NCBI GenBank assembly: GCA_020184695.1
Contig: JAANOX010000243.1
Location: 558,001 to 622,000, forward strand
Length of the DNA stretch: 64,000 nt
DNA from: Histomonas meleagridis 2922-C6/04-290x
Taxonomy: Eukaryota > Protista > Parabasalia
Direction of reading: 5' to 3'
Shown here: in pieces, positions 1 through 64,000 of the stretch
Numbering within the stretch: the first letter of the stretch is position 1
How the letters are laid out: each line of letters opens with the position of its first letter
Made by a program: the position numbers and the translations under genes
The notes under the pieces: model-generated
Told to the model about the DNA's origin: nothing
The model's database searches: none
What the model saw: only the letters and a program-made list of their open reading frames with translations

Positions 1-7
1 TTTTGAA

Positions 8-3000
8 ATGCTTAATAATCAATTATTTTATTTAGGTAAAAACAATTCGACTATTTTACCATTTCGATTTTTTAATGAAGCATTATTACATCAAACTAAT
101 TTACCGATTGATTTATTTACTGAATTTACATATCAATGTTCAGTTAAATTAGATTCAGCATATTCACAAATAGTTAATTCTAAACATTCTATTCTATCTG
201 TATATGATTCACAATATAATGGAATTACATTATTCTTTAATGGTGATTCATTAGTTTGTCATGTATATAATCCGGATGGTGCATATTCTGTTTTATTATT
301 GTCTTCATTTCCAAGTTGTAAATGGACAATGATAACAATAATATTTAAAGTCACTAAAAATAAAGGAATAATATTATTCCAATTAAATAATAAAAATACT
401 GATTTGTTTTCGATAACACCACCTGTTTTTCAATCGCCTACTGTAAATATAGCTATAGGTGCATTATTAGAAAGACAAGATTCGAAATGTACGATTAAAG
501 ATGGTTATCCTTTATTTCTTGATCATTTATTATTTTATAATTGTTGTTTAAATGAACAAGAAATATTACAAAATATTAATACTAATTCTTATTTAACTAA
601 TAATTTAATTTTCTCATATCCAAACATTAAAAGTAATCCTTATAAACTTATTGAAAATAAAAAACGAATTCATTTCATCCCAAATATTTTGGATTGTTTA
701 GGTACTAAAGAAGTTATTGAAGTTTTTATTTTATTATTTTCTTCAATAAATAAAATGCCTGAAAGTTATTTAAAGTCATTATTTACATTTTTGAAAAATA
801 TTTTATTTTATTCCAAAAAACTACAAAAAGAATCTTCAATATTTACATTAATAGCTAATTTATTAATGAAAGCTAATCCTTCTATTTTAACATATTCTTT
901 ATACTTAAATATCTTTGAAATATTAGATTCTTGTATAGAGCCATATATAATAAAAAGTTTAATTGATAATCTTTTATTAAATTTTGAGCTTTGGATTTCA
1001 TCTGAAGCTTCACAACTAATAAAAATAGTTACACATTGGAGTACATTGTTATTTGATTTATGTAAACAATATATTCAAGAAGTTCGAAGTTTTTCTTCAA
1101 TGCTTTCATATATTCGGATTTACTTTTGGTATAAACCTATCGAAACGGATATAATAAAAGGTGTTAAAAAACGAATTAGAGATCCGAATTTAAATATTAT
1201 TGAATGTCATAATCAACTTAAGAAATTAATGTATTCGATTGCTCATTCAACAGAAGAATTCTCTTCAAAAGATACTTTATCTTTATTATCACATTGTGCG
1301 ACTTGTAATGATATTCAACAAGTTTGTTTCTTCTTTAAATTACTTCGAAAGATTTGTAAGCCGAATAAAACGATTATAAATTATTTGTTATTCTTTTTTA
1401 AGCCTAAAAAAGAAGATGTTTTTATTGAAGCATTAAAAACTTTATATATAAATTCAGGAGATAATATACTTGAAAATATTGATATAATAAATTCATTAAT
1501 TAATAAACTTTATTTTACTCAAGAATTATTTAATAAATGTATCGAAATTTTACCAAAATATCCATTAATATATCCATTAATCATTAAAATTTCGATATTT
1601 TTAGATTATAAAAATATGAAAACTATTTCATTATTAATGAAAAATATTCCTCAAAATGTATTTCATTTAATAAAAAAGAATCAAAATTGGGCTTTTTTAC
1701 CTTTAATACTTTCGTCTAAATTACAAAATCCTGATCATCGTAGTATAATATATTTCATATGTACAGTTTTATTAAAAGATTTTCATGTCGATGAATTAAA
1801 AAATGTTTTGACATTAATCGATATAATGGAAAATGATAACATTAAATTATCATTAATTAGAAATGAATTAGTTTCAACAATATTAAATTTAAATATATTT
1901 AAAAATGAAACTATTAAAATATCATTATTTGAAATTGGTATTAAAACAATTTTGTTTCATATCCCTAAAAAATTTATTTCGAACCCATTAAAAACTTTAT
2001 TTAAAGATTCGCCTTTTAAAGATTTATTAATAAAGAATAATATCGAATTACAAAATAATCGAATTGAACTTTCATCAAGTCAAAACTTTACAAATAAATT
2101 CGAAACTTATAAACGACCTGGCAATCGAAGAATTAAACCTTTATTTGAAGATACGACACCAACGCATTTTAGAAGGCATTCAGCATTAGATTTCTTAACA
2201 TTAAATGATATATGTAATGATGAATTATATTTTGTTGATTCATATTTAAATTGTTTAAATAAAGAAATACCAAATGATTTATATACATTTGGATTTCATT
2301 TTATTAACAATGATAAAAATGATTTTAATATTGATGAAGATTTAATTTCCAATGTTTGTAGTATATTACCTAAATCAGCAAATAATACATTAATTGTTAT
2401 ATATAAATATTTGAAATCGATTTTAAAGAAGAAATCAATTCATAACATTTCGAATGAATTAAATGAAATTTTATCAAATTATTATAATATAACTTCATCA
2501 AATTGGTATCATAATGTAATAATATTACAAAAGAATTTACGTAATTATTATGAATCACAAAAACAAAAATCACTTTTATATCAAACATTTTTCAGAAAAG
2601 AAGAAATCGAAATTGCGTTTAGTGAGAATTATTATATAAATCAAAAACTCGAAAACTTTTATCATAAAAGTGAAAAGAAAATCCAAAAACTTTTTGTCTT
2701 ATATGATCCAATATTAAAACGAAAACATGATAAAAATATATATGAACATTCATTAATATATTGTGATTGTTATCAACCATTAATAAAGATTAAAAAGAAA
2801 ACGCATTTAGAGAAACATTCACAAAAATTATCGAATTCATTATTTACGATATATTGTAAACAAATTAAACTTGATCATATAATTTCACGTATATTTCAAA
2901 TATTTAAAGATTATATAATATTAGATGGATATAAGAAAATATATTTAAATTTAATAAAATTTATATTTGTTAAACCACGTTTTCAAAAACTTCGTTCATT

Positions 3001-4885
3001 AGAATTAATATTAACAAATGGTAAATCATATTTATTTGATTTCTCACCAACTAATGCTAATGTAATTATTAAACAACTTAAGAACTTAAAAATGGATAAT
3101 TTAGAACTAATTCAAACAAGTTCATTTAAAGATTTATTCTTAAAATCAAACATAACTAATAAATGGCTTGAACATAAAATTACAAATTTCGAATATTTAA
3201 TGTTAATAAATTTATATAGTGGCCGAACATTTAATGACAATTCTAATTATCCAATCTTTCCATGGGTAATACTTAATTATAATACTGATAAATTCGATGT
3301 TAAAGATGAAACGTTATATCGAAACTTCCAATATCCAATTCCAGCACAATTAACGGAGAATCAAGCAATCTTAAAATCGAAGTTCGATTCTTTGTTACCT
3401 ATTTCACATGAGAATAATATATTTATGACATCTCCTTCTAATCCAACAATTATTTCTCATTATATGCTTCGCCTTGAGCCATTCACAAGTATTCATTTGA
3501 AAATCGAAAATGGAAAGTTTTGTATTCCTTCACGTTTATTTAAGTCAATGACGTCATCGATTTCGCAAGTGTTACATAATACTTATTGTTGGGAAATACC
3601 ACCAGAGTTTTATTATCAGCCGGAGATATTTATTAATATAAACAATATTAAAGATGAAATTATTAATGATATTATATTACCGAAATGGAGTGAAAACGCT
3701 TATGAATTTGTATATTTACAAAGAAAAGCACTTGAAAGTGATTATGTCTCCAAAAATATTAATAAATGGATCGATTTGTTATTCGGTTATGCAACAAATG
3801 GTAATGCTGCGATTGAACATATTAATGTATTCGATCCAATATTAAATGAACACGTTTGGGAAGAACGAAATAATTACGATTTACCAAATGAAATTATTGA
3901 AGAAACTTTATCACAAACAGGACAATTACCTCATGTTTTGTTTAATAATCCACATCCGAAACGGAATAATTATGTGAAGAAAAACATATTACAAAAGAAA
4001 ATCGATTTTAATTTAACAAAAAATAAAATTTTCGCTGCTTCTTTTGGTGAATTTGACATAAAAACAATTGAATTATTATTAATCATTAAAGATAAGTTAA
4101 TATTAAACACAATTTATATTAAAAACCAAAACAAAAATCCAAAAGAAAAAATATTAAATAATAATATTGTACCAAATCCTAATAAAATTATATATTTAAA
4201 AAACGAAATCATTTTAATATATAAAACATTCATAACAAAAATTAATAAAAATAATATAAATAATTATAAAATTCATTATAAGAAATCAAATATTATATCA
4301 ACTTATAAATCGACAATTGCAATATCTGATAAAAATGGTATTGTTTACTTAGTACAATTTTTATCAAATAACAAACTAAAATTGGAACCTTTATGTAACA
4401 TTAGTTGTGGGAAAATTTGTAATTTCGTGATAAGTGATCGTTTCCATATCATCGCTATAGTTTTAATGAATGGAAATATCGCTGTTTTCTCGCTTAATAA
4501 TGGAGCCTTCTTGTTCGAACTCGATTTAGAAGGAGAATTCGCTTCGAGAATTTTGATTTCATTTTGTTGGGGTTTCATTATTGTTTTCGCAGGAAATTTG
4601 ATTTTCCTTTATAATGTTAACGGTGGTTTCATTAGGAAAATGAATTTCGTCGATAACATTACATGTGTCGAAACATTTAAAAATATTAATGGATTCGATT
4701 ATATCGCAATCGCTGATGATAAAGGTAACGTTTACGTGGCAGAAACATTTTACCTAGAATTTAAATGCGTAATGAAATCAGCGCATAAAGGAATTGTGAA
4801 TATGAAATATGACGAAGAGTTGGAGATATTGGCAGTGATGCAAAACAACGGAATATTGTCATTGGTTCCATTGGTCTTAAATTAA
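8..4885 (+). CDS. BEACH-domain protein (N-terminal LamG/ConA-like, ARM region, PH-BEACH, C-terminal WD40-like)
   Basis: BEACH hallmarks ITNFEYLMLINLYSGRTFND..YPIFPWV, HYMLRLEPFT, EIPPEFYY, LQRKALES.YVS..INKWIDLLFG, QTGQLP..LF..PHPKR. The frame is open to the window edge, so the true start may lie upstream. Confidence 0.9.
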   Translation: MLNNQLFYLGKNNSTILPFRFFNEALLHQTNLPIDLFTEFTYQCSVKLDSAYSQIVNSKHSILSVYDSQYNGITLFFNGDSLVCHVYNPDGAYSVLLLSSFPSCKWTMITIIFKVTKNKGIILFQLNNKNTDLFSITPPVFQSPTVNIAIGALLERQDSKCTIKDGYPLFLDHLLFYNCCLNEQEILQNINTNSYLTNNLIFSYPNIKSNPYKLIENKKRIHFIPNILDCLGTKEVIEVFILLFSSINKMPESYLKSLFTFLKNILFYSKKLQKESSIFTLIANLLMKANPSILTYSLYLNIFEILDSCIEPYIIKSLIDNLLLNFELWISSEASQLIKIVTHWSTLLFDLCKQYIQEVRSFSSMLSYIRIYFWYKPIETDIIKGVKKRIRDPNLNIIECHNQLKKLMYSIAHSTEEFSSKDTLSLLSHCATCNDIQQVCFFFKLLRKICKPNKTIINYLLFFFKPKKEDVFIEALKTLYINSGDNILENIDIINSLINKLYFTQELFNKCIEILPKYPLIYPLIIKISIFLDYKNMKTISLLMKNIPQNVFHLIKKNQNWAFLPLILSSKLQNPDHRSIIYFICTVLLKDFHVDELKNVLTLIDIMENDNIKLSLIRNELVSTILNLNIFKNETIKISLFEIGIKTILFHIPKKFISNPLKTLFKDSPFKDLLIKNNIELQNNRIELSSSQNFTNKFETYKRPGNRRIKPLFEDTTPTHFRRHSALDFLTLNDICNDELYFVDSYLNCLNKEIPNDLYTFGFHFINNDKNDFNIDEDLISNVCSILPKSANNTLIVIYKYLKSILKKKSIHNISNELNEILSNYYNITSSNWYHNVIILQKNLRNYYESQKQKSLLYQTFFRKEEIEIAFSENYYINQKLENFYHKSEKKIQKLFVLYDPILKRKHDKNIYEHSLIYCDCYQPLIKIKKKTHLEKHSQKLSNSLFTIYCKQIKLDHIISRIFQIFKDYIILDGYKKIYLNLIKFIFVKPRFQKLRSLELILTNGKSYLFDFSPTNANVIIKQLKNLKMDNLELIQTSSFKDLFLKSNITNKWLEHKITNFEYLMLINLYSGRTFNDNSNYPIFPWVILNYNTDKFDVKDETLYRNFQYPIPAQLTENQAILKSKFDSLLPISHENNIFMTSPSNPTIISHYMLRLEPFTSIHLKIENGKFCIPSRLFKSMTSSISQVLHNTYCWEIPPEFYYQPEIFININNIKDEIINDIILPKWSENAYEFVYLQRKALESDYVSKNINKWIDLLFGYATNGNAAIEHINVFDPILNEHVWEERNNYDLPNEIIEETLSQTGQLPHVLFNNPHPKRNNYVKKNILQKKIDFNLTKNKIFAASFGEFDIKTIELLLIIKDKLILNTIYIKNQNKNPKEKILNNNIVPNPNKIIYLKNEIILIYKTFITKINKNNINNYKIHYKKSNIISTYKSTIAISDKNGIVYLVQFLSNNKLKLEPLCNISCGKICNFVISDRFHIIAIVLMNGNIAVFSLNNGAFLFELDLEGEFASRILISFCWGFIIVFAGNLIFLYNVNGGFIRKMNFVDNITCVETFKNINGFDYIAIADDKGNVYVAETFYLEFKCVMKSAHKGIVNMKYDEELEILAVMQNNGILSLVPLVLN

Positions 4886-5170
4886 TCAATAAATATATAT
4901 ATATGTATGTTGTTATGTTTCGTCAATTCCATTTAAAACAAAATTATCTGAGATAAAAGATATAAAATTTTTATTTTATATTAATGATAAAGATTTGATT
5001 GACCTTTTGGGAAATTGTAATCATAAACTGCACAAAAAATTATCAACGAAAATGAATTTATATACAATAATTAATCATTAAAGCATCAGAACTCAATTTT
5101 CATTACATTTATAAATAATATATTACAAAATGGATAAAAAAAATATTTAAATTTCAAGATTTCAAGTAGT

Positions 5171-8100
5171 TTATTTTCCTTGTCTTGCTTCCTTTGCAAG
5201 TTTCTCTGCTTCTTCAAGAGCTTTTCTTGCGGCGACAACTTTAGCCTCTGCATTTAACTTCGCGATCATGTTATTCAATGGTCTTTTTGTGCCAGTTACA
5301 TTACTTTCTGTATTTTGTTTATTCTTTTCAGCATCCATAGCTGCTTCAGCGAATTGTCTTAATTGCTTAATCAGATACTGTACAGAGTCAGTAATTTTAC
5401 GCAATGTTACATTTAGTTCAGGAGATCCAGCTTTTTGGTTATTTTCTACTAAGAAATGTGCAACAGCTTGACTTATCAAGTTACACCCAGCCAATATCTT
5501 GGACATTGCTTCAGGCTCATTGTTTACTGTTGCTTCAGCTGCAATTATTATTAATTCGAGTGAATCGACAAGATTATTAGCGGTATTAATTAAACCTTTT
5601 TGATTAATTATTTCGGGATTCTTTTGTGACACAAATTTCGTTTGTGACTTTGCAACGTCAATTAATTTCGCAGCATTATTAAGTATTGGCGTACTAACTT
5701 CTATTATATCACAGCCTAAATAATTATCGCCAATTGTAATTTTTTGTTCAATAGCTTTATTCTTTAATGAATTTAATCGTTGCATTGAAGACTGACAAGA
5801 ACATGCAGCAATTATAAGTTCTTTTTCTAATTCATTTGTAACAGATAAATCTTCTTCAATAGATTTCATTGTTGAATCAATAACATTTTTAGCTTGTTCT
5901 AAAGCTGATTCTATTGTTGTATTAAACATTGATATAGATTCACGCCAACCTTCATTACCTAAAAATCGATTTCTTGTAGATTCAATACTTATATCGCCAG
6001 CATTTATAAGTGAATTTTTGGCTTTTAATAATTGATTTTGACATTCTAAATTCCATGTCGATGTTTGGATAAGTGAAACTGGAATTATTAATTCGGAAAG
6101 TGATGACTGAAATTCATTAAAATGCTTTTCGATTTGTTCAGGTGGGGTTTTAGATGAATTTAATGAGATAATAAATTTATCTATTGATGATTTAACTATG
6201 TTATATTTAGTATCAAATATTGATTTAAGTTGAACAATTTCCTTGGATGGGGTTTCAGTAATATTTGGTATATTAAATCGATATGGTAAATGAGATACAA
6301 ACTTTGGTTGTGGTGTGATTTCAGTATTAAGTGAATCAATAACTTTTGTTTTGATTTCATTAACAACTTTAGAAAGTTTTAATGGAAATTCTGTTGTTAA
6401 TGTTGTAGCATCATTTGTTGTTAACTTTCCAAATAATTTTTGTAAATCATTAACCATTTCATTAATGTTATCTTCTTCATCAATACCTTTAGTTATATTT
6501 TTAATATTAGAAGCAAATTTTTGTAATTTAAGATTTAATGATGAATGAATTTTATTAAATTTAAGTTGTTTCGCTTTAGAATTGTCGTATGATAATTGCT
6601 CAAGTTTAAGAATATCACACATTAAATGATTACTAATTATATTATAATCTTCAGTTGATGATTCAATAATACTTATTGGCGTTTCAATTATTTCATCTGT
6701 AATTTCAGAAATATGTCCAATACACATATTAATTTCTCGATTAATTTTATTAACATTTCTAATTTGAGAATTTTTATTTGATGAATTTACTACTTTAGAT
6801 ATTTCATTCGTATAATTATTTAATAATTCAATTAGTTTGATTGTTTCTTCTTGAAGTTCATTTGTAATATTTTTATCAACTTCATTACGTTTAGAAGAAG
6901 AAACTAAAGAAATATTTAATATTTCAAATGCTTTAGCACGAAGATTATTTAATTTAGTTGTTATTGTTGGCATTGAATTTGTTGTAACTTTCTTTAAATC
7001 ATTTGATATCTCTGTACCAAGTGAAACAATTTCACTATTTATATCCATTAATTTATCTGAAATCATTTCTGAATCCATTTCATTTGTTTCATCTGTACCA
7101 ATTACTAAGTCTTCAAATTGAGATATTAATTGTGTTAAATCAAAGTAATCTGTAGCTTCTTTATTAGTTTCGTCTATTTGTGATGCATATTTATGAAGTT
7201 TTGATTGTATAGAATCAGGATCATTTAAAGGATTTGACTGTCCAGACATTAATTTTTGTATTACATTAGCAAATAATGCTTTTTGAAGGAAATCATAAAT
7301 TTCAAATTTATTTTTGGATTTTTTAAGTTTCTCAAGTGCCTCAATTGTAATATCTTCTGGATTTCCTTTTAATGCATAAATGAATGTTTCAAGTTGCGTT
7401 TGTCCAAGTGAAGGATTAGTTTTCATTAACATTAATATGTCACTAATAAGGTTATTAAGCATTGAATTAACAGGTTCTTTATAGTTTTTATTAACATATT
7501 CAGCTAAATTCATAATTATTTCAGGAACTGTTTTAGATTTTTCTTCATTATTATATTTCTTAAGTTTTTCAATCATCGAATTTAATGAATCAATTTCAAC
7601 AATTTCTTTAGGTGCAAATTCAATTCCTTTTTTAATGATATCTTTTCCTTTTTCAATTCTTTCAGCAATCATTTTAATTTTTTCATTAATATCTTTATTT
7701 TGATTCTTATTATATTCTTCAAATAGTTGCTTAAATTCATCAATATCTTCTTTAAGTGAAGTTACACATTTAGAAAGAAGTGTCTTTAATGCATCGTTAT
7801 TAGATTGCATAATATCAATAAACATTTTCTCAGTTTCTTCTTCAGTTGGAAGATGACTAATGAATTCATTATATTTCGGCTTTTCTTCTTGTGTTTTCTT
7901 AGTTTCAATTTCACCAATTGATTGAACTTCTGATATAAATTTATCTGAAAAAGGCTTGAGTTTTTGATTAAATGCTAAAATATTATCAAAGATTGAATTC
8001 AAAGTTGGGATTTGAGTATTATCTCCAATAGCAATTCGTACTATATTTTCACCAATATTATTAGACATTAATCTGATTTGTTCTGAAAGTGGTTTAAGTT

Positions 8101-10600
8101 GTTCTATTTTTTCAAGTGCATCAGAATATTCGCAAAGTGAAGTAATTAATTGTTGTCCAAATTGTGATACTTTTACTTGATCATTTATAACTTGTTTAAG
8201 ATTATTAATTTTAATACCTACGTCATCACAACAATCTTTAATTGCAAAAACAATCAATGATTTCATTGGTATTTCACCTTCAATAGTTAAAGCTCCAATA
8301 TAAGTCATTAATTGTCCAATTAATGATAATATTTGTGTGATACTATTAACACCAACTTTAAGTTGTGCAGGTGCATGAGCATTTCTTAAAATTTCTTGTG
8401 ATTCTTTAAGTATATCAAATGTTGGCTGAAATACATCTTTACTAGTACCGATTAAACCTAAAATATATTTTTTATCATAAATACCAAATGGTGGTGGATG
8501 TTCAAGTCTTTCTTTAATTGATTTAATTCCTTCATTAATAGAATTCTTAACTTCACGAAAATGTTGGTAATATTCTTCCGATTGAACTGTTGCAGCTGAT
8601 ATAATCATTTCGAAAAATGGACCCATATATTGTGTAAATGCATCTACACAATGCTTATAATGAATTTGAAATGAAAGTTTAAATGAATTTGGTATTTCTG
8701 TTATATTATACAAAAATATTTCAAGATTATTTATAAGAGGTAAAAGATCTTTAGGAATATTTGGATCTTTTAATGATACTATTAATCCTTTAATTAAATA
8801 TTTCAACATATCATATTCTTTAATACAATTAATAACATTTTGAGGATTATTTGAGTTACTATTACTACTAAAAACATTTGATGTTTTTCGAAGAGAATCC
8901 ATAAAAACAGAATAAATACCTAAAAATTGTTGACGAGTTTGTAGTGGAATTTCGTCTTTACGATTATGAAAAATTGTACATATTTCAATAAGTGCTTTCA
9001 TATTATTAGGATAAAATCGAACAATATTATCTGCTAAAAGTTGTCGTATTGTTGTAAGTTGTTTTATGATTGGATTTGTTGTATCTAAGCCACATAATGA
9101 TAATAAAAACGCAGAAGTATGAATTCCTGCTTTATTTCTTATAAGTGCATTTGTAGGATTTAGTGAAAAAGATTTAAATCCATCAACAAATTCAATTAAT
9201 GATTTTGAAATCGAATCTCTATGTTGAATTAACTTGATCAATTGTTGAGCATCTTTTTCTTGATTTATCTTAGTTTGAATAAAAGCATTAAATTTAGAAT
9301 ATTCACTATTAAGTGTTTTTATATTTTCACTGATTTCTTCAATTGAAGAACCAGTCTTCAAAAGTTGTGTTAGTATTTTACTTGTTACTTCCATTGAAGC
9401 TTTAGCAGCATCAGAAAGATCTGATTGGGAAAGTTGTCCAACTGTTTGAAATACTGAAAATTTTTTATCTTGTCTTAATACTGAAATAAGTTTATTCATT
9501 TCATCATCATATTCAGAATTAAGTTTTTGTAATTTCTGGAAAAGTAGTACAAATTGAGCATTAACAAAATTTTGGAATGGAATAAGTAATTGAGGTTGAA
9601 TATTAACAAGAGATTGAAGTAGAGGAGCAAAAATCTGTCCAATATTTTCATGTGCATCTTTTGAATTTTCAATTGATTTTTCAAATTTATCTCTAAATCG
9701 CATAATATTTAAAATTGGTGCAAACATATCATATCCGAATTTTGTCATCTTCTCAAGAACTTGTGCTATAATATGTAATGTATTTGGTACATTCATTCCA
9801 ATCTTAAGTGAAAGAAGACAAATACTTGCTAAAGTAGATGAATATTGTTGTGCATATTGTTGGAAATGATCATATGCATCTTCATTATATGATGGAACAA
9901 AACTATCATTAATCTTTTGTTTGATATCTCCAAATAATTCAATTTGTTTTTGAATCGTTTCTTTAGCGGTTTTGACTAATGTGTCTAAAGCTGTTTCTAA
10001 TTCACTGGTTGGTTGACGGTTCATAGAAGCAATTCTATAAGCTTCACCAGATTTTACAATACCTAAAACCTGGTTTGAAAATTGTTCTAAATGTGGTTTA
10101 ATTGTTGGTACAATTAAATATTGAGATGGAATTTGTCTATTTTCAAAATCAGTTGCTAACGCTAATGTTTGAATAATACCAATGTGATCAACAATACCAT
10201 AAACTATCTTTGAATAATCATTCTCTTTACCACTAATAAGATCCTTTAGTACTTTCATATATTCATCAATAAAATCAGGAACTGAAGAAACATATCTTTG
10301 AAGTTCTTCAAAATAAAATGCTAATGTAGAATTACCATATATTACCTGAGGCAAAATTTCTTTAGGCGGAAGTTTTTTTGGGAAACCAAATGAAAGTGCT
10401 TTTGCAAAAAGAGCTGCTGAAATAGCATTTTGTACATTTGTTGAGATTTCTTGTTGAAGATTATTTTTCTTGATTGTTTCATTAATAAGTCCATTAGAGA
10501 ATGATTGAGAAGTTAGCTGTACTTCTATTTCATGAAGCATAGCGTTTGCTGGAGTTATTGCACGATTAAACCCATTAATTAGTTCAGTAAACTCATTCAT
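5171..10600 (-). CDS. Talin/vinculin-like helical-bundle protein with C-terminal I/LWEQ (THATCH) domain; no FERM head
   Basis: The last ~210 aa align by eye with the talin I/LWEQ domain (NELEKELIIAACSCQSSMQRL; GLINTANNLV..LELIIIAAEATV; dimerisation helix MIAKLNAEAKVVAARKALEEAEKLAKEAR). The rest is amphipathic helical. Tandem TCATT Inr motifs lie just upstream. Confidence 0.75.
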   Translation of the reverse strand: MNEFTELINGFNRAITPANAMLHEIEVQLTSQSFSNGLINETIKKNNLQQEISTNVQNAISAALFAKALSFGFPKKLPPKEILPQVIYGNSTLAFYFEELQRYVSSVPDFIDEYMKVLKDLISGKENDYSKIVYGIVDHIGIIQTLALATDFENRQIPSQYLIVPTIKPHLEQFSNQVLGIVKSGEAYRIASMNRQPTSELETALDTLVKTAKETIQKQIELFGDIKQKINDSFVPSYNEDAYDHFQQYAQQYSSTLASICLLSLKIGMNVPNTLHIIAQVLEKMTKFGYDMFAPILNIMRFRDKFEKSIENSKDAHENIGQIFAPLLQSLVNIQPQLLIPFQNFVNAQFVLLFQKLQKLNSEYDDEMNKLISVLRQDKKFSVFQTVGQLSQSDLSDAAKASMEVTSKILTQLLKTGSSIEEISENIKTLNSEYSKFNAFIQTKINQEKDAQQLIKLIQHRDSISKSLIEFVDGFKSFSLNPTNALIRNKAGIHTSAFLLSLCGLDTTNPIIKQLTTIRQLLADNIVRFYPNNMKALIEICTIFHNRKDEIPLQTRQQFLGIYSVFMDSLRKTSNVFSSNSNSNNPQNVINCIKEYDMLKYLIKGLIVSLKDPNIPKDLLPLINNLEIFLYNITEIPNSFKLSFQIHYKHCVDAFTQYMGPFFEMIISAATVQSEEYYQHFREVKNSINEGIKSIKERLEHPPPFGIYDKKYILGLIGTSKDVFQPTFDILKESQEILRNAHAPAQLKVGVNSITQILSLIGQLMTYIGALTIEGEIPMKSLIVFAIKDCCDDVGIKINNLKQVINDQVKVSQFGQQLITSLCEYSDALEKIEQLKPLSEQIRLMSNNIGENIVRIAIGDNTQIPTLNSIFDNILAFNQKLKPFSDKFISEVQSIGEIETKKTQEEKPKYNEFISHLPTEEETEKMFIDIMQSNNDALKTLLSKCVTSLKEDIDEFKQLFEEYNKNQNKDINEKIKMIAERIEKGKDIIKKGIEFAPKEIVEIDSLNSMIEKLKKYNNEEKSKTVPEIIMNLAEYVNKNYKEPVNSMLNNLISDILMLMKTNPSLGQTQLETFIYALKGNPEDITIEALEKLKKSKNKFEIYDFLQKALFANVIQKLMSGQSNPLNDPDSIQSKLHKYASQIDETNKEATDYFDLTQLISQFEDLVIGTDETNEMDSEMISDKLMDINSEIVSLGTEISNDLKKVTTNSMPTITTKLNNLRAKAFEILNISLVSSSKRNEVDKNITNELQEETIKLIELLNNYTNEISKVVNSSNKNSQIRNVNKINREINMCIGHISEITDEIIETPISIIESSTEDYNIISNHLMCDILKLEQLSYDNSKAKQLKFNKIHSSLNLKLQKFASNIKNITKGIDEEDNINEMVNDLQKLFGKLTTNDATTLTTEFPLKLSKVVNEIKTKVIDSLNTEITPQPKFVSHLPYRFNIPNITETPSKEIVQLKSIFDTKYNIVKSSIDKFIISLNSSKTPPEQIEKHFNEFQSSLSELIIPVSLIQTSTWNLECQNQLLKAKNSLINAGDISIESTRNRFLGNEGWRESISMFNTTIESALEQAKNVIDSTMKSIEEDLSVTNELEKELIIAACSCQSSMQRLNSLKNKAIEQKITIGDNYLGCDIIEVSTPILNNAAKLIDVAKSQTKFVSQKNPEIINQKGLINTANNLVDSLELIIIAAEATVNNEPEAMSKILAGCNLISQAVAHFLVENNQKAGSPELNVTLRKITDSVQYLIKQLRQFAEAAMDAEKNKQNTESNVTGTKRPLNNMIAKLNAEAKVVAARKALEEAEKLAKEARQGK

Positions 10601-10611
10601 TAGCCAGAAGA

Positions 10612-10621
10612 AATGAAATGA
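10612..10621 (-). promoter_or_regulatory. Tandem Inr (TCATTTCATT) upstream of the talin-like gene
   Basis: Two TCATT motifs 11-21 nt before the ATG. Confidence 0.6.
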
Positions 10622-11054
10622 TTTCAGAATTCAAGACTTTTGAAACTTTTTAAAAACTTGGATTCAGTTTCAATATTGAATTGCTTTTTTTCTGAGGCAA
10701 CTTTATGACAACAGTTTTAACTAAGTTTTGATATGATTAAGTCGACTTTTTGTTAAGATTTTGTGTGTGTCAAAATACAATTTCAAAGAAACATGAAAAA
10801 ACGTTTTTTCTGGTGTCAGTATAATCCAATTTGGAGACAAGATTTTATTCGAAGTCATAAATTTATTAACATAATGTAAAATATTATTATAGCATATATA
10901 AAATATCACATTAATATCCAAAACAAATCAAATTAATATTATAATATTTACTTATTAATAATAAAAACGAAACATATTTATATATATATATTCTATGTAC
11001 AACAACACAAATTGTACAAAAATTATTTGCTTCGAAATACAATTTCTAAGCAAT

Positions 11055-14000
11055 TCAATCTGTCTGATATAGTCTTAAGTCATTTAATAATTTTTGGTAA
11101 GACTCCATAAAGAAATGTAACTTCAATTGGTCGCCACCTAATGCATTTAATATATTACCAGCGAAGTTATCATCATCGATATATTTCGAGCTAATTGTAT
11201 TAATCAAAGTATTCCATAGTAACAAATCCATTTGCATTGCCTTTAGATTGGAATAAGGCTGTGCAATTAACCCAATTAAAACATTAACGAAATGTTCTTT
11301 TTGTTCATTGTCCATTATATTCATTATACCGACCAAAAGTTGATAAACAATTTCACTTAATGAAGATTGTCTTGTTAATGGAATACTTTTTAATAACAAA
11401 GGAATTGTTTCTTTAGTCGGAAACAAATCACCTATAGCTTGATAAGCTAATGCACAAATAGTTGCAACAAGATCATCCCTTAATAATGAAGGCGTATCTT
11501 GTTCTATTTGTAATCTTTCACGTAATGAATCCAATACATTTAAAGCGAAATCTTTAAATAGTAAAAAATGTTGTGGCGGAATTTTAAATGATAAATCATA
11601 TATTAATCCGACAATCATTGAAGTCTTTTGTATTGATCCATTTAATATTATGTTATTAATCATTGGTATTATCGATTGAAATGATTGACTTTGGATTAAT
11701 TCAATGTTATCTTCTAAGATTAAGAAAATGGAATTAATACTAAAGTCTTGTAATGTTGGATTATTAAATAAAGAAATTAAATAATTAAATACCTTTAAAA
11801 TCATATTAGGTTTAGGTCGTGCTCGAATTAATACTATGAATAATGATTGAAATGATTGTAATAAATTATCAATATCATAATATAAATGTAAATTAATTTC
11901 ATATATCATCGATATAATTTGTGGTAATAATGATTTAATCATAGTTTGTTTAACAACATTTAAACTAAAATGTTCTATTGAACTAGCTAAAACTTTTACA
12001 AACACTGCAAAGTTATCATAATCATTTGGATTAATTTTATCATAACATTTCTCAATAAGTTCTGTAATATGATTATCATATTTTAAAAATGGTATAATAC
12101 AATTAAAAGATAACATTGCTGTTTCAATACAATAAGGAAATATAAAATAATCAGATAACATTAATATGATATTATAACATTTTATGATAAATTCTTCATG
12201 TTTTGTAGTTACTGCTATTTTACAAAATGTTTTTAATGCTTGTGAACCTGATTCAAATGATGGTTGAATTGGTATATTTTCATTTGTATAATTTATTAAT
12301 TGATTTATTATGTTTTGATTTATGTTTTTTAATAATTCTTCAACAATATTATTAATAAATACAAATATTTTTGTTTCAAATATTTTTAATAATGTTAAAA
12401 AACATTTCATTACTTCAATTGACCCATAATAATCATTAGCATTAATACCATTTAATATAAATTGTATTATATTCGGTAAACGTTGTATTAAGATATCGCC
12501 TGTTTTTATGATTAAACTTGATAATGATTGATATATAATCGAATAAGGTGATTCTGTTGATATTGGCGACGAACAAATTTTCTCTATGAAACCATAAATT
12601 TGTTCAAAGTATACATTTGTTAATGAATTTGAATTTTGAATAATTTGTGTTAATATTAATAACCCAAAAGTTTTAAAACTTTGATTTGCACTTGAAATTA
12701 ATTCTTGCGAAAATTGAAATGTTAATAAAAATATATCATCAGTATTATTAATTAATAATAAAATGTTATAAAACAAATTTAAATCATTTTCATCAAAAGT
12801 TTTGTTTTGAATTATTTGGAATATTTGCATTGGTTCTTGATTAAATAATGCTGAAAAAAATTGTATAATTTCAATAAAACATAAAATCGAAACTTGATGA
12901 ATCAAAAATGAATTCGAACGAAATCCATTTAAAAACAAATTAAAGAGTTGACAAGTATATGGAATGAAGATTACATTTGAAGTAGAAACTCCTGCTTGAA
13001 CTAATAGAAACAAAAACGAATTAATTCGTTGATCATTTGATTTGGTATATTCTTCAATTAAACCAAATATCGTTTGTATTAATATATTTGGTTCAACTTG
13101 TACAAATGATAACTTTAATAAAGCAACAATTTCATCGAAATGATTAAATTGATCTTCAATTTCACCTTCAAATAAATGTAAATAAATCATTTGCTCTAAA
13201 AGGATAACTTGTTGCATATTAGAAAAAAATTGTTTTGCATCTTCATGTACAAATATCGATGATATTACAAGAAATTGATGAAGTTGTAATATGTAACAAC
13301 GAGAATAATTCTGCGATAAAAGTGCTTGAATTATAAATGGAATCGTCTCTTTAACAGGAAATAAATATCCTTTTTGATCTAAGTAACTTAATACTGTGCA
13401 AAATATCGTTGACATTCGTTGATAATCATTCGATAGAATTGATTGAACAAATAAATTAAAAAATGAATGAGAGATTTGTGTAATAAGCTCTGTGTTATTT
13501 TGTAATAATGGTTCAATATGTAATAGAAAATGTATGGATTCAATTTCTTCTTCAATATCTGGAGATTGTAATCCTTGCATTACAAAAATTATAAATGATT
13601 TCATGTTGTTTTGAACAAGCTCATTAGGAATGGTATTGTACAAAATGTTTAAAATGGATAATCGTAAAGAATTATTGGTTAAAGAAAACGCATAATTAAT
13701 TAGTTCAGCCCATAAAATATTCGTTTTCTTTAAAAGCTCTTCAACAAGGGCTAAAGTGATTTTTATTAAAGTGGGATCGGTCTCTCGTGATAAAAAATCT
13801 AAAATTCGTATCTGGCATTGCTGTATAAAATTTGGGCTTGGGATTTCTTTTTGCGAACGCAAGCATATCATTATTGTGACCAATGTATACTTTTGTAATG
13901 TTTTATCATTTTCATTTAAAATTAAAAATAATGATGGAATTGCTGCCTCATTAAAAACAGCTGTTTGAAGTTCCCTATCTGCATTCTGCGTGGTGTCAGG

Positions 14001-14060
14001 TGATCGTAGCCTTTGGAAAAGATTAATGAAATAGCTTGGAGAATATTCACATCCATTCAT
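11055..14060 (-). CDS. HEAT-repeat karyopherin/importin-beta-like protein (importin-4/5-like)
   Basis: About 1000-aa all-helical Leu/Ile-rich ORF with an IBN_N-like start (LRSPDTTQNADREL). The ORF-track start is TTG; the first ATG is at 14060. Confidence 0.65.
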   Translation of the reverse strand: MNGCEYSPSYFINLFQRLRSPDTTQNADRELQTAVFNEAAIPSLFLILNENDKTLQKYTLVTIMICLRSQKEIPSPNFIQQCQIRILDFLSRETDPTLIKITLALVEELLKKTNILWAELINYAFSLTNNSLRLSILNILYNTIPNELVQNNMKSFIIFVMQGLQSPDIEEEIESIHFLLHIEPLLQNNTELITQISHSFFNLFVQSILSNDYQRMSTIFCTVLSYLDQKGYLFPVKETIPFIIQALLSQNYSRCYILQLHQFLVISSIFVHEDAKQFFSNMQQVILLEQMIYLHLFEGEIEDQFNHFDEIVALLKLSFVQVEPNILIQTIFGLIEEYTKSNDQRINSFLFLLVQAGVSTSNVIFIPYTCQLFNLFLNGFRSNSFLIHQVSILCFIEIIQFFSALFNQEPMQIFQIIQNKTFDENDLNLFYNILLLINNTDDIFLLTFQFSQELISSANQSFKTFGLLILTQIIQNSNSLTNVYFEQIYGFIEKICSSPISTESPYSIIYQSLSSLIIKTGDILIQRLPNIIQFILNGINANDYYGSIEVMKCFLTLLKIFETKIFVFINNIVEELLKNINQNIINQLINYTNENIPIQPSFESGSQALKTFCKIAVTTKHEEFIIKCYNIILMLSDYFIFPYCIETAMLSFNCIIPFLKYDNHITELIEKCYDKINPNDYDNFAVFVKVLASSIEHFSLNVVKQTMIKSLLPQIISMIYEINLHLYYDIDNLLQSFQSLFIVLIRARPKPNMILKVFNYLISLFNNPTLQDFSINSIFLILEDNIELIQSQSFQSIIPMINNIILNGSIQKTSMIVGLIYDLSFKIPPQHFLLFKDFALNVLDSLRERLQIEQDTPSLLRDDLVATICALAYQAIGDLFPTKETIPLLLKSIPLTRQSSLSEIVYQLLVGIMNIMDNEQKEHFVNVLIGLIAQPYSNLKAMQMDLLLWNTLINTISSKYIDDDNFAGNILNALGGDQLKLHFFMESYQKLLNDLRLYQTD

Positions 14061-14297
14061 TTTTGAAACCACAAAAAAAACCCAACAATTTTCAATTGCC
14101 AGCAAAGACTTTTGTATACTTTATCTAACACAAATTAATGGGTTAAACGCAGTTAAATAAAAGTTACTATTTTTGGAACGTATCTTCCAAACTTCACTAT
14201 TTAACTTGTTAAACTCATATTTATGCTAGCACAAAAAATATAATACACATGTTAGCATTGTGATTTAATTTTTATCAAAATTTTATGTTTGATAATG

Positions 14298-14858
14298 TTA
14301 TTGAATAAGATCTTGTTCCGTCATCTGTTCCTTTGAAGGATCATCAAAATCAGACATATTTTGAGGTTGAATATGTTCTTCATAAAAACTTAGTAATTGC
14401 TCACAATAATGTTTTCTCATTGTTCCTGCAGAAATATATCCAATTTTCCCAGTGTCTTTATACTTAATTTCAAAGGAAGATATTTTCCCATTCTTTGGTA
14501 CTATACCAAGTATTTCTTGTATTTCCCTATGAGGTTTCTTTATTAATTTTTCTTTTTTGATATTTTCAAAATATTCTTCAATTAAATCTATGCAATCTAA
14601 TGAAGCTCGAGCTACCCAATGTCCTTTTTCACTTTTTTCATGAGAATATATGACAAGTAATTGTTCTTCTCCATGCTTTCTTCTGTTTTTCTTTATCTTT
14701 GATATTGCCAATTTCTTTTCGCTTAGAGAATTTTTATTTTTTGTATTGTCATAAGGATCATTTAATACTGTTTGGATGTCTTGCATTTTTTGTATGTTTT
14801 TCGAAATATTATTAAATTCATTAGGTACTGGAGGATCAGAAAAGCATTGTGGAATCAT
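14298..14858 (-). CDS. HP1-like protein: degenerate chromodomain plus chromo-shadow domain
   Basis: ISKIKKNRRKHGEEQLLVIY...HWVARASLDCIDLIEEYF resembles a chromodomain (W-x5-LDC-x-LI-x-EF). IQEILG...FEIKYKD...ISAGTMRKHYCEQLLSFYEEHI resembles a chromo-shadow domain (vIsFYEerl). Confidence 0.55.
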   Translation of the reverse strand: MIPQCFSDPPVPNEFNNISKNIQKMQDIQTVLNDPYDNTKNKNSLSEKKLAISKIKKNRRKHGEEQLLVIYSHEKSEKGHWVARASLDCIDLIEEYFENIKKEKLIKKPHREIQEILGIVPKNGKISSFEIKYKDTGKIGYISAGTMRKHYCEQLLSFYEEHIQPQNMSDFDDPSKEQMTEQDLIQ

Positions 14859-15243
14859 TTCCTAAATGGAAAAAAAGTTTTGTTCGTGTATTTTATGAAT
14901 TTTTATGACAGCCAATTTATTTTTTGAAACAATATACTCAAACATTTTAATATTATATTAAATAAATAATTTTTTATAAACTCTTTTAATAATATCCATT
15001 TTTCGAATCAAATTTTTTATTTAAATTAAACAAAGCAAATATTCATTATTTGAAAGTATGCAAACCAATCTAAAAATTTTAAATCACATTATTTCAAGTA
15101 AGTAAGTAATGAATGTTTTAAATTGATTATTTAATAAAAATTTAGAGCTTTTCCAACACTTTATGAAAAGAATTATAAAATTATAATCACCATATCATTT
15201 TAAAGATAAATTTTTTAAATCAAAATCAAACAAAGAATTCTAT

Positions 15244-16611
15244 TTATTTATTTAACAATTCGATTTTTTGATCATTTAACATGTCCAATTCATATTCATC
15301 AATATATTCTTTAAGGAATTCCAAATATTCCTCGTCGCCTCTCACCTCAGCAATTCGATAAAACTTAAGAATCAGCTCATACACCACATTTTTAAAATCC
15401 TCATTTTCACATTCCTTAAACGAAATCACAAATTCGAAGAAATCCATATTATAATGCACGTCAAACCCGAAGTCAGAAGACGCGTTTTTAAAAGCGTTAT
15501 TAATTATTTTTAAAACAAGAATTTTTATCTCAAATATACTATTTTCCAATAGTTCTGTGAATATTTTTGGTAATTCACTTTCATATATTATTTGTGATAC
15601 AGTATAACTTTGCATTACCATTAAGTTTAAACATTCTAAAGCAGAAATTTGTAATTTTGTACTTTGCTTATAAACAGTTAATATTTCCTCAAAAAGTCCA
15701 AACGGAAATATTTTTATTATAGGCATTAAAATCTTTTCTGGTACATCTAAAAAAATGGTTTCGATAAGTGTAAAAGCAATTTTGAAATTTTGTGGGGATA
15801 ACCGCCCGAAGGATTTGACTACTTTAGAAAAAAATGGCGAGCCGATAAGAAAAGTGGCATCACGAAATGCTAATTTTTGATATGAATAAAGTGCATTACG
15901 TTGGATAATAGTGGAACATTCTATCTTGGTGAGAGAAAGTTCAAAATAGAAATTAGAATAAGGAATAAGTTGAAGCATGAATTTATCTGAAACTGAAATT
16001 AATTCAAGGGCAATTTCAGAACAAAGTGCAATGAATTCTGAATCATTCTGAATTTTTATTATGTTACAAAAATTAGATAAGAACGTAACATTATCACGAA
16101 AATATTCATAACTTATTGGATAATGTAATATTATCTTAAAAATCTGTAAAACAAAACGGAGAATAACACCATGCTCTGCAGAGTGTACTTTTGGCAACAA
16201 AGGAGGTATGCCACCTGATTGAATGAAACTAATTCTTGCATCATCGCAACAATCAAGCACAAATAATAGAATTGTTAGCAAAGGTATTAAAATATCAACT
16301 GAAGATATATTATGAAAGCAAGAAATTAGGTCGAACAGAAATGATGATTGAGCAATGATTTCTAAATTAGAAATGGAAAATTGATAATCAATCGTTCGCT
16401 GTGAAAAATCATTAGAAACTTGGAATATTCCGCTAAGATTAAGTTCAGTAACATTTTGGTGGAAAAATGAAAGAAATTCTACAATATAATCATCTTCAAA
16501 ATATTTTGCTTCAGATTCGGTGGCTACATCTTCTTCTTCGACATCGCCTTGTAAACGAGATTTGAATTTTCTCTTTTTAAAAGTATTATTGAATTTGTAG
16601 CCAATGTTCAT
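15244..16611 (-). CDS. Armadillo-repeat protein, importin-alpha-like
   Basis: ARM-like segments (RISFIQSGGIPPLL; QISALECLNLMV; IIYESELPKIFTELL) and a basic N-terminus (FKKRKFKSR). The ORF-track start is GTG; the first in-frame ATG is at 16611. Confidence 0.6.
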   Translation of the reverse strand: MNIGYKFNNTFKKRKFKSRLQGDVEEEDVATESEAKYFEDDYIVEFLSFFHQNVTELNLSGIFQVSNDFSQRTIDYQFSISNLEIIAQSSFLFDLISCFHNISSVDILIPLLTILLFVLDCCDDARISFIQSGGIPPLLPKVHSAEHGVILRFVLQIFKIILHYPISYEYFRDNVTFLSNFCNIIKIQNDSEFIALCSEIALELISVSDKFMLQLIPYSNFYFELSLTKIECSTIIQRNALYSYQKLAFRDATFLIGSPFFSKVVKSFGRLSPQNFKIAFTLIETIFLDVPEKILMPIIKIFPFGLFEEILTVYKQSTKLQISALECLNLMVMQSYTVSQIIYESELPKIFTELLENSIFEIKILVLKIINNAFKNASSDFGFDVHYNMDFFEFVISFKECENEDFKNVVYELILKFYRIAEVRGDEEYLEFLKEYIDEYELDMLNDQKIELLNK

Positions 16612-17067
16612 TTCTCCGCCTTTTTTTCTGAATTGCCGATACACATTTTGAGTGTTATTTGATCGTATTATAGCTCAAAGAGCTTCAAGCTTAAAAAATG
16701 TAGATTCTGCTCTAAATAATTTATAAATATGTCACATTATCATCGCCTAACATGTCCTTTTATGCTAGTAATATAAAGTAACTTGCAAAAAAATCATAAA
16801 AATTTTCATTCTTGATTGTCGAAATCATAACATGATGAAATTTATCACAACAACAAGAAATAAGAACCAAAAGGAGAGGTCATGTTCGGATTATTATAAT
16901 ATGATTATATATTCATAAATAGCCATATTTTTTGTGCTCAATACATCTTTTGAGGTTTGAATGTAACCGGATTTCTATGAAAAATCAGGCCAACACTTTT
17001 ACAACATGTAAACAAGCTTTTTGAATCGAAACCTCCATCCCATACAACGGTTTATGTCAAAAATCAA

Positions 17068-18879
17068 ATGTTCTCTCTGAACTTAACCCTTCTAAATCTA
17101 GCTTTATCAAATCAATATGAAGGGTCTCCTCTGGTTTACATGGCAAAGACTATTAAAAGAAATCAATTTATTGCAACAAACATTCATTTGAGTCGATTTT
17201 TTACTCCTTTCATTCATGCTCAATCATTAAAATTTGGCGAAATTACGAATTCAAAGTTTGAACACTCAATCCTCGGTGGGCAAACACTTATTTCTTTACA
17301 AAGTGATGTCCCTGGTAGTGTTACAAATATATCAAATACTTATTTTTTGGATCCTGATAGCCAATGTATTTATTCAAACACTTCAACAAGTGTCTTTGAA
17401 AATCTTCAGTTTTTAATGATTACAGTTAAATCAAGAGGTTTTTGTATTCAAACGCAACCTAATTGTACTGAAGTTGGATTTGTTGGAGAAACCAACATGA
17501 GCAATATTTTTGTACAAGATGCTCGGATATCTGATATATCTTCACCGTCTAGTAATTGTTATGGAATTTTCTTCGATATTACAACAACATCAATAAGTAC
17601 CAATGATTGGTCAAAAGTCAAGATGCCAGTAAGAATCAATGGTCTTGTAGTGAATAATGCACAACAAAATTTCAATTCATTTAGTGTGTACACTCTTGTT
17701 GAAACTGACTTTCGACAAGCGTTTATCACTGATGTAAACTTTACCAGCTGTAACGACGCACGTGATCAAGAACGATTGAATGCATTAGGTTTTCATTTTA
17801 CATCTATTTCACAACATGTAAATTATCTACAAAATGTCATCTTCAGTTCAATGAAATATTACTTTAGTGCACCAATTATGTATGACAAAGCAGGTGGCTT
17901 TGACGATAGCGGCCTTGTTCTCCATAACATTTTATTTGACAATATGATTCACCAAAATTATTATGAATTTGAAACATTCATACGTCGTGCAAGTTATATC
18001 AGTGGCTGTTCGCCAGGTGTGCGTGGTTATTCTGATGAAACTAATCTTAAGATTAACATTTCAAATTGTTATTTTTATGGCGATGTTAATATATCACTAT
18101 TCTCAATTTATGTGTTTATTGTGATAACTAATCAAGTTCAATATTCTTCATACGAATTAAACTTTAGTGAATGCGTTTTCCAACATAGTTTCGATGAAAT
18201 TATTCTCCGCAATGATACAATAATTGTTGATGAAGATAACAAAACACATCCATATAACTTATATACTCGAGTTCATTATAATAATCTTACCAACACATCC
18301 CAAGAATTCCCATCATTTCCATTAGTGCTTCCAACTGTAAACATATCGTATTCGACATACTCATTTTCAAGTTCGGAGCCATTCACCGCGAGTAACTCAC
18401 TCATGAGCCAATTCACCGAGTTTGCGATTGTTCCGTCTTCCGGGTTTGTTTTCACGTCAGCTGTTTTAGGTGTTATCATTGGCGTTGTTTCCCTCACTGT
18501 CTTCTTGTTCATTCTGTACATGCGCCGTGACAGCGCCGTCAAGTACTTCGTCATCGGCAAGTACAATGACCGCGACGACCGCTTCGACTCGGAGATAGTT
18601 CCCGGCGAAGATTCGCTCAGCTATTCGCCCGGCTCGTACTCATACTCGTACTCTTATAGCTATAAATCGGAGAAGAAGGGCAAGAAAGCAGCGGCGCCGA
18701 AGAAGGACAACAAGAAAGAAGAAAAGAAGGCGCCGCCGCCGCCGAAGAAGGAGGAAAAGAAGGACAAGAAGCCGCCGCCAAAGAAGGACAACAAGAAGCC
18801 GCCGAAGAAGGACAATAAGAAGGCCAAGAAAAAGGACTCGTTCTCATATTACTCCGATAGTTACTCGTACTCTTATTAA
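17068..18879 (+). CDS. Single-pass surface/membrane protein with beta-rich ectodomain and Lys/Pro-rich, YSYSY-containing cytoplasmic tail
   Basis: Hydrophobic N-terminus, one TM helix (AVLGVIIGVVSLTVFLFILY), then YSYSYSYSY, PPKKDNKK repeats and a terminal YSYSY. Confidence 0.75.
   Translation: MFSLNLTLLNLALSNQYEGSPLVYMAKTIKRNQFIATNIHLSRFFTPFIHAQSLKFGEITNSKFEHSILGGQTLISLQSDVPGSVTNISNTYFLDPDSQCIYSNTSTSVFENLQFLMITVKSRGFCIQTQPNCTEVGFVGETNMSNIFVQDARISDISSPSSNCYGIFFDITTTSISTNDWSKVKMPVRINGLVVNNAQQNFNSFSVYTLVETDFRQAFITDVNFTSCNDARDQERLNALGFHFTSISQHVNYLQNVIFSSMKYYFSAPIMYDKAGGFDDSGLVLHNILFDNMIHQNYYEFETFIRRASYISGCSPGVRGYSDETNLKINISNCYFYGDVNISLFSIYVFIVITNQVQYSSYELNFSECVFQHSFDEIILRNDTIIVDEDNKTHPYNLYTRVHYNNLTNTSQEFPSFPLVLPTVNISYSTYSFSSSEPFTASNSLMSQFTEFAIVPSSGFVFTSAVLGVIIGVVSLTVFLFILYMRRDSAVKYFVIGKYNDRDDRFDSEIVPGEDSLSYSPGSYSYSYSYSYKSEKKGKKAAAPKKDNKKEEKKAPPPPKKEEKKDKKPPPKKDNKKPPKKDNKKAKKKDSFSYYSDSYSYSY
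18670..18835 (+). repeat. Imperfect coding tandem repeat (CCG)n-AAGAAGGACAACAAGAAG encoding PPKKDNKK
   Basis: Several copies of ccgaagaaggacaacaagaa or close variants. Confidence 0.8.
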
Positions 18880-19244
18880 GACGGCGAAAATGTTTAATCG
18901 ATTGTTTTCATCAATTTTTCTTCTGCGTTAAGAAATGAATGAAAACAAAAAAGTTTACTAAACTATTTTGTGATAATGTTTGTGCAACAGCAGCAATATG
19001 ATAAACGTTTTGCGTAATTCGGCAATTTGTTCACTTTGTTTCTGTTTTGCGAATGTTAAAAATTACATTGATTGAGTGGGGAATGCTGCTGAACTTGACG
19101 ACGATTGTGCACATGATAGGAATACGTTTCGAGAGGATGAAAAATCGTTGAACAATTTTGAGAAAGTTAAAATGTGCCAATTGCAATCAAAACCTTTAAA
19201 TAATGGGTCGAATCCCCATTTGAATGTAACGGCTCACAAAGAAG

Positions 19245-20177
19245 ATGGACAACTTCCAGCCTTACATTGAAACAGCAAAGCAATTTGTTGCTAAAATTCC
19301 AACGACTTCACACGGTTGGATAGGTGTAATGCATACAATTCCAAAACTTCCTTACGTTTTTTATTTAGAAAGATTGAAAACATGTTTTTTCATTCGTGAA
19401 TCTTTCCCAATTAAAAGACCAATTTATTCTTTATTATTGTATGTAATCATTGAAATGATGCATATTTGTATTTTTTCAGCAATTCGTCAAGTTCAACAAA
19501 ACTTTATCGAAAATCTTAGCATCTTCCCTGTTTTATTATTATCGTGGGTATTGCTTAATCTCACACCATTCGACCTTGTGTACAAAATTATGAGGAAATT
19601 ATCATTCTTTATTTGCATCTCAAATGGATTTATTGATGCCTACTTACTCGCAAATGCAATTGACGTAGCACAAAAACACTTCACTGATTTAACAGTCGTA
19701 ATAGTCATCAGCGTTTTCTTCATCACAGCCAAACATATCTTGGTTGCAATTATTTCTGATTTAACAAACAAAGGATCCATTCTAATTGGTCCAAAGCTTA
19801 CAAGAAACGTCATTGGTGCTTTAATATACTGTGGTTTGACTGAATATTCCACATCAATTCCATTTAATTTCGATAAAGACCTTGTCAGACTTTACATGGT
19901 CATTGGATTTATGGTATTTGAGCTCCTCGGATTCATTGTTAAGGATGAAGAATGGAAAATAATTGGAAAATTCTTCGCAATCTTCATTCGGAACCAGGGA
20001 AACAATGAAAAAGTCCAACCACAAGAAGAAGAAGAGCAAAAAGAACCCGAAAACGACCAAAAAGAAGAGGTCAAAAAAGATGAAAAACAACATGAAGAAA
20101 GAGAAGAACCTCAAAACCCATACGAATTTCAGAAACATAATAACTTAAAGAGGAAAAACTTACAGAAGAGGAAGTAA
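19245..20177 (+). CDS. Polytopic membrane protein, TRIC/TMEM38-like cation channel candidate
   Basis: Several TM helices; LLLSWVLLNLTPFDLVYK resembles the TRIC motif (WYLIF..PxDLxYK); charged C-terminal tail. Confidence 0.45.
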   Translation: MDNFQPYIETAKQFVAKIPTTSHGWIGVMHTIPKLPYVFYLERLKTCFFIRESFPIKRPIYSLLLYVIIEMMHICIFSAIRQVQQNFIENLSIFPVLLLSWVLLNLTPFDLVYKIMRKLSFFICISNGFIDAYLLANAIDVAQKHFTDLTVVIVISVFFITAKHILVAIISDLTNKGSILIGPKLTRNVIGALIYCGLTEYSTSIPFNFDKDLVRLYMVIGFMVFELLGFIVKDEEWKIIGKFFAIFIRNQGNNEKVQPQEEEEQKEPENDQKEEVKKDEKQHEEREEPQNPYEFQKHNNLKRKNLQKRK

Positions 20178-20395
20178 ACACATTTAACACATTAAAATTT
20201 TGTTATTTGATAATGTGAAATCGCGATTCTAAAATAAATTTTTTACTGTTTTGCAAATGCAATCAAAATGAAGTTGATTCTTTATTTGTAACTCTCATAT
20301 TATGCTTAAGTAACAATTTAATGCGTTTAAGAAATTTCAAAATTTGAAAATTTTATAAACGGTCTCAGATTCGTACGTTAATAACGGTTTATTAG

Positions 20396-21187
20396 ATGAT
20401 TGCTGAGGTTTCGCAAAAAACAGATGAAATGCCTTTAGCACCAACAAGAGTACGCCAGAAAATCAATAGGTGCATTAAGAACGTGAAGTGGTTGAAGGAA
20501 GAAGATGAACTACTGACAAAACTTATGACAAGCAATGAACATCACAATTATTCCAAGCTAGCTGAATATTTTCCAGGTAAAACTGGACAACAAGTTGCAG
20601 AACGTTGGGATAAAGTTTTGAACCCAAAACTTCTTAAGGGTAGTTGGACTCGTCAAGAAGATGAAATCATAATTCAATATGTAAAAGAGAATGGGGTTAA
20701 AAATTGGAGAAATTTATGCACTCTGTTACCAGGTCGTATTGGTAAGCAGTGTAGAGAAAGATGGAGGAATCATCTTGATCCTAAAATAAATCATTCTGCT
20801 TGGACAGAAGAAGAAGATAACAGATTAATCGAACTGCATAAGCAATATGGAAACCATTGGGTTCAAATATCGAATTTAATGGTGAATCGAAGTGATAATG
20901 CAATCAAAAATCGTTGGAATTCAACACTTAAGAAACGCTCTAATCTTGACATAGAACTGATTAAGCCACCATTGCTTGAAGAAGAAAGCCTTGTAAAAGA
21001 TGATGAAAGTCCATTATCAACACCAAAATTTGTGAACTTGATTTCTAGTCCATTTTTGATTGGAAACCAAAGTCCAAGTTCTCTTCTTCAATATCAGAAC
21101 CTTAGACGTCAGAGTCCAGAAGTATCAAAGTCTCTTTCTCTCGAGGAAAACAGGAATGCGTTCCGAAGTCTGATCGGAAACTGTTGA
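20396..21187 (+). CDS. R1R2R3-type Myb transcription factor
   Basis: Three Myb repeats (WLKEED...AERW; WTRQED...GRIGKQCRERWRNHL; WTEEED...RSDNAIKNRWNS). Confidence 0.95.
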   Translation: MIAEVSQKTDEMPLAPTRVRQKINRCIKNVKWLKEEDELLTKLMTSNEHHNYSKLAEYFPGKTGQQVAERWDKVLNPKLLKGSWTRQEDEIIIQYVKENGVKNWRNLCTLLPGRIGKQCRERWRNHLDPKINHSAWTEEEDNRLIELHKQYGNHWVQISNLMVNRSDNAIKNRWNSTLKKRSNLDIELIKPPLLEEESLVKDDESPLSTPKFVNLISSPFLIGNQSPSSLLQYQNLRRQSPEVSKSLSLEENRNAFRSLIGNC

Positions 21188-21265
21188 TGAAAAAAATCTA
21201 AACGTACGAAAAGTATATAAATTTTAATATCAAATTAACCGTTTTCGATTTGAGCAACCTCAAAA

Positions 21266-21871
21266 TCATTTACAACATTTTTTCTTCTCTTGAACAAGAG
21301 GTACAAGTGACGGATCTTTAATTTTTTTAGCCAACCCTTTGGTTTTAATTGTAGATATGATAAACTGGAATAAGTTATCAATTCCAGTTCCGGTTTTGGC
21401 ACTTGTTTCGATATAAACGAATTGAAACAAGTCTTTCGCATTTTGTGCAAATTGATCAACATCATCTTTGGATACCATTCTATTTTCCTCAAGATCAATT
21501 TTATTTCCACATAAAACATATATAATGTTATCTTCTTGTGTGGTTTTCTTGATGTCACCAACCCAAAACCTAACTTGATCAAACGTTTGCTGGTTTGTTA
21601 TATCAAAAACAATCACAGCTATTGCTGCATTTCTGTAATACATTGGTATTAAAGTTCTGTATTGTTCTTGTCCTGCTGTATCCCAAATGCTAAGTTGAAA
21701 TTTACCATCTTCGTCATCAATTGTTTTTGTGTAAAATGCACCTCCTATTGTATAGTCTGTAGCTGTAAACACACCTTCAATATAATTTTTAACAATACAC
21801 GTTTTCCCTACAGCTGCTTCACCTACAAAAATAATCTTAACATTTGGTAAAGTCTCTTGGATTTGGAGCAT
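21266..21871 (-). CDS. Rab-family small GTPase (Rab5-like)
   Basis: GEAAVGKT, TIGGAF, WDTAGQE, YYRNA, GNKID, ETSAK motifs; C-terminal CCK prenylation signal. Confidence 0.95.
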   Translation of the reverse strand: MLQIQETLPNVKIIFVGEAAVGKTCIVKNYIEGVFTATDYTIGGAFYTKTIDDEDGKFQLSIWDTAGQEQYRTLIPMYYRNAAIAVIVFDITNQQTFDQVRFWVGDIKKTTQEDNIIYVLCGNKIDLEENRMVSKDDVDQFAQNAKDLFQFVYIETSAKTGTGIDNLFQFIISTIKTKGLAKKIKDPSLVPLVQEKKKCCK

Positions 21872-22035
21872 CCAGAAAAATGTGAAAAAACCGTTAATTC
21901 AGCGAAACATTTTAACGTATTTTGAAAAAGTTGGCATGCACTTTTTAGAATTTCAATGATTAACATCTGAGCAGCTTTTTATTGTTACGTTTTATCAGTC
22001 TAAATAAACGTTTTCATGTTTTAACGTGTTTTGAG

Positions 22036-23481
22036 ATGTCTTCGGACCCGAATAATTATTTATCAACAATTGGGCCAACAGATCAACTTATTTTAACACG
22101 ACTAACAAATATGCCCGGACTACCTGAAGGCATTCAAAAAAAAGTATTAATTTTTAAACAAAATTTTTTTGATTCTTTAAAACAAATTTCTAATCAAAAA
22201 CGTCAACTTGAACAACTAATCACATCATACAGAAACACAAGTAGTACATGTACTGTTCATAAGAACCAAATTCAAAAGCTTCAATATCAATTAGATAAAG
22301 TTTCTCAAGAAATCGAAGATACCAAATATAATTCAGCTGATGCCCTACAAATGCAAGATAAAATTGAGGAAAAACAAAAAGCTCTTAATCAACTTAATCG
22401 TCATTATGAGGAAACATTATCCCAAAAAGAAAAAGCCAAATACCAAAGAAAAACCATAAAGCAACAAATAGAACGAGCAGAATCAAATAAGGTTCAGCTT
22501 AGTCAAGCTCTTCAAATCCAATGGGAAAAACATTCAAATCTTACCAAAATCCTTCGCGATTACGATGATAAAGTTCAACAACTTCAAAATTCTAATGACG
22601 ACATACAAAAATCCATAACATCAATAGAAACAAAAGCCGAAAACTGGAGATTAAATCAGACCAATCAAGAGCAACAAATCGAGCAACGAATTGAAACAAT
22701 GCGCCAACAAATCGCTGAAATCGAAATTGAAATCGACAAACTTTCTAAAGAAAGTTCCGAAACCATTGAAAATTATCAGCAGCAAATTTCGAATCACAAT
22801 CAAGAAATCGAGAAAAACAGTGATGCAATCAAAGACCAAGTCAAAGAGATCGGAAGTTTAGAAGCTAAAATCGAACATATTGTTGAAGAATCTCAAGAAT
22901 TCAAAACTAACACCGAAACATATAAAAAGAAAATTGATGAACAAAAACAAGTTTTATGTAATTTAATGACTGAACTTGCTGAAAGAATGGCGTTACCTGA
23001 AACGCAAACCAAAGAGATTTCAATTTTAGAAGCGAAGAACAACGAACTTAAGTCACAACGCGACAACTTGAAAAATCTTGTTAAGAAATCGACTGAACAA
23101 GTCGAAGTACTTATTGATAAATTATCACGACTGCGAATCATTAAATTCGATCCTTCGGCGCAAGAAATTGTCATACAAGAAAAACTTTTGAAAAATTCCG
23201 CTTTAAAGGTAAAGGAAATTATGAGTTCGCTGCTGAAGTTGGTGACGTGCGGCGCGTGTAATGAAATCCTCGATGTGCCCGTGACATTAGTTCCATGCGG
23301 ACATAGCGTGTGTTACCATCATAGATATCAACAGATGGAAGGGCCTTTGTGCCCGATTTGTGGAGAAAGAGCTGCGAGAGTTTTCGTGGATAATACTTTG
23401 GCAATTGTTGTTTCGAAAATTATTTACGTTAGAGACGCAATTGACCAAATTTGCAAATCGAAAGAACAGATTTTTGTATAA
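22036..23481 (+). CDS. Long coiled-coil protein with C-terminal RING finger (putative E3 ligase)
   Basis: Heptad-rich Q/E/K region, then CGAC..PVTLVPCGHSVCYHH..CPIC. The ORF-track start is TTG; the first ATG is at 22036. Confidence 0.8.
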   Translation: MSSDPNNYLSTIGPTDQLILTRLTNMPGLPEGIQKKVLIFKQNFFDSLKQISNQKRQLEQLITSYRNTSSTCTVHKNQIQKLQYQLDKVSQEIEDTKYNSADALQMQDKIEEKQKALNQLNRHYEETLSQKEKAKYQRKTIKQQIERAESNKVQLSQALQIQWEKHSNLTKILRDYDDKVQQLQNSNDDIQKSITSIETKAENWRLNQTNQEQQIEQRIETMRQQIAEIEIEIDKLSKESSETIENYQQQISNHNQEIEKNSDAIKDQVKEIGSLEAKIEHIVEESQEFKTNTETYKKKIDEQKQVLCNLMTELAERMALPETQTKEISILEAKNNELKSQRDNLKNLVKKSTEQVEVLIDKLSRLRIIKFDPSAQEIVIQEKLLKNSALKVKEIMSSLLKLVTCGACNEILDVPVTLVPCGHSVCYHHRYQQMEGPLCPICGERAARVFVDNTLAIVVSKIIYVRDAIDQICKSKEQIFV

Positions 23482-23864
23482 TAAATTGTTTTTATCGGTA
23501 TTATTATAGTAAATGAAATAAATTTTTTTTATAAAAATTTATTATTTGAATTTCATATTTTAATAAAAAAAAATATTAATATAAAAGTATTTTAGACATT
23601 ATTATTGAAGAAATGTTTATTGGAACCAATAAAAAATAAAAAAAAATTTATATTAAAAAATGATGATAGTATCAAATGTAAATTTTAGAGGGAGCTTGAA
23701 AACATATGTAATATTTTTGTGACAGCATGATTTAACTGTAGTGATACAGCTTTTGATTTTGAATTTTTCAATGTTGATATCACAACCAAATTTTACATCA
23801 ATTTGACAAGAGATTCAATTTTATGTGCTTTACATTTTAAATTGAAATATAAAAATAAATTTAG

Positions 23865-26681
23865 ATGGGAACAATCCCACAAGCCAAATATCTATGTCTG
23901 CAACATATAATCGATTTGAAAATACTTGGCGAAGCTATTGAAACACTTTCAGTACCAACTGTTAATGAAAATGTTTTATTTTCAATAATTAGAGAATGGA
24001 ACGAATATTTGGGAATTTCCAATGCTCCCGTTTTTAACACCAAAGAGGGAGCAATTACAGCATTTCAGCTTGTCGGGATGTGCTATTTAAATCCAGATTT
24101 TCGTCAAGAGTTAATTGATAATGTTATCTTTTATGAAACTATTTTACAGAAAAGTTTTATTGCTAAAAGCAAACAAGTGGAAAGCTTCTTTCGTTTACAG
24201 ATGGCTCAGCACATGTCATTAGCATTTGAAAAAGAAGTTGTTCAAAACGATTTTAAAAACGAGAAGAATGCAACATCTCGTTTGACTCTTTTCCTTTTTG
24301 TTTCAGACAATCTCAGAGTTGCTATTCAACCACAAGGGAACAAATGTTTTGATTCTCATTCATGGAGTCAAGCTTTTGCTATTCCATTTGGCATTTTTGA
24401 TTACCTTATATCAGTTAATTTTTACAAAGATCTTGAAGGTTATAACCCATCATTTGAAGATCGTATCAAAGAATGTGCACAAAAATTAATTGATTTACTT
24501 GTTGATATTGACACTCATAGTCATGGCCAATGGCACAAACACAAACACATATGGATAAAATGGTCCAAACATCCTGTTTTCTTTGATATTTGGTGTAATT
24601 TATTTGAAGCAAAATCAACCGAAATGGTTGAACGTTTATGCAGCCAAACGGTCACCGATGAACTTTTTGACCACATCCGACTTCTATCGGTTATCATCGA
24701 CTTTTCACAAGCTGTCGAAAGCATTGGCAAATATGCATCCAGTCGATATGCCAAATTTGTAGATAAATATAATGACTCTTTACATAAGAAATGTTATGCA
24801 CAAGCAAAACTTTTCATTCCCAAATTTCCAGTTTATCATATTTCTGATTTCATATTAGAAAAGGCTCTTTGTTTACTTGAAGGGTATCAAGATAATACCC
24901 TCTTATCTGCAACAATAATACTTTTTAATTTATCGAGCTTTGGACCATCAGAGCGTATCTTAGTACCATATATCACACGAAAACTTATAAATTTCTCACT
25001 CAAAGCACTTGACAAACTTTCGTACATTGAAAAACTTAAGTTTTTATCCACTACTTTCTTTTTATCTTTTATTAAAAGTACACCAGATGCATTCCAAATC
25101 ATTCCTAAGACAGTTGGATACTTCGAGCCACCAAAAGTAGAACTTACAGAACCACCACCAAAAGAAATATTTTCTAGAATTTTGACATTTTCATCATTTC
25201 AACATTTCACACTTCCATCAAAAGTTATAACAGCACTTGAAAAAGCTGCAGATAACTCGTTTGCTTCTTTAGCTTCTTTATGGATATTAATGGCTTATGG
25301 AGATTCCTCTTCATTTCCGATATTTAACAAGATTTTATTGGGAATAGACTTTGATGATCCTAAAAACGAGGATTTTGTTCAATCAATTTTTAAGATGATA
25401 ATAGCTGTCCCTTATACATTACTATCTAATCCATCCAAGCTTTTATCAAACCGAAGTATTGAAAAGTTTACAGACTCAATTCCAAGCTTTAATTCAGAAA
25501 CTCTGTTTTATTTCCTCGTTGCTATGATTGAGATAATTCCCACTTTTCAAAGCGTATCGGGAATGAACAAAATTTGGCTCAATTTTGAAAAGGCCACACA
25601 AATTCCTGAGATGCTTTCAATTTTGAGGCAATGTAAATCACCTCGAATTCGAGTGACTTTACCTCAAGCGCCGAATTTTGGGACAAAAGAAGAAATATTT
25701 TCATACAAAAACAGAATATACTCCATCTATGATTCTAAAAAGACGCCGTTTAGCTGCGTCGTGTTGGTGCGTGATAAATATGGCGCATCTTTGCTCCAGT
25801 TAAACGAATTACATCTGAACAAAGGCATTGAATATCCGCAACTGCCAAAAATTCAGAGGGAACCGAAAAACGAAGTCAAACAAAGAACTTTTTCACAGGG
25901 AGAACAACCGCCAGAACCGTCGCTCAAAGTTGAGCTTCCACCAAAGGTAAATGAAGATGTCATTGAAAGCGAAATAACACTGCCACCATATGGCCAAACA
26001 GAAAGGAAAAGATCGGTTCTTTTTGAGGTGATTCGATCACTTAACTTTGTTTCTGATCCAAAGCAAATTCGTATATTTACACCAACTAAGTCACTTGAAG
26101 AAAAGATAGAAAGACTTGACCATTCATACCCGGTTCCTATTGTTTATATTCCAGTATATTACATTGATCAATCGACAACATCATATCCATATTCTTGGGA
26201 AAATGAAATAGTGTCAATGTTTTTGCTATTGTTCTCCAAGAAGCAAAAGCCTCATGTCTTTATGTGCTCACTCCAATCAGTGCGCTTGGCCTTTGTTCCC
26301 TACAATTACAAAAGGGTGGACCCAAAAACCGCTCCTGTATCGTTCATATTGAATATGACCGGATTTGAATTGTCAGAAAAAGTTGCAAAAGACATTCAAT
26401 CACCGACGGTTATTTCAGTTAGGCCTATTCAAAAAGATTGTTTCTTTGTGAGGAGCGAAACGAAAACAAACGATGATTTTGCTTCTATATTCCAAAAAGG
26501 AATAATGGTAGCGTCTGCTTACTTGAAAGGACATATTGTATACTTAATTATGTGCGAATTGTTGAAACAAGGGCCGACACTGTTTGCTAAGGGAATCGAA
26601 CAACGGAAAGAAAAAATCGCAAAAATAATATCGAGTACAGAAACAGTATCAGCCCTGCAGTATATGCTGAATGCAAAATAA
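23865..26681 (+). CDS. Large hypothetical protein with divergent RapGAP/tuberin-like C-terminal domain
   Basis: 938-aa ORF with ATG start. IERLDHSYPVPIVYIPVYYI weakly resembles the LD....R..hKIgVlYV entry of Rap/RalGAP domains. Confidence 0.45.
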   Translation: MGTIPQAKYLCLQHIIDLKILGEAIETLSVPTVNENVLFSIIREWNEYLGISNAPVFNTKEGAITAFQLVGMCYLNPDFRQELIDNVIFYETILQKSFIAKSKQVESFFRLQMAQHMSLAFEKEVVQNDFKNEKNATSRLTLFLFVSDNLRVAIQPQGNKCFDSHSWSQAFAIPFGIFDYLISVNFYKDLEGYNPSFEDRIKECAQKLIDLLVDIDTHSHGQWHKHKHIWIKWSKHPVFFDIWCNLFEAKSTEMVERLCSQTVTDELFDHIRLLSVIIDFSQAVESIGKYASSRYAKFVDKYNDSLHKKCYAQAKLFIPKFPVYHISDFILEKALCLLEGYQDNTLLSATIILFNLSSFGPSERILVPYITRKLINFSLKALDKLSYIEKLKFLSTTFFLSFIKSTPDAFQIIPKTVGYFEPPKVELTEPPPKEIFSRILTFSSFQHFTLPSKVITALEKAADNSFASLASLWILMAYGDSSSFPIFNKILLGIDFDDPKNEDFVQSIFKMIIAVPYTLLSNPSKLLSNRSIEKFTDSIPSFNSETLFYFLVAMIEIIPTFQSVSGMNKIWLNFEKATQIPEMLSILRQCKSPRIRVTLPQAPNFGTKEEIFSYKNRIYSIYDSKKTPFSCVVLVRDKYGASLLQLNELHLNKGIEYPQLPKIQREPKNEVKQRTFSQGEQPPEPSLKVELPPKVNEDVIESEITLPPYGQTERKRSVLFEVIRSLNFVSDPKQIRIFTPTKSLEEKIERLDHSYPVPIVYIPVYYIDQSTTSYPYSWENEIVSMFLLLFSKKQKPHVFMCSLQSVRLAFVPYNYKRVDPKTAPVSFILNMTGFELSEKVAKDIQSPTVISVRPIQKDCFFVRSETKTNDDFASIFQKGIMVASAYLKGHIVYLIMCELLKQGPTLFAKGIEQRKEKIAKIISSTETVSALQYMLNAK

Positions 26682-27108
26682 AGAATTTGTAATGCAACAA
26701 AATAAAACAATATTTGGATGAAATAATTTTTATTTTTCTTTGAGTAATAAAAAATGGAATAAATTGACGTGTTTGAGAATAATTTTTGAAATTTATGAAA
26801 ATTCAATTTGAGTCAATTAAAATCAGAAATTTGTTATTGGCAACCAAAAACACAATTCAAGTCAGTGCATTATTTATATCTTCCAACATAGTTCAAGAAA
26901 CTCTATTTTCATGAAATTTTTTTTGGCAAATTCAATTTTCATTCAAATAAATTATATTTGAGAGGAATTAGACGCCAAATTGAACAAAATATTTGAGAAC
27001 AAAAGAAGCAAATTAAGCATAAAATTTTATTATCATTACCATTTCCGTTATTTTCTGTATCTGTTTCGATTTCCTGAACATTACAAATCAACACATTTTA
27101 AAATATAT

Positions 27109-28266
27109 CTATTTGTAATCACTAAGCATGGAAAGTAAGTCATCCTGTAGGTGAACAACGCCCATAGCCTGTCCAATGTTGACCAAAAATAGCTGTGGTG
27201 GATCCTTTGTGGGATATCCCAAAAATGCGACTAATTCCCTTTTCTCTGGAACATAGCAAACTGAAAAGGAATGAATTCTAGGCACCATAAAGATACCAAT
27301 ATCGTTCACCTTTCCATCATTGACTGTAACAGATTCTCCATCTGGTAATATATAAAATAGAAACCACCACATCTTCTTTGTGTTACATCCATACATCAAA
27401 GTATATTCGTTTTTGGCCTTACCGCCAAAGTAAATTAGGTAATTTTCGATTTTGACCATTCCAGCGCCCATCACATTACTGGGTGGCTCTGAGCCAATTG
27501 TTTGTCTAACATTCACAGTGTTGTTATCAAAGTCTATTTCGATCATTCCTCCACTTTTTGATCCTCCATAACTATATAATTTATTACCGATTATAGCTGA
27601 TGGAACCGCTGTTCTTCCACCTGCTCCTTGTGGGTATTGGGTCCATGTCATATTCGAAAAATCGAGCACATTGAGCTCGTTGGGCCAGTTGCCATTAAAA
27701 CCGCCCCACACATAGAATTTGTTGTTGTAAATGGCGGTTATTGGGGTGGACCGTGGAGTTGGCGGTTGTCCTTTTGTTACAACAAGTTGAACTTCTCCTG
27801 TGTTTATATCTATTGTGTGTAAATCTCCAAAATAATTTGGTTCTGAATAGCCACCAAAGATAACTAAATGTGTCCCAATTAAACATGACCTTGATCCTAT
27901 TCTACCGCTTAATTTGAGGCCTGTAAGTTTAATTTCTCGCCATTTACGTGTGAACGTATCTAATGCCCATAGATCAAAAAGTGGTTCGTGCTTTCCTGAT
28001 AAACCATAACCAATATATGCAGTATGTGAATAATTATCATAAACATAAAAATTACCTGTACGTGAACAAGGGCCACTAGAATCCGGAGTCGTAACAGACC
28101 AGATACCTTCAAATGCTGATTTGACTATTTTTTTGTTATAAACATTTTGACATTTCGAAATGGGTGAGGCACCTGTTGTAGGTAATACAGTTTCATCTTC
28201 CAATTGAATGTAGTCAGGGTTTGGTAAAAAATTCATTTGAGGCGTTACACTGGGTTGGAGTCCCAT
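27109..28266 (-). CDS. Kelch-repeat protein with putative N-myristoylation site
   Basis: Repeated GG motifs (LVIFGGYS, FYVWGGFN, LYSYGG, LIYFGG); MGLQPS start (G2, S6). Confidence 0.85.
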   Translation of the reverse strand: MGLQPSVTPQMNFLPNPDYIQLEDETVLPTTGASPISKCQNVYNKKIVKSAFEGIWSVTTPDSSGPCSRTGNFYVYDNYSHTAYIGYGLSGKHEPLFDLWALDTFTRKWREIKLTGLKLSGRIGSRSCLIGTHLVIFGGYSEPNYFGDLHTIDINTGEVQLVVTKGQPPTPRSTPITAIYNNKFYVWGGFNGNWPNELNVLDFSNMTWTQYPQGAGGRTAVPSAIIGNKLYSYGGSKSGGMIEIDFDNNTVNVRQTIGSEPPSNVMGAGMVKIENYLIYFGGKAKNEYTLMYGCNTKKMWWFLFYILPDGESVTVNDGKVNDIGIFMVPRIHSFSVCYVPEKRELVAFLGYPTKDPPQLFLVNIGQAMGVVHLQDDLLSMLSDYK

Positions 28267-29559
28267 TCGACTAAACGTAAAGTGTCAGAGAGTCCAAATT
28301 GGAGTTCCTATCGGAAACGTTTATGTCAATTATGGCTCTCAATTATTCGAGTTTTGATATAAACCCCAAAAAAACTCTGATCGAAATCAATTCAATTTCC
28401 ATGATGATTCTGTAGAGAAGCAAAATTAAAGTAGAAAACATCATTGATTTAAGATAACTATATGATATTTTTTTGAAATAAATTTTGGTTTTTAGGATTT
28501 GCTCATTTTTAGTAAAGTTAACATTAAGATAGAATGTTTTTTAATCGAGAAAAAATCATTTCTATCCAGCATAAAATTTTGTACGTTAAGAGTTATCAAT
28601 TTTTCTATGGTATATTATAGAATTGAATGAAATTGTGTTTTTCTGAGTGGTTAATCGCAAGAACGCTCGTAATTGAACTGATAATGTAACCCCAATTTTT
28701 TTGATAATAATATTGCGCTATCAAATATATTTTCAAATGTAATATCGAGATTCGTTATTAATTTTATGAATGCTTTCAAGTATAATATTCATTGCATTTA
28801 AGAATTGATTACTACAATAGTTTGGGAATTGCGGCTTAAGTTCAGTAACAATATAGTGTAATTACTTCAGAATTGTATTATTACATAATTGCGATAGATT
28901 TATGTCACCAGGTTTAAATCTTAAATTTAGTGAATCTTACATCAGAATTTTAATTCTTTTACCATAAGAATTTTAGTGTTTAAAATATTTTAATTTCTTT
29001 TCATTTATAAAATACAATATTCATCAACCACAAGACAAAAAACTGGTAGGTGTGGAAATAGTTATTAAATATCTTTTGCATAAATTCTATTGAATATTTA
29101 CTCTTCACAGTATCAAAAAATAACCAAAAATAAAAATAAACAGCAAATCATAATTTAGTGAAAGTTTTTACCAATGGAAAAGTAAAATAAAATTAACAAG
29201 AAAGACAGAAGAATTAGGAATATCTTAGTGCAATAAGTTCAACTATTTTTAACATTTTGTTCTTTGATATAAATTTTCTTATTCAACTTATTAAGTCAAA
29301 CGTATAATTATGAAAAAACGAAAAATAAAAAAATAAAAATACACAGTATATACTTTATACACACGAATTTATATGATGCTGATTTGTCCTTAGATTTGTG
29401 CAACGACTTTAGCTTGATGAAACAAATCAAATTCGAAATCATGATAAATCAACCAACTCTAACGGGAGGCCTAAGATCATAAACCTTGACTTTCCAATGC
29501 CAGTGAACTGCTTCAACAATTTTATTTGTATCAAATTCAAATAAATTTTTTCAATTTGA

Positions 29560-30294
29560 TTATCTCCGAATATTCCGTCTATGAAGCGATGCATCCGCTG
29601 CCGAGTCAAGGCGGTCCATTCCTTGTCTTAATTTTCTCAGATTTGATACAATATCATCTCTTTTCATTTTGCGGTTTTCTTCAACTTTGGCCTTTGTAAC
29701 AATCCTTTTCTTCATCTGTGACTTTCTAGTTTCGTCTTCTTCAAGTTTAATGATACGATCAAATTCAATTTCAGCGATTGTGAGAATATTTGTATCATTT
29801 GTGTTAGCTTTTTTTGGTTTTATAGTGTCCTGTTTCTTCGCGATTGCATTTGCTGCTGCTTTTTGTATTCTTTTTTCTGTTTTGCGATTTATCTTGTCTT
29901 GGCGTAATCGTGTTCTTTCTTGTGTTTCTTCGAGTATTTTTTTCCGTGCTAATTGTTTAGCTTTCATATCTCTTACGTTTCTAGTAATGCTGTGTGAAGT
30001 TGCTTTTAATTTTGTTATTTGTGCTTGATGCTCAAACGAAATTATATCATCAACTGAATTGCAAAGCCTTGCTAATGACTTTACAATAACTTCATCAATT
30101 TCCTTGGGTTTAGCATTAGGTCTTGAATCTAATCTTCTTTTACGTGATTGAAAAATAAAATTGTCAACTTTTCGCATGTAAACATTACTAAGCTCGTTTG
30201 TCACAAGTTCAACCTCATCTTCAGGCGACCAGTTTGGCATTTGCGCATCCAATTCGAACATTCTTAAAGCTTTATCTCTTTCATGCCTATCCAT
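29560..30294 (-). CDS. Hypothetical basic coiled-coil protein
   Basis: 244-aa ORF with ATG start and gene-like composition; no family recognised. Confidence 0.65.
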   Translation of the reverse strand: MDRHERDKALRMFELDAQMPNWSPEDEVELVTNELSNVYMRKVDNFIFQSRKRRLDSRPNAKPKEIDEVIVKSLARLCNSVDDIISFEHQAQITKLKATSHSITRNVRDMKAKQLARKKILEETQERTRLRQDKINRKTEKRIQKAAANAIAKKQDTIKPKKANTNDTNILTIAEIEFDRIIKLEEDETRKSQMKKRIVTKAKVEENRKMKRDDIVSNLRKLRQGMDRLDSAADASLHRRNIRR

Positions 30295-30579
30295 GAAAAA
30301 TGTACGTTAACTATTAAAGTAAACGGTTTTACTTCTTCACTGATTTTATACAATTTATTAGAAAACTGATATACAGGCAATTGTTCAAACATTATTATGT
30401 CGTTTTTTTAGGCACTGGAAGATTTTTTAAAAATTATAGGTACACAAACCATATTCATGTAGAATGATTCCGAGCTATAATAACTTTTTCAATGTATACA
30501 TGATGACTAATCACGTACCTAATGATGATACGGCTTCCATAAACACAGGAGATAATAATTTGAATAAATTATCATCCTG

Positions 30580-31500
30580 CTTGAAATTCCTATTGTGCTT
30601 GCGAAAACTATAATCGGTTTAACTGAAGAAAACTTACAGGTGTTAAAAAAGTATTGGAATTATTCGATTCAAATTTTCCAAATTCATTTAATTTTATCAT
30701 AATAAACATAATTTATAATGCATTTTCATCACAAAAGCAAGTATTTGATATTTACATAAATTTTTTAAAGACACTTCAAAAGAAAGAAGAAGAAATTAAT
30801 CAAAATATCGATAAACTAATTCCAATTTTAATCAAACGTATATATACAGCCAATACACAAGAATCAGATTATATAATTAATTAATTAATTAAGAAATTGA
30901 GAAACTAATTGAACAAAATTTAATTGATAAAAATATTACCAAAAATATTCATTCAAAATATTTTTCTCATTATAAACCAAAAGAAGAAAACCCTAAACAA
31001 GCAAATGGAAATGATCCAATAGAAAAATACTTTTTGGATCATTATGAAGAACTTTCGAAGAATGATTGGAAACTTCATAAGAAATATATTAAAGAAGGAA
31101 TCAATCCGAAATGATGAAATGGAAAAACTTCAAGAAATATCATCACAAACAAATTTTGATTTTAATAAAACAATTGAGCCATCACTTTATGAAAGATGCT
31201 CTTTTATTAATCAAGAAAATGTTACACTAATTGATTATGCAGCATTCTTTGGATCAATGAAATGTTTTAAATATTTACTTATGAACAATGCAAATGTAAA
31301 TAACACAGGTAAATATGGAGTTGCAGGTGGAAACTAAGAAATTATTCATTTGTGTGAACAAAATCATTCATCATTTGAAGATACATTTGAAACAACAATT
31401 ATGTTTCATCGAAATGATATCTTTAAATATATTTATGAGAACAAATTAGAAAAAAAGGAACCAAAGCCAAAAAGTATTTTTCATATGATGATGTCAACGA
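30580..31500 (+). pseudogene. Decayed parabasalid ankyrin-family (DUF3447-type) gene
   Basis: TLIDYAAFFGSMKCFKYLL and YGVAGGN*EIIHLCEQ; in-frame TAA at 31335-31337 and several frameshifts. 31110-31440 is highly similar to 60690-61010. Confidence 0.8.
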
Positions 31501-31870
31501 ATTAAGATTCTTAATGAAAATATGATTGATTTTATTTATTTTTATCAAAGTATAAAAACAACACACGCCAACATTACTATGATTATGCTTTTTTAGCATA
31601 AAATTTGAAAAAGGTGTAATTTCTTCATAATTACAATCAAATATCACAAAAACATACTTTTTTATTATAAAATAATTCACAAAAGAAACATGTGAAATTA
31701 AAATCACAAAATATTTCATGATATGTAATTCTTTTAATGAGATATTCATGTTTGAAAAATGCGCACTCAGCCACTTCACCTCATCGGTTAACAACAGTTC
31801 AATTTCCATTCAAAATCCGACCTTTCTTCACTTTTGAAAAGGTTGCTAACCGAAATATCCGATAGTTTGG

Positions 31871-31875
31871 TCACA
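31871..31875 (+). promoter_or_regulatory. Initiator (Inr)-like TCACA upstream of trpB2
   Basis: TCAYW match 10 nt before the ATG; no Shine-Dalgarno-like sequence. Confidence 0.5.
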
Positions 31876-31885
31876 AAAACAAATA

Positions 31886-33274
31886 ATGAGTGCAAAAGAG
31901 ATACCATACAAGATTTTTCTTGAAGAAAATGAAATGCCAAAACAATGGTATAACGTTCGTGCAGATATGAAGAATAAACCAGCACCACTATTAAATCCTG
32001 TAACATTAAAACAAATGACAAGAGAAGAACTCAGTAATGTTTTCTGCACAGAACTTGTAGAACAAGAACTTGATGATACAAATAGATATATTGATATACC
32101 AAAGAAGATACTTGATTTTTACAAAATGTATAGACCTGCTCCTCTCGTTCGTGCGTATTGCCTCGAAGAGAAACTCCAAACGCCAGCAAAGATTTACTAC
32201 AAATTTGAAGGAAATAATACAAGTGGAAGTCATAAACTTAATTCTGCAATTGCTCAAGCCTTTTATGCAAAAGGGCAAGGTCTAAAAGGCATTACTACTG
32301 AAACAGGAGCAGGTCAATGGGGAACTGCATTATCAATGGCATGTGCATATCTTGATCTTGATTGCAAAGTTTTCATGGTCAAATGCTCTTACGAACAAAA
32401 GCCATTCCGTAGGGAAGTCATGCGTACATATGGTGCAAGTGTTACGCCATCACCATCTGAAAACACGAACATTGGTCGTAAGATTTTATCAGAACATCCC
32501 AATACCACTGGTAGCCTTGGGTGTGCAATATCTGAAGCAGTTGAAGTTGCAACGTCCACTGAAGGTTATCGATATGTTCTTGGAAGTGTTTTAAACCAAG
32601 TCCTCCTCCATCAATCCATCATTGGAGTTGAGGCCAAAATTGCAATGGATAAATATGGCATTAAACCAGACATCATCATTGGTTGCGCAGGAGGTGGATC
32701 AAATCTCGGCGGTTTAATTTCCCCTTTCATGGGGGAAAAATTGAGAGGAGTGGCAGACTATCGTTTCATTGCTGTTGAGCCTGCGTCATGCCCGAGCCTC
32801 ACAAGGGGCGTGTTCGCTTACGACTTCTGCGACACGGGGAATGTTTGCCCACTTGCAAAGATGTATACACTTGGAAGTGGGTTCATACCATCAGCAAATC
32901 ATGCAGGCGGTTTAAGATATCACGGAATGAGCCCAGTAATCTCACAGTTGTACCACGACGGATACATAGAAGCAGTAGCCGTGGAACAAACTTCAGTATT
33001 TAAGGCTGCTCAACAATTCGCACGTGTTGAAGGGATTTTACCGGCGCCGGAGAGTAGCCACGCAATAAAGATTGCAATAGATGAGGCTTTGAAGTGCAAA
33101 GAAACAGGAGAAGATAAAACAATTTTATTTGGCTTAACAGGAACAGGATATTTCGATATGGTAGCATATGAAAAATTTAACAATGGCGAAATGACTGATT
33201 ACATACCATCTGATGATGATCTAAAGCGAGGGTTCGACGGAATTCCAAAAATCCCTGGAAATATGAATGAATAA
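31886..33274 (+). CDS. trpB2: TrpB2 (TrpB-like PLP enzyme; tryptophan synthase beta chain type 2), bacterial-type
   Basis: Type-2 N-terminal extension (MPKQWYNVRAD..PAPLLNP), PLP lysine motif SGSHKLN, TETGAGQWG, GCAGGGSN, HAGGLRYHG, APESSHA. Intronless, with no trpA neighbour. Confidence 0.93.
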   Translation: MSAKEIPYKIFLEENEMPKQWYNVRADMKNKPAPLLNPVTLKQMTREELSNVFCTELVEQELDDTNRYIDIPKKILDFYKMYRPAPLVRAYCLEEKLQTPAKIYYKFEGNNTSGSHKLNSAIAQAFYAKGQGLKGITTETGAGQWGTALSMACAYLDLDCKVFMVKCSYEQKPFRREVMRTYGASVTPSPSENTNIGRKILSEHPNTTGSLGCAISEAVEVATSTEGYRYVLGSVLNQVLLHQSIIGVEAKIAMDKYGIKPDIIIGCAGGGSNLGGLISPFMGEKLRGVADYRFIAVEPASCPSLTRGVFAYDFCDTGNVCPLAKMYTLGSGFIPSANHAGGLRYHGMSPVISQLYHDGYIEAVAVEQTSVFKAAQQFARVEGILPAPESSHAIKIAIDEALKCKETGEDKTILFGLTGTGYFDMVAYEKFNNGEMTDYIPSDDDLKRGFDGIPKIPGNMNE

Positions 33275-33664
33275 AGTCAAATAAATATAGAGTTGATTTT
33301 CTCAAGGATGGATAAAGTTTAATTTCATCAAATCGAAGAAAAGAAATGTCATTTGTGAAGCTATGGTATTTTTTGGATCTGTAGGCATTTAAGGAATTAT
33401 AAATTAATGAGTACAGCAGAAAAGATGGAAGGTTTTTCACATTTGCCAATCGTTAAATAAACGTATTCGACGGTTTATTGATACAAAAAGTTATTCTTTT
33501 ATTTGTTTTTTTATTCTTTCCAGTGATTTCCATAAATTTAATTATATCCAAAGATAAATAAAATCATAGATGCTTTAAACAATTAATTTTAAATATAAAA
33601 TCAAAAAAAGTAGAGATCTACTTTGGGAATTCCTAAATGAAGCTAAATCTTGAAATTACATTTT

Positions 33665-34050
33665 AAAATCGAAAATCTTCAAGTATTACAATAACTTGAA
33701 AAAATTATATTTGATTTAAGTAAGAAAAATGTTGAATCTTCATTAAATTACTTATCTACAGAATTTTTATATTCATTCCTTTATATTATTTGTAGAATTA
33801 CTTATTCATATTTTGTTACAAAAGGTATTGAGAATTATGTTTCGAATATTTAAAGAAATTTAAAATAATATCACAGAGCAATATCATTAATATTTCCGCA
33901 CAATTTCTATTCACAATTAATAACCAAGAAGCAAATTATCTTCTTGAAAAAATGAATGAAAATGAAATGCTTGAATCAAAAATTATTCATAGCAAAAAGA
34001 TTCTATATTTTCTGCAATACATACCAAAAGAAGAACTTAAAAGATATAAA
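33665..34050 (+). pseudogene. 5-prime fragment relic of the same ankyrin-family gene
   Basis: Nucleotide similarity to 60270-60580 (gaaaaaattatatttgatttaa..gttgaatcttcattaaattac..caagaagcaaattatcttcttgaaaaaatga) with stops and indels. Confidence 0.7.
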
Positions 34051-34214
34051 GATATGTGTAATAAATAAAAAATATTAAAAAAAATTAGCTAATTGAAAAT
34101 TGGTATTTGAAAAAGTTTGAACTGAACTTAAACGCCGCTGAAGGAAATTGTCAAAATGTTTTTACACAAACGATTTTTACTAATAAATATTATATAATAT
34201 GTTTTTAAAACAAC

Positions 34215-36620
34215 TTATTTTGGTATGAATGAGTCATCTTTTGAAATTAACATGAAATTAATTTTCCTTGCTCTGTTTTGATTTTTTCTTCTTTTTTCTG
34301 ACATTGAATTATTTCTACTTCTTACCATATTCGCTATTCCGAATTCTCTTAAATTCTTTTTCAATGCGTTATCATTTGCGTTTTGTAACATTGCAATTGA
34401 TATTGATCTAAACTTTTCCATTTCGTCTTCTTTTTCTTGCGGCTCATTATTTTGGTTTGATACACCAGAAAACAGAAACTTAATTGACGACGACTTATAA
34501 TTCGATGGCAATGAATGTGGTAACATCATATTAACTCTCATTGAGCTTTCGTTCTGAGGTTTTTGGAACGACTCATTAATATCGAACAATATATCAGAGT
34601 CATCATTTTCTCTGAACATATATCTCTCCAAGAAATACGTTGTATCTTCTATTGAATCGAGCTCTGGTATAAAAGGCGGCTCCAAATTATTCTCGTTTAT
34701 ACCGGCAAGGAATGGGTGATTAAACACTTCGTTACTATCTTTCGACCCTAATCTTTTCTTAGGATCTAAAGTCAAAAGTTTACTAATGAAGTCAATCGCT
34801 TCATTAGATAACTCAATGTCGTCAGGGAACTCATATGTACACGACGTGATCTTCTTAAAGACGTTCTGCTCAACGCTGTCATGGAATGGCGGTATCCCTA
34901 TTAACATTTCATATGTTAATACGCCTAATGACCACCAATCGACGCCGAATGAATGTTGTTTATTAAGGACTATTTCGGGCGCAATGTAATCGGGAGTGCC
35001 GACTACGGAATCACTTTGCGTTAAGTGCTCATCTTTAGCCATTTGTCGATCAAAGATGCCGCTATATGATAAACCAAAGTCTGTAAGTTTTAATGAGCCA
35101 TCTTTGGAAATGAGAACATTATCGGGTTTAATGTCACGATGAATGATACCATTAGAATGTAAATATTGTAACGCTTTGGCAATTTGGAAGATGTAAGTCT
35201 TTGTATGGGCTTCACTAAGACAGCCAACATGCTGAAGTAACGAGTATAAGTCGCCTCCAGGAAGATATTCTGTGACTAAATAAAGATTACGTGTTCCTAC
35301 AATTGAATAATCTATGTGTTAGAGTTTAAATAATTATAATCTTTTTTTTTTCTTTTAAAAATTCCACCGCTTTTGTGTTGTTTATACAAAAGTGGCACAT
35401 AAAAAAATAAAAGAAAAAAAAAGATTATCAAAAAACATACAGAAATTAATTATGTAAGGATTGTTATGTTGAAGTAAAATATCGCGTTCGACTATAACGC
35501 GTTTTACTTGGTTCTTTTGAATGACATCATTCTTGGGTAAAACTTTGATGGCATATATATCATCAGTGATTTTCTTTTTCGCAAGGTAAACACGCGCAAA
35601 GGCACCACAAGAGATACGTTTGAGGATATCAAAATCGCTGATGTTAAGTGGCTTCTTAATTGCAGTATTCATGTCACCAGAGATCCTTGTACGACGTAGA
35701 ACTTCTTGTGCTTCTTTTAGAGCAATGAAATTTTTCCGAAGCTTTATCATCGCAAATTTGATTTTTTGATACAATGCTAAACAATCGGCATTTAATATCT
35801 CCATTGGAATCCTCGAGAGAAGTCCGACCAGAAATTCGAGTTCATTTACTGCATTAATATCTGATGATTGAATATGAAATACTCTTTCAATAATTAATGA
35901 AACTTGTAGAATTGGAAGCTCGCGAATGATAGCACTTGCTTTGTCGCCAGGCCATTTTGTGTTTAAGAAGTTTTCATTAAGTTCATTTTGGACAGAATTA
36001 AATAATCTTTGTCTTTTGGAAATTTTGTTCTCATATTCACACGCTTTTGCACACCATTTTGTATGCTCTTGGAAAAGTTCAATTGGAATATGTTGATCGC
36101 AAAGTCGACAAACAACTAAATCAACTTTATGTCCTAAATTTCGTTTTTTAATTCTTTTTTGAGAGCCTTGACGTTGAAGGATTTTTTGTGTGTCATCAAT
36201 GAAAGGTCTTTTACAAAGTAAACTGCTTAATAGCTTTGATAAGTTAAGTAAATTTTGATTTAACTTAAGACAAACCGAGCGAACTGATCTTGAAATTAAT
36301 TGATCCTCTTGAAACGAAGTCAAAATATTAATAGCGGAATTTATTACAATGAATAATTCTCCATAAGAACAATTTAATATGCTATTTAACATATCTTTTA
36401 TCTGTTGATGAATCGTTAAGCTTTCTGAATCTGTTATTTGAGTTGAAGGCGTTGGATTGAAAGTACTCAAGACTGTATAAAATCCTTTTAACTGTAAATG
36501 AAATTTTTGGTAATAATTACAAGTAAAAAATTGAGCACTTTGTGATTCAAGCAGTGAAAGGTTATCGAACGAGACAATGTGAGCAATAGTTCTATCATCA
36601 CTAATTCTTCTTTGTTTCAT
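34215..36620 (-). CDS. AGC-group Rim15/IRE/MAST-like Ser/Thr kinase with C2HC zinc finger; join(36620..35441,35311..34215), 758 aa
   Basis: Exon 1: CRLC..IPIELFQEHTKWC, ISCGAFARVYLAKK, YAIKVL, VERDIL. Exon 2: EYLPGGDL, HRDIKPDN, DFG, GTPDYIAPE, DWWSLG, RLG, PPFIP. Splicing joins INF-Y-YSI in frame. Confidence 0.9.
35312..35440 (-). other. Spliceosomal intron, 129 nt, trichomonad-type
   Basis: 5-prime GTATGT and 3-prime TCTAACACATAG (close to the T. vaginalis ACTAACACACAG motif). Removal restores the kinase frame. Confidence 0.92.
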
Positions 36621-36815
36621 GTTGTTTGTATTTGACAGAATATAATTTTTCAATGGACAGCGAATTGTAAAATTTTCATTTCCAAAGTTTTGAATAGTTT
36701 ATCAATTTTTATACAGACAAAATAAAACGTGCCGATTAAAAAAGCATATTACATAAATTTCGAAAATGCAATTTTTAAAATAAAATTGATAAAAATGAAC
36801 CTTAAGAAGAAGCCC

Positions 36816-37715
36816 TTATTTCTTGAATAATGGAGATTCAAGACATGATTCTTCTTTTCTGTCATTAAGTATTGGTGAAAACAAACCAATAGATTGCATC
36901 CCAAATGGTTCAAAATCTTTTGTGTTTCTAGGTGAGAATTGTAATGCATCTTTTGTTGGAGAGAAAATTCCAATATTATATGGGGATTTTGTAATAGAGG
37001 CAAAAGGAGATCCAAGCAAAAAGAAAGGTGTAGCTAAGGCCGTTGGGGTTTGTGCTGTTTCTTTAATCTCTGGAATAACATCCATGAGTTTTGGAGGTTT
37101 AGGTAAATCATCAGCAGATTTGGGTACATTCTTCCTTGATGGACGACCTCTTCTAGGACGAGGTGTCCCTGATTTTTGATATTCGATTTTCTTCTTTAAT
37201 GTTGAGTTCCATCTGTTTTTAACAGCATTATCACTTCTTCCATGAAGTTGCTCTGCAATTTTAACCCATTGGTTTCCAAGTTGATCATGCATTTTTATGA
37301 GAATCTCATCTTCTTCTTCTGTCCATGGTTCATGATTTACATCTGGGTCAAGATGATTCCTCCATCTCTCTCTGCATTGCTTTCCAATCCTTCCAGGAAG
37401 TTTTTCTGCTAGCTTTGTCCAGTTCTTTTTTCCATGTTCTTTTACAAATTCGATAATTATTTCATCTTCTTGACGAGTCCAATTTCCTTTTATTAGAGTT
37501 GGGTCCACCACCTTTTCCCAACGTTCTGCAATTTGTTGAGACGTTTTATTAGGGAAATAGTTACATAATTCATTCCAATTTTTATTACCAGTTTGAGAGA
37601 CCATCCTAAGAAGTGTCTCATCCTCTTCCTGAGTCCATTTGGTGCTTTTTGATTTGTTGCTTACTTTATGGCGAACACGTGTTGGTGCTAGCGCTGATTT
37701 TTCTTTAGAAGACAT
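36816..37715 (-). CDS. R1R2R3-type Myb transcription factor (paralog of 20396..21187)
   Basis: Three Myb repeats including GRIGKQCRERWRNHLDP and RSDNAVKNRWNS. The ORF-track start at 37760 is non-ATG; ATG at 37715. Confidence 0.95.
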   Translation of the reverse strand: MSSKEKSALAPTRVRHKVSNKSKSTKWTQEEDETLLRMVSQTGNKNWNELCNYFPNKTSQQIAERWEKVVDPTLIKGNWTRQEDEIIIEFVKEHGKKNWTKLAEKLPGRIGKQCRERWRNHLDPDVNHEPWTEEEDEILIKMHDQLGNQWVKIAEQLHGRSDNAVKNRWNSTLKKKIEYQKSGTPRPRRGRPSRKNVPKSADDLPKPPKLMDVIPEIKETAQTPTALATPFFLLGSPFASITKSPYNIGIFSPTKDALQFSPRNTKDFEPFGMQSIGLFSPILNDRKEESCLESPLFKK

Positions 37716-38406
37716 GGGAAAAAATGGTAAACGGCATAATCTGAAAATTGAACAATTCAAACTTTTTGATAAAATAAGATTAAATTTAAGGAGATCGTTT
37801 GTCTGGCCGTTTAGTAATTCATTTGAATAAAGCCATAAAACTTTTTAAATCAATAATGATCGTTTATTTAATTTTCGAGAACGTTTATTTTTCTGTTATG
37901 AAGCCCGATTCAGCTAACTTTTTGTATATTAGGATACTGTAAACGTCTTCGAATGGTGGTTTCTGATAAACAAAAAAAGTCAGTGCTGGAAAAATTTCAT
38001 TTTATTACCTCAATTTCATTTCAGTCTTATTGTAAGTTAATTAAACAACCATCTGTTTATCTGTTAATGTAAATTCCCTTATTATTCAAGAAATAAATTT
38101 CAAGATTTTCTGTATACAGAAAAATATGATGATGCTTTCACAACTGTTGAGAGAAACAAATTAAATAATTTCCAAATATTATTTTAAAATATAAAATTAT
38201 TAAAATGAATTTCAAATAAAACAAATAAATATCTTTATCATTAATATCAAATCCTTTTCTTTCAAGAAGTAATTTAACTATTTTTATGTAACCTTCTCTA
38301 GTTGCCAATATAAGTGTTGTATCATATAATTTAAATAAACACCAAATTAGTTATAAAATCGCTTTTATCTTAGGTATCAATAATAGTTTCGTCAAGTAAT
38401 AATTAA

Positions 38407-39621
38407 TTGAATAATTCTTTATTTTCAAATTTTCTAGAAAACTTCAAGTTTAAACGTCTTCAAATTAATTTGAATGCATTACAAAAAAGTTCATTCACCA
38501 TAAGGTCAAAACAAGAATTTGTAAGCTGTTTTATAATAATCTTTTCTGCTATATTAATATTTGGAGTGAAATTTAGGTATCCAATTAAAGTCAAAAGGAC
38601 ATTTTATTGTGATTCACCTAAAGTATGGATGATTTACAGCGGATCTTATGGTAATATTCCAATTGATGGAAGATGGGTTGGCTGGAAAGTTAAACGTAAT
38701 TCGTATTTCGATGAATATTACGAGCTTCCAAGCCGCTTACCATCTCCTCTTTTTCCTGCTGCGGGCTTATACTCCTCACATGATCCATCACTTATTCGTC
38801 AACATCTTTACCAAATGCATTGTTGTGGAGTTGATTCAGTTATTCTTTTGTGGTCACCACCATCACGTATTATTAATAATGACAATAGCACATCAGGATT
38901 TTCTGATAAAACTCTTGAAATACTTCTTGACGCAGCTAGTGAATTTCAAATTACGGCAACTGTGCAAATTCCACAATATGATGGTCGATCAAATCAAACC
39001 ATATTTGAAGACTTTCAATATCTATATTCCAAATACGCACACCATCCATCTTATCTTCACATTCATGGAAACCCTGTTGTCCTTATATATGATCCTCATG
39101 AGATAAATTATTTATATCATTCGATATCCGAATCTCATAACAAAGGCTTTAACTTTTACTTCATTGGTTCTGTTGTCACCCAAAACCATATTGGAGATGC
39201 ACTTGAAACAGGATTTGATTCAGTTTATTCATATTTTGCATCTGAGTCATTTACATATTGTTCGAATATATCGCATTGGAAATCACTTGTAACCGATTCC
39301 CAAGAGCGAAACATTTCTTTTTTCCCGACTGTTGGTCCTGGATATGATAATGAGAAAGTTGACGTATGGAATCATGAAGCAACCAGAAGCCGCGAGAACG
39401 GATTATACTATGACCGGATGTGGAATGCTGCGATTGAAACATCTCCAAAGGTAATCATTGTCAACTCATTCAATAATTGGATGGAAGGAACACAGATAGA
39501 AACCGCAATTAACAAAAAAGGGTTCGAATTTAATGAAAGGAATTGGTGCCAAAATGGCGATGCAAATGAATATATTGAGCGAACAAAGAAATGGGTGAAA
39601 AAGTATAAAGAAATGAATTAA
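38407..39621 (+). CDS. GH99 endo-alpha-1,2-mannosidase-like (MANEA-like) type II membrane protein; start codon unresolved
   Basis: YGN...DG.W, P..GLYSSHDP.LIRQH..QM, G.PV..IYD, GFD..YSYFAS, PTVGPGYD, RENG.YY..MW, SFNNWMEGTQIE. No in-frame ATG upstream of the TM segment. Confidence 0.8.
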   Translation: MNNSLFSNFLENFKFKRLQINLNALQKSSFTIRSKQEFVSCFIIIFSAILIFGVKFRYPIKVKRTFYCDSPKVWMIYSGSYGNIPIDGRWVGWKVKRNSYFDEYYELPSRLPSPLFPAAGLYSSHDPSLIRQHLYQMHCCGVDSVILLWSPPSRIINNDNSTSGFSDKTLEILLDAASEFQITATVQIPQYDGRSNQTIFEDFQYLYSKYAHHPSYLHIHGNPVVLIYDPHEINYLYHSISESHNKGFNFYFIGSVVTQNHIGDALETGFDSVYSYFASESFTYCSNISHWKSLVTDSQERNISFFPTVGPGYDNEKVDVWNHEATRSRENGLYYDRMWNAAIETSPKVIIVNSFNNWMEGTQIETAINKKGFEFNERNWCQNGDANEYIERTKKWVKKYKEMN

Positions 39622-39824
39622 AAATTGATTTAATAAATATTGCATAGATTGTTTTTTTGGGACGAAATGTTTTATAAAGTGCTTCATCAAAGTTTATTTT
39701 TGGTGAAAAGATTTCACTTTTGACGGATACATTCAAAAGCATTGAATCATAGCGGTTAATACCGTTATTCTGTCTGATCAGAGACCGTTATTTGAGATAA
39801 AAAAACTTTTTAAATTATTGCTGT

Positions 39825-40232
39825 TTAATGCTTAGCGGAAAGAGGGCTATCTGATAAGGCCCAACCCTCAACAACGCGAACACCGATAGGATCTGGATTA
39901 TCTTTGAAGTTGACAAATTCCATAGTATGTTGCAAAATTTCTTCATTTGTATCAAGGTTCTTGACCTTAACACTGTATCTTATAGCAGCCCAGTCATCTT
40001 TGATAAGCATGTTATCAAAATCACCAAGTTCCATGGTGTAATGTTGGAAAAGTTTACCCATCATATCCTTGTATTCTTGTAATGTCAAGCGATGACCATA
40101 TACATTGTAGTGTGCGTCTGGTTCGTATAATGTATTGCACCATTCTAACCAGCCATCATAGCCACCATTCCAGTTCTTGAAACCATTAACAAGGCGATCA
40201 CGAATTGCTTCTTCCATATTTCTTCCAGTCAT
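39825..40232 (-). CDS. SnoaL/NTF2-like fold protein, bacterial-type
   Basis: 135 aa with SnoaL-like pattern (WN..Y..W......Y.PDAHY; DNMLIKDDWAAIRY; MEFVNF); intronless; TCATT Inr just upstream. Confidence 0.65.
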   Translation of the reverse strand: MTGRNMEEAIRDRLVNGFKNWNGGYDGWLEWCNTLYEPDAHYNVYGHRLTLQEYKDMMGKLFQHYTMELGDFDNMLIKDDWAAIRYSVKVKNLDTNEEILQHTMEFVNFKDNPDPIGVRVVEGWALSDSPLSAKH

Positions 40233-40239
40233 TCGAAAA

Positions 40240-40244
40240 AATGA
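40240..40244 (-). promoter_or_regulatory. Initiator (Inr) TCATT upstream of the SnoaL-like gene
   Basis: TCATTTTTTCGA-ATG. Confidence 0.6.
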
Positions 40245-40625
40245 TGTGTTGTTTATTTAACCAATGATGACCGGATTTTTTGTCAGCGGATCAAAGTCAA
40301 GTGACTTAACGTCTTTTTTGGGGATTCTTCGATAATTTATTTGTTTTTTTCTTTACACTTAAAATTTTTAATTAACTGATGAAAAAATCATCTTTTTTAC
40401 TTCAATGATGATTATCTTGGCAACCATTTTAAAGATATTCATGTCGGTATGCCATTTGTAAACTGTTCAATATTTTCTGAAGTCGAACGTTAATAATTAA
40501 CGGTTTTGCTGATATGAAAATTGATAGATTTTTAATCGTGATAAATAACCGCTTCAAAGTTTGCTTGAAATGATTTTTTGTTTCACAACAAGGCCAAACA
40601 CAGCAAATTTATTTGTATTAGTATT

Positions 40626-41726
40626 TTATTTAAATGACGGAAGATATTTAGGAACACTACAACCTCTTTCTTGAATATTACAAGAAGCGCAATAATTTCC
40701 AGCTTCAATACATTTCTGTAATGATTCGCCTTTGATGTAATAAGCCAAGAAACCTCCGGCGAAAGAATCACCAGCACCATTTGTATCAACAATTTTATCT
40801 GAAGAAACAGAAATGGTCTTAACTTCAATTGGTTTCGAACCACTTTCACATCCGATGGTTGGTTCCTTACCCATTGTCGATATTATAATTCTTTTGTTTC
40901 TTGGGTTTCCATAATCTGAAAGTTTTTCAATGATGTTCCGAACATCAACTGATTCTTCAGGAACATCATTTTCTACAAGATTTAATTTCTTGGCCAAACA
41001 TATGATTTCAGTATTGTTACCAAAAACAATGCTTGAAACTCTAAATAATTCACGAAGTGATGGCCATGCTTCGGAATCAATAGCAGTTGGTGATGACAAA
41101 CTGATTGCAAGAGGGATATTACGATGACAACATTCAGCTGCTACAGCTAATCCAGTCCGATCTGATGAACGTAAGAAAAAAGTACTCATCAATACAACTT
41201 TAGCATTTTCTAATGCTTCTAATACTTCAGGTGTATCCCATCGATCAAATTCAAAATTGCCTGATGCTGCTACAGATGCAACAATTGATCGATTACCATT
41301 ACATACTAAAATAGCACTACAACCTGTATATTCTTTTTCTATTGTTTGATATAAACATTGAACACCAGATTTGTTCATGATACTACGAAGAACTTCTTGA
41401 TTAGAATCATTTCCAACTGCACCAACAATTGCTGTTTTACCTTCTTTTTGCATCATCCATTGACTCATCACAAGTGTGTTTTGGCATGCTCCTCCACATG
41501 TCATATATGAATTTTTATTGTTTACTGTTTCATTGATTAATGGTTGATAACGTGAATCTGCTAAAATGGCATCATCATTCTTCAAATCCCATTTATGCAA
41601 GTAAGCTTCTTCAACTTCAACTGTTGCATCAATGAGTGGGTTGCAGAATGCTAAAATCATTATTGTGAGGTGATTTTCTCTATTCACTTTTTCAATGATG
41701 CTTGGCCTCAGGCAAACTGTTAGCAT
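40626..41726 (-). CDS. Adenosine kinase (PfkB family)
   Basis: NPLID, GGACQNT, GAVGND, TGCSAILV, VFGN..E, DTNGAGDSFAGGF, and a C-terminal A...I...GC. Confidence 0.85.
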   Translation of the reverse strand: MLTVCLRPSIIEKVNRENHLTIMILAFCNPLIDATVEVEEAYLHKWDLKNDDAILADSRYQPLINETVNNKNSYMTCGGACQNTLVMSQWMMQKEGKTAIVGAVGNDSNQEVLRSIMNKSGVQCLYQTIEKEYTGCSAILVCNGNRSIVASVAASGNFEFDRWDTPEVLEALENAKVVLMSTFFLRSSDRTGLAVAAECCHRNIPLAISLSSPTAIDSEAWPSLRELFRVSSIVFGNNTEIICLAKKLNLVENDVPEESVDVRNIIEKLSDYGNPRNKRIIISTMGKEPTIGCESGSKPIEVKTISVSSDKIVDTNGAGDSFAGGFLAYYIKGESLQKCIEAGNYCASCNIQERGCSVPKYLPSFK

Positions 41727-42025
41727 TCAAAAAATGTGTGGCCCGGTACCACTTTTTGATAGTGAAAGTGTGACCTGGAGAAAAAAGTGGCGGTTATTTG
41801 GAGGGTTTTATTGCTTCTCATTCATAAAATTCCCAAAGTTAAGAATAACATGAACAAATCCCAAAAGGAGAAAAAGAGAAATTAATATATCTGTTTAAAC
41901 ATCACAATGTTTTACAATGTTTTGTAATTGCAAATAATTTAATTTTCTCAAAATAATATTTTTATATTAATTTGTTTATCTTAAACAAAAAATTATATTT
42001 AAAGTTAAATTAAAGTATTTTAAAT

Positions 42026-42766
42026 TCACAAAGATGAGGGTAAAAGAGATGCAACAGCTCTTTCAATATTACCATTATTGTTCCTGAGAGCTTCCTCTGC
42101 TTGGGCACGAGTAAATCCCATTTCAGTAATTGCGTTTATTGCTTCTGGATTAATCAACTCATCATTATCATTGATATTTACATCATTATCATCTCTTGAA
42201 CCAGTATCTTCGCTTTGGCTAACTTTTTCTTGCAAACATTTCTTCATTTTGAAAATGTCATATGAAAACATTACATTTCCAATTATTGCTGGAACAAATG
42301 GTATTAATGAGTAAGGGAAATTATGGAACGCTATAACAAGAATTAGAATTGTGAGAACGTGTTTGTCATTGATTGGAGGAAAAACTGGTGTTGATGGAAT
42401 TTTCCAAAATATGAAAACGTAAAGGGAAAATGGTAGGAAGAAAAAGAAAGAAAAGCGATATGAAAAACCTGTAATGAAAATAATAACAGCATAGAATGGA
42501 ATATATGAAATTAAATTATAAAAAAGAAAAATTCCGAACATTATGGAACCAAAAATTCTTTCAACATTTCTAGCACACCATAAAATTGCTGTTATAACAC
42601 ATCCTTCTCTATATGTTTTCCATGAAATTAAAGAATGAAGTATGTCCAAAAATGGTATAACCATTTCATCTTGTGCTGATACCATAACAATTGTGAAAAA
42701 CCCAAGAATAAGTGCCAAGTTGAATATGATTGGTGCTCCATTTACAAAAAGATTTCCATCGAACAT
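42026..42766 (-). CDS. Polytopic membrane protein with C-terminal UBA domain (UBAC2/Dsc2-like)
   Basis: Multiple TM segments, then EAINAITEMGFTRAQAEEALRNNNGNIERAVASLL. Confidence 0.8.
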   Translation of the reverse strand: MFDGNLFVNGAPIIFNLALILGFFTIVMVSAQDEMVIPFLDILHSLISWKTYREGCVITAILWCARNVERIFGSIMFGIFLFYNLISYIPFYAVIIFITGFSYRFSFFFFLPFSLYVFIFWKIPSTPVFPPINDKHVLTILILVIAFHNFPYSLIPFVPAIIGNVMFSYDIFKMKKCLQEKVSQSEDTGSRDDNDVNINDNDELINPEAINAITEMGFTRAQAEEALRNNNGNIERAVASLLPSSL

Positions 42767-43605
42767 TTGGAATTTTTCTGTAGTTTTCCGGGGACGGTTA
42801 AAAAGGTGCCCAAAAAAATTTTTTATTTTTGGTCAAATGAATATTCTCCAAAAAGAGAAAATCATTTTTTAAAAAATAAATAAAATGAGTACTTATGATT
42901 TTATTAAATATTATTTTGTATTTATAATATTTTTTAATTTTAAATGTAATTTGATGATTTATTAATTGAATATTAAGTTAACATGCTTAATGAAAAATAG
43001 CATAATTTATATACCATATGTATACCTGATTTCCTATAGAATAATTTTAAATTTAGCAAGAAAATTTGTGTACCAAGTTATTATAGTCATGTTATTTGAT
43101 TTCAAGAAAATTTATAAATATTTGATGAAAAATTAAGATTTCTAGATAATTTCTTGATATTATGATAATTAATTGACTTCTTTATTAATAGCTATATAAT
43201 GCGCATTCAAAGGATATTTTAACATGATTTTTCTTTAAAATTTAATTTTTGAAAATTATTTTCAATTAATTACACATGAATTTTTTCCAATCATGCATAA
43301 CCATTTAATAAACCATCTAAAAAGAAACTGATCTATATCAAAAAAGTTAATTGAAACAACTCAGATAAAAAGTTATAGTGGATTTACTACCTGTTTAATG
43401 AGAACGGTTCCTATTTTCTAAACGGTCGTTTGACACCAAATAGAATAAAATTATCTCGTTGTTCTCATTATTTTAATCCTGAAAAATATATGGTAAAGAT
43501 TAATAATAACAGTAAATAATATTCTTATATCTATATAAGACAGAAACTTTTATTTAAAGATTTGACACTTAAAAATAATACAAATATATCCTCATATAAT
43601 AGATA

Positions 43606-43763
43606 ATTATTGACTTTCTAGTTAAAATAAAACAAATATATCTTCATATAAAATTGGTTTACGAATGTGATGATCTGTGTTTTATATATTCAATTATATA
43701 TTATTTTTGATATTAAAAATAATCAAATTTTTATAAGAAAATTATTGACTTTCTAGTTAAAAT
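43606..43763. repeat. Dispersed 23-bp direct repeat in a long AT-rich intergenic region
   Basis: attattgactttctagttaaaat at 43606 and 43741, a partial copy at 43941, and caaatatatc(c/t)tcatataa at 43581 and 43633. Confidence 0.55.
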
Positions 43764-44398
43764 TGATAAGTAATGAAAATATTTTGCGTTTTTTTCGATA
43801 ATGAAATAAGATATCAAAAATCTGTCTTTTAGGTCATTGATTTTTTTCATGGCATTTCTATGAATATGTATATTTATTCGATATCTGAAAAAATGAGACC
43901 TGTAGCCAATCAGGAAATTTTTTTCTGATTTCTGAGACAGTATTGACTTTTTCACTGGAATTTATTCGTTTAAGGATCATATCAACTTTACCTAGTATTC
44001 AATTTGTCAGTTATAAACTTAACATAAAATAAAAATATCTTTATCAATATATAATATTTAATTATTTATTTATTAATTATAGGTAGTAAAAAATTATGCT
44101 TTATTAAACTAAATATAATTTGAAATCATAAATTTTTCATCAATTTTATACGTTAATGCTTCTCAATTATGAGTAGTATATTTGGATGGTGTTTACTTCA
44201 ATGATCTCAGCAATTTGAATGAAATCTTATGGTACCGATCATTTTTAATACAAAAAAATGGAAATAGTAATATAAATATCTCTATTTAGAATTGGTTACG
44301 GAATAAAAAAAGATATATATAATAAAACACATAATATGTAATTTATGAATATAAAATAAATATTTAAAATTCATAAGAAAATTTGAATCGGACCCGTT

Positions 44399-47300
44399 AT
44401 GTTTAATGCACGTTTAAAATATTCCAAACGTTCTGGTTCCATTTGTATGTCAATTGGGCTAAGCTCAATATTATCTTCGGAATCAGTATCACATCAATAT
44501 GAAAATAATATGTCACATTCAAATCAATCCGATATTAGTATCAAAAAATGTATCTCAAAATCACCAGTTATCTCATTATCCGAAATTCTTTCTAAAAGTA
44601 GTATTGATAAACCCCTAGATGCAAAATCAATAGAGCGTTCGGGAAATTACAATATTTTTCAAAAAAAATTTAATTCACAAAACCCAAAAGTAGGTAACGG
44701 AGAAAGCAAAATCAAATCAACAGATGAACTTCAAACCAGTGATTTTTTAAATGACGATTTTTCTGCAATTTTAAATTCCAAAAAAGAAGCAAAACATGGC
44801 AAAACAGCAAAAGATCAAAAAAACAGCCCTATAACCAATAACCATGACACTGTTGATGACTTAGATATTTCTAGTATATTATCATTTTCAACATCAGAAA
44901 ACATTCAAAGTAGTAATCAATCATTTAAATATTCAAAATCCAAAAATACTTCTTCGAGTAAAACTGGTTCGAAAGAACAAATTGATTCAATTCTGAATTA
45001 TCCAAGCGATATTGGTGGAAATGAAATTTCAAAGTCTCAAATTAGTCTAAATAACAAAGATGTATACGTCAGTTTCTCTAAAAGTACAGATATGTTTGAT
45101 GATATATTATCAGCAAGTTCAAGCGCAAAAAGTAAAAAATCAAACAGTTGGCTAAGTGACTCTGATGATGCTGACAAAAGGAATATTAAAAGTAATAATA
45201 ATGATTTAGATGAAGTATTATCAGATAGTATCAGTGCCATAAAAGATAAGAAAATTACAAAACAAGAAACAAGTGATATGCTCGAAGGGATATTGTCAAG
45301 TAGTATAAGTTCAATAAGAAAAGATAAATCAATAAGTAATGCAAATATAAGCCAAAACAATACCAATGAACTTGACGGAATATTATCAAGTAGTTTATCA
45401 AAAAATGATGATTCAATTAGTAAATCAAATATGACAAATAATGAAAGAGATGAACTTGACGGAATATTATCAAGTAGTTCAGTAAAAAATGAAAAATCAA
45501 TTAGTAAATCGAATATAACACATAATGAAAGAGATGAACTTGACGGAATATTATCAAGTAGTTCAGTAAAAAATGAAAAATCAATTAGTAAATCGAATAT
45601 AACACATAATGAAAGAGATGAACTTGACGGAATATTGTCAAGTAGCTCAGTAAAAAATGAAAAATCAATTAATAACTCCAACATAAATCAAAATACTATT
45701 GATGAACTTGAAGGGATATTGTCAAACAGTACAATGAAGAACGAAAAATCAATTAATAACTCCAATATAAAACAAATTAATAAAGATGAACTTGATGGAA
45801 TATTGTCAAGTACCATAAGCTCAATAAAAAATGAAAAATCGATTAATAACTCAAATATAACGCATGAAGAAAAAGACGAACTTGACGAGATATTATCAAG
45901 TAGCTCAATAAAGAATGATAAGTCAATTAATAACTCCAATAAAAAACAAATTAATAAAGATGAACTTGATGGAATATTGTCAAGTAGCATAAGCTCAATA
46001 AAGAATGATAAATCGATTAATAACTCAAATATAACACATGATGCGAAAGATGAACTTGATGAAATATTATCAAGCGGTGCAATTAATGAAAAATCAGTAA
46101 ATTATTCAAGCATAAGGCAAGATGAAACAGATGAATTCGATGGAATATTTTCAAGTAATTTAAGTTTAATAAAAAGTAAACCAATTAAAGCGTCCGACGG
46201 AAATATCAACAGTATTTCTGAACTTGATGATGTTTTATCTATAAACATAAGTGAAATTAATAATAAGTCAGAAATCAATCTAAATAATAACCCAAAGAGT
46301 GAATTAATCAGTAATGTTTCATCTAATAAAATTGATATTGATGGAGACTTTATTAAAGATGAATCGTCAAGAAAATCAGCTGGAAATGAAATCAATAACC
46401 ATTCAAAAGCCGGTTCATTTTCGATCGATACGGATTTCCTTGATGAAGCATTATCAAATTCAAAATCAAGCAAATCATCATCCAGTGTTAAAGATAACTC
46501 ATCCAAATCATTTTCGATCGACACTGAATTTCTTGATGAAGCATTATCGAATGCACGATCAAATAGATCATCATCTAATACCAAAAATGAATCATCATCA
46601 TTTTCTATTGATACTGATTTCCTTGATCAATCATCGAATGCACGATCAAATAGATCATCATCCAGTACTAAAAATAAAAGATCGCAATCAGCTTCAATTG
46701 ATGCTGATTTTCTTGAAGAAGCATCTAATGTAAAATCAAGTAAATCATCATCTAACACCAAAAATGAATCATCATCATTTTCTATTGATACTGATTTCCT
46801 TGATCAATCATCGAATGCACAATCAAATAGATCATCATCCAGTACTAAAAATAAAAGATCGCAATCAGCTTCAATTGATGCTGATTTTCTTGACGAATCA
46901 GTATCTAATGCAAAATCGAGTAAGTCATCATCTCGCGCTAAAATTAACTCATCCAAATCATTTTCGATCGACACTGATTTTCTTGATGAAACATCGAATG
47001 CAAAATCTAGTAAATCATCATCCAGTACTAAAAATAAAAAATCGCAATCAGCTTCAATTGATGCTGATTTTCTTGACGAATCAGTATCTAATGCAAAATC
47101 AAGTCGGTTATCATCCATTACCAAAAACAAGTCTTCATCATTTTCTATCGATACTGATTTCCTTGACGAATCATTATCGAGTACAAAATCAAGTAAATCA
47201 TCATCCAGTAAAAAAAATAAAAAATCGCAATCAATTTCAATTGATGCCGATTTTCTTGATGAATCCGTATCTGATGCAAAGTCAAGTCGGTTATCATCCA

Positions 47301-48763
47301 GCACTAAAAATAAATCATCGAAAACATATTCAATTGATGATTTTATTGATGATTCGGTAACAAATATTAAATCATCAGCTATTGAATCAGTAAGTACAAA
47401 TGTAATCGATGCTGATTTTCTTGATGAAACTGTTTCAAGTAAATCATATTTAAGTAATAATAATAAAAAATCGCAAACAATTTCAATTGATGCAGATTTT
47501 ATCAATGAATCTGTATCAAATATTAAATCGTATTCAAGCATTAGCGTAGAGTCTGTAAAAACGAATATAATTGACGAAAATGAATCATCGGAAACTAATG
47601 ATAAAACATCGGAATCGAATACAATTGATGCTGATTTTCTTGATGAAACTGTAACAGATATTAAGTCAAATAAATCGTATTCAATTAGCAAGAATGAAAC
47701 ATCATATTCAAATGTAGTTGATGAATCTGTTTCAATCAAATCATACTCAAGCTTAAAAAGTAAATCACAGTCTAATACAATTGATGCAGACTTTCTCGAT
47801 GAATCTGTATCAAATGCAAAATCAAGTAAATCATATGCAAGTGAAAATAATAAAAAGTCTCAAACTATTTCAATTGATGCAGACTTTCTCGATAAATCTG
47901 TATCAAGTAAATCATATTCCAGTATCAAAACTAAAAAATCACAATCAAACACAATTGATGCAGACTTTCTCGATGAATCTGTTTCAAATATCAAAAGCGA
48001 GAGATCATATTCGAATACGACAAATGCTGATTCTCTTGATGAATCTGTATCAAGTAGATCATATACAAGTAAAAATAATAAGAAATCACAAATTACTTCA
48101 ATTGATGCAGACTTTCTTGATGAATCTGTATCAAGTAAATCACATACAAGTAAAAATAATAAAAAATCTCAAATCACTTCAATTGATGAATCATTCTCTT
48201 CGAGTAAGTCATCACCAAACACCAGTGTTCACTCTATAAAGCCAAACACAGTCAGTAATAAAACAGATGCAAATAAAACACTTATGAATCCAACTGATAG
48301 TAATTCCAAATCATCACATTATATGAAGAAAACAGAGCCAACAACAAAAATGCACAAGCACAAACATCGAAAACATAAAACAAATACGAAAACAGAAAAC
48401 ATCAAAAATTTGAGCAAATTTAATCAAATAAATGTTTCAATACCGCCGATAAAGGAAAAAAACACGAAAACAAAAGCTCCAAAAGAAAATTATGAAAAAA
48501 TTTTAAACTCTAAAACATCGAAAGATATTTGCAAAGCATATAAAGAGTCCATTCATAAAGTAAGAAACGATTTAAGTCTTTTAAATCAATCAATTTCATC
48601 GCTTATAACTACGAGAAGAATTAGAGACGCACAAAGAAATAACATCGAATTAATAAATAGAGAAAATGTAACAAAAGAAATAAACGAAAGAATTAATAAG
48701 GAAAAACTGTTGAGATCGAATCTAAGTAATAAAAATAGTGATTACTCATCAGGTACAGAATAA
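44399..48763 (+). CDS. 1454-aa Ser/Asn/Lys-rich low-complexity protein with two tandem motif arrays and a C-terminal coiled coil
   Basis: Uninterrupted 4.4-kb ORF; DELDGILSS and SIDxDFLDES arrays; helical C-terminus. Confidence 0.85.
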   Translation: MFNARLKYSKRSGSICMSIGLSSILSSESVSHQYENNMSHSNQSDISIKKCISKSPVISLSEILSKSSIDKPLDAKSIERSGNYNIFQKKFNSQNPKVGNGESKIKSTDELQTSDFLNDDFSAILNSKKEAKHGKTAKDQKNSPITNNHDTVDDLDISSILSFSTSENIQSSNQSFKYSKSKNTSSSKTGSKEQIDSILNYPSDIGGNEISKSQISLNNKDVYVSFSKSTDMFDDILSASSSAKSKKSNSWLSDSDDADKRNIKSNNNDLDEVLSDSISAIKDKKITKQETSDMLEGILSSSISSIRKDKSISNANISQNNTNELDGILSSSLSKNDDSISKSNMTNNERDELDGILSSSSVKNEKSISKSNITHNERDELDGILSSSSVKNEKSISKSNITHNERDELDGILSSSSVKNEKSINNSNINQNTIDELEGILSNSTMKNEKSINNSNIKQINKDELDGILSSTISSIKNEKSINNSNITHEEKDELDEILSSSSIKNDKSINNSNKKQINKDELDGILSSSISSIKNDKSINNSNITHDAKDELDEILSSGAINEKSVNYSSIRQDETDEFDGIFSSNLSLIKSKPIKASDGNINSISELDDVLSINISEINNKSEINLNNNPKSELISNVSSNKIDIDGDFIKDESSRKSAGNEINNHSKAGSFSIDTDFLDEALSNSKSSKSSSSVKDNSSKSFSIDTEFLDEALSNARSNRSSSNTKNESSSFSIDTDFLDQSSNARSNRSSSSTKNKRSQSASIDADFLEEASNVKSSKSSSNTKNESSSFSIDTDFLDQSSNAQSNRSSSSTKNKRSQSASIDADFLDESVSNAKSSKSSSRAKINSSKSFSIDTDFLDETSNAKSSKSSSSTKNKKSQSASIDADFLDESVSNAKSSRLSSITKNKSSSFSIDTDFLDESLSSTKSSKSSSSKKNKKSQSISIDADFLDESVSDAKSSRLSSSTKNKSSKTYSIDDFIDDSVTNIKSSAIESVSTNVIDADFLDETVSSKSYLSNNNKKSQTISIDADFINESVSNIKSYSSISVESVKTNIIDENESSETNDKTSESNTIDADFLDETVTDIKSNKSYSISKNETSYSNVVDESVSIKSYSSLKSKSQSNTIDADFLDESVSNAKSSKSYASENNKKSQTISIDADFLDKSVSSKSYSSIKTKKSQSNTIDADFLDESVSNIKSERSYSNTTNADSLDESVSSRSYTSKNNKKSQITSIDADFLDESVSSKSHTSKNNKKSQITSIDESFSSSKSSPNTSVHSIKPNTVSNKTDANKTLMNPTDSNSKSSHYMKKTEPTTKMHKHKHRKHKTNTKTENIKNLSKFNQINVSIPPIKEKNTKTKAPKENYEKILNSKTSKDICKAYKESIHKVRNDLSLLNQSISSLITTRRIRDAQRNNIELINRENVTKEINERINKEKLLRSNLSNKNSDYSSGTE
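45200..46240 (+). repeat. Coding tandem array of DELDGILSSS units (28-31 aa)
   Basis: About a dozen motif copies, including near-identical 84-nt units starting at 45441, 45525 and 45609. Confidence 0.9.
46410..48190 (+). repeat. Coding tandem array of (S/T)IDxDFLDES units with higher-order duplication
   Basis: More than 20 att/atc-gat-(gct/act)-gat-ttt/ttc-ctt-gat motifs; a 177-nt higher-order duplication (ccaaaaatgaatc at 46581 and 46758). Confidence 0.9.
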
Positions 48764-49054
48764 TTGTATATTGTTATTAAAATAAATGTTTTTTATCTTT
48801 TTGTTTTCATCAAATGTTTTAATTTATTAAAATTTTATATTAAAATTTATCAAATATTTTGGAAATACAAGATTAAAGATATTTTAAAATATGAAAAATG
48901 TGTATTATAAATTAATCCTTCAACACTTTGTAATAATTAAGTATTACAATTGTTGTGATACGTATTTAGATATATTAGTAAAAATTTACCACCAAATACG
49001 TATTAGAATAAATCCATAAAAAAACATAAGATTGAATAAATGGCTTATCTCTCT

Positions 49055-49573
49055 TTACTTAAGAAGTGTGCCTTGGAATTTTTGAATGTACCATTCCTTA
49101 GCTTCTTCCTTTGTAACTCTCTGTTTTGGACCAATCCTTGAGCGGCAATGCTTCCTCTTGGCAACACGTGCTCCTGGGCGTTCAAGAACGACATAGAGAT
49201 CCATACCGTGAATACCGATATCACGATCGTACTTAAGACCAAGATCGATATGTTCTTTGATACCGAAACCAAAGTTACCTGTGCTGGAGAAGCAATGTGA
49301 GCTGATTTCAAAATCGTGAACTTGAAGAGCATCATTCAAGATCTTGAGGGCATTTTGACCACGAACTGTAACATAAGCAGCGATTTTATCGTTACGACGA
49401 ACACCGAACTTTGGGATTGTACGGTGAGAACGTGCAAGCATTGCCTTTTGCTTGGTTAATTGTTCAATAACACGGGATGCACGTGTAACTTGATCACCAA
49501 CTGAACCAGGGTTGATGTTGATGCAGAGTTTAGAAACACGGATTTCGTTGAGTTTGTTTTGCTTGGTGGCCAT
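49055..49573 (-). CDS. RPL11: 60S ribosomal protein L11 (uL5)
   Basis: KLCINI..G..GD.VTRA.RV.EQLT; FGVRRNDKIA; GNFGFGI.EHIDLG.KYD..IGI.GMD. ATG at 49573. Confidence 0.97.
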   Translation of the reverse strand: MATKQNKLNEIRVSKLCININPGSVGDQVTRASRVIEQLTKQKAMLARSHRTIPKFGVRRNDKIAAYVTVRGQNALKILNDALQVHDFEISSHCFSSTGNFGFGIKEHIDLGLKYDRDIGIHGMDLYVVLERPGARVAKRKHCRSRIGPKQRVTKEEAKEWYIQKFQGTLLK

Positions 49574-49579
49574 TAGTTG

Positions 49580-49600
49580 AAAGGCCAAACAAAACCGTTT
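49580..49600 (-). promoter_or_regulatory. M5 (CCTTT) and M3-like (AAACGGTT) core promoter motifs of RPL11
   Basis: CCTTT at 49584..49580, 6 nt before the ATG; AAACGGTT at 49600..49593. Both match T. vaginalis core-promoter motifs. Confidence 0.6.
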
Positions 49601-49919
49601 ATTTTCTGAAAAGTAAACCTTAGAAATTTAAACGTTCTTTTAATTAGGGCTCAATAGTTGTTGTCCTTCTAAGACAGTTTTAACCATGCTTTCAAGTATT
49701 TATTTGTATTTCCCAATAAATAGAGATATTGTGTTTAAAGAAATTTTGAAAACTTTTTGAACCACATTATTGCTAAAATCAATTTCTTATTTGATTTTTT
49801 GCTCCTAACAGGGTTGGTAAGTAGTATCTTTTCATATGTAATTGTGCATCTTAATTTCATTGAAATTTTATATGATGTATAATGATTATTATTTAATAAA
49901 GTATTTGTAGTTGTGATAT

Positions 49920-50342
49920 TTAGAAAACGGCTGGGGCAACAGAAGCAATCTTTGGCCAAAGTTCTGCACATTCTTTAGCAACTGGACCTGTGATAGCGGA
50001 ACCTTTCATTTCACCCTTATCATTGATGACAACACCTGCATTGTCCTCGAATCCGATAACAACGCCATCCTTGCGGCGCCATAATCTCTTTTGACGAACG
50101 ATAACAGCACACATAACCTTCTTACGAAGTGTTGGTTTACCTTTCTTGATTGTAACAACAATAAGATCGGAAACTGTAGCAGCTGGGAGTCTGTTTAATC
50201 TTCCCTTATGACCACGTTTTGAAATAACAAACATTGTTTTGGCACCTGAGTTATCAGCGCATTGAACAACTGCGCCAACTGGTAAAGCAAGCGTCATTGC
50301 GAACTTTGTGCCTTGTTGACCAGTGCGTCCTCTCTTTGACAT
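49920..50342 (-). CDS. RPL23: 60S ribosomal protein L23 (uL14)
   Basis: [27 protein letters not shown]; [32 protein letters not shown] at 50342. Confidence 0.97.
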
Positions 50343-50428
50343 TCTTGGAAAGTGGACGGTTTTGGTCGAACAAGCACATATCAAGCGGTTATGATCGTTC
50401 GTAATAAATCGATTTATTAAATTAAAAC

Positions 50429-51241
50429 ATGTTTTTTTTCAACATTTTTTTGTTGTTTTGCAGTGCAAATGATGTATTTGTAATATCTATCTCAACTTCA
50501 GCAAGGTGGTTTAATTATAGGCATGCATCAAATGCATTTCTTTTTGCCGATTTATTCATACAGAACGGATTTAACAGATCAAGAATTTTTATTGGCATTG
50601 GAGATGATCCAGCCTACAACTCGAGAAATGTGTATCCAGGAACCGTTTTTGCTAACTTGGATATCAACAGAAATATTCATTCAATTCCAAACATTACTGA
50701 TGATTTGGTAACAGTTAAGAATTTTCGTTCACTTCTTACTGGTGGTCCAATCAATAACAAACCAAATCCACTTAATATCCCCAAAAAAGGAAAATTGATT
50801 TTATATCTCACAGGACATGGCGGTGCTGAATTTTTCAAGTTTAGAGAAATAGAAGAGCTCCTTGCTCAAGAGTTTTCTGCAATAATATCAAAAATGAAAA
50901 AAGTTTTTGATTTAAGTGAAATTATCATTTTTATTGACACTTGTGAAGCTGATTCTATGTTCAACTACATTGAGACAGAAGGCACAACCATGATTTCTTC
51001 GTCTCTAATTGACGAAAAATCAAAAAGTTTTGAACTCAATCAGGAACTTGGAGTTCCAATATCAGACCGTTTTACACCACTGATTTATTACTTAGTAATG
51101 AATCTTGGGGAAAATGCTACCTTTGAAGATCTGAATAAGTCAATGGTCAGAAATAACATTGGGTCAACGCCAACAATTAGGCAATACAAAGCAAAGCCTC
51201 TCAACAAAATGTATCTCAGAGACTATTTCTTTAACAAATAA
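50429..51241 (+). CDS. GPI8: GPI transamidase catalytic subunit GPI8/PIG-K-like (peptidase C13), soluble type
   Basis: Signal peptide; TS.RWFNYRH..N, N.RN..PGTVF, YLTGHGG.EFFKF...EE, IDTCEA.SM, LGV.ISDRFT. These are GPI8-type rather than legumain-type motifs. No C-terminal TM. Confidence 0.8.
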
Positions 51242-51535
51242 ACTTTGTTTTATATGATTCTGTTGAGGCAAAAACTCCGATAGGAAATTCAATTGCAAAA
51301 CTTCTGAAAATATCTATCGTTGTTTTCAATTTAAAAACAATTTTTTTAATCCCAATCAATGATGAATTTAAGCTCAATTTAAAATTATTTCAACAGAAAT
51401 ATAGTAAGAAAAGCTTTAGTGAACAAAAGGAAGCAATTTTTCTCTATGAAACAAAGTTATCATATTTAGTTAAATTTATAAGTATATAATGCAATTTCGG
51501 ATTTGTTAAACACAAAGACAAATTAGCATATAATG

Positions 51536-52075
51536 TTAAGAAATTTTCAAATCAAGTTTTTGTAATCCTGAAATCACAGTATCAAATGATACTTTGATAT
51601 ATCCATGTGATTCTGTTTTGAAAATTTCTCTAGCATCACCCCCTGCAATAAAGTTTGGTGCAATTGCTTCAGGCATTCTTCCTGTAAAAAAACCGGTAAA
51701 TCGTTCAGCAGGAGTTGGTGCTCTTGAAAAGAGGGCTACATTAAAAGAATGATGACCAGCTTCTGTAGGAATATGGCAAGCACCATATCCAATTACTGTT
51801 GTTTTACCAAACAAATTTTCGCCATAAACAGAAACAATGAGTTGAGGCCAGCCAAATGGTTTTGGTGATTGAAATACAGCATCAATAGGGAAATTCCATG
51901 TGCAACAATGATCAATTCCTACTTTAGAAGTTTGTGAAATTCCTTCATCAGCGCCTGAAATAATTGACCAGTCAGATCCCATTGCAAATCCAAACTTACA
52001 AAAAATATCATCGGTATTATCTGAGTGGCAAGAAACTATTTGGCCTTGTACACTGACGATTAATTGAGCAGACAT
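51536..52075 (-). CDS. B9D1: B9 domain-containing protein 1 (MKS transition-zone module)
   Basis: V.GQI..C....DDIFCKF.F..G.DW....G..EGISQ; WNFPID..F.S..PFGWPQL..SVYG...FG...V.GYG. ATG at 52075. Confidence 0.85.
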   Translation of the reverse strand: MSAQLIVSVQGQIVSCHSDNTDDIFCKFGFAMGSDWSIISGADEGISQTSKVGIDHCCTWNFPIDAVFQSPKPFGWPQLIVSVYGENLFGKTTVIGYGACHIPTEAGHHSFNVALFSRAPTPAERFTGFFTGRMPEAIAPNFIAGGDAREIFKTESHGYIKVSFDTVISGLQKLDLKIS

Positions 52076-52118
52076 TATTGTGATGGTACTTATTATAACG
52101 GACTTCTTGTGATAAAAG

Positions 52119-52126
52119 AAAAAAAA
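52119..52126 (-). terminator. Pol III oligo-T terminator of tRNA-Phe
   Basis: T8 run directly after the discriminator base. Confidence 0.8.
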
Positions 52127-52199
52127 TGGGACTCCGCGGACTCGAACCACGTACCTCACGATCTTCAGTCGTGTGCTCTCCCAGGTGAGCTAGAGTCCC
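52127..52199 (-). tRNA. tRNA-Phe(GAA), 73 nt
   Basis: GGGACTC/GAGTCCC acceptor stem, GCTC/GAGC D stem, CACGA-CTGAAGA-TCGTG anticodon arm, CGTGG-TTCGAGT-CCGCG T arm, discriminator A. Confidence 0.95.
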
Positions 52200-52626
52200 T
52201 TTCATCTGCATTAAAGGGAAAATATATTAATTGAAAAAGTACATTCTCAAATTTGTTTTTAATTTTTTTTGATATTCCAAGTATTGTCTAAACATATTTT
52301 CGTGGGGAACGGAGCATTGTTGCTAGAAGTAATCATGTTTTTAACCCTAGAAACTGCATATGCATATCTAAATTAGATGCAATAATTAGTACAAAAGTAT
52401 ATTCAAGACAGTAACCAATATTAATAATTAGGACAAAAAACGCATTGAAGTTATTAATAATTATTAATGCTTTCCAACACCACAATGCACAGTATCTCAA
52501 GATGGAATTTTCGAAGAGACGTCTCTCTCAAAAAACGTGTACCAATTGAAATTTCAATATATATTGAATTTTTGACAAAAAAACAGGCCACACGCTCAAA
52601 AAAAGAACGTTAAATATCCCTCTGTA

Positions 52627-53349
52627 ATGAGCAACATGCATACAAGTCATAGCAATAAACCAACATTTGGAAAAAGTACCGAACTAAATTCTATTTCTTT
52701 TAATCGGAAATTAAATGCATTGTTAGTTCTTATATCGTTTCTTTCGCCAACACTTTATTTAACATTATTGGTAATTTATATAATGGAAGGAAGATATTCT
52801 GGATATCTTCCAACAATTTCTGAAACCGGAACTGAATTTCCAAATACATGCTTCATATTTTTATTTTTCTCTGTAATTGCAGGAGTAATGCTATTTGAAA
52901 TGACTTCAATTGCTTTATGCATTTTTAACACCTATAAGCCAAGCAAGCTTCTGAAGTTTTTGACACTATCATCAGATTTCCTTTGCTGTTTATCGTTATT
53001 ATTAATCAGCATTTTCCCTTGCAATACATTAGCATTTTATCATTTCTTCTCGACATTTGTTTCCTTTGCTGCACTTGTTCTATTCCAAATTTTTGTGGGA
53101 ATCATATCAAAGACTGGAGCAACTCCTATCAGAAAATTCTTCAGAAAATTATCCATACTTATTCAAATCATTTCATTAGGATTTGTTGCATTGAGTGAAC
53201 ATGTGTTTCCATACAGAATAAATGTAACTTTGTCTGCTGCTGGAGAATACTTAATTTTCATTTTCCTTCCATTCTTTACTCTGTCTCTTTGCAACGAACT
53301 AAGTCCTTACAACCAAATTTTGTTAATAGAAGAACATAAAGCTAATTGA
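52627..53349 (+). CDS. Frag1/DRAM/Sfk1 (TMEM150/PGAP2-like) six-TM protein
   Basis: LPTISETGTEFP motif, FYHFFSTFVSF, AAGEY; six hydrophobic helices. Confidence 0.75.
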   Translation: MSNMHTSHSNKPTFGKSTELNSISFNRKLNALLVLISFLSPTLYLTLLVIYIMEGRYSGYLPTISETGTEFPNTCFIFLFFSVIAGVMLFEMTSIALCIFNTYKPSKLLKFLTLSSDFLCCLSLLLISIFPCNTLAFYHFFSTFVSFAALVLFQIFVGIISKTGATPIRKFFRKLSILIQIISLGFVALSEHVFPYRINVTLSAAGEYLIFIFLPFFTLSLCNELSPYNQILLIEEHKAN

Positions 53350-53712
53350 GTTTTGTTTGTTTAATAAAAAATACTAACTCTTCTTTTTTTCAAATTTACT
53401 GATTTGGAATTTTTTTCAAAACTTCACTATTCTTATTTTCATATACATTCTTTGGTAATGATTGTTAATAGCTTATGATACTCAATTTCTGATCTCGAGG
53501 CATCTCAAAATTTTCTCTATATTTTTCTTGAAACTTAACTACCTTCCTACAAGTGAAAAAAGAAGTTTCTCATCCTATTGAAAAAATATGATTAAATTTT
53601 TAGACTTTAAATTCAAATGAGAAGCGCAGACATTAGCATTATGAAGGCGCACGTTAATTTTATATCGTTGCTTTTAAATCACTTTTTGATTATTTTACAT
53701 ATTAATGGGGAA

Positions 53713-54720
53713 ATGCTTTACCTTCTTTTGCCTCTCTGCTTAACAAAAATTATTGAACTCAATGAACAAAAATTTAATAAGGAAATGAAAGATAAAAAAA
53801 ATAAAAATAGAGTTTGGGTGTTACTTTTTTATACACCATATTGTAAAAGATTCAAAGAGATATATTCTGCACTTGAATATGCAAAGATTCTAACCAACGG
53901 ATCAGTTGGATATGCAACAATTAATTGTCAAGGAGAACAAAGACTTTGTAATTCATATAAAATTACAAACCATCCAACCATTATCATTCAAAACAGAACT
54001 ACACATGACGAATACACAGATTCTATTAACCCAACAACGATTGCAAAAGCAGCAATGGAGTATATAACTTCAGCAAGTGTTAAAGTTGTTGATGATTTTT
54101 GGATAGATGATTACAACGAAAAACCTACATCAATATTATTTACAAAGAAGGAAAACGTCCCGGGATATTTTAAAGCCCTTTCTAGATCATTTCCACCATC
54201 TAAACTTCGATTTGGCATATGCAATGATGAAGGCTTATTTTCTGATTATAACATTACTAAAACGCCCACAATTGCCTTCTATAATAATGAAGTCACTGTG
54301 TTTCATGAAGGTCCACGAAAACTCAGATATTTAAAAGAAACTGCAAATGCATTTTTATCGGGACGAGAGAGTAAATCACCTACAAGAGCAGACTTCTATT
54401 TTAATACAGAATTCCCTGAGGTTTGCTACGATTACACTGTTACTTGCGTGTTTGGTTACGAAAGTTTTGTTGACCCAAAATATGACAAAATCAGAATTCA
54501 ACTGAAAAACGATAAATTCAAATTTTTTGTTGGTGATAAAAATATCCCATTCACTAACCTAAAGCTTGAAAGAGGGAACTTTGTTGTTTATAATGCTAAA
54601 AAAAATGCTGCATTCATTGTCGGGAATGTGGATGAGTTGATGCCTGCATTAGATCGAGTGCTTGACGGAACTGCGAAATGGAATACTTTAGGAAAATATG
54701 AATACTCACTTGAACTGTAA
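53713..54720 (+). CDS. Secretory-pathway thioredoxin/PDI-like protein with incomplete CxxC
   Basis: Signal peptide MLYLLLPLCLT; VWVLLFYTPYCKRFK, ATINC...LCNSYKI..HPTI; second Trx-like unit with YNITKTPTI. Alternative upstream ATG at 53617. Confidence 0.75.
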   Translation: MLYLLLPLCLTKIIELNEQKFNKEMKDKKNKNRVWVLLFYTPYCKRFKEIYSALEYAKILTNGSVGYATINCQGEQRLCNSYKITNHPTIIIQNRTTHDEYTDSINPTTIAKAAMEYITSASVKVVDDFWIDDYNEKPTSILFTKKENVPGYFKALSRSFPPSKLRFGICNDEGLFSDYNITKTPTIAFYNNEVTVFHEGPRKLRYLKETANAFLSGRESKSPTRADFYFNTEFPEVCYDYTVTCVFGYESFVDPKYDKIRIQLKNDKFKFFVGDKNIPFTNLKLERGNFVVYNAKKNAAFIVGNVDELMPALDRVLDGTAKWNTLGKYEYSLEL

Positions 54721-54982
54721 ATTAATGTAAATCTTTTTAAACATGTGTTTCAATAAAATTTATTTTGACAATTTTAAATTTCATTGATCTTTTACCCCCA
54801 AATTTTCTTTTAACACCAACAACTCTTAGGAGCTAATAGATATTTATCATGGGGAAAGCTTTAAAGCTCTAAATCATGTTAAAGAATAATTCTTTCAATT
54901 AATTATTTGGAAAAAAGTAGGGAAAAGAAAGATAAACATGTTTGTGAAATATTAGTTTACAAATATGATGAGTTTAGCCATT

Positions 54983-55483
54983 TCATTCAGTTTTGAGATG
55001 CTTTTCGGAGCTAGCATCTTCGCTTGTTGTGCTCACTGAATTACTATCAGGTGTTGTGTTTGTAGTTGCAGCAAAAATGATGATTAAAATAATGGAAAAT
55101 ATGATGAAAATTCCATCAAAAACAATTGATATGTAATGAAGAATTGATTCATACGACCATACATAAGGTTGCCAGATAAGAAAATAAACCTCCATGAGAA
55201 TACATCCAACTGAAAAAATAATTCCAGCAATAACAAAAGGAATATTTTCTGATCGATTTCCGTACTTACCCAAAACAAGTTTAATTATATTTAAAAAGAA
55301 AAAAATAAAAGGTGCAACCATACTAAAATTTGCATGTGAAGCTGGAGCGTAATAAAAGTATAATTTTTTTGCCTGAATAACAATCATAAAAATTGTTACT
55401 ATTATATTCCATAAATGACAAAGAATAGTATAAAAGTAAAAGAATACATTGGATTTAATTTGGTGCCATGGTGGGAGTTGCAT
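54983..55483 (-). CDS. TMEM216/TMEM17-family ciliary transition-zone membrane protein
   Basis: Four TMs; IKLVLGKYGNRSE and YFLIWQPYVWSYE match the Transmemb_17 pattern (RL.FG..GN; YYL..QTYVL..E). ATG at 55483. Confidence 0.7.
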   Translation of the reverse strand: MQLPPWHQIKSNVFFYFYTILCHLWNIIVTIFMIVIQAKKLYFYYAPASHANFSMVAPFIFFFLNIIKLVLGKYGNRSENIPFVIAGIIFSVGCILMEVYFLIWQPYVWSYESILHYISIVFDGIFIIFSIILIIIFAATTNTTPDSNSVSTTSEDASSEKHLKTE

Positions 55484-55561
55484 TCCCAAAAGAATTTACA
55501 AAAACGTACGTTACTAAAAAAGACAAACCGTACAAAAGGGTAAAATTTTTCCCTTTGTTTA

Positions 55562-58039
55562 ATGGAACAGCTGGTCGAGGTCATCAACCAAGCAAATAAT
55601 CCAGATCAAGAGGTTCAAAGAAGAATTTATTCATACATTGAAGCACAAAATCAAAATCCAGAATTTGGTCCTTTTTTAATTCAAGTTTTATCATCAAATT
55701 TGAACAAAAGTCAGATGGGATTAATTTGTGGGTTTTTAAAAAATTGGACAATCTTAAATTGGAATAGCTTTCCAATAGAGTTTCGTTATAACATTTTTCA
55801 GCAATTAAAAAATATGATTTTTTCAAATCATCAGAATTCTATTGATATTTCTCATTTGTTCTCTGACATTACTAAGATTGAAAAGCATAATGTTCAAATC
55901 TATGAGCCAATTGTTTTTGAAGTGTTCCAACAAATTCCAAATCATCAATCTGTTGATCATCTTTTATCTCTTGTTAACGTATCTTACACCATTATTAAGA
56001 AATACAAAATTGTTCACCTAAACGAAGCATGTGATATATCACAACTCATTCAGAATGTCGTGAACATTGTTTTTCCACTTTTTTCCGCTTTTTCATTGCT
56101 TGAGACGGAAAGTGGCTGTGCGGTTTTCCGTTATTTACTTTCAATTTTCAAAATACTATTTTTCAGAGCAAAACCGTCACTTGATTTGATTACTGTTCCA
56201 TTGGGATTTGTTCAACAAATAATTCAAATGTTCATATCACAAGCACCCATTGCAGATGTACAGCTGTTAGGGTATTGTAATCGCTTTTTGAAACAAATCT
56301 TAAGTGAAGATGCATGTATCCAATTTTTAATTAATGAAATTCCAACTATAATTCAAATGTTAGCACAATATTTATCATTTTGTCTTCAAAACTATAATGA
56401 TAATACGTTTTTAATTGTGTATACAAACATTAGTTTTTTATATTTAAAGAAATATCTTCCATACACCAAAGAAATGCTTCATTTATTTTTAGAATCATCG
56501 AAACTTAACAAAACAGACATTGATAATTTCACCGAAAATCCATTACTTTTTTATCTTGAGCTTTATTCCAAGACTAAAACATTATCGCCACGTATTTCAT
56601 CGAAATCACTTGTTTCTAAATTCCTTAGAAAATCGCCTGAAATTTCATTATATTTATTATCATTACAACCCGAAGAAAACATTATGCGATGTATTGCATC
56701 ATCCATCGAAACGTATAATGAACAAAATTTACTTCCACAATTAATGGAATACATAAAAAGTTTAATAAACATTAATATGTCTCCGATTGATACTGTTTCT
56801 AAAATCGAATTAATTCGATCAATTGTACCATATTCAAGTACTGATGTTAATATGAATTTAATGAAGTTAATACCGAACTTAATGTCTACGCCATATATTG
56901 TTATCACTTTATTAGCTACTCGTTTATTATATTCATTAATGAAAAATGATATTTTCCCAAATGAAATAGCAATTCCACAACTTATTAATTTCCTCGAGTT
57001 TTGCCCAACAAATGATGCAACGAAAACATTTTCTCTTATGGTTAAGTTATTACCGGATACAGTATTACCGAATTCGGATATAGTTTTAATGTCTCTAGTT
57101 GATAAAATTAACAATGATATGCAAACTATTATCAATAATAATGAGCCTGATGAAATAGAAGAAAAACAAATCACAATACAAAATAATCTTAGACTTGCAT
57201 CGAATCTAATACGGAATGAATATTTAGTTAATGATTATATCATTGAATTAATTCGAATGTTTCTTAATCAAGAAGATGCAGATTTCGTTATTCATTGTAT
57301 ACCACTATGTACTTCTGTAGTTTTAACATGTTCTCATTACACAATGAAATTCTTTGATATTTGGATCCAAGCATTAAATAATAATACGAAATTGTTTGTT
57401 GATAATTTCGAAGAAGTATCGAAACCATTTTTTGCATTTATATCAAAGTTTCCAAATGTCTTTCTTCAAATTGGAATATCAAATAATATCATTCAGATAA
57501 TGATCAATTTGATTCCAAATGCACTTAAATCAAGTTCATTAAGAATATGTAATTTGATTTCATGGATTATTCAATTAAATGGTCCAATCGATGTTAAGAT
57601 AATTGTTAACTTCGCGTTGGAGTTATTAAAGACAAATGAATTAATATATAAATGTTCGGCACTTGAAATATTCGCTTCATTATATCTGACAAATAAAATA
57701 CAAATCGATCAAATGATAATACAACAAATGATAGAAGGAATGCCAATGATGGTGCAATCATATCAAAAGCATTTGTTCGCTTTGTTTTTCTTGAATTTGG
57801 CTTTGAATAATAAGGAATTCTTACAAATAGCAATGCAACTCGTAAATGGTGAAAGAGAAATACGCGAAATGGATAAAGATAAACTAAGTTTATACTTCGA
57901 CGAACTTAATCTCCCGAATGAATTTTCTTTGCTTTCGTTGCCAATAAAATATTTGTCGCCAATCGAAAAGATTTCTTTCGACACACTTCTGCACCAAATA
58001 TTTGGAGATCAACAAAATAATGGACAGATTTCGCTTTAA
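55562..58039 (+). CDS. Importin-beta family karyopherin (importin-7/8/Cse1-like)
   Basis: IBN_N-like start (INQANNPDQEVQRRIYSYIE...PEFGPFLIQVL; LKNWTILNW) followed by HEAT repeats; CCTTT (M5) at 55552. Confidence 0.7.
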   Translation: MEQLVEVINQANNPDQEVQRRIYSYIEAQNQNPEFGPFLIQVLSSNLNKSQMGLICGFLKNWTILNWNSFPIEFRYNIFQQLKNMIFSNHQNSIDISHLFSDITKIEKHNVQIYEPIVFEVFQQIPNHQSVDHLLSLVNVSYTIIKKYKIVHLNEACDISQLIQNVVNIVFPLFSAFSLLETESGCAVFRYLLSIFKILFFRAKPSLDLITVPLGFVQQIIQMFISQAPIADVQLLGYCNRFLKQILSEDACIQFLINEIPTIIQMLAQYLSFCLQNYNDNTFLIVYTNISFLYLKKYLPYTKEMLHLFLESSKLNKTDIDNFTENPLLFYLELYSKTKTLSPRISSKSLVSKFLRKSPEISLYLLSLQPEENIMRCIASSIETYNEQNLLPQLMEYIKSLININMSPIDTVSKIELIRSIVPYSSTDVNMNLMKLIPNLMSTPYIVITLLATRLLYSLMKNDIFPNEIAIPQLINFLEFCPTNDATKTFSLMVKLLPDTVLPNSDIVLMSLVDKINNDMQTIINNNEPDEIEEKQITIQNNLRLASNLIRNEYLVNDYIIELIRMFLNQEDADFVIHCIPLCTSVVLTCSHYTMKFFDIWIQALNNNTKLFVDNFEEVSKPFFAFISKFPNVFLQIGISNNIIQIMINLIPNALKSSSLRICNLISWIIQLNGPIDVKIIVNFALELLKTNELIYKCSALEIFASLYLTNKIQIDQMIIQQMIEGMPMMVQSYQKHLFALFFLNLALNNKEFLQIAMQLVNGEREIREMDKDKLSLYFDELNLPNEFSLLSLPIKYLSPIEKISFDTLLHQIFGDQQNNGQISL

Positions 58040-58815
58040 AGATACATCTTTGTTTGCTTTTGTGTCTATATAATATAATAAAATATCATTAATTATACTT
58101 TAAGATATGTTATCTATCTTCGAGATAGTGATTAATAAATTATAATTTATTTGTATGTTAAAAATGTTATCATTTCACTCTGAATTTGTATAAAATAGAT
58201 TCATTTTTACATGAAAAAGTATAACTATAAAACTATAAAATGCTTATAATTTTAAAGTGTTAAAGTTTTATAATTAATTAAGCATATACTCAACTGATTA
58301 TTATTTCAAATATATAATAATAATTTTCTGCATTTTTAAAATAGAAAAACAATTTACCAAACCATATATTCGCTCATTAGAACATTATATAATTCTTTGG
58401 TACCAAACATCTTTTCGCCGATATTTTGATGCTATTCCAATTTTATCCTTAAAAGCATTCAAGAATGCTGCCCTCCACGAGAAAGTACTATTTGCGATAA
58501 TGTTATTTTTACAACTTCACATTAACAGGAAATCGAAAATTGGATTTGAAGTTGAAGTACCTCAATGAATATGAATTTTCTGTCCATTTGTAGGAACTTC
58601 TTCGAGAATTCTAAGTCATCAGTAAACACAAAAAAAAAAAAATCGGATTTTTAATTGTTTCTTTCATATAATTTATCTCATCTCTGTGGTATTAAATTTG
58701 GAACAGACTGTTTAAGAGTTAAGGTGCCCCCTGTTTTTATATCATAACTTTTTGAGGGGAATATTGGTAGTTATAAAGAAAACAACCGTTAATTAAATTC
58801 GGTTGTATTCAGGCA

Positions 58816-59490
58816 ATGGAGGCTCTCGATGAAATTAATATCTTTATGGCTAAGGTCGCACAGGAGTGCGGCAAAAACGAAGAGTGTATCTCCTTCATGC
58901 GTGAAATAATTTATAAAGAACATAAGCTATCATACCATGAAAGAAATCTTCTAAATGCTGCTTATAAAGGAATTATTGGCCCACTACGAAATGCCCTTAC
59001 TTTACTTCAGGATGAATCCAATGAATATGATGTAAAATCAGAAACCATGGAAATTTCACAAAGCTTAATCCAAAAATGCGATGAAGCTGTAGCTTTATTC
59101 AGAGACCAATTACTTCCATATGCAAAAGAGCCTGAAATTCGGATTTTTTATGGAAAAATAATTGCAGATTTTTTAAGATATAAATGGGAAGGAACAACAG
59201 GAAGGGAGCAAGAGGAAGTTGCAGAGGAATGCAAAGATGCATATGACCAAGTTGTGGAGCTCACAAAAACTTCATTACCAGTTTATCATCCATTGCGACT
59301 TGAATTGTTCCTCAATTTTTCTGTTTTCACGTATGAAGTTTTAGGTGATCCGGTGGAAGCTCGTAATTTAGCCATAAGTGCTCGTTCTGATGCAGAATCT
59401 GGTCTTGATCAATTAAGTAATGAATCTAAAGAAGAAGCAATTCATGCAATGGAGCTCCTCCGTGAAAACATAGCACAATGGGAGCAATAA
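58816..59490 (+). CDS. Divergent 14-3-3 protein
   Basis: MAKVAQEC, LS..ERNLL..AYK.IIG..R, DFLRY, HPLRL.L.LNFSVF.YEVL, A..A.S.A...LD.L...S..E....MELLREN...W. Confidence 0.9.
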   Translation: MEALDEINIFMAKVAQECGKNEECISFMREIIYKEHKLSYHERNLLNAAYKGIIGPLRNALTLLQDESNEYDVKSETMEISQSLIQKCDEAVALFRDQLLPYAKEPEIRIFYGKIIADFLRYKWEGTTGREQEEVAEECKDAYDQVVELTKTSLPVYHPLRLELFLNFSVFTYEVLGDPVEARNLAISARSDAESGLDQLSNESKEEAIHAMELLRENIAQWEQ

Positions 59491-60235
59491 ATTTATACCA
59501 TTCTTTTTGTGCAATGAATATCCATGGTTATAAAAATAAATGATCTTTGTAAAGTCAAAACGTTGATAATTCAATTGAATAACATTTCAGAAGGTAAATT
59601 TGATGTAAACTTATAAAAAATTTGAATTGGAACTCAACTTCTTAGATTAAAACCAAGATAGGATTGCAAACATGAAATTATGCAATAATTTAACCATTTT
59701 TTTTAATTTAGGGAAAAATTTGAAATTTTGTTTGATTCAAAATGTTTTTTGAGTTTCAGACATGTTTTTAACTAAAATAAAAATCATGATTTTCTAACTG
59801 GATCAATGACTTACCGTATATTATTAGCTTATATGCAAAGTTGGGCTCTGATAAAATAAGAGAAAAAATTGTTTCACGTTTTGCTCAATCCCAAATTAAT
59901 GATACTTTATGGAATAGGAATATCCACTGATTCAGAAACTTCCAATGTTCACTACATTTATACAGGTGGTGTCTTCTACGATCAAAAATCACTCAATACA
60001 CTTTACATTAAATTGATTTGGGATTTATTTCAAATTTAAAATGGTGAAATAGAATCATTAAATGGTGAAATAGAATCATTACAATGTAATGTGTTGTTTT
60101 CCTACATCTTTTGGAAACTTAAAAATTTTTCTTCTTTATAAAGAAACCATTCAATAATTGTCACAACAAATTTTACAACGGATTCAACCTTAATTCGGGG
60201 TGCCCTGAGACATGTGAATTCATATTTTTCTCTGT

Positions 60236-61803
60236 ATGGGAGGAAATCAAAGTCACACAACAACTTACAAAGGAAACCTTCAAATATTACAAGATCTAGA
60301 AAAAATTATATTTGATTTAAATGAAAATAATATTGATCAATTAGTTGAATCTTCATTAAATTACATTTCTTTAGAATTTCAATATTCTTTTCTATATATC
60401 ATTTGTCGAATTATTTATTCATATTTTGTGTCACGTGGCTATGAAAAATTATGTTTCAAATATTTACAAACAATTGAGGCAAAATCAAGTTATAAGATTA
60501 TCAAAGTTTTCACACAATTATTATTATCAACTGATAGTCAAGAATCAAATTATCTTCTCGAAAAAATGATTGAAGACGAAAGCAAACAGAAGAACTTAAA
60601 GAGAATAATATTGAACTGCATAAGAAATTAATTAAGGAAGGACATAATCCGAATGAAATTCCGAAAATAATTCGAAAAGATGAAGTAGAAAAACTTCAAG
60701 AAATATCATCACAAACAAATTTTGATTTTAATCAAACAATTGCACCATCACTTTATGAAAGATGTTCATTTATAAATAAAAAAAATGTTACATTAATTGA
60801 TTATGCAGCATTTTTTTCTGCGATTAAATGTTTTAAATATTTACTTATGAATGGTTCAAAAGTAGAAAACGCAGGTAAATATGCAGTTGCAGGTGGAAAT
60901 GAAGAAATCATTCATTTATGTGAACAAAATCATTCGACATTTGATAAAGCATATGAAACAGCAATTGAACTTCATCGAAATGATATCTTTAGATATCTTT
61001 ATGAAAATAAATTAGAAAAAATTAATAAATTAGAAGAATTAGGGAAGAAATGTGTTTTGCATGACAATTATAATATTCTTTCATTTTTAGAAAAAGAAGG
61101 CATGCAATCTGATAAACTTATTCTTATTAAATCAATCAATAATGGGAAATTATTTATTTTCCAATATTTTCTAGATAAAAAATCAAAACCAATAAAATTT
61201 TCAGAGATTTCAACTTTTTCTGGTAATAAAGAACTGTTTAATTACCTTATTAAACATAAATATATTGACATAAAACAAAATGTTTGAAAAAATTGTTTGA
61301 ATTTTATTTTAATAATTTAATATTTCAAAATAATATTTGGAAATTATTCAAATTATTTCAAACAGCACTTATGAAAGCATCTTGGAATGGTCATACAGAA
61401 ATAGTTAAATTACTTCTTGAACAAGAAGGAATTGATATTAATGCTAAAGATATTTATTTGTTTTATTTAAAATTTATTTTAATAATTTTATATTTCAAAA
61501 TGATATTCTGGAATTATTCAAATTATTTCAAACAGCACTTATGTATGCATCTTGGAATGGTCATACAGAAATAGTTAAATTCCTTCTTGAACAAGAAGGA
61601 ATTGATATTAATGCTAAAGATATTTATTTGTTTTATTTAAAATTTATTTTAATAATTTTATATTTCAAAATAATATTTGGAAATTATTTAAATTAATTAA
61701 AACAGCACTTATTTGGGCATCTTTAAATGACCACACAGAAATAGTTGGTTTAATTAAAAAGAAACTTGAAATTAATAATTTTTATAAAGTACCTTTTAAA
61801 TAA
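60236..61803 (+). pseudogene. Ankyrin-repeat (DUF3447-type) gene, interrupted by a frameshifting deletion near 60580 and three 80-nt spacers in the ankyrin array; pseudogene or non-canonically spliced gene
   Basis: MGGNQS start; LIDYAAFFSAIKCFKYLL; YAVAGGNEEIIHLCEQ; TALMKASWNGHTEIVKLLLEQEGIDINAKD repeats; final stop at 61801-61803. Confidence 0.75.
61282..61740 (+). repeat. 170-nt tandem repeat (ankyrin-coding segment plus AT-rich spacer), about 2.7 copies
   Basis: aacagcactt recurs at 61361, 61531 and 61701. Confidence 0.95.
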
Positions 61804-61956
61804 CGTACATAAAGCATGAAATTGTAAGAAGAACTTAATTTTTTCATTAGGGAAAATAGTTCTTGAGAAGATTATTTTATATATCTCAAATATATTATTT
61901 TATTCATAAATTTCTCTTTGAGCAAATAAAATTTTTATAAATTATTTATTTATTCT

Positions 61957-64000
61957 TTATGTGATTAATCCTTGTGAAATCACAGTTGTAGTGTCCTGTT
62001 CATTCTTTTTCTTTTTTACTTTGACGAAACATATAATTACAATTATAGCAACAACTAAAGCAATGGAAATTCCAATGATTGAACCTTTACTTAATCCATT
62101 TTTTTTATATCCATAGATTATTTGAATTATATTTTTTAGACTTTCGTCCATAGTACAATTATAACCATTTTTATTTAAGAATTTAAATATAATATTTGTG
62201 TTATTTGGTAATATCAATTGTTCTTTTTCATTATTTTTAATATTTAAAGTAACATTTTTATCACGTTTAGTTTCAAATATTATATTCATTCCTTCTAGCA
62301 AATGAATTTTTCTTAATTTCTCCATTAGAATGTTCAAATTCAATGTAATTGCTACTAATTCTTATTATTGGAATTGGTTCTTTTTGCATCATTCATTAAA
62401 ACATTATTTGGTTGTATAAATGTTTCATTATATGATTCATAATCACAAATTAAGTTTTTCAACTAATAAATTATAATTATTTGATATAATGTTTACATTT
62501 ATAATATTTAAGTTTTGGAATTTTTATGTTTTCTTTTGTTTGTATTATTTCATCATCAAATTGAAGATCCAAATCTTTAATAGTTAAATCATAACCATTT
62601 GTATTAGTTAAAAATGGACCTTTTAACTTAATATTATGTTTTGTATCTTCTTTATTAAGTAATTCTAAATTAAATTTATTTGTTAAAAACATTGATGAAA
62701 TTTCAGCTGATTGATCAATATAAAATATTTTATCATTAACATAATTATGGATTCCATATAATGAATTCATTGATGAATAAACATTCGTAATATTACATAT
62801 GTCTTTAGAACAATTATTATCATTACATAAACAAAGTGGTCCATCCATTGGCATATTAGTTAAACATATGAAAAAATCATCAGCGACAGGGTAATTATTA
62901 GAAATCATTAAATAATGTTCTTGTTTAGAATTAACAACTAATTTTTTAGATACTATCAAAAAATCGAATGTTGGAACACTCATAGTAATTCTTGCTAATG
63001 AAGGAATATATTTATCATTTGAATCCATTTCCCAAATAAGTGAAAAAATATTATTCGGTTGATAACTATATATAGTAATTATTAAATTTTTCATATTCAT
63101 TTTTGTGGTGAAACTTTGAAATATTTAATTGCGTTTGCTGGAATATTTGATATTTGATATTGTGAATAAAATGGAATTTCTTGGAATTGGATATTACAAA
63201 ATTGTCCTGTAAATCCAGAATTACATTTTAATTTTCCATTTTCACATTTTCCATTTTCAGATGTTATACATTCATTTGTATTTATCATTTCAATAAATTT
63301 TGGATTTGTATCAATATCATTTTGTGCAAATGGACCAACTGCTGTTATTATATAAGGTACGTCTAAATTTTCTTTTATATCTATATTTGTGATTACATGA
63401 ATTTGATATTCTCCAATTTCTAATTGTGATTGATAGATTATAACTTTTTCATTTAATGTAAAATGTTCTGTGTTTTGTGTTCGATTATTTCCAACATAAA
63501 TTTTATTCGAAGGTGATATTACTATTAAATCTAAATCATAATAAATTGGAAGGAATGTGTCTGAACTAAGAGGAATATCATGTGAACATAATACAATTCG
63601 AAGTGATACATTTTGATTTGTAACTTTAATTTTTCCGATATGATGTGTTTGACCATTTATCATTTTTGTGACACTAGAAAACCTTAATCCAAAATTACTA
63701 TCATTAAATGGAATTACTGTTGATATATCAATTAATCCATGACCAATAAAACAATCAGGTGTAGAACTTAAATCACTTCGTGAAGCCGAAGCAATTAAAA
63801 TTGATTTCAATAAAAGTGAATTTACATTAATTTTTTCATCTAAATAATATCCATCTTCAAAATATTGTGAAATTAAAGTTGCTGCTCCAGCTGCAGAAGG
63901 TGTTGCAAACGATGTACCTGAATCTAGACACAAATGCTTTTTATATAATCTTCATCATTTGATCCATGATCTTTATCAACTGTTCGATTATTTAAAGCAG
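61957..64000 (-). pseudogene. Frameshifted subtilisin-like S8 peptidase with EGF-like segment and C-terminal TM (5-prime part outside window)
   Basis: SGTSFATPSAAG (catalytic Ser region), LLKSILIASA, GHGLID, DLDLIVISP, EKV; C..G..C..GFTGQFC; TM IIGISIALVVAIIVIICFV. Frameshifts near 63940, 63100 and several between 62500 and 62270. Confidence 0.8.

Follow-up and report, generated by a model that had tools for sequence, protein, structure and literature searches.

Among the closest described systems to the gene reported here are the TrpB2 enzymes of archaea and the lone TrpB transcripts of gut protists. For the former, the literature describes tight binding of indole by TrpB2 enzymes (Hettwer and Sterner 2002, cited in PMC11917138), a preference of the characterised members for O-phospho-L-serine over L-serine (Busch 2014, cited in PMC11917138) and indole salvage as the role of the Thermococcus kodakarensis enzyme (Hiyama et al. 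2014, cited in PMC11085991); the genome of Pyrococcus horikoshii contains trpB2 but none of the other trp genes (PMC1854888). For the latter, lone TrpB transcripts were reported in Mixotricha paradoxa (PMC12483993, ISME J 2025), and a single sentence of that paper extends the trpB-only pattern to Pseudotrichonympha grassii, to ciliates and to the published transcriptome of Histomonas meleagridis, the parasite considered here, so that the existence and expression of the Histomonas gene were previously known in passing. The supplement of PMC12483993 holds no Histomonas sequence or analysis and the paper itself gives no class, donor, genomic context or selection for Histomonas; the Histomonas genome paper (PMC8529796) mentions neither tryptophan nor gene transfer, and full-text searches for tryptophan synthase in Histomonas or parabasalids turned up nothing more about this gene. 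What the present analysis adds is the assignment to the TrpB2 class, a Mediterraneibacter-like donor lineage, the evidence of integration, a poly(A) site, the amelioration of the gene and its constraint. The reading that we favour, and hold to be likely, is that trpB2 moved from Mediterraneibacter-like gut Lachnospiraceae to Histomonas or a recent ancestor, where it was domesticated, kept under constraint and transcribed, and where it would, by inference, convert indole to tryptophan. Bacterial genes in parabasalids are in themselves commonplace.

The gene lies in a 64-kb window (the whole stretch of 64,000 nucleotides analysed, taken from contig JAANOX010000243.1 of assembly GCA_020184695.1), and the coordinates of its features are collected in Table 1. 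No upstream in-frame start was found for the open reading frame (ORF), whose N-terminus is colinear with that of the bacterial homologues in the alignment and carries no extension. A single Pfam domain, PALP, is present. Profile searches place the ORF at 685 bits against NCBIfam NF009057 (“TrpB-like PLP-dependent enzyme”, cut-off 366) and at 601 bits against TIGR01415 (cut-off 519), and at 154 bits, under the cut-off of 392, against TIGR00263, the profile of canonical trpB; on these scores the Histomonas protein is a member of the TrpB2 class and not a canonical TrpB1. The closest solved structures found by sequence search are likewise Sulfolobus TrpB2 chains (6HUL_B, 4QYS_B and 6HTE_B, with E of 1e-108 to 1e-118), of which 6HUL_B is the best relative at 4.6e-118; TrpB1 structures match at 1e-36 or weaker. 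A predicted model has TrpB2 chains at ranks 1-5, with TM of 0.75-0.82 by target; a shallow alignment limited it to moderate quality (pLDDT 63.6, pTM 0.65), and it served only as a confirmatory fold match. The PLP lysine is K117, within SGSHK 113-117, and aligns with the lysine of solved TrpB2, while TETGAGQWG, the loop with the catalytic glutamate E139, as well as the phosphate loop (GGGSN 269-273) and the loop GLTGTG 416-421 towards the C-terminus are each identical in 80 out of 80 bacterial homologues compared. The original prediction, made from the letters of the DNA, had described a full-length intronless TrpB2 with an intact PLP lysine (SHK), and this description is borne out by a 462-codon ORF with K117 and all motifs in place; judged by these motifs, the gene is full-length, intronless and apparently catalytically competent.

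Table 1. Features of the Histomonas trpB2 locus, in positions of the 64-kb window
Feature	Position	Strand	Details
TrpB2-type coding sequence	31886..33274	+	462 aa, intronless, uninterrupted from ATG to TAA; stop TAA 33272-33274
Short-read contigs bridging both gene/host junctions	31425..33954	.	X1 and X2, single contigs
Poly(A) addition site	after 33289	+	stop 33272-33274 inside TAAA; 15-nt 3' UTR; X3 contig
Inr-like TCACA	31871..31875	+	candidate transcription start at A 31873, would give 13-nt 5' UTR

Because it has no N-terminal extension relative to the bacterial proteins, Histomonas TrpB2 would most likely be a cytosolic PLP enzyme, in which an aminoacrylate could be formed on K117 from O-phospho-L-serine (or L-serine) and the addition of indole would yield L-tryptophan. 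By this route the parasite could take up indole that its bacterial prey and neighbours set free by tryptophanase, which would supply it with tryptophan and at the same time clear a toxic signal molecule; we infer the substrates, the direction of flux and the physiological benefit by analogy, and regard the making of tryptophan from bacterial indole as probable. Caecal bacteria and co-cultured E. coli produce indole via tryptophanase, and trichomonads are in general amino-acid auxotrophs. The same chemistry could have been selected for detoxification or signal removal, with indole being destroyed and tryptophan arising as a by-product; we consider this possible but clearly the less probable benefit, since it is compatible with salvage and does not exclude it, and since the gain of tryptophan would itself be valuable to organisms that are mostly amino-acid auxotrophs. 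Such a role would fit the up-regulation of E. coli TnaA in Histomonas co-culture, which has been discussed as a defence against grazing and phagocytosis (PMC6391000), and the high indole affinity of TrpB2 enzymes described in PMC11917138. That same affinity was part of the original prediction and stands; the prediction was imprecise in naming serine as the other substrate, given the preference for O-phospho-L-serine cited in PMC11917138. Its further suggestion, that indole and AhR-ligand pools in the gut of the host (here a bird) would be altered, is purely speculative. In trichomonads O-phosphoserine is a metabolite in use: it serves as a substrate of the T. vaginalis cysteine synthase, and measurements of it exist for samples of both T. 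vaginalis and T. foetus (PMC5739422).

A doubtful alternative, to which we give less weight than to detoxification, is that the Lachnospiraceae “TrpB-like” subfamily and the Histomonas copy with it catalyse some other PLP-dependent β-replacement or elimination, whether with another nucleophile or as a deamination of serine or phosphoserine, and not tryptophan synthesis. The name of NF009057 is non-committal and TIGR01415 is designated a “hypothetical equivalog”; the subfamily is unusually conserved, with 237 of 457 alignment columns (52%) invariant over 80 bacterial species; the gene stands alone in donor-like bacteria, in varied non-trp contexts at the loci examined; and another function was once proposed for lone trpB2_o genes (PMC1854888). 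Against this, E139 in TETGAGQWG and the active-site set held in common with characterised TrpB2 are intact, and the TrpB2 proteins tested to date all form tryptophan (PMC11085991, PMC11917138). Conserved synteny of trpB2 was not found in the donor-like genomes, the neighbours being different at every locus examined, and the gene context therefore gives no further clue to function.

The ancestry of the gene is bacterial. A word-index search of 5.8 billion proteins returned thousands of matches, the best 120 of which have 83-88% identity; those that are named among these 120 are Lachnospiraceae, Faecalicatena contorta, Candidatus Scatomonas and similar, and none bears the name of a eukaryote. 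A scan of GTDB with one genome per species gave 595 relatives, all of them bacterial, and the best 80 of these (81-88% identity) are almost all from gut Lachnospiraceae or other Clostridia and include several metagenome-assembled genomes (MAGs) from chicken. Of four top matches whose contigs were inspected, three have ordinary bacterial genes as neighbours, while the fourth is a bacterial-type gene of high GC3 on a short contig. Maximum-likelihood analysis under the LG+C20+F+G4 model groups the Histomonas protein with five Mediterraneibacter-like sequences (L004, L002, L007, L005 and L011; UFBoot 98, SH-aLRT 85), and this group joins a Dorea-like group at 94/96, support values that are rough, the bootstrap being short of full convergence (correlation 0.929). 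The five comprise two entries labelled “uncultured Mediterraneibacter”, a chicken MAG labelled Ruminococcus, Lachnospiraceae bacterium M18-1 and one metagenome contig. Among the 120 best database proteins, none has support as the specific sister of Histomonas TrpB2; the topologically nearest, P0006, was considered as a sister from another protist and rejected, as it sits among GGDEF and SBP_bac_5 genes and is bacterial. As Histomonas is the single eukaryote within a bacterial subclade that is itself shallow, the direction of transfer is from bacterium to protist, and the tree supports acquisition from gut Lachnospiraceae, in keeping with the original prediction that the sequence reads like the TrpB-like proteins of Clostridia and Lachnospiraceae.

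The shallow placement also bears on whether the acquisition could be older than Histomonas, a single early-parabasalid event held in common with the TrpB of Mixotricha and Pseudotrichonympha. Lone trpB transcripts are reported in both of these flagellates and the tree of PMC12483993 was built on 454 aligned positions, a TrpB2-like length; we nevertheless regard an event of that age as improbable, as Histomonas lies inside the Mediterraneibacter-like subclade (98/85), trpB is not reported for T. vaginalis and T. foetus although their genomes were used in PMC12483993, and that paper says only that the Mixotricha TrpB is closest to the Pseudotrichonympha TrpB. A broader idea, which we put forward tentatively as one possibility, is that rumen ciliates, termite flagellates and Histomonas, all of them anaerobic protists of the gut, recruited lone TrpB in repeated and independent events as an “indole-capture module”, which in Histomonas might run on the trichomonad O-phosphoserine pool, tryptophanase/TrpB2 cross-feeding then being part of the strict dependence on live bacteria.

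Under the favoured reading of a transfer to Histomonas or a recent ancestor, a stand-alone trpB2 from Mediterraneibacter-like gut Lachnospiraceae would have entered the nuclear genome of H. meleagridis or of that ancestor; its bacterial surroundings would have disappeared, with the ORF alone being left, and its ribosome-binding site been lost, a short 5' leader of host type would have been gained, as would a polyadenylation site of the TAAA type, and the gene would have drifted towards host codon usage and the amino acids of an AT-rich genome under purifying selection. The protein identity of 85-88% could be taken as a sign of a very recent transfer, a reading that was rejected. The 80 bacterial homologues are themselves 78-98% identical in pairwise comparison (median 84%), so that Histomonas TrpB2 is no closer to bacteria than the bacterial members are to one another; at the DNA level its identity to any relative is 72-75%, with a third-position identity of 0.33-0.49, and in comparison with bacterial TrpB2 dN is ~0.09 and dS is saturated and not computable. 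The high identity is thus due to the hyper-conservation of the bacterial family and not to a recent transfer. Around the ORF, neither blastn (word size 9) nor tblastx picked up any trace of bacterial flanking genes, DNA homology ending at its borders. The relative synonymous codon usage (RSCU) of TrpB2 correlates with that of 19 host ORFs at r = 0.76, within the host range of 0.63-0.96, and that of the phylogenetically nearest bacterial genes correlates with the host at r = -0.24 to -0.02; two low-GC Lachnospiraceae sequences, L014 and L003, reach r = 0.53-0.77, and if the donor were of this low-GC type, a host-like codon usage would need no amelioration. Substitutions that separate Histomonas from all 14 sequences of the wider group number 27, five of them to Asn and three to Ile, gains in the direction to be expected in an AT-rich genome.

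The gene is selectively constrained. Two of these 27 substitutions (Y11F and V136I, both conservative) fall in the invariant columns, where ~14 would be expected at random (binomial P ~1e-6), a test that mixes branch time in the unsampled bacterial donor lineage with time in the protist. This constraint, a 462-codon frame that is intact after synonymous saturation and polyadenylated transcripts together argue strongly for a working gene. A neutral passenger, i.e., a transferred gene that is transcribed but useless, might explain a terminal branch about twice the median in the tree (0.25 vs 0.13) and a low-depth variant in another strain that alters an invariant alanine (A375V), but it is very improbable when set against an ORF kept open despite saturated synonymous sites, the scarcity of lineage changes at invariant columns and the integrity of every motif.

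The gene is transcribed as a polyadenylated mRNA with a 15-nt 3' UTR. A contig of run X3, from a 2023 study, covers 33041-33289 and runs on into 22 A's that are non-templated, the genome continuing with GAGTTG from 33290, and the depth of X3 falls to zero over 33339-33672, in the downstream spacer; polyadenylated RNA had been proposed as a check in the original prediction, and the A22 following 33289 supplies it. It is on account of this tail and of the depth pattern that X3 is treated as RNA, the “RNA?” labels of X3 and of X8, a 2013 run, being guesses; all the read evidence consists of contigs and not of raw reads, and the expression level and transcript ends are indicative only. At the 5' end, TCACA has one weak and sole support as the start site: contig 30 of X8, of cDNA type, begins exactly at 31873, the A of this motif, 13 nt before the ATG (one contig, at a depth of 2.7). 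The X3 contig reaches upstream of TCACA to 31412. As statistical evidence the Inr motif was rejected, since TCAYW is found within 40 nt upstream in 6 of 20 long ORFs of the window against a random background of 25%, which is chance level. The Shine-Dalgarno sequence AAAGGAG is present 6-10 nt upstream of the start in all 10 bacterial homologues checked and none is found upstream of Histomonas TrpB2. The original prediction had pointed to TCACA in place of a Shine-Dalgarno; both observations are correct, but the former, occurring at chance frequency, carries no weight by itself.

The gene is a true part of the Histomonas genome and is neither a contaminant nor a chimera. Among Logan contigs of two genome-project samples, which represent both sequenced strains, the X1 contig (2530 nt, 31425-33954) has a depth of 632, with flanking contigs at 691 and 496, and the X2 contig (2486 nt, 31469-33954) a depth of 484, with flanks at 474-505. 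Reads linking the gene to its flanks were another of the proposed checks, and these contigs provide the link across both junctions, in two strains and at flank-like depth. A contig of X3 (31412-33009) crosses the 5' junction. The gene is present as well in X8, from a strain that differs slightly: it shows 3 differences over 640 nt, comparable to the 6 over 1119 nt in the neighbouring kinase. An identical protein is encoded on the 998,801-base contig WSYJ01000157.1, and the same place recurs in a second sample; WSYJ01000157.1 belongs to GCA_020186115.1, the assembly of H. meleagridis 2922-C6/04-10x obtained from Nanopore plus Illumina sequencing (43.4 Mb; PMC13735942). The neighbours of TrpB2 are of eukaryotic type and include a Ser/Thr protein kinase gene, which lies directly downstream, together with two R2R3-Myb genes and with kelch, RING, ankyrin, UBA, GH99 and PfkB genes. 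In the window, the gene is outside any trp operon and has no adjacent trpA, no tryptophan-pathway domain was detected in the scanned neighbouring genes and no further TrpB-like sequence was found, so that the domain scan agrees with the original prediction of eukaryotic genes on both sides and no trpA or operon neighbours.

A false join between protist DNA and an ORF of some Lachnospiraceae bacterium contaminating the culture is effectively refuted: the ORF's GC of 0.405 does exceed that of the flanks (~0.27), its protein identity to bacteria is very high and one chimeric phage-containing contig is present elsewhere in the genome (PMC8529796), but the contigs of two strains bridge the junctions, the gene recurs in three studies, its transcript has a poly(A) tail, its codon usage is host-like, it lacks a Shine-Dalgarno, its nucleotide identity to any bacterium is only 72-75%, and the sequenced cultures contained a single eukaryote and, being monoxenic, no bacterium other than E. 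coli DH5-alpha (PMC8529796). The core of the original prediction, a bacterial stand-alone TrpB2 from gut Clostridia/Lachnospiraceae that is integrated in a parabasalid genome, is upheld by the tree, the bridging contigs and the poly(A) tail.

H. meleagridis causes blackhead disease of turkeys and chickens and cannot be cultured without bacteria; to our knowledge, many countries lack a licensed treatment for histomonosis, and we know of no counterpart of a bacterial-type TrpB2 in birds. If the favoured reading holds, a parasite tryptophan supply tied to the indole of caecal bacteria would be a concrete piece of this bacterial dependence and a parasite-specific metabolic step, and if the cross-feeding is real, tryptophan supply and bacterial indole output would be levers on the growth of the parasite in the caecum. 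The locus is a well-documented case of gene capture from bacteria that dominate the gut of the host itself, with a chicken-gut MAG among the close relatives, and represents a clean though not unprecedented transfer from bacteria to a protist. Steps of domestication are visible in it, namely the loss of the ribosome-binding site, the poly(A) site and the shifts in codon and amino-acid usage. It also carries a caution, in that a protein identity of ~88% to bacteria is compatible with saturated synonymous divergence.

By comparison with known systems, Histomonas TrpB2 is nearest to the Lachnospiraceae TrpB-like proteins (Mediterraneibacter, Dorea, Faecalimonas, Faecalicatena contorta), with which it shares 81-88% full-length identity, an equal length, identical motifs and a stand-alone position outside the trp operon. 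Unlike these, the Histomonas copy resides in a eukaryotic chromosome, is polyadenylated, has no Shine-Dalgarno, follows a host-like codon usage and carries the 27 substitutions peculiar to its lineage, in which Asn and Ile are enriched. The archaeal TrpB2 (Saccharolobus solfataricus 6HUL_B, 6HTE and 4QYS; Thermococcus kodakarensis) belong to the same subclass by sequence and predicted fold, and it is for them that the use of O-phosphoserine and indole salvage have been demonstrated (work cited in PMC11917138 and PMC11085991). They are, however, only ~42% identical to the Histomonas protein, which has Thr in place of Ser in the C-terminal GxTGxG loop, a trait of the whole Lachnospiraceae subfamily, and 6HUL_B is paired with a TrpA whereas none is encoded near the Histomonas gene. 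TrpB1 (TIGR00263) has in common with Histomonas TrpB2 the fold-type II PLP fold, the catalytic lysine, the glutamate and the phosphate loop; relative to TrpB1, the Histomonas protein has an N-terminal extension and Trp for His in the TGAGQ(H/W)G loop, and there is no TrpA gene nearby. Finally, Mixotricha paradoxa, Pseudotrichonympha grassii and ciliates resemble Histomonas in that, of the enzymes of tryptophan synthesis, they express the last one alone, a pattern that has been read as the conversion of indole and serine into tryptophan (PMC12483993).

Base composition changes along the TrpB2 open reading frame (31886-33274), where GC at third codon positions is 0.20 over the initial 230 nt, climbs to 0.39-0.42 in mid-gene and then falls to 0.31; amelioration or codon selection is thus uneven across it. 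In X8, a 2013 run from a slightly different strain of Histomonas meleagridis, the assembled contigs differ from the window at two positions within the gene: a T to C difference at 32095 is synonymous, and a C to T difference at 33009 would replace Ala375, a column invariant in 32 of 32 aligned sequences, with Val. As the latter comes from a single contig with a depth of 3.4, it may be an error.

A dispersed repeat lies directly 5' of the TrpB2 gene (31103-31455); a second copy in the window, at 60669-61021, is 86% identical, 29 kb away and near an ankyrin-repeat stretch (61282-61701). In the DNA runs, the summed contig depth over the upstream copy is about 1000 times that of adjacent single-copy DNA; the repeat family is therefore very high-copy in the Histomonas genome. 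On the 3' side of TrpB2, a protein kinase gene (34215-36653, minus strand) is broken into two ORFs; each matches one end of the Pkinase profile, and the central part of the domain is lacking between the two. In public annotation the gene is called at 34215-35750, with 468 residues over 1536 nt, which implies that the annotated model is spliced or has a gap. The split could be due to an intron or a frameshift, or could mark a pseudogene. Two sugar-related genes, encoding GH99-like and PfkB-family proteins, are found 5-8 kb away from TrpB2; both families are frequently of bacterial origin in trichomonads.

Features around TrpB2 in the window and around trpB2 relatives at two bacterial loci
Feature	Location	Strand	Remark
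Ankyrin-like ORF, 97 aa	31044-31337		overlapped by repeat 31103-31455
Kinase ORF	34215-35042	-	Pkinase profile positions 153-263
Kinase ORF	35382-36653	-	Pkinase profile positions 3-69, at ORF's end
GH99 endo-alpha-mannosidase-like gene	38629-39621	+	Glyco_hydro_99, E 4e-66
PfkB-family sugar kinase gene	40626-41726	-	
Rolling-circle Rep_trans protein and Tn916-type tyrosine integrase	L004:1971-4521		directly 5' of trpB2
Second PALP-family gene, 449 aa	L086:11880-13229		Faecalicatena contorta

The closest named bacterial relative belongs to an uncultured Mediterraneibacter MAG (locus L004), in which the Rep_trans and integrase genes adjoin trpB2; the donor-like genomes thus include at least one where trpB2 is bordered by a mobile element. 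In Faecalicatena contorta (locus L086), the second PALP-family gene is located about 4.5 kb from the TrpB2 gene, in a cluster whose members include D-Glu cyclase, carboxyltransferase-like and class IV aminotransferase genes.
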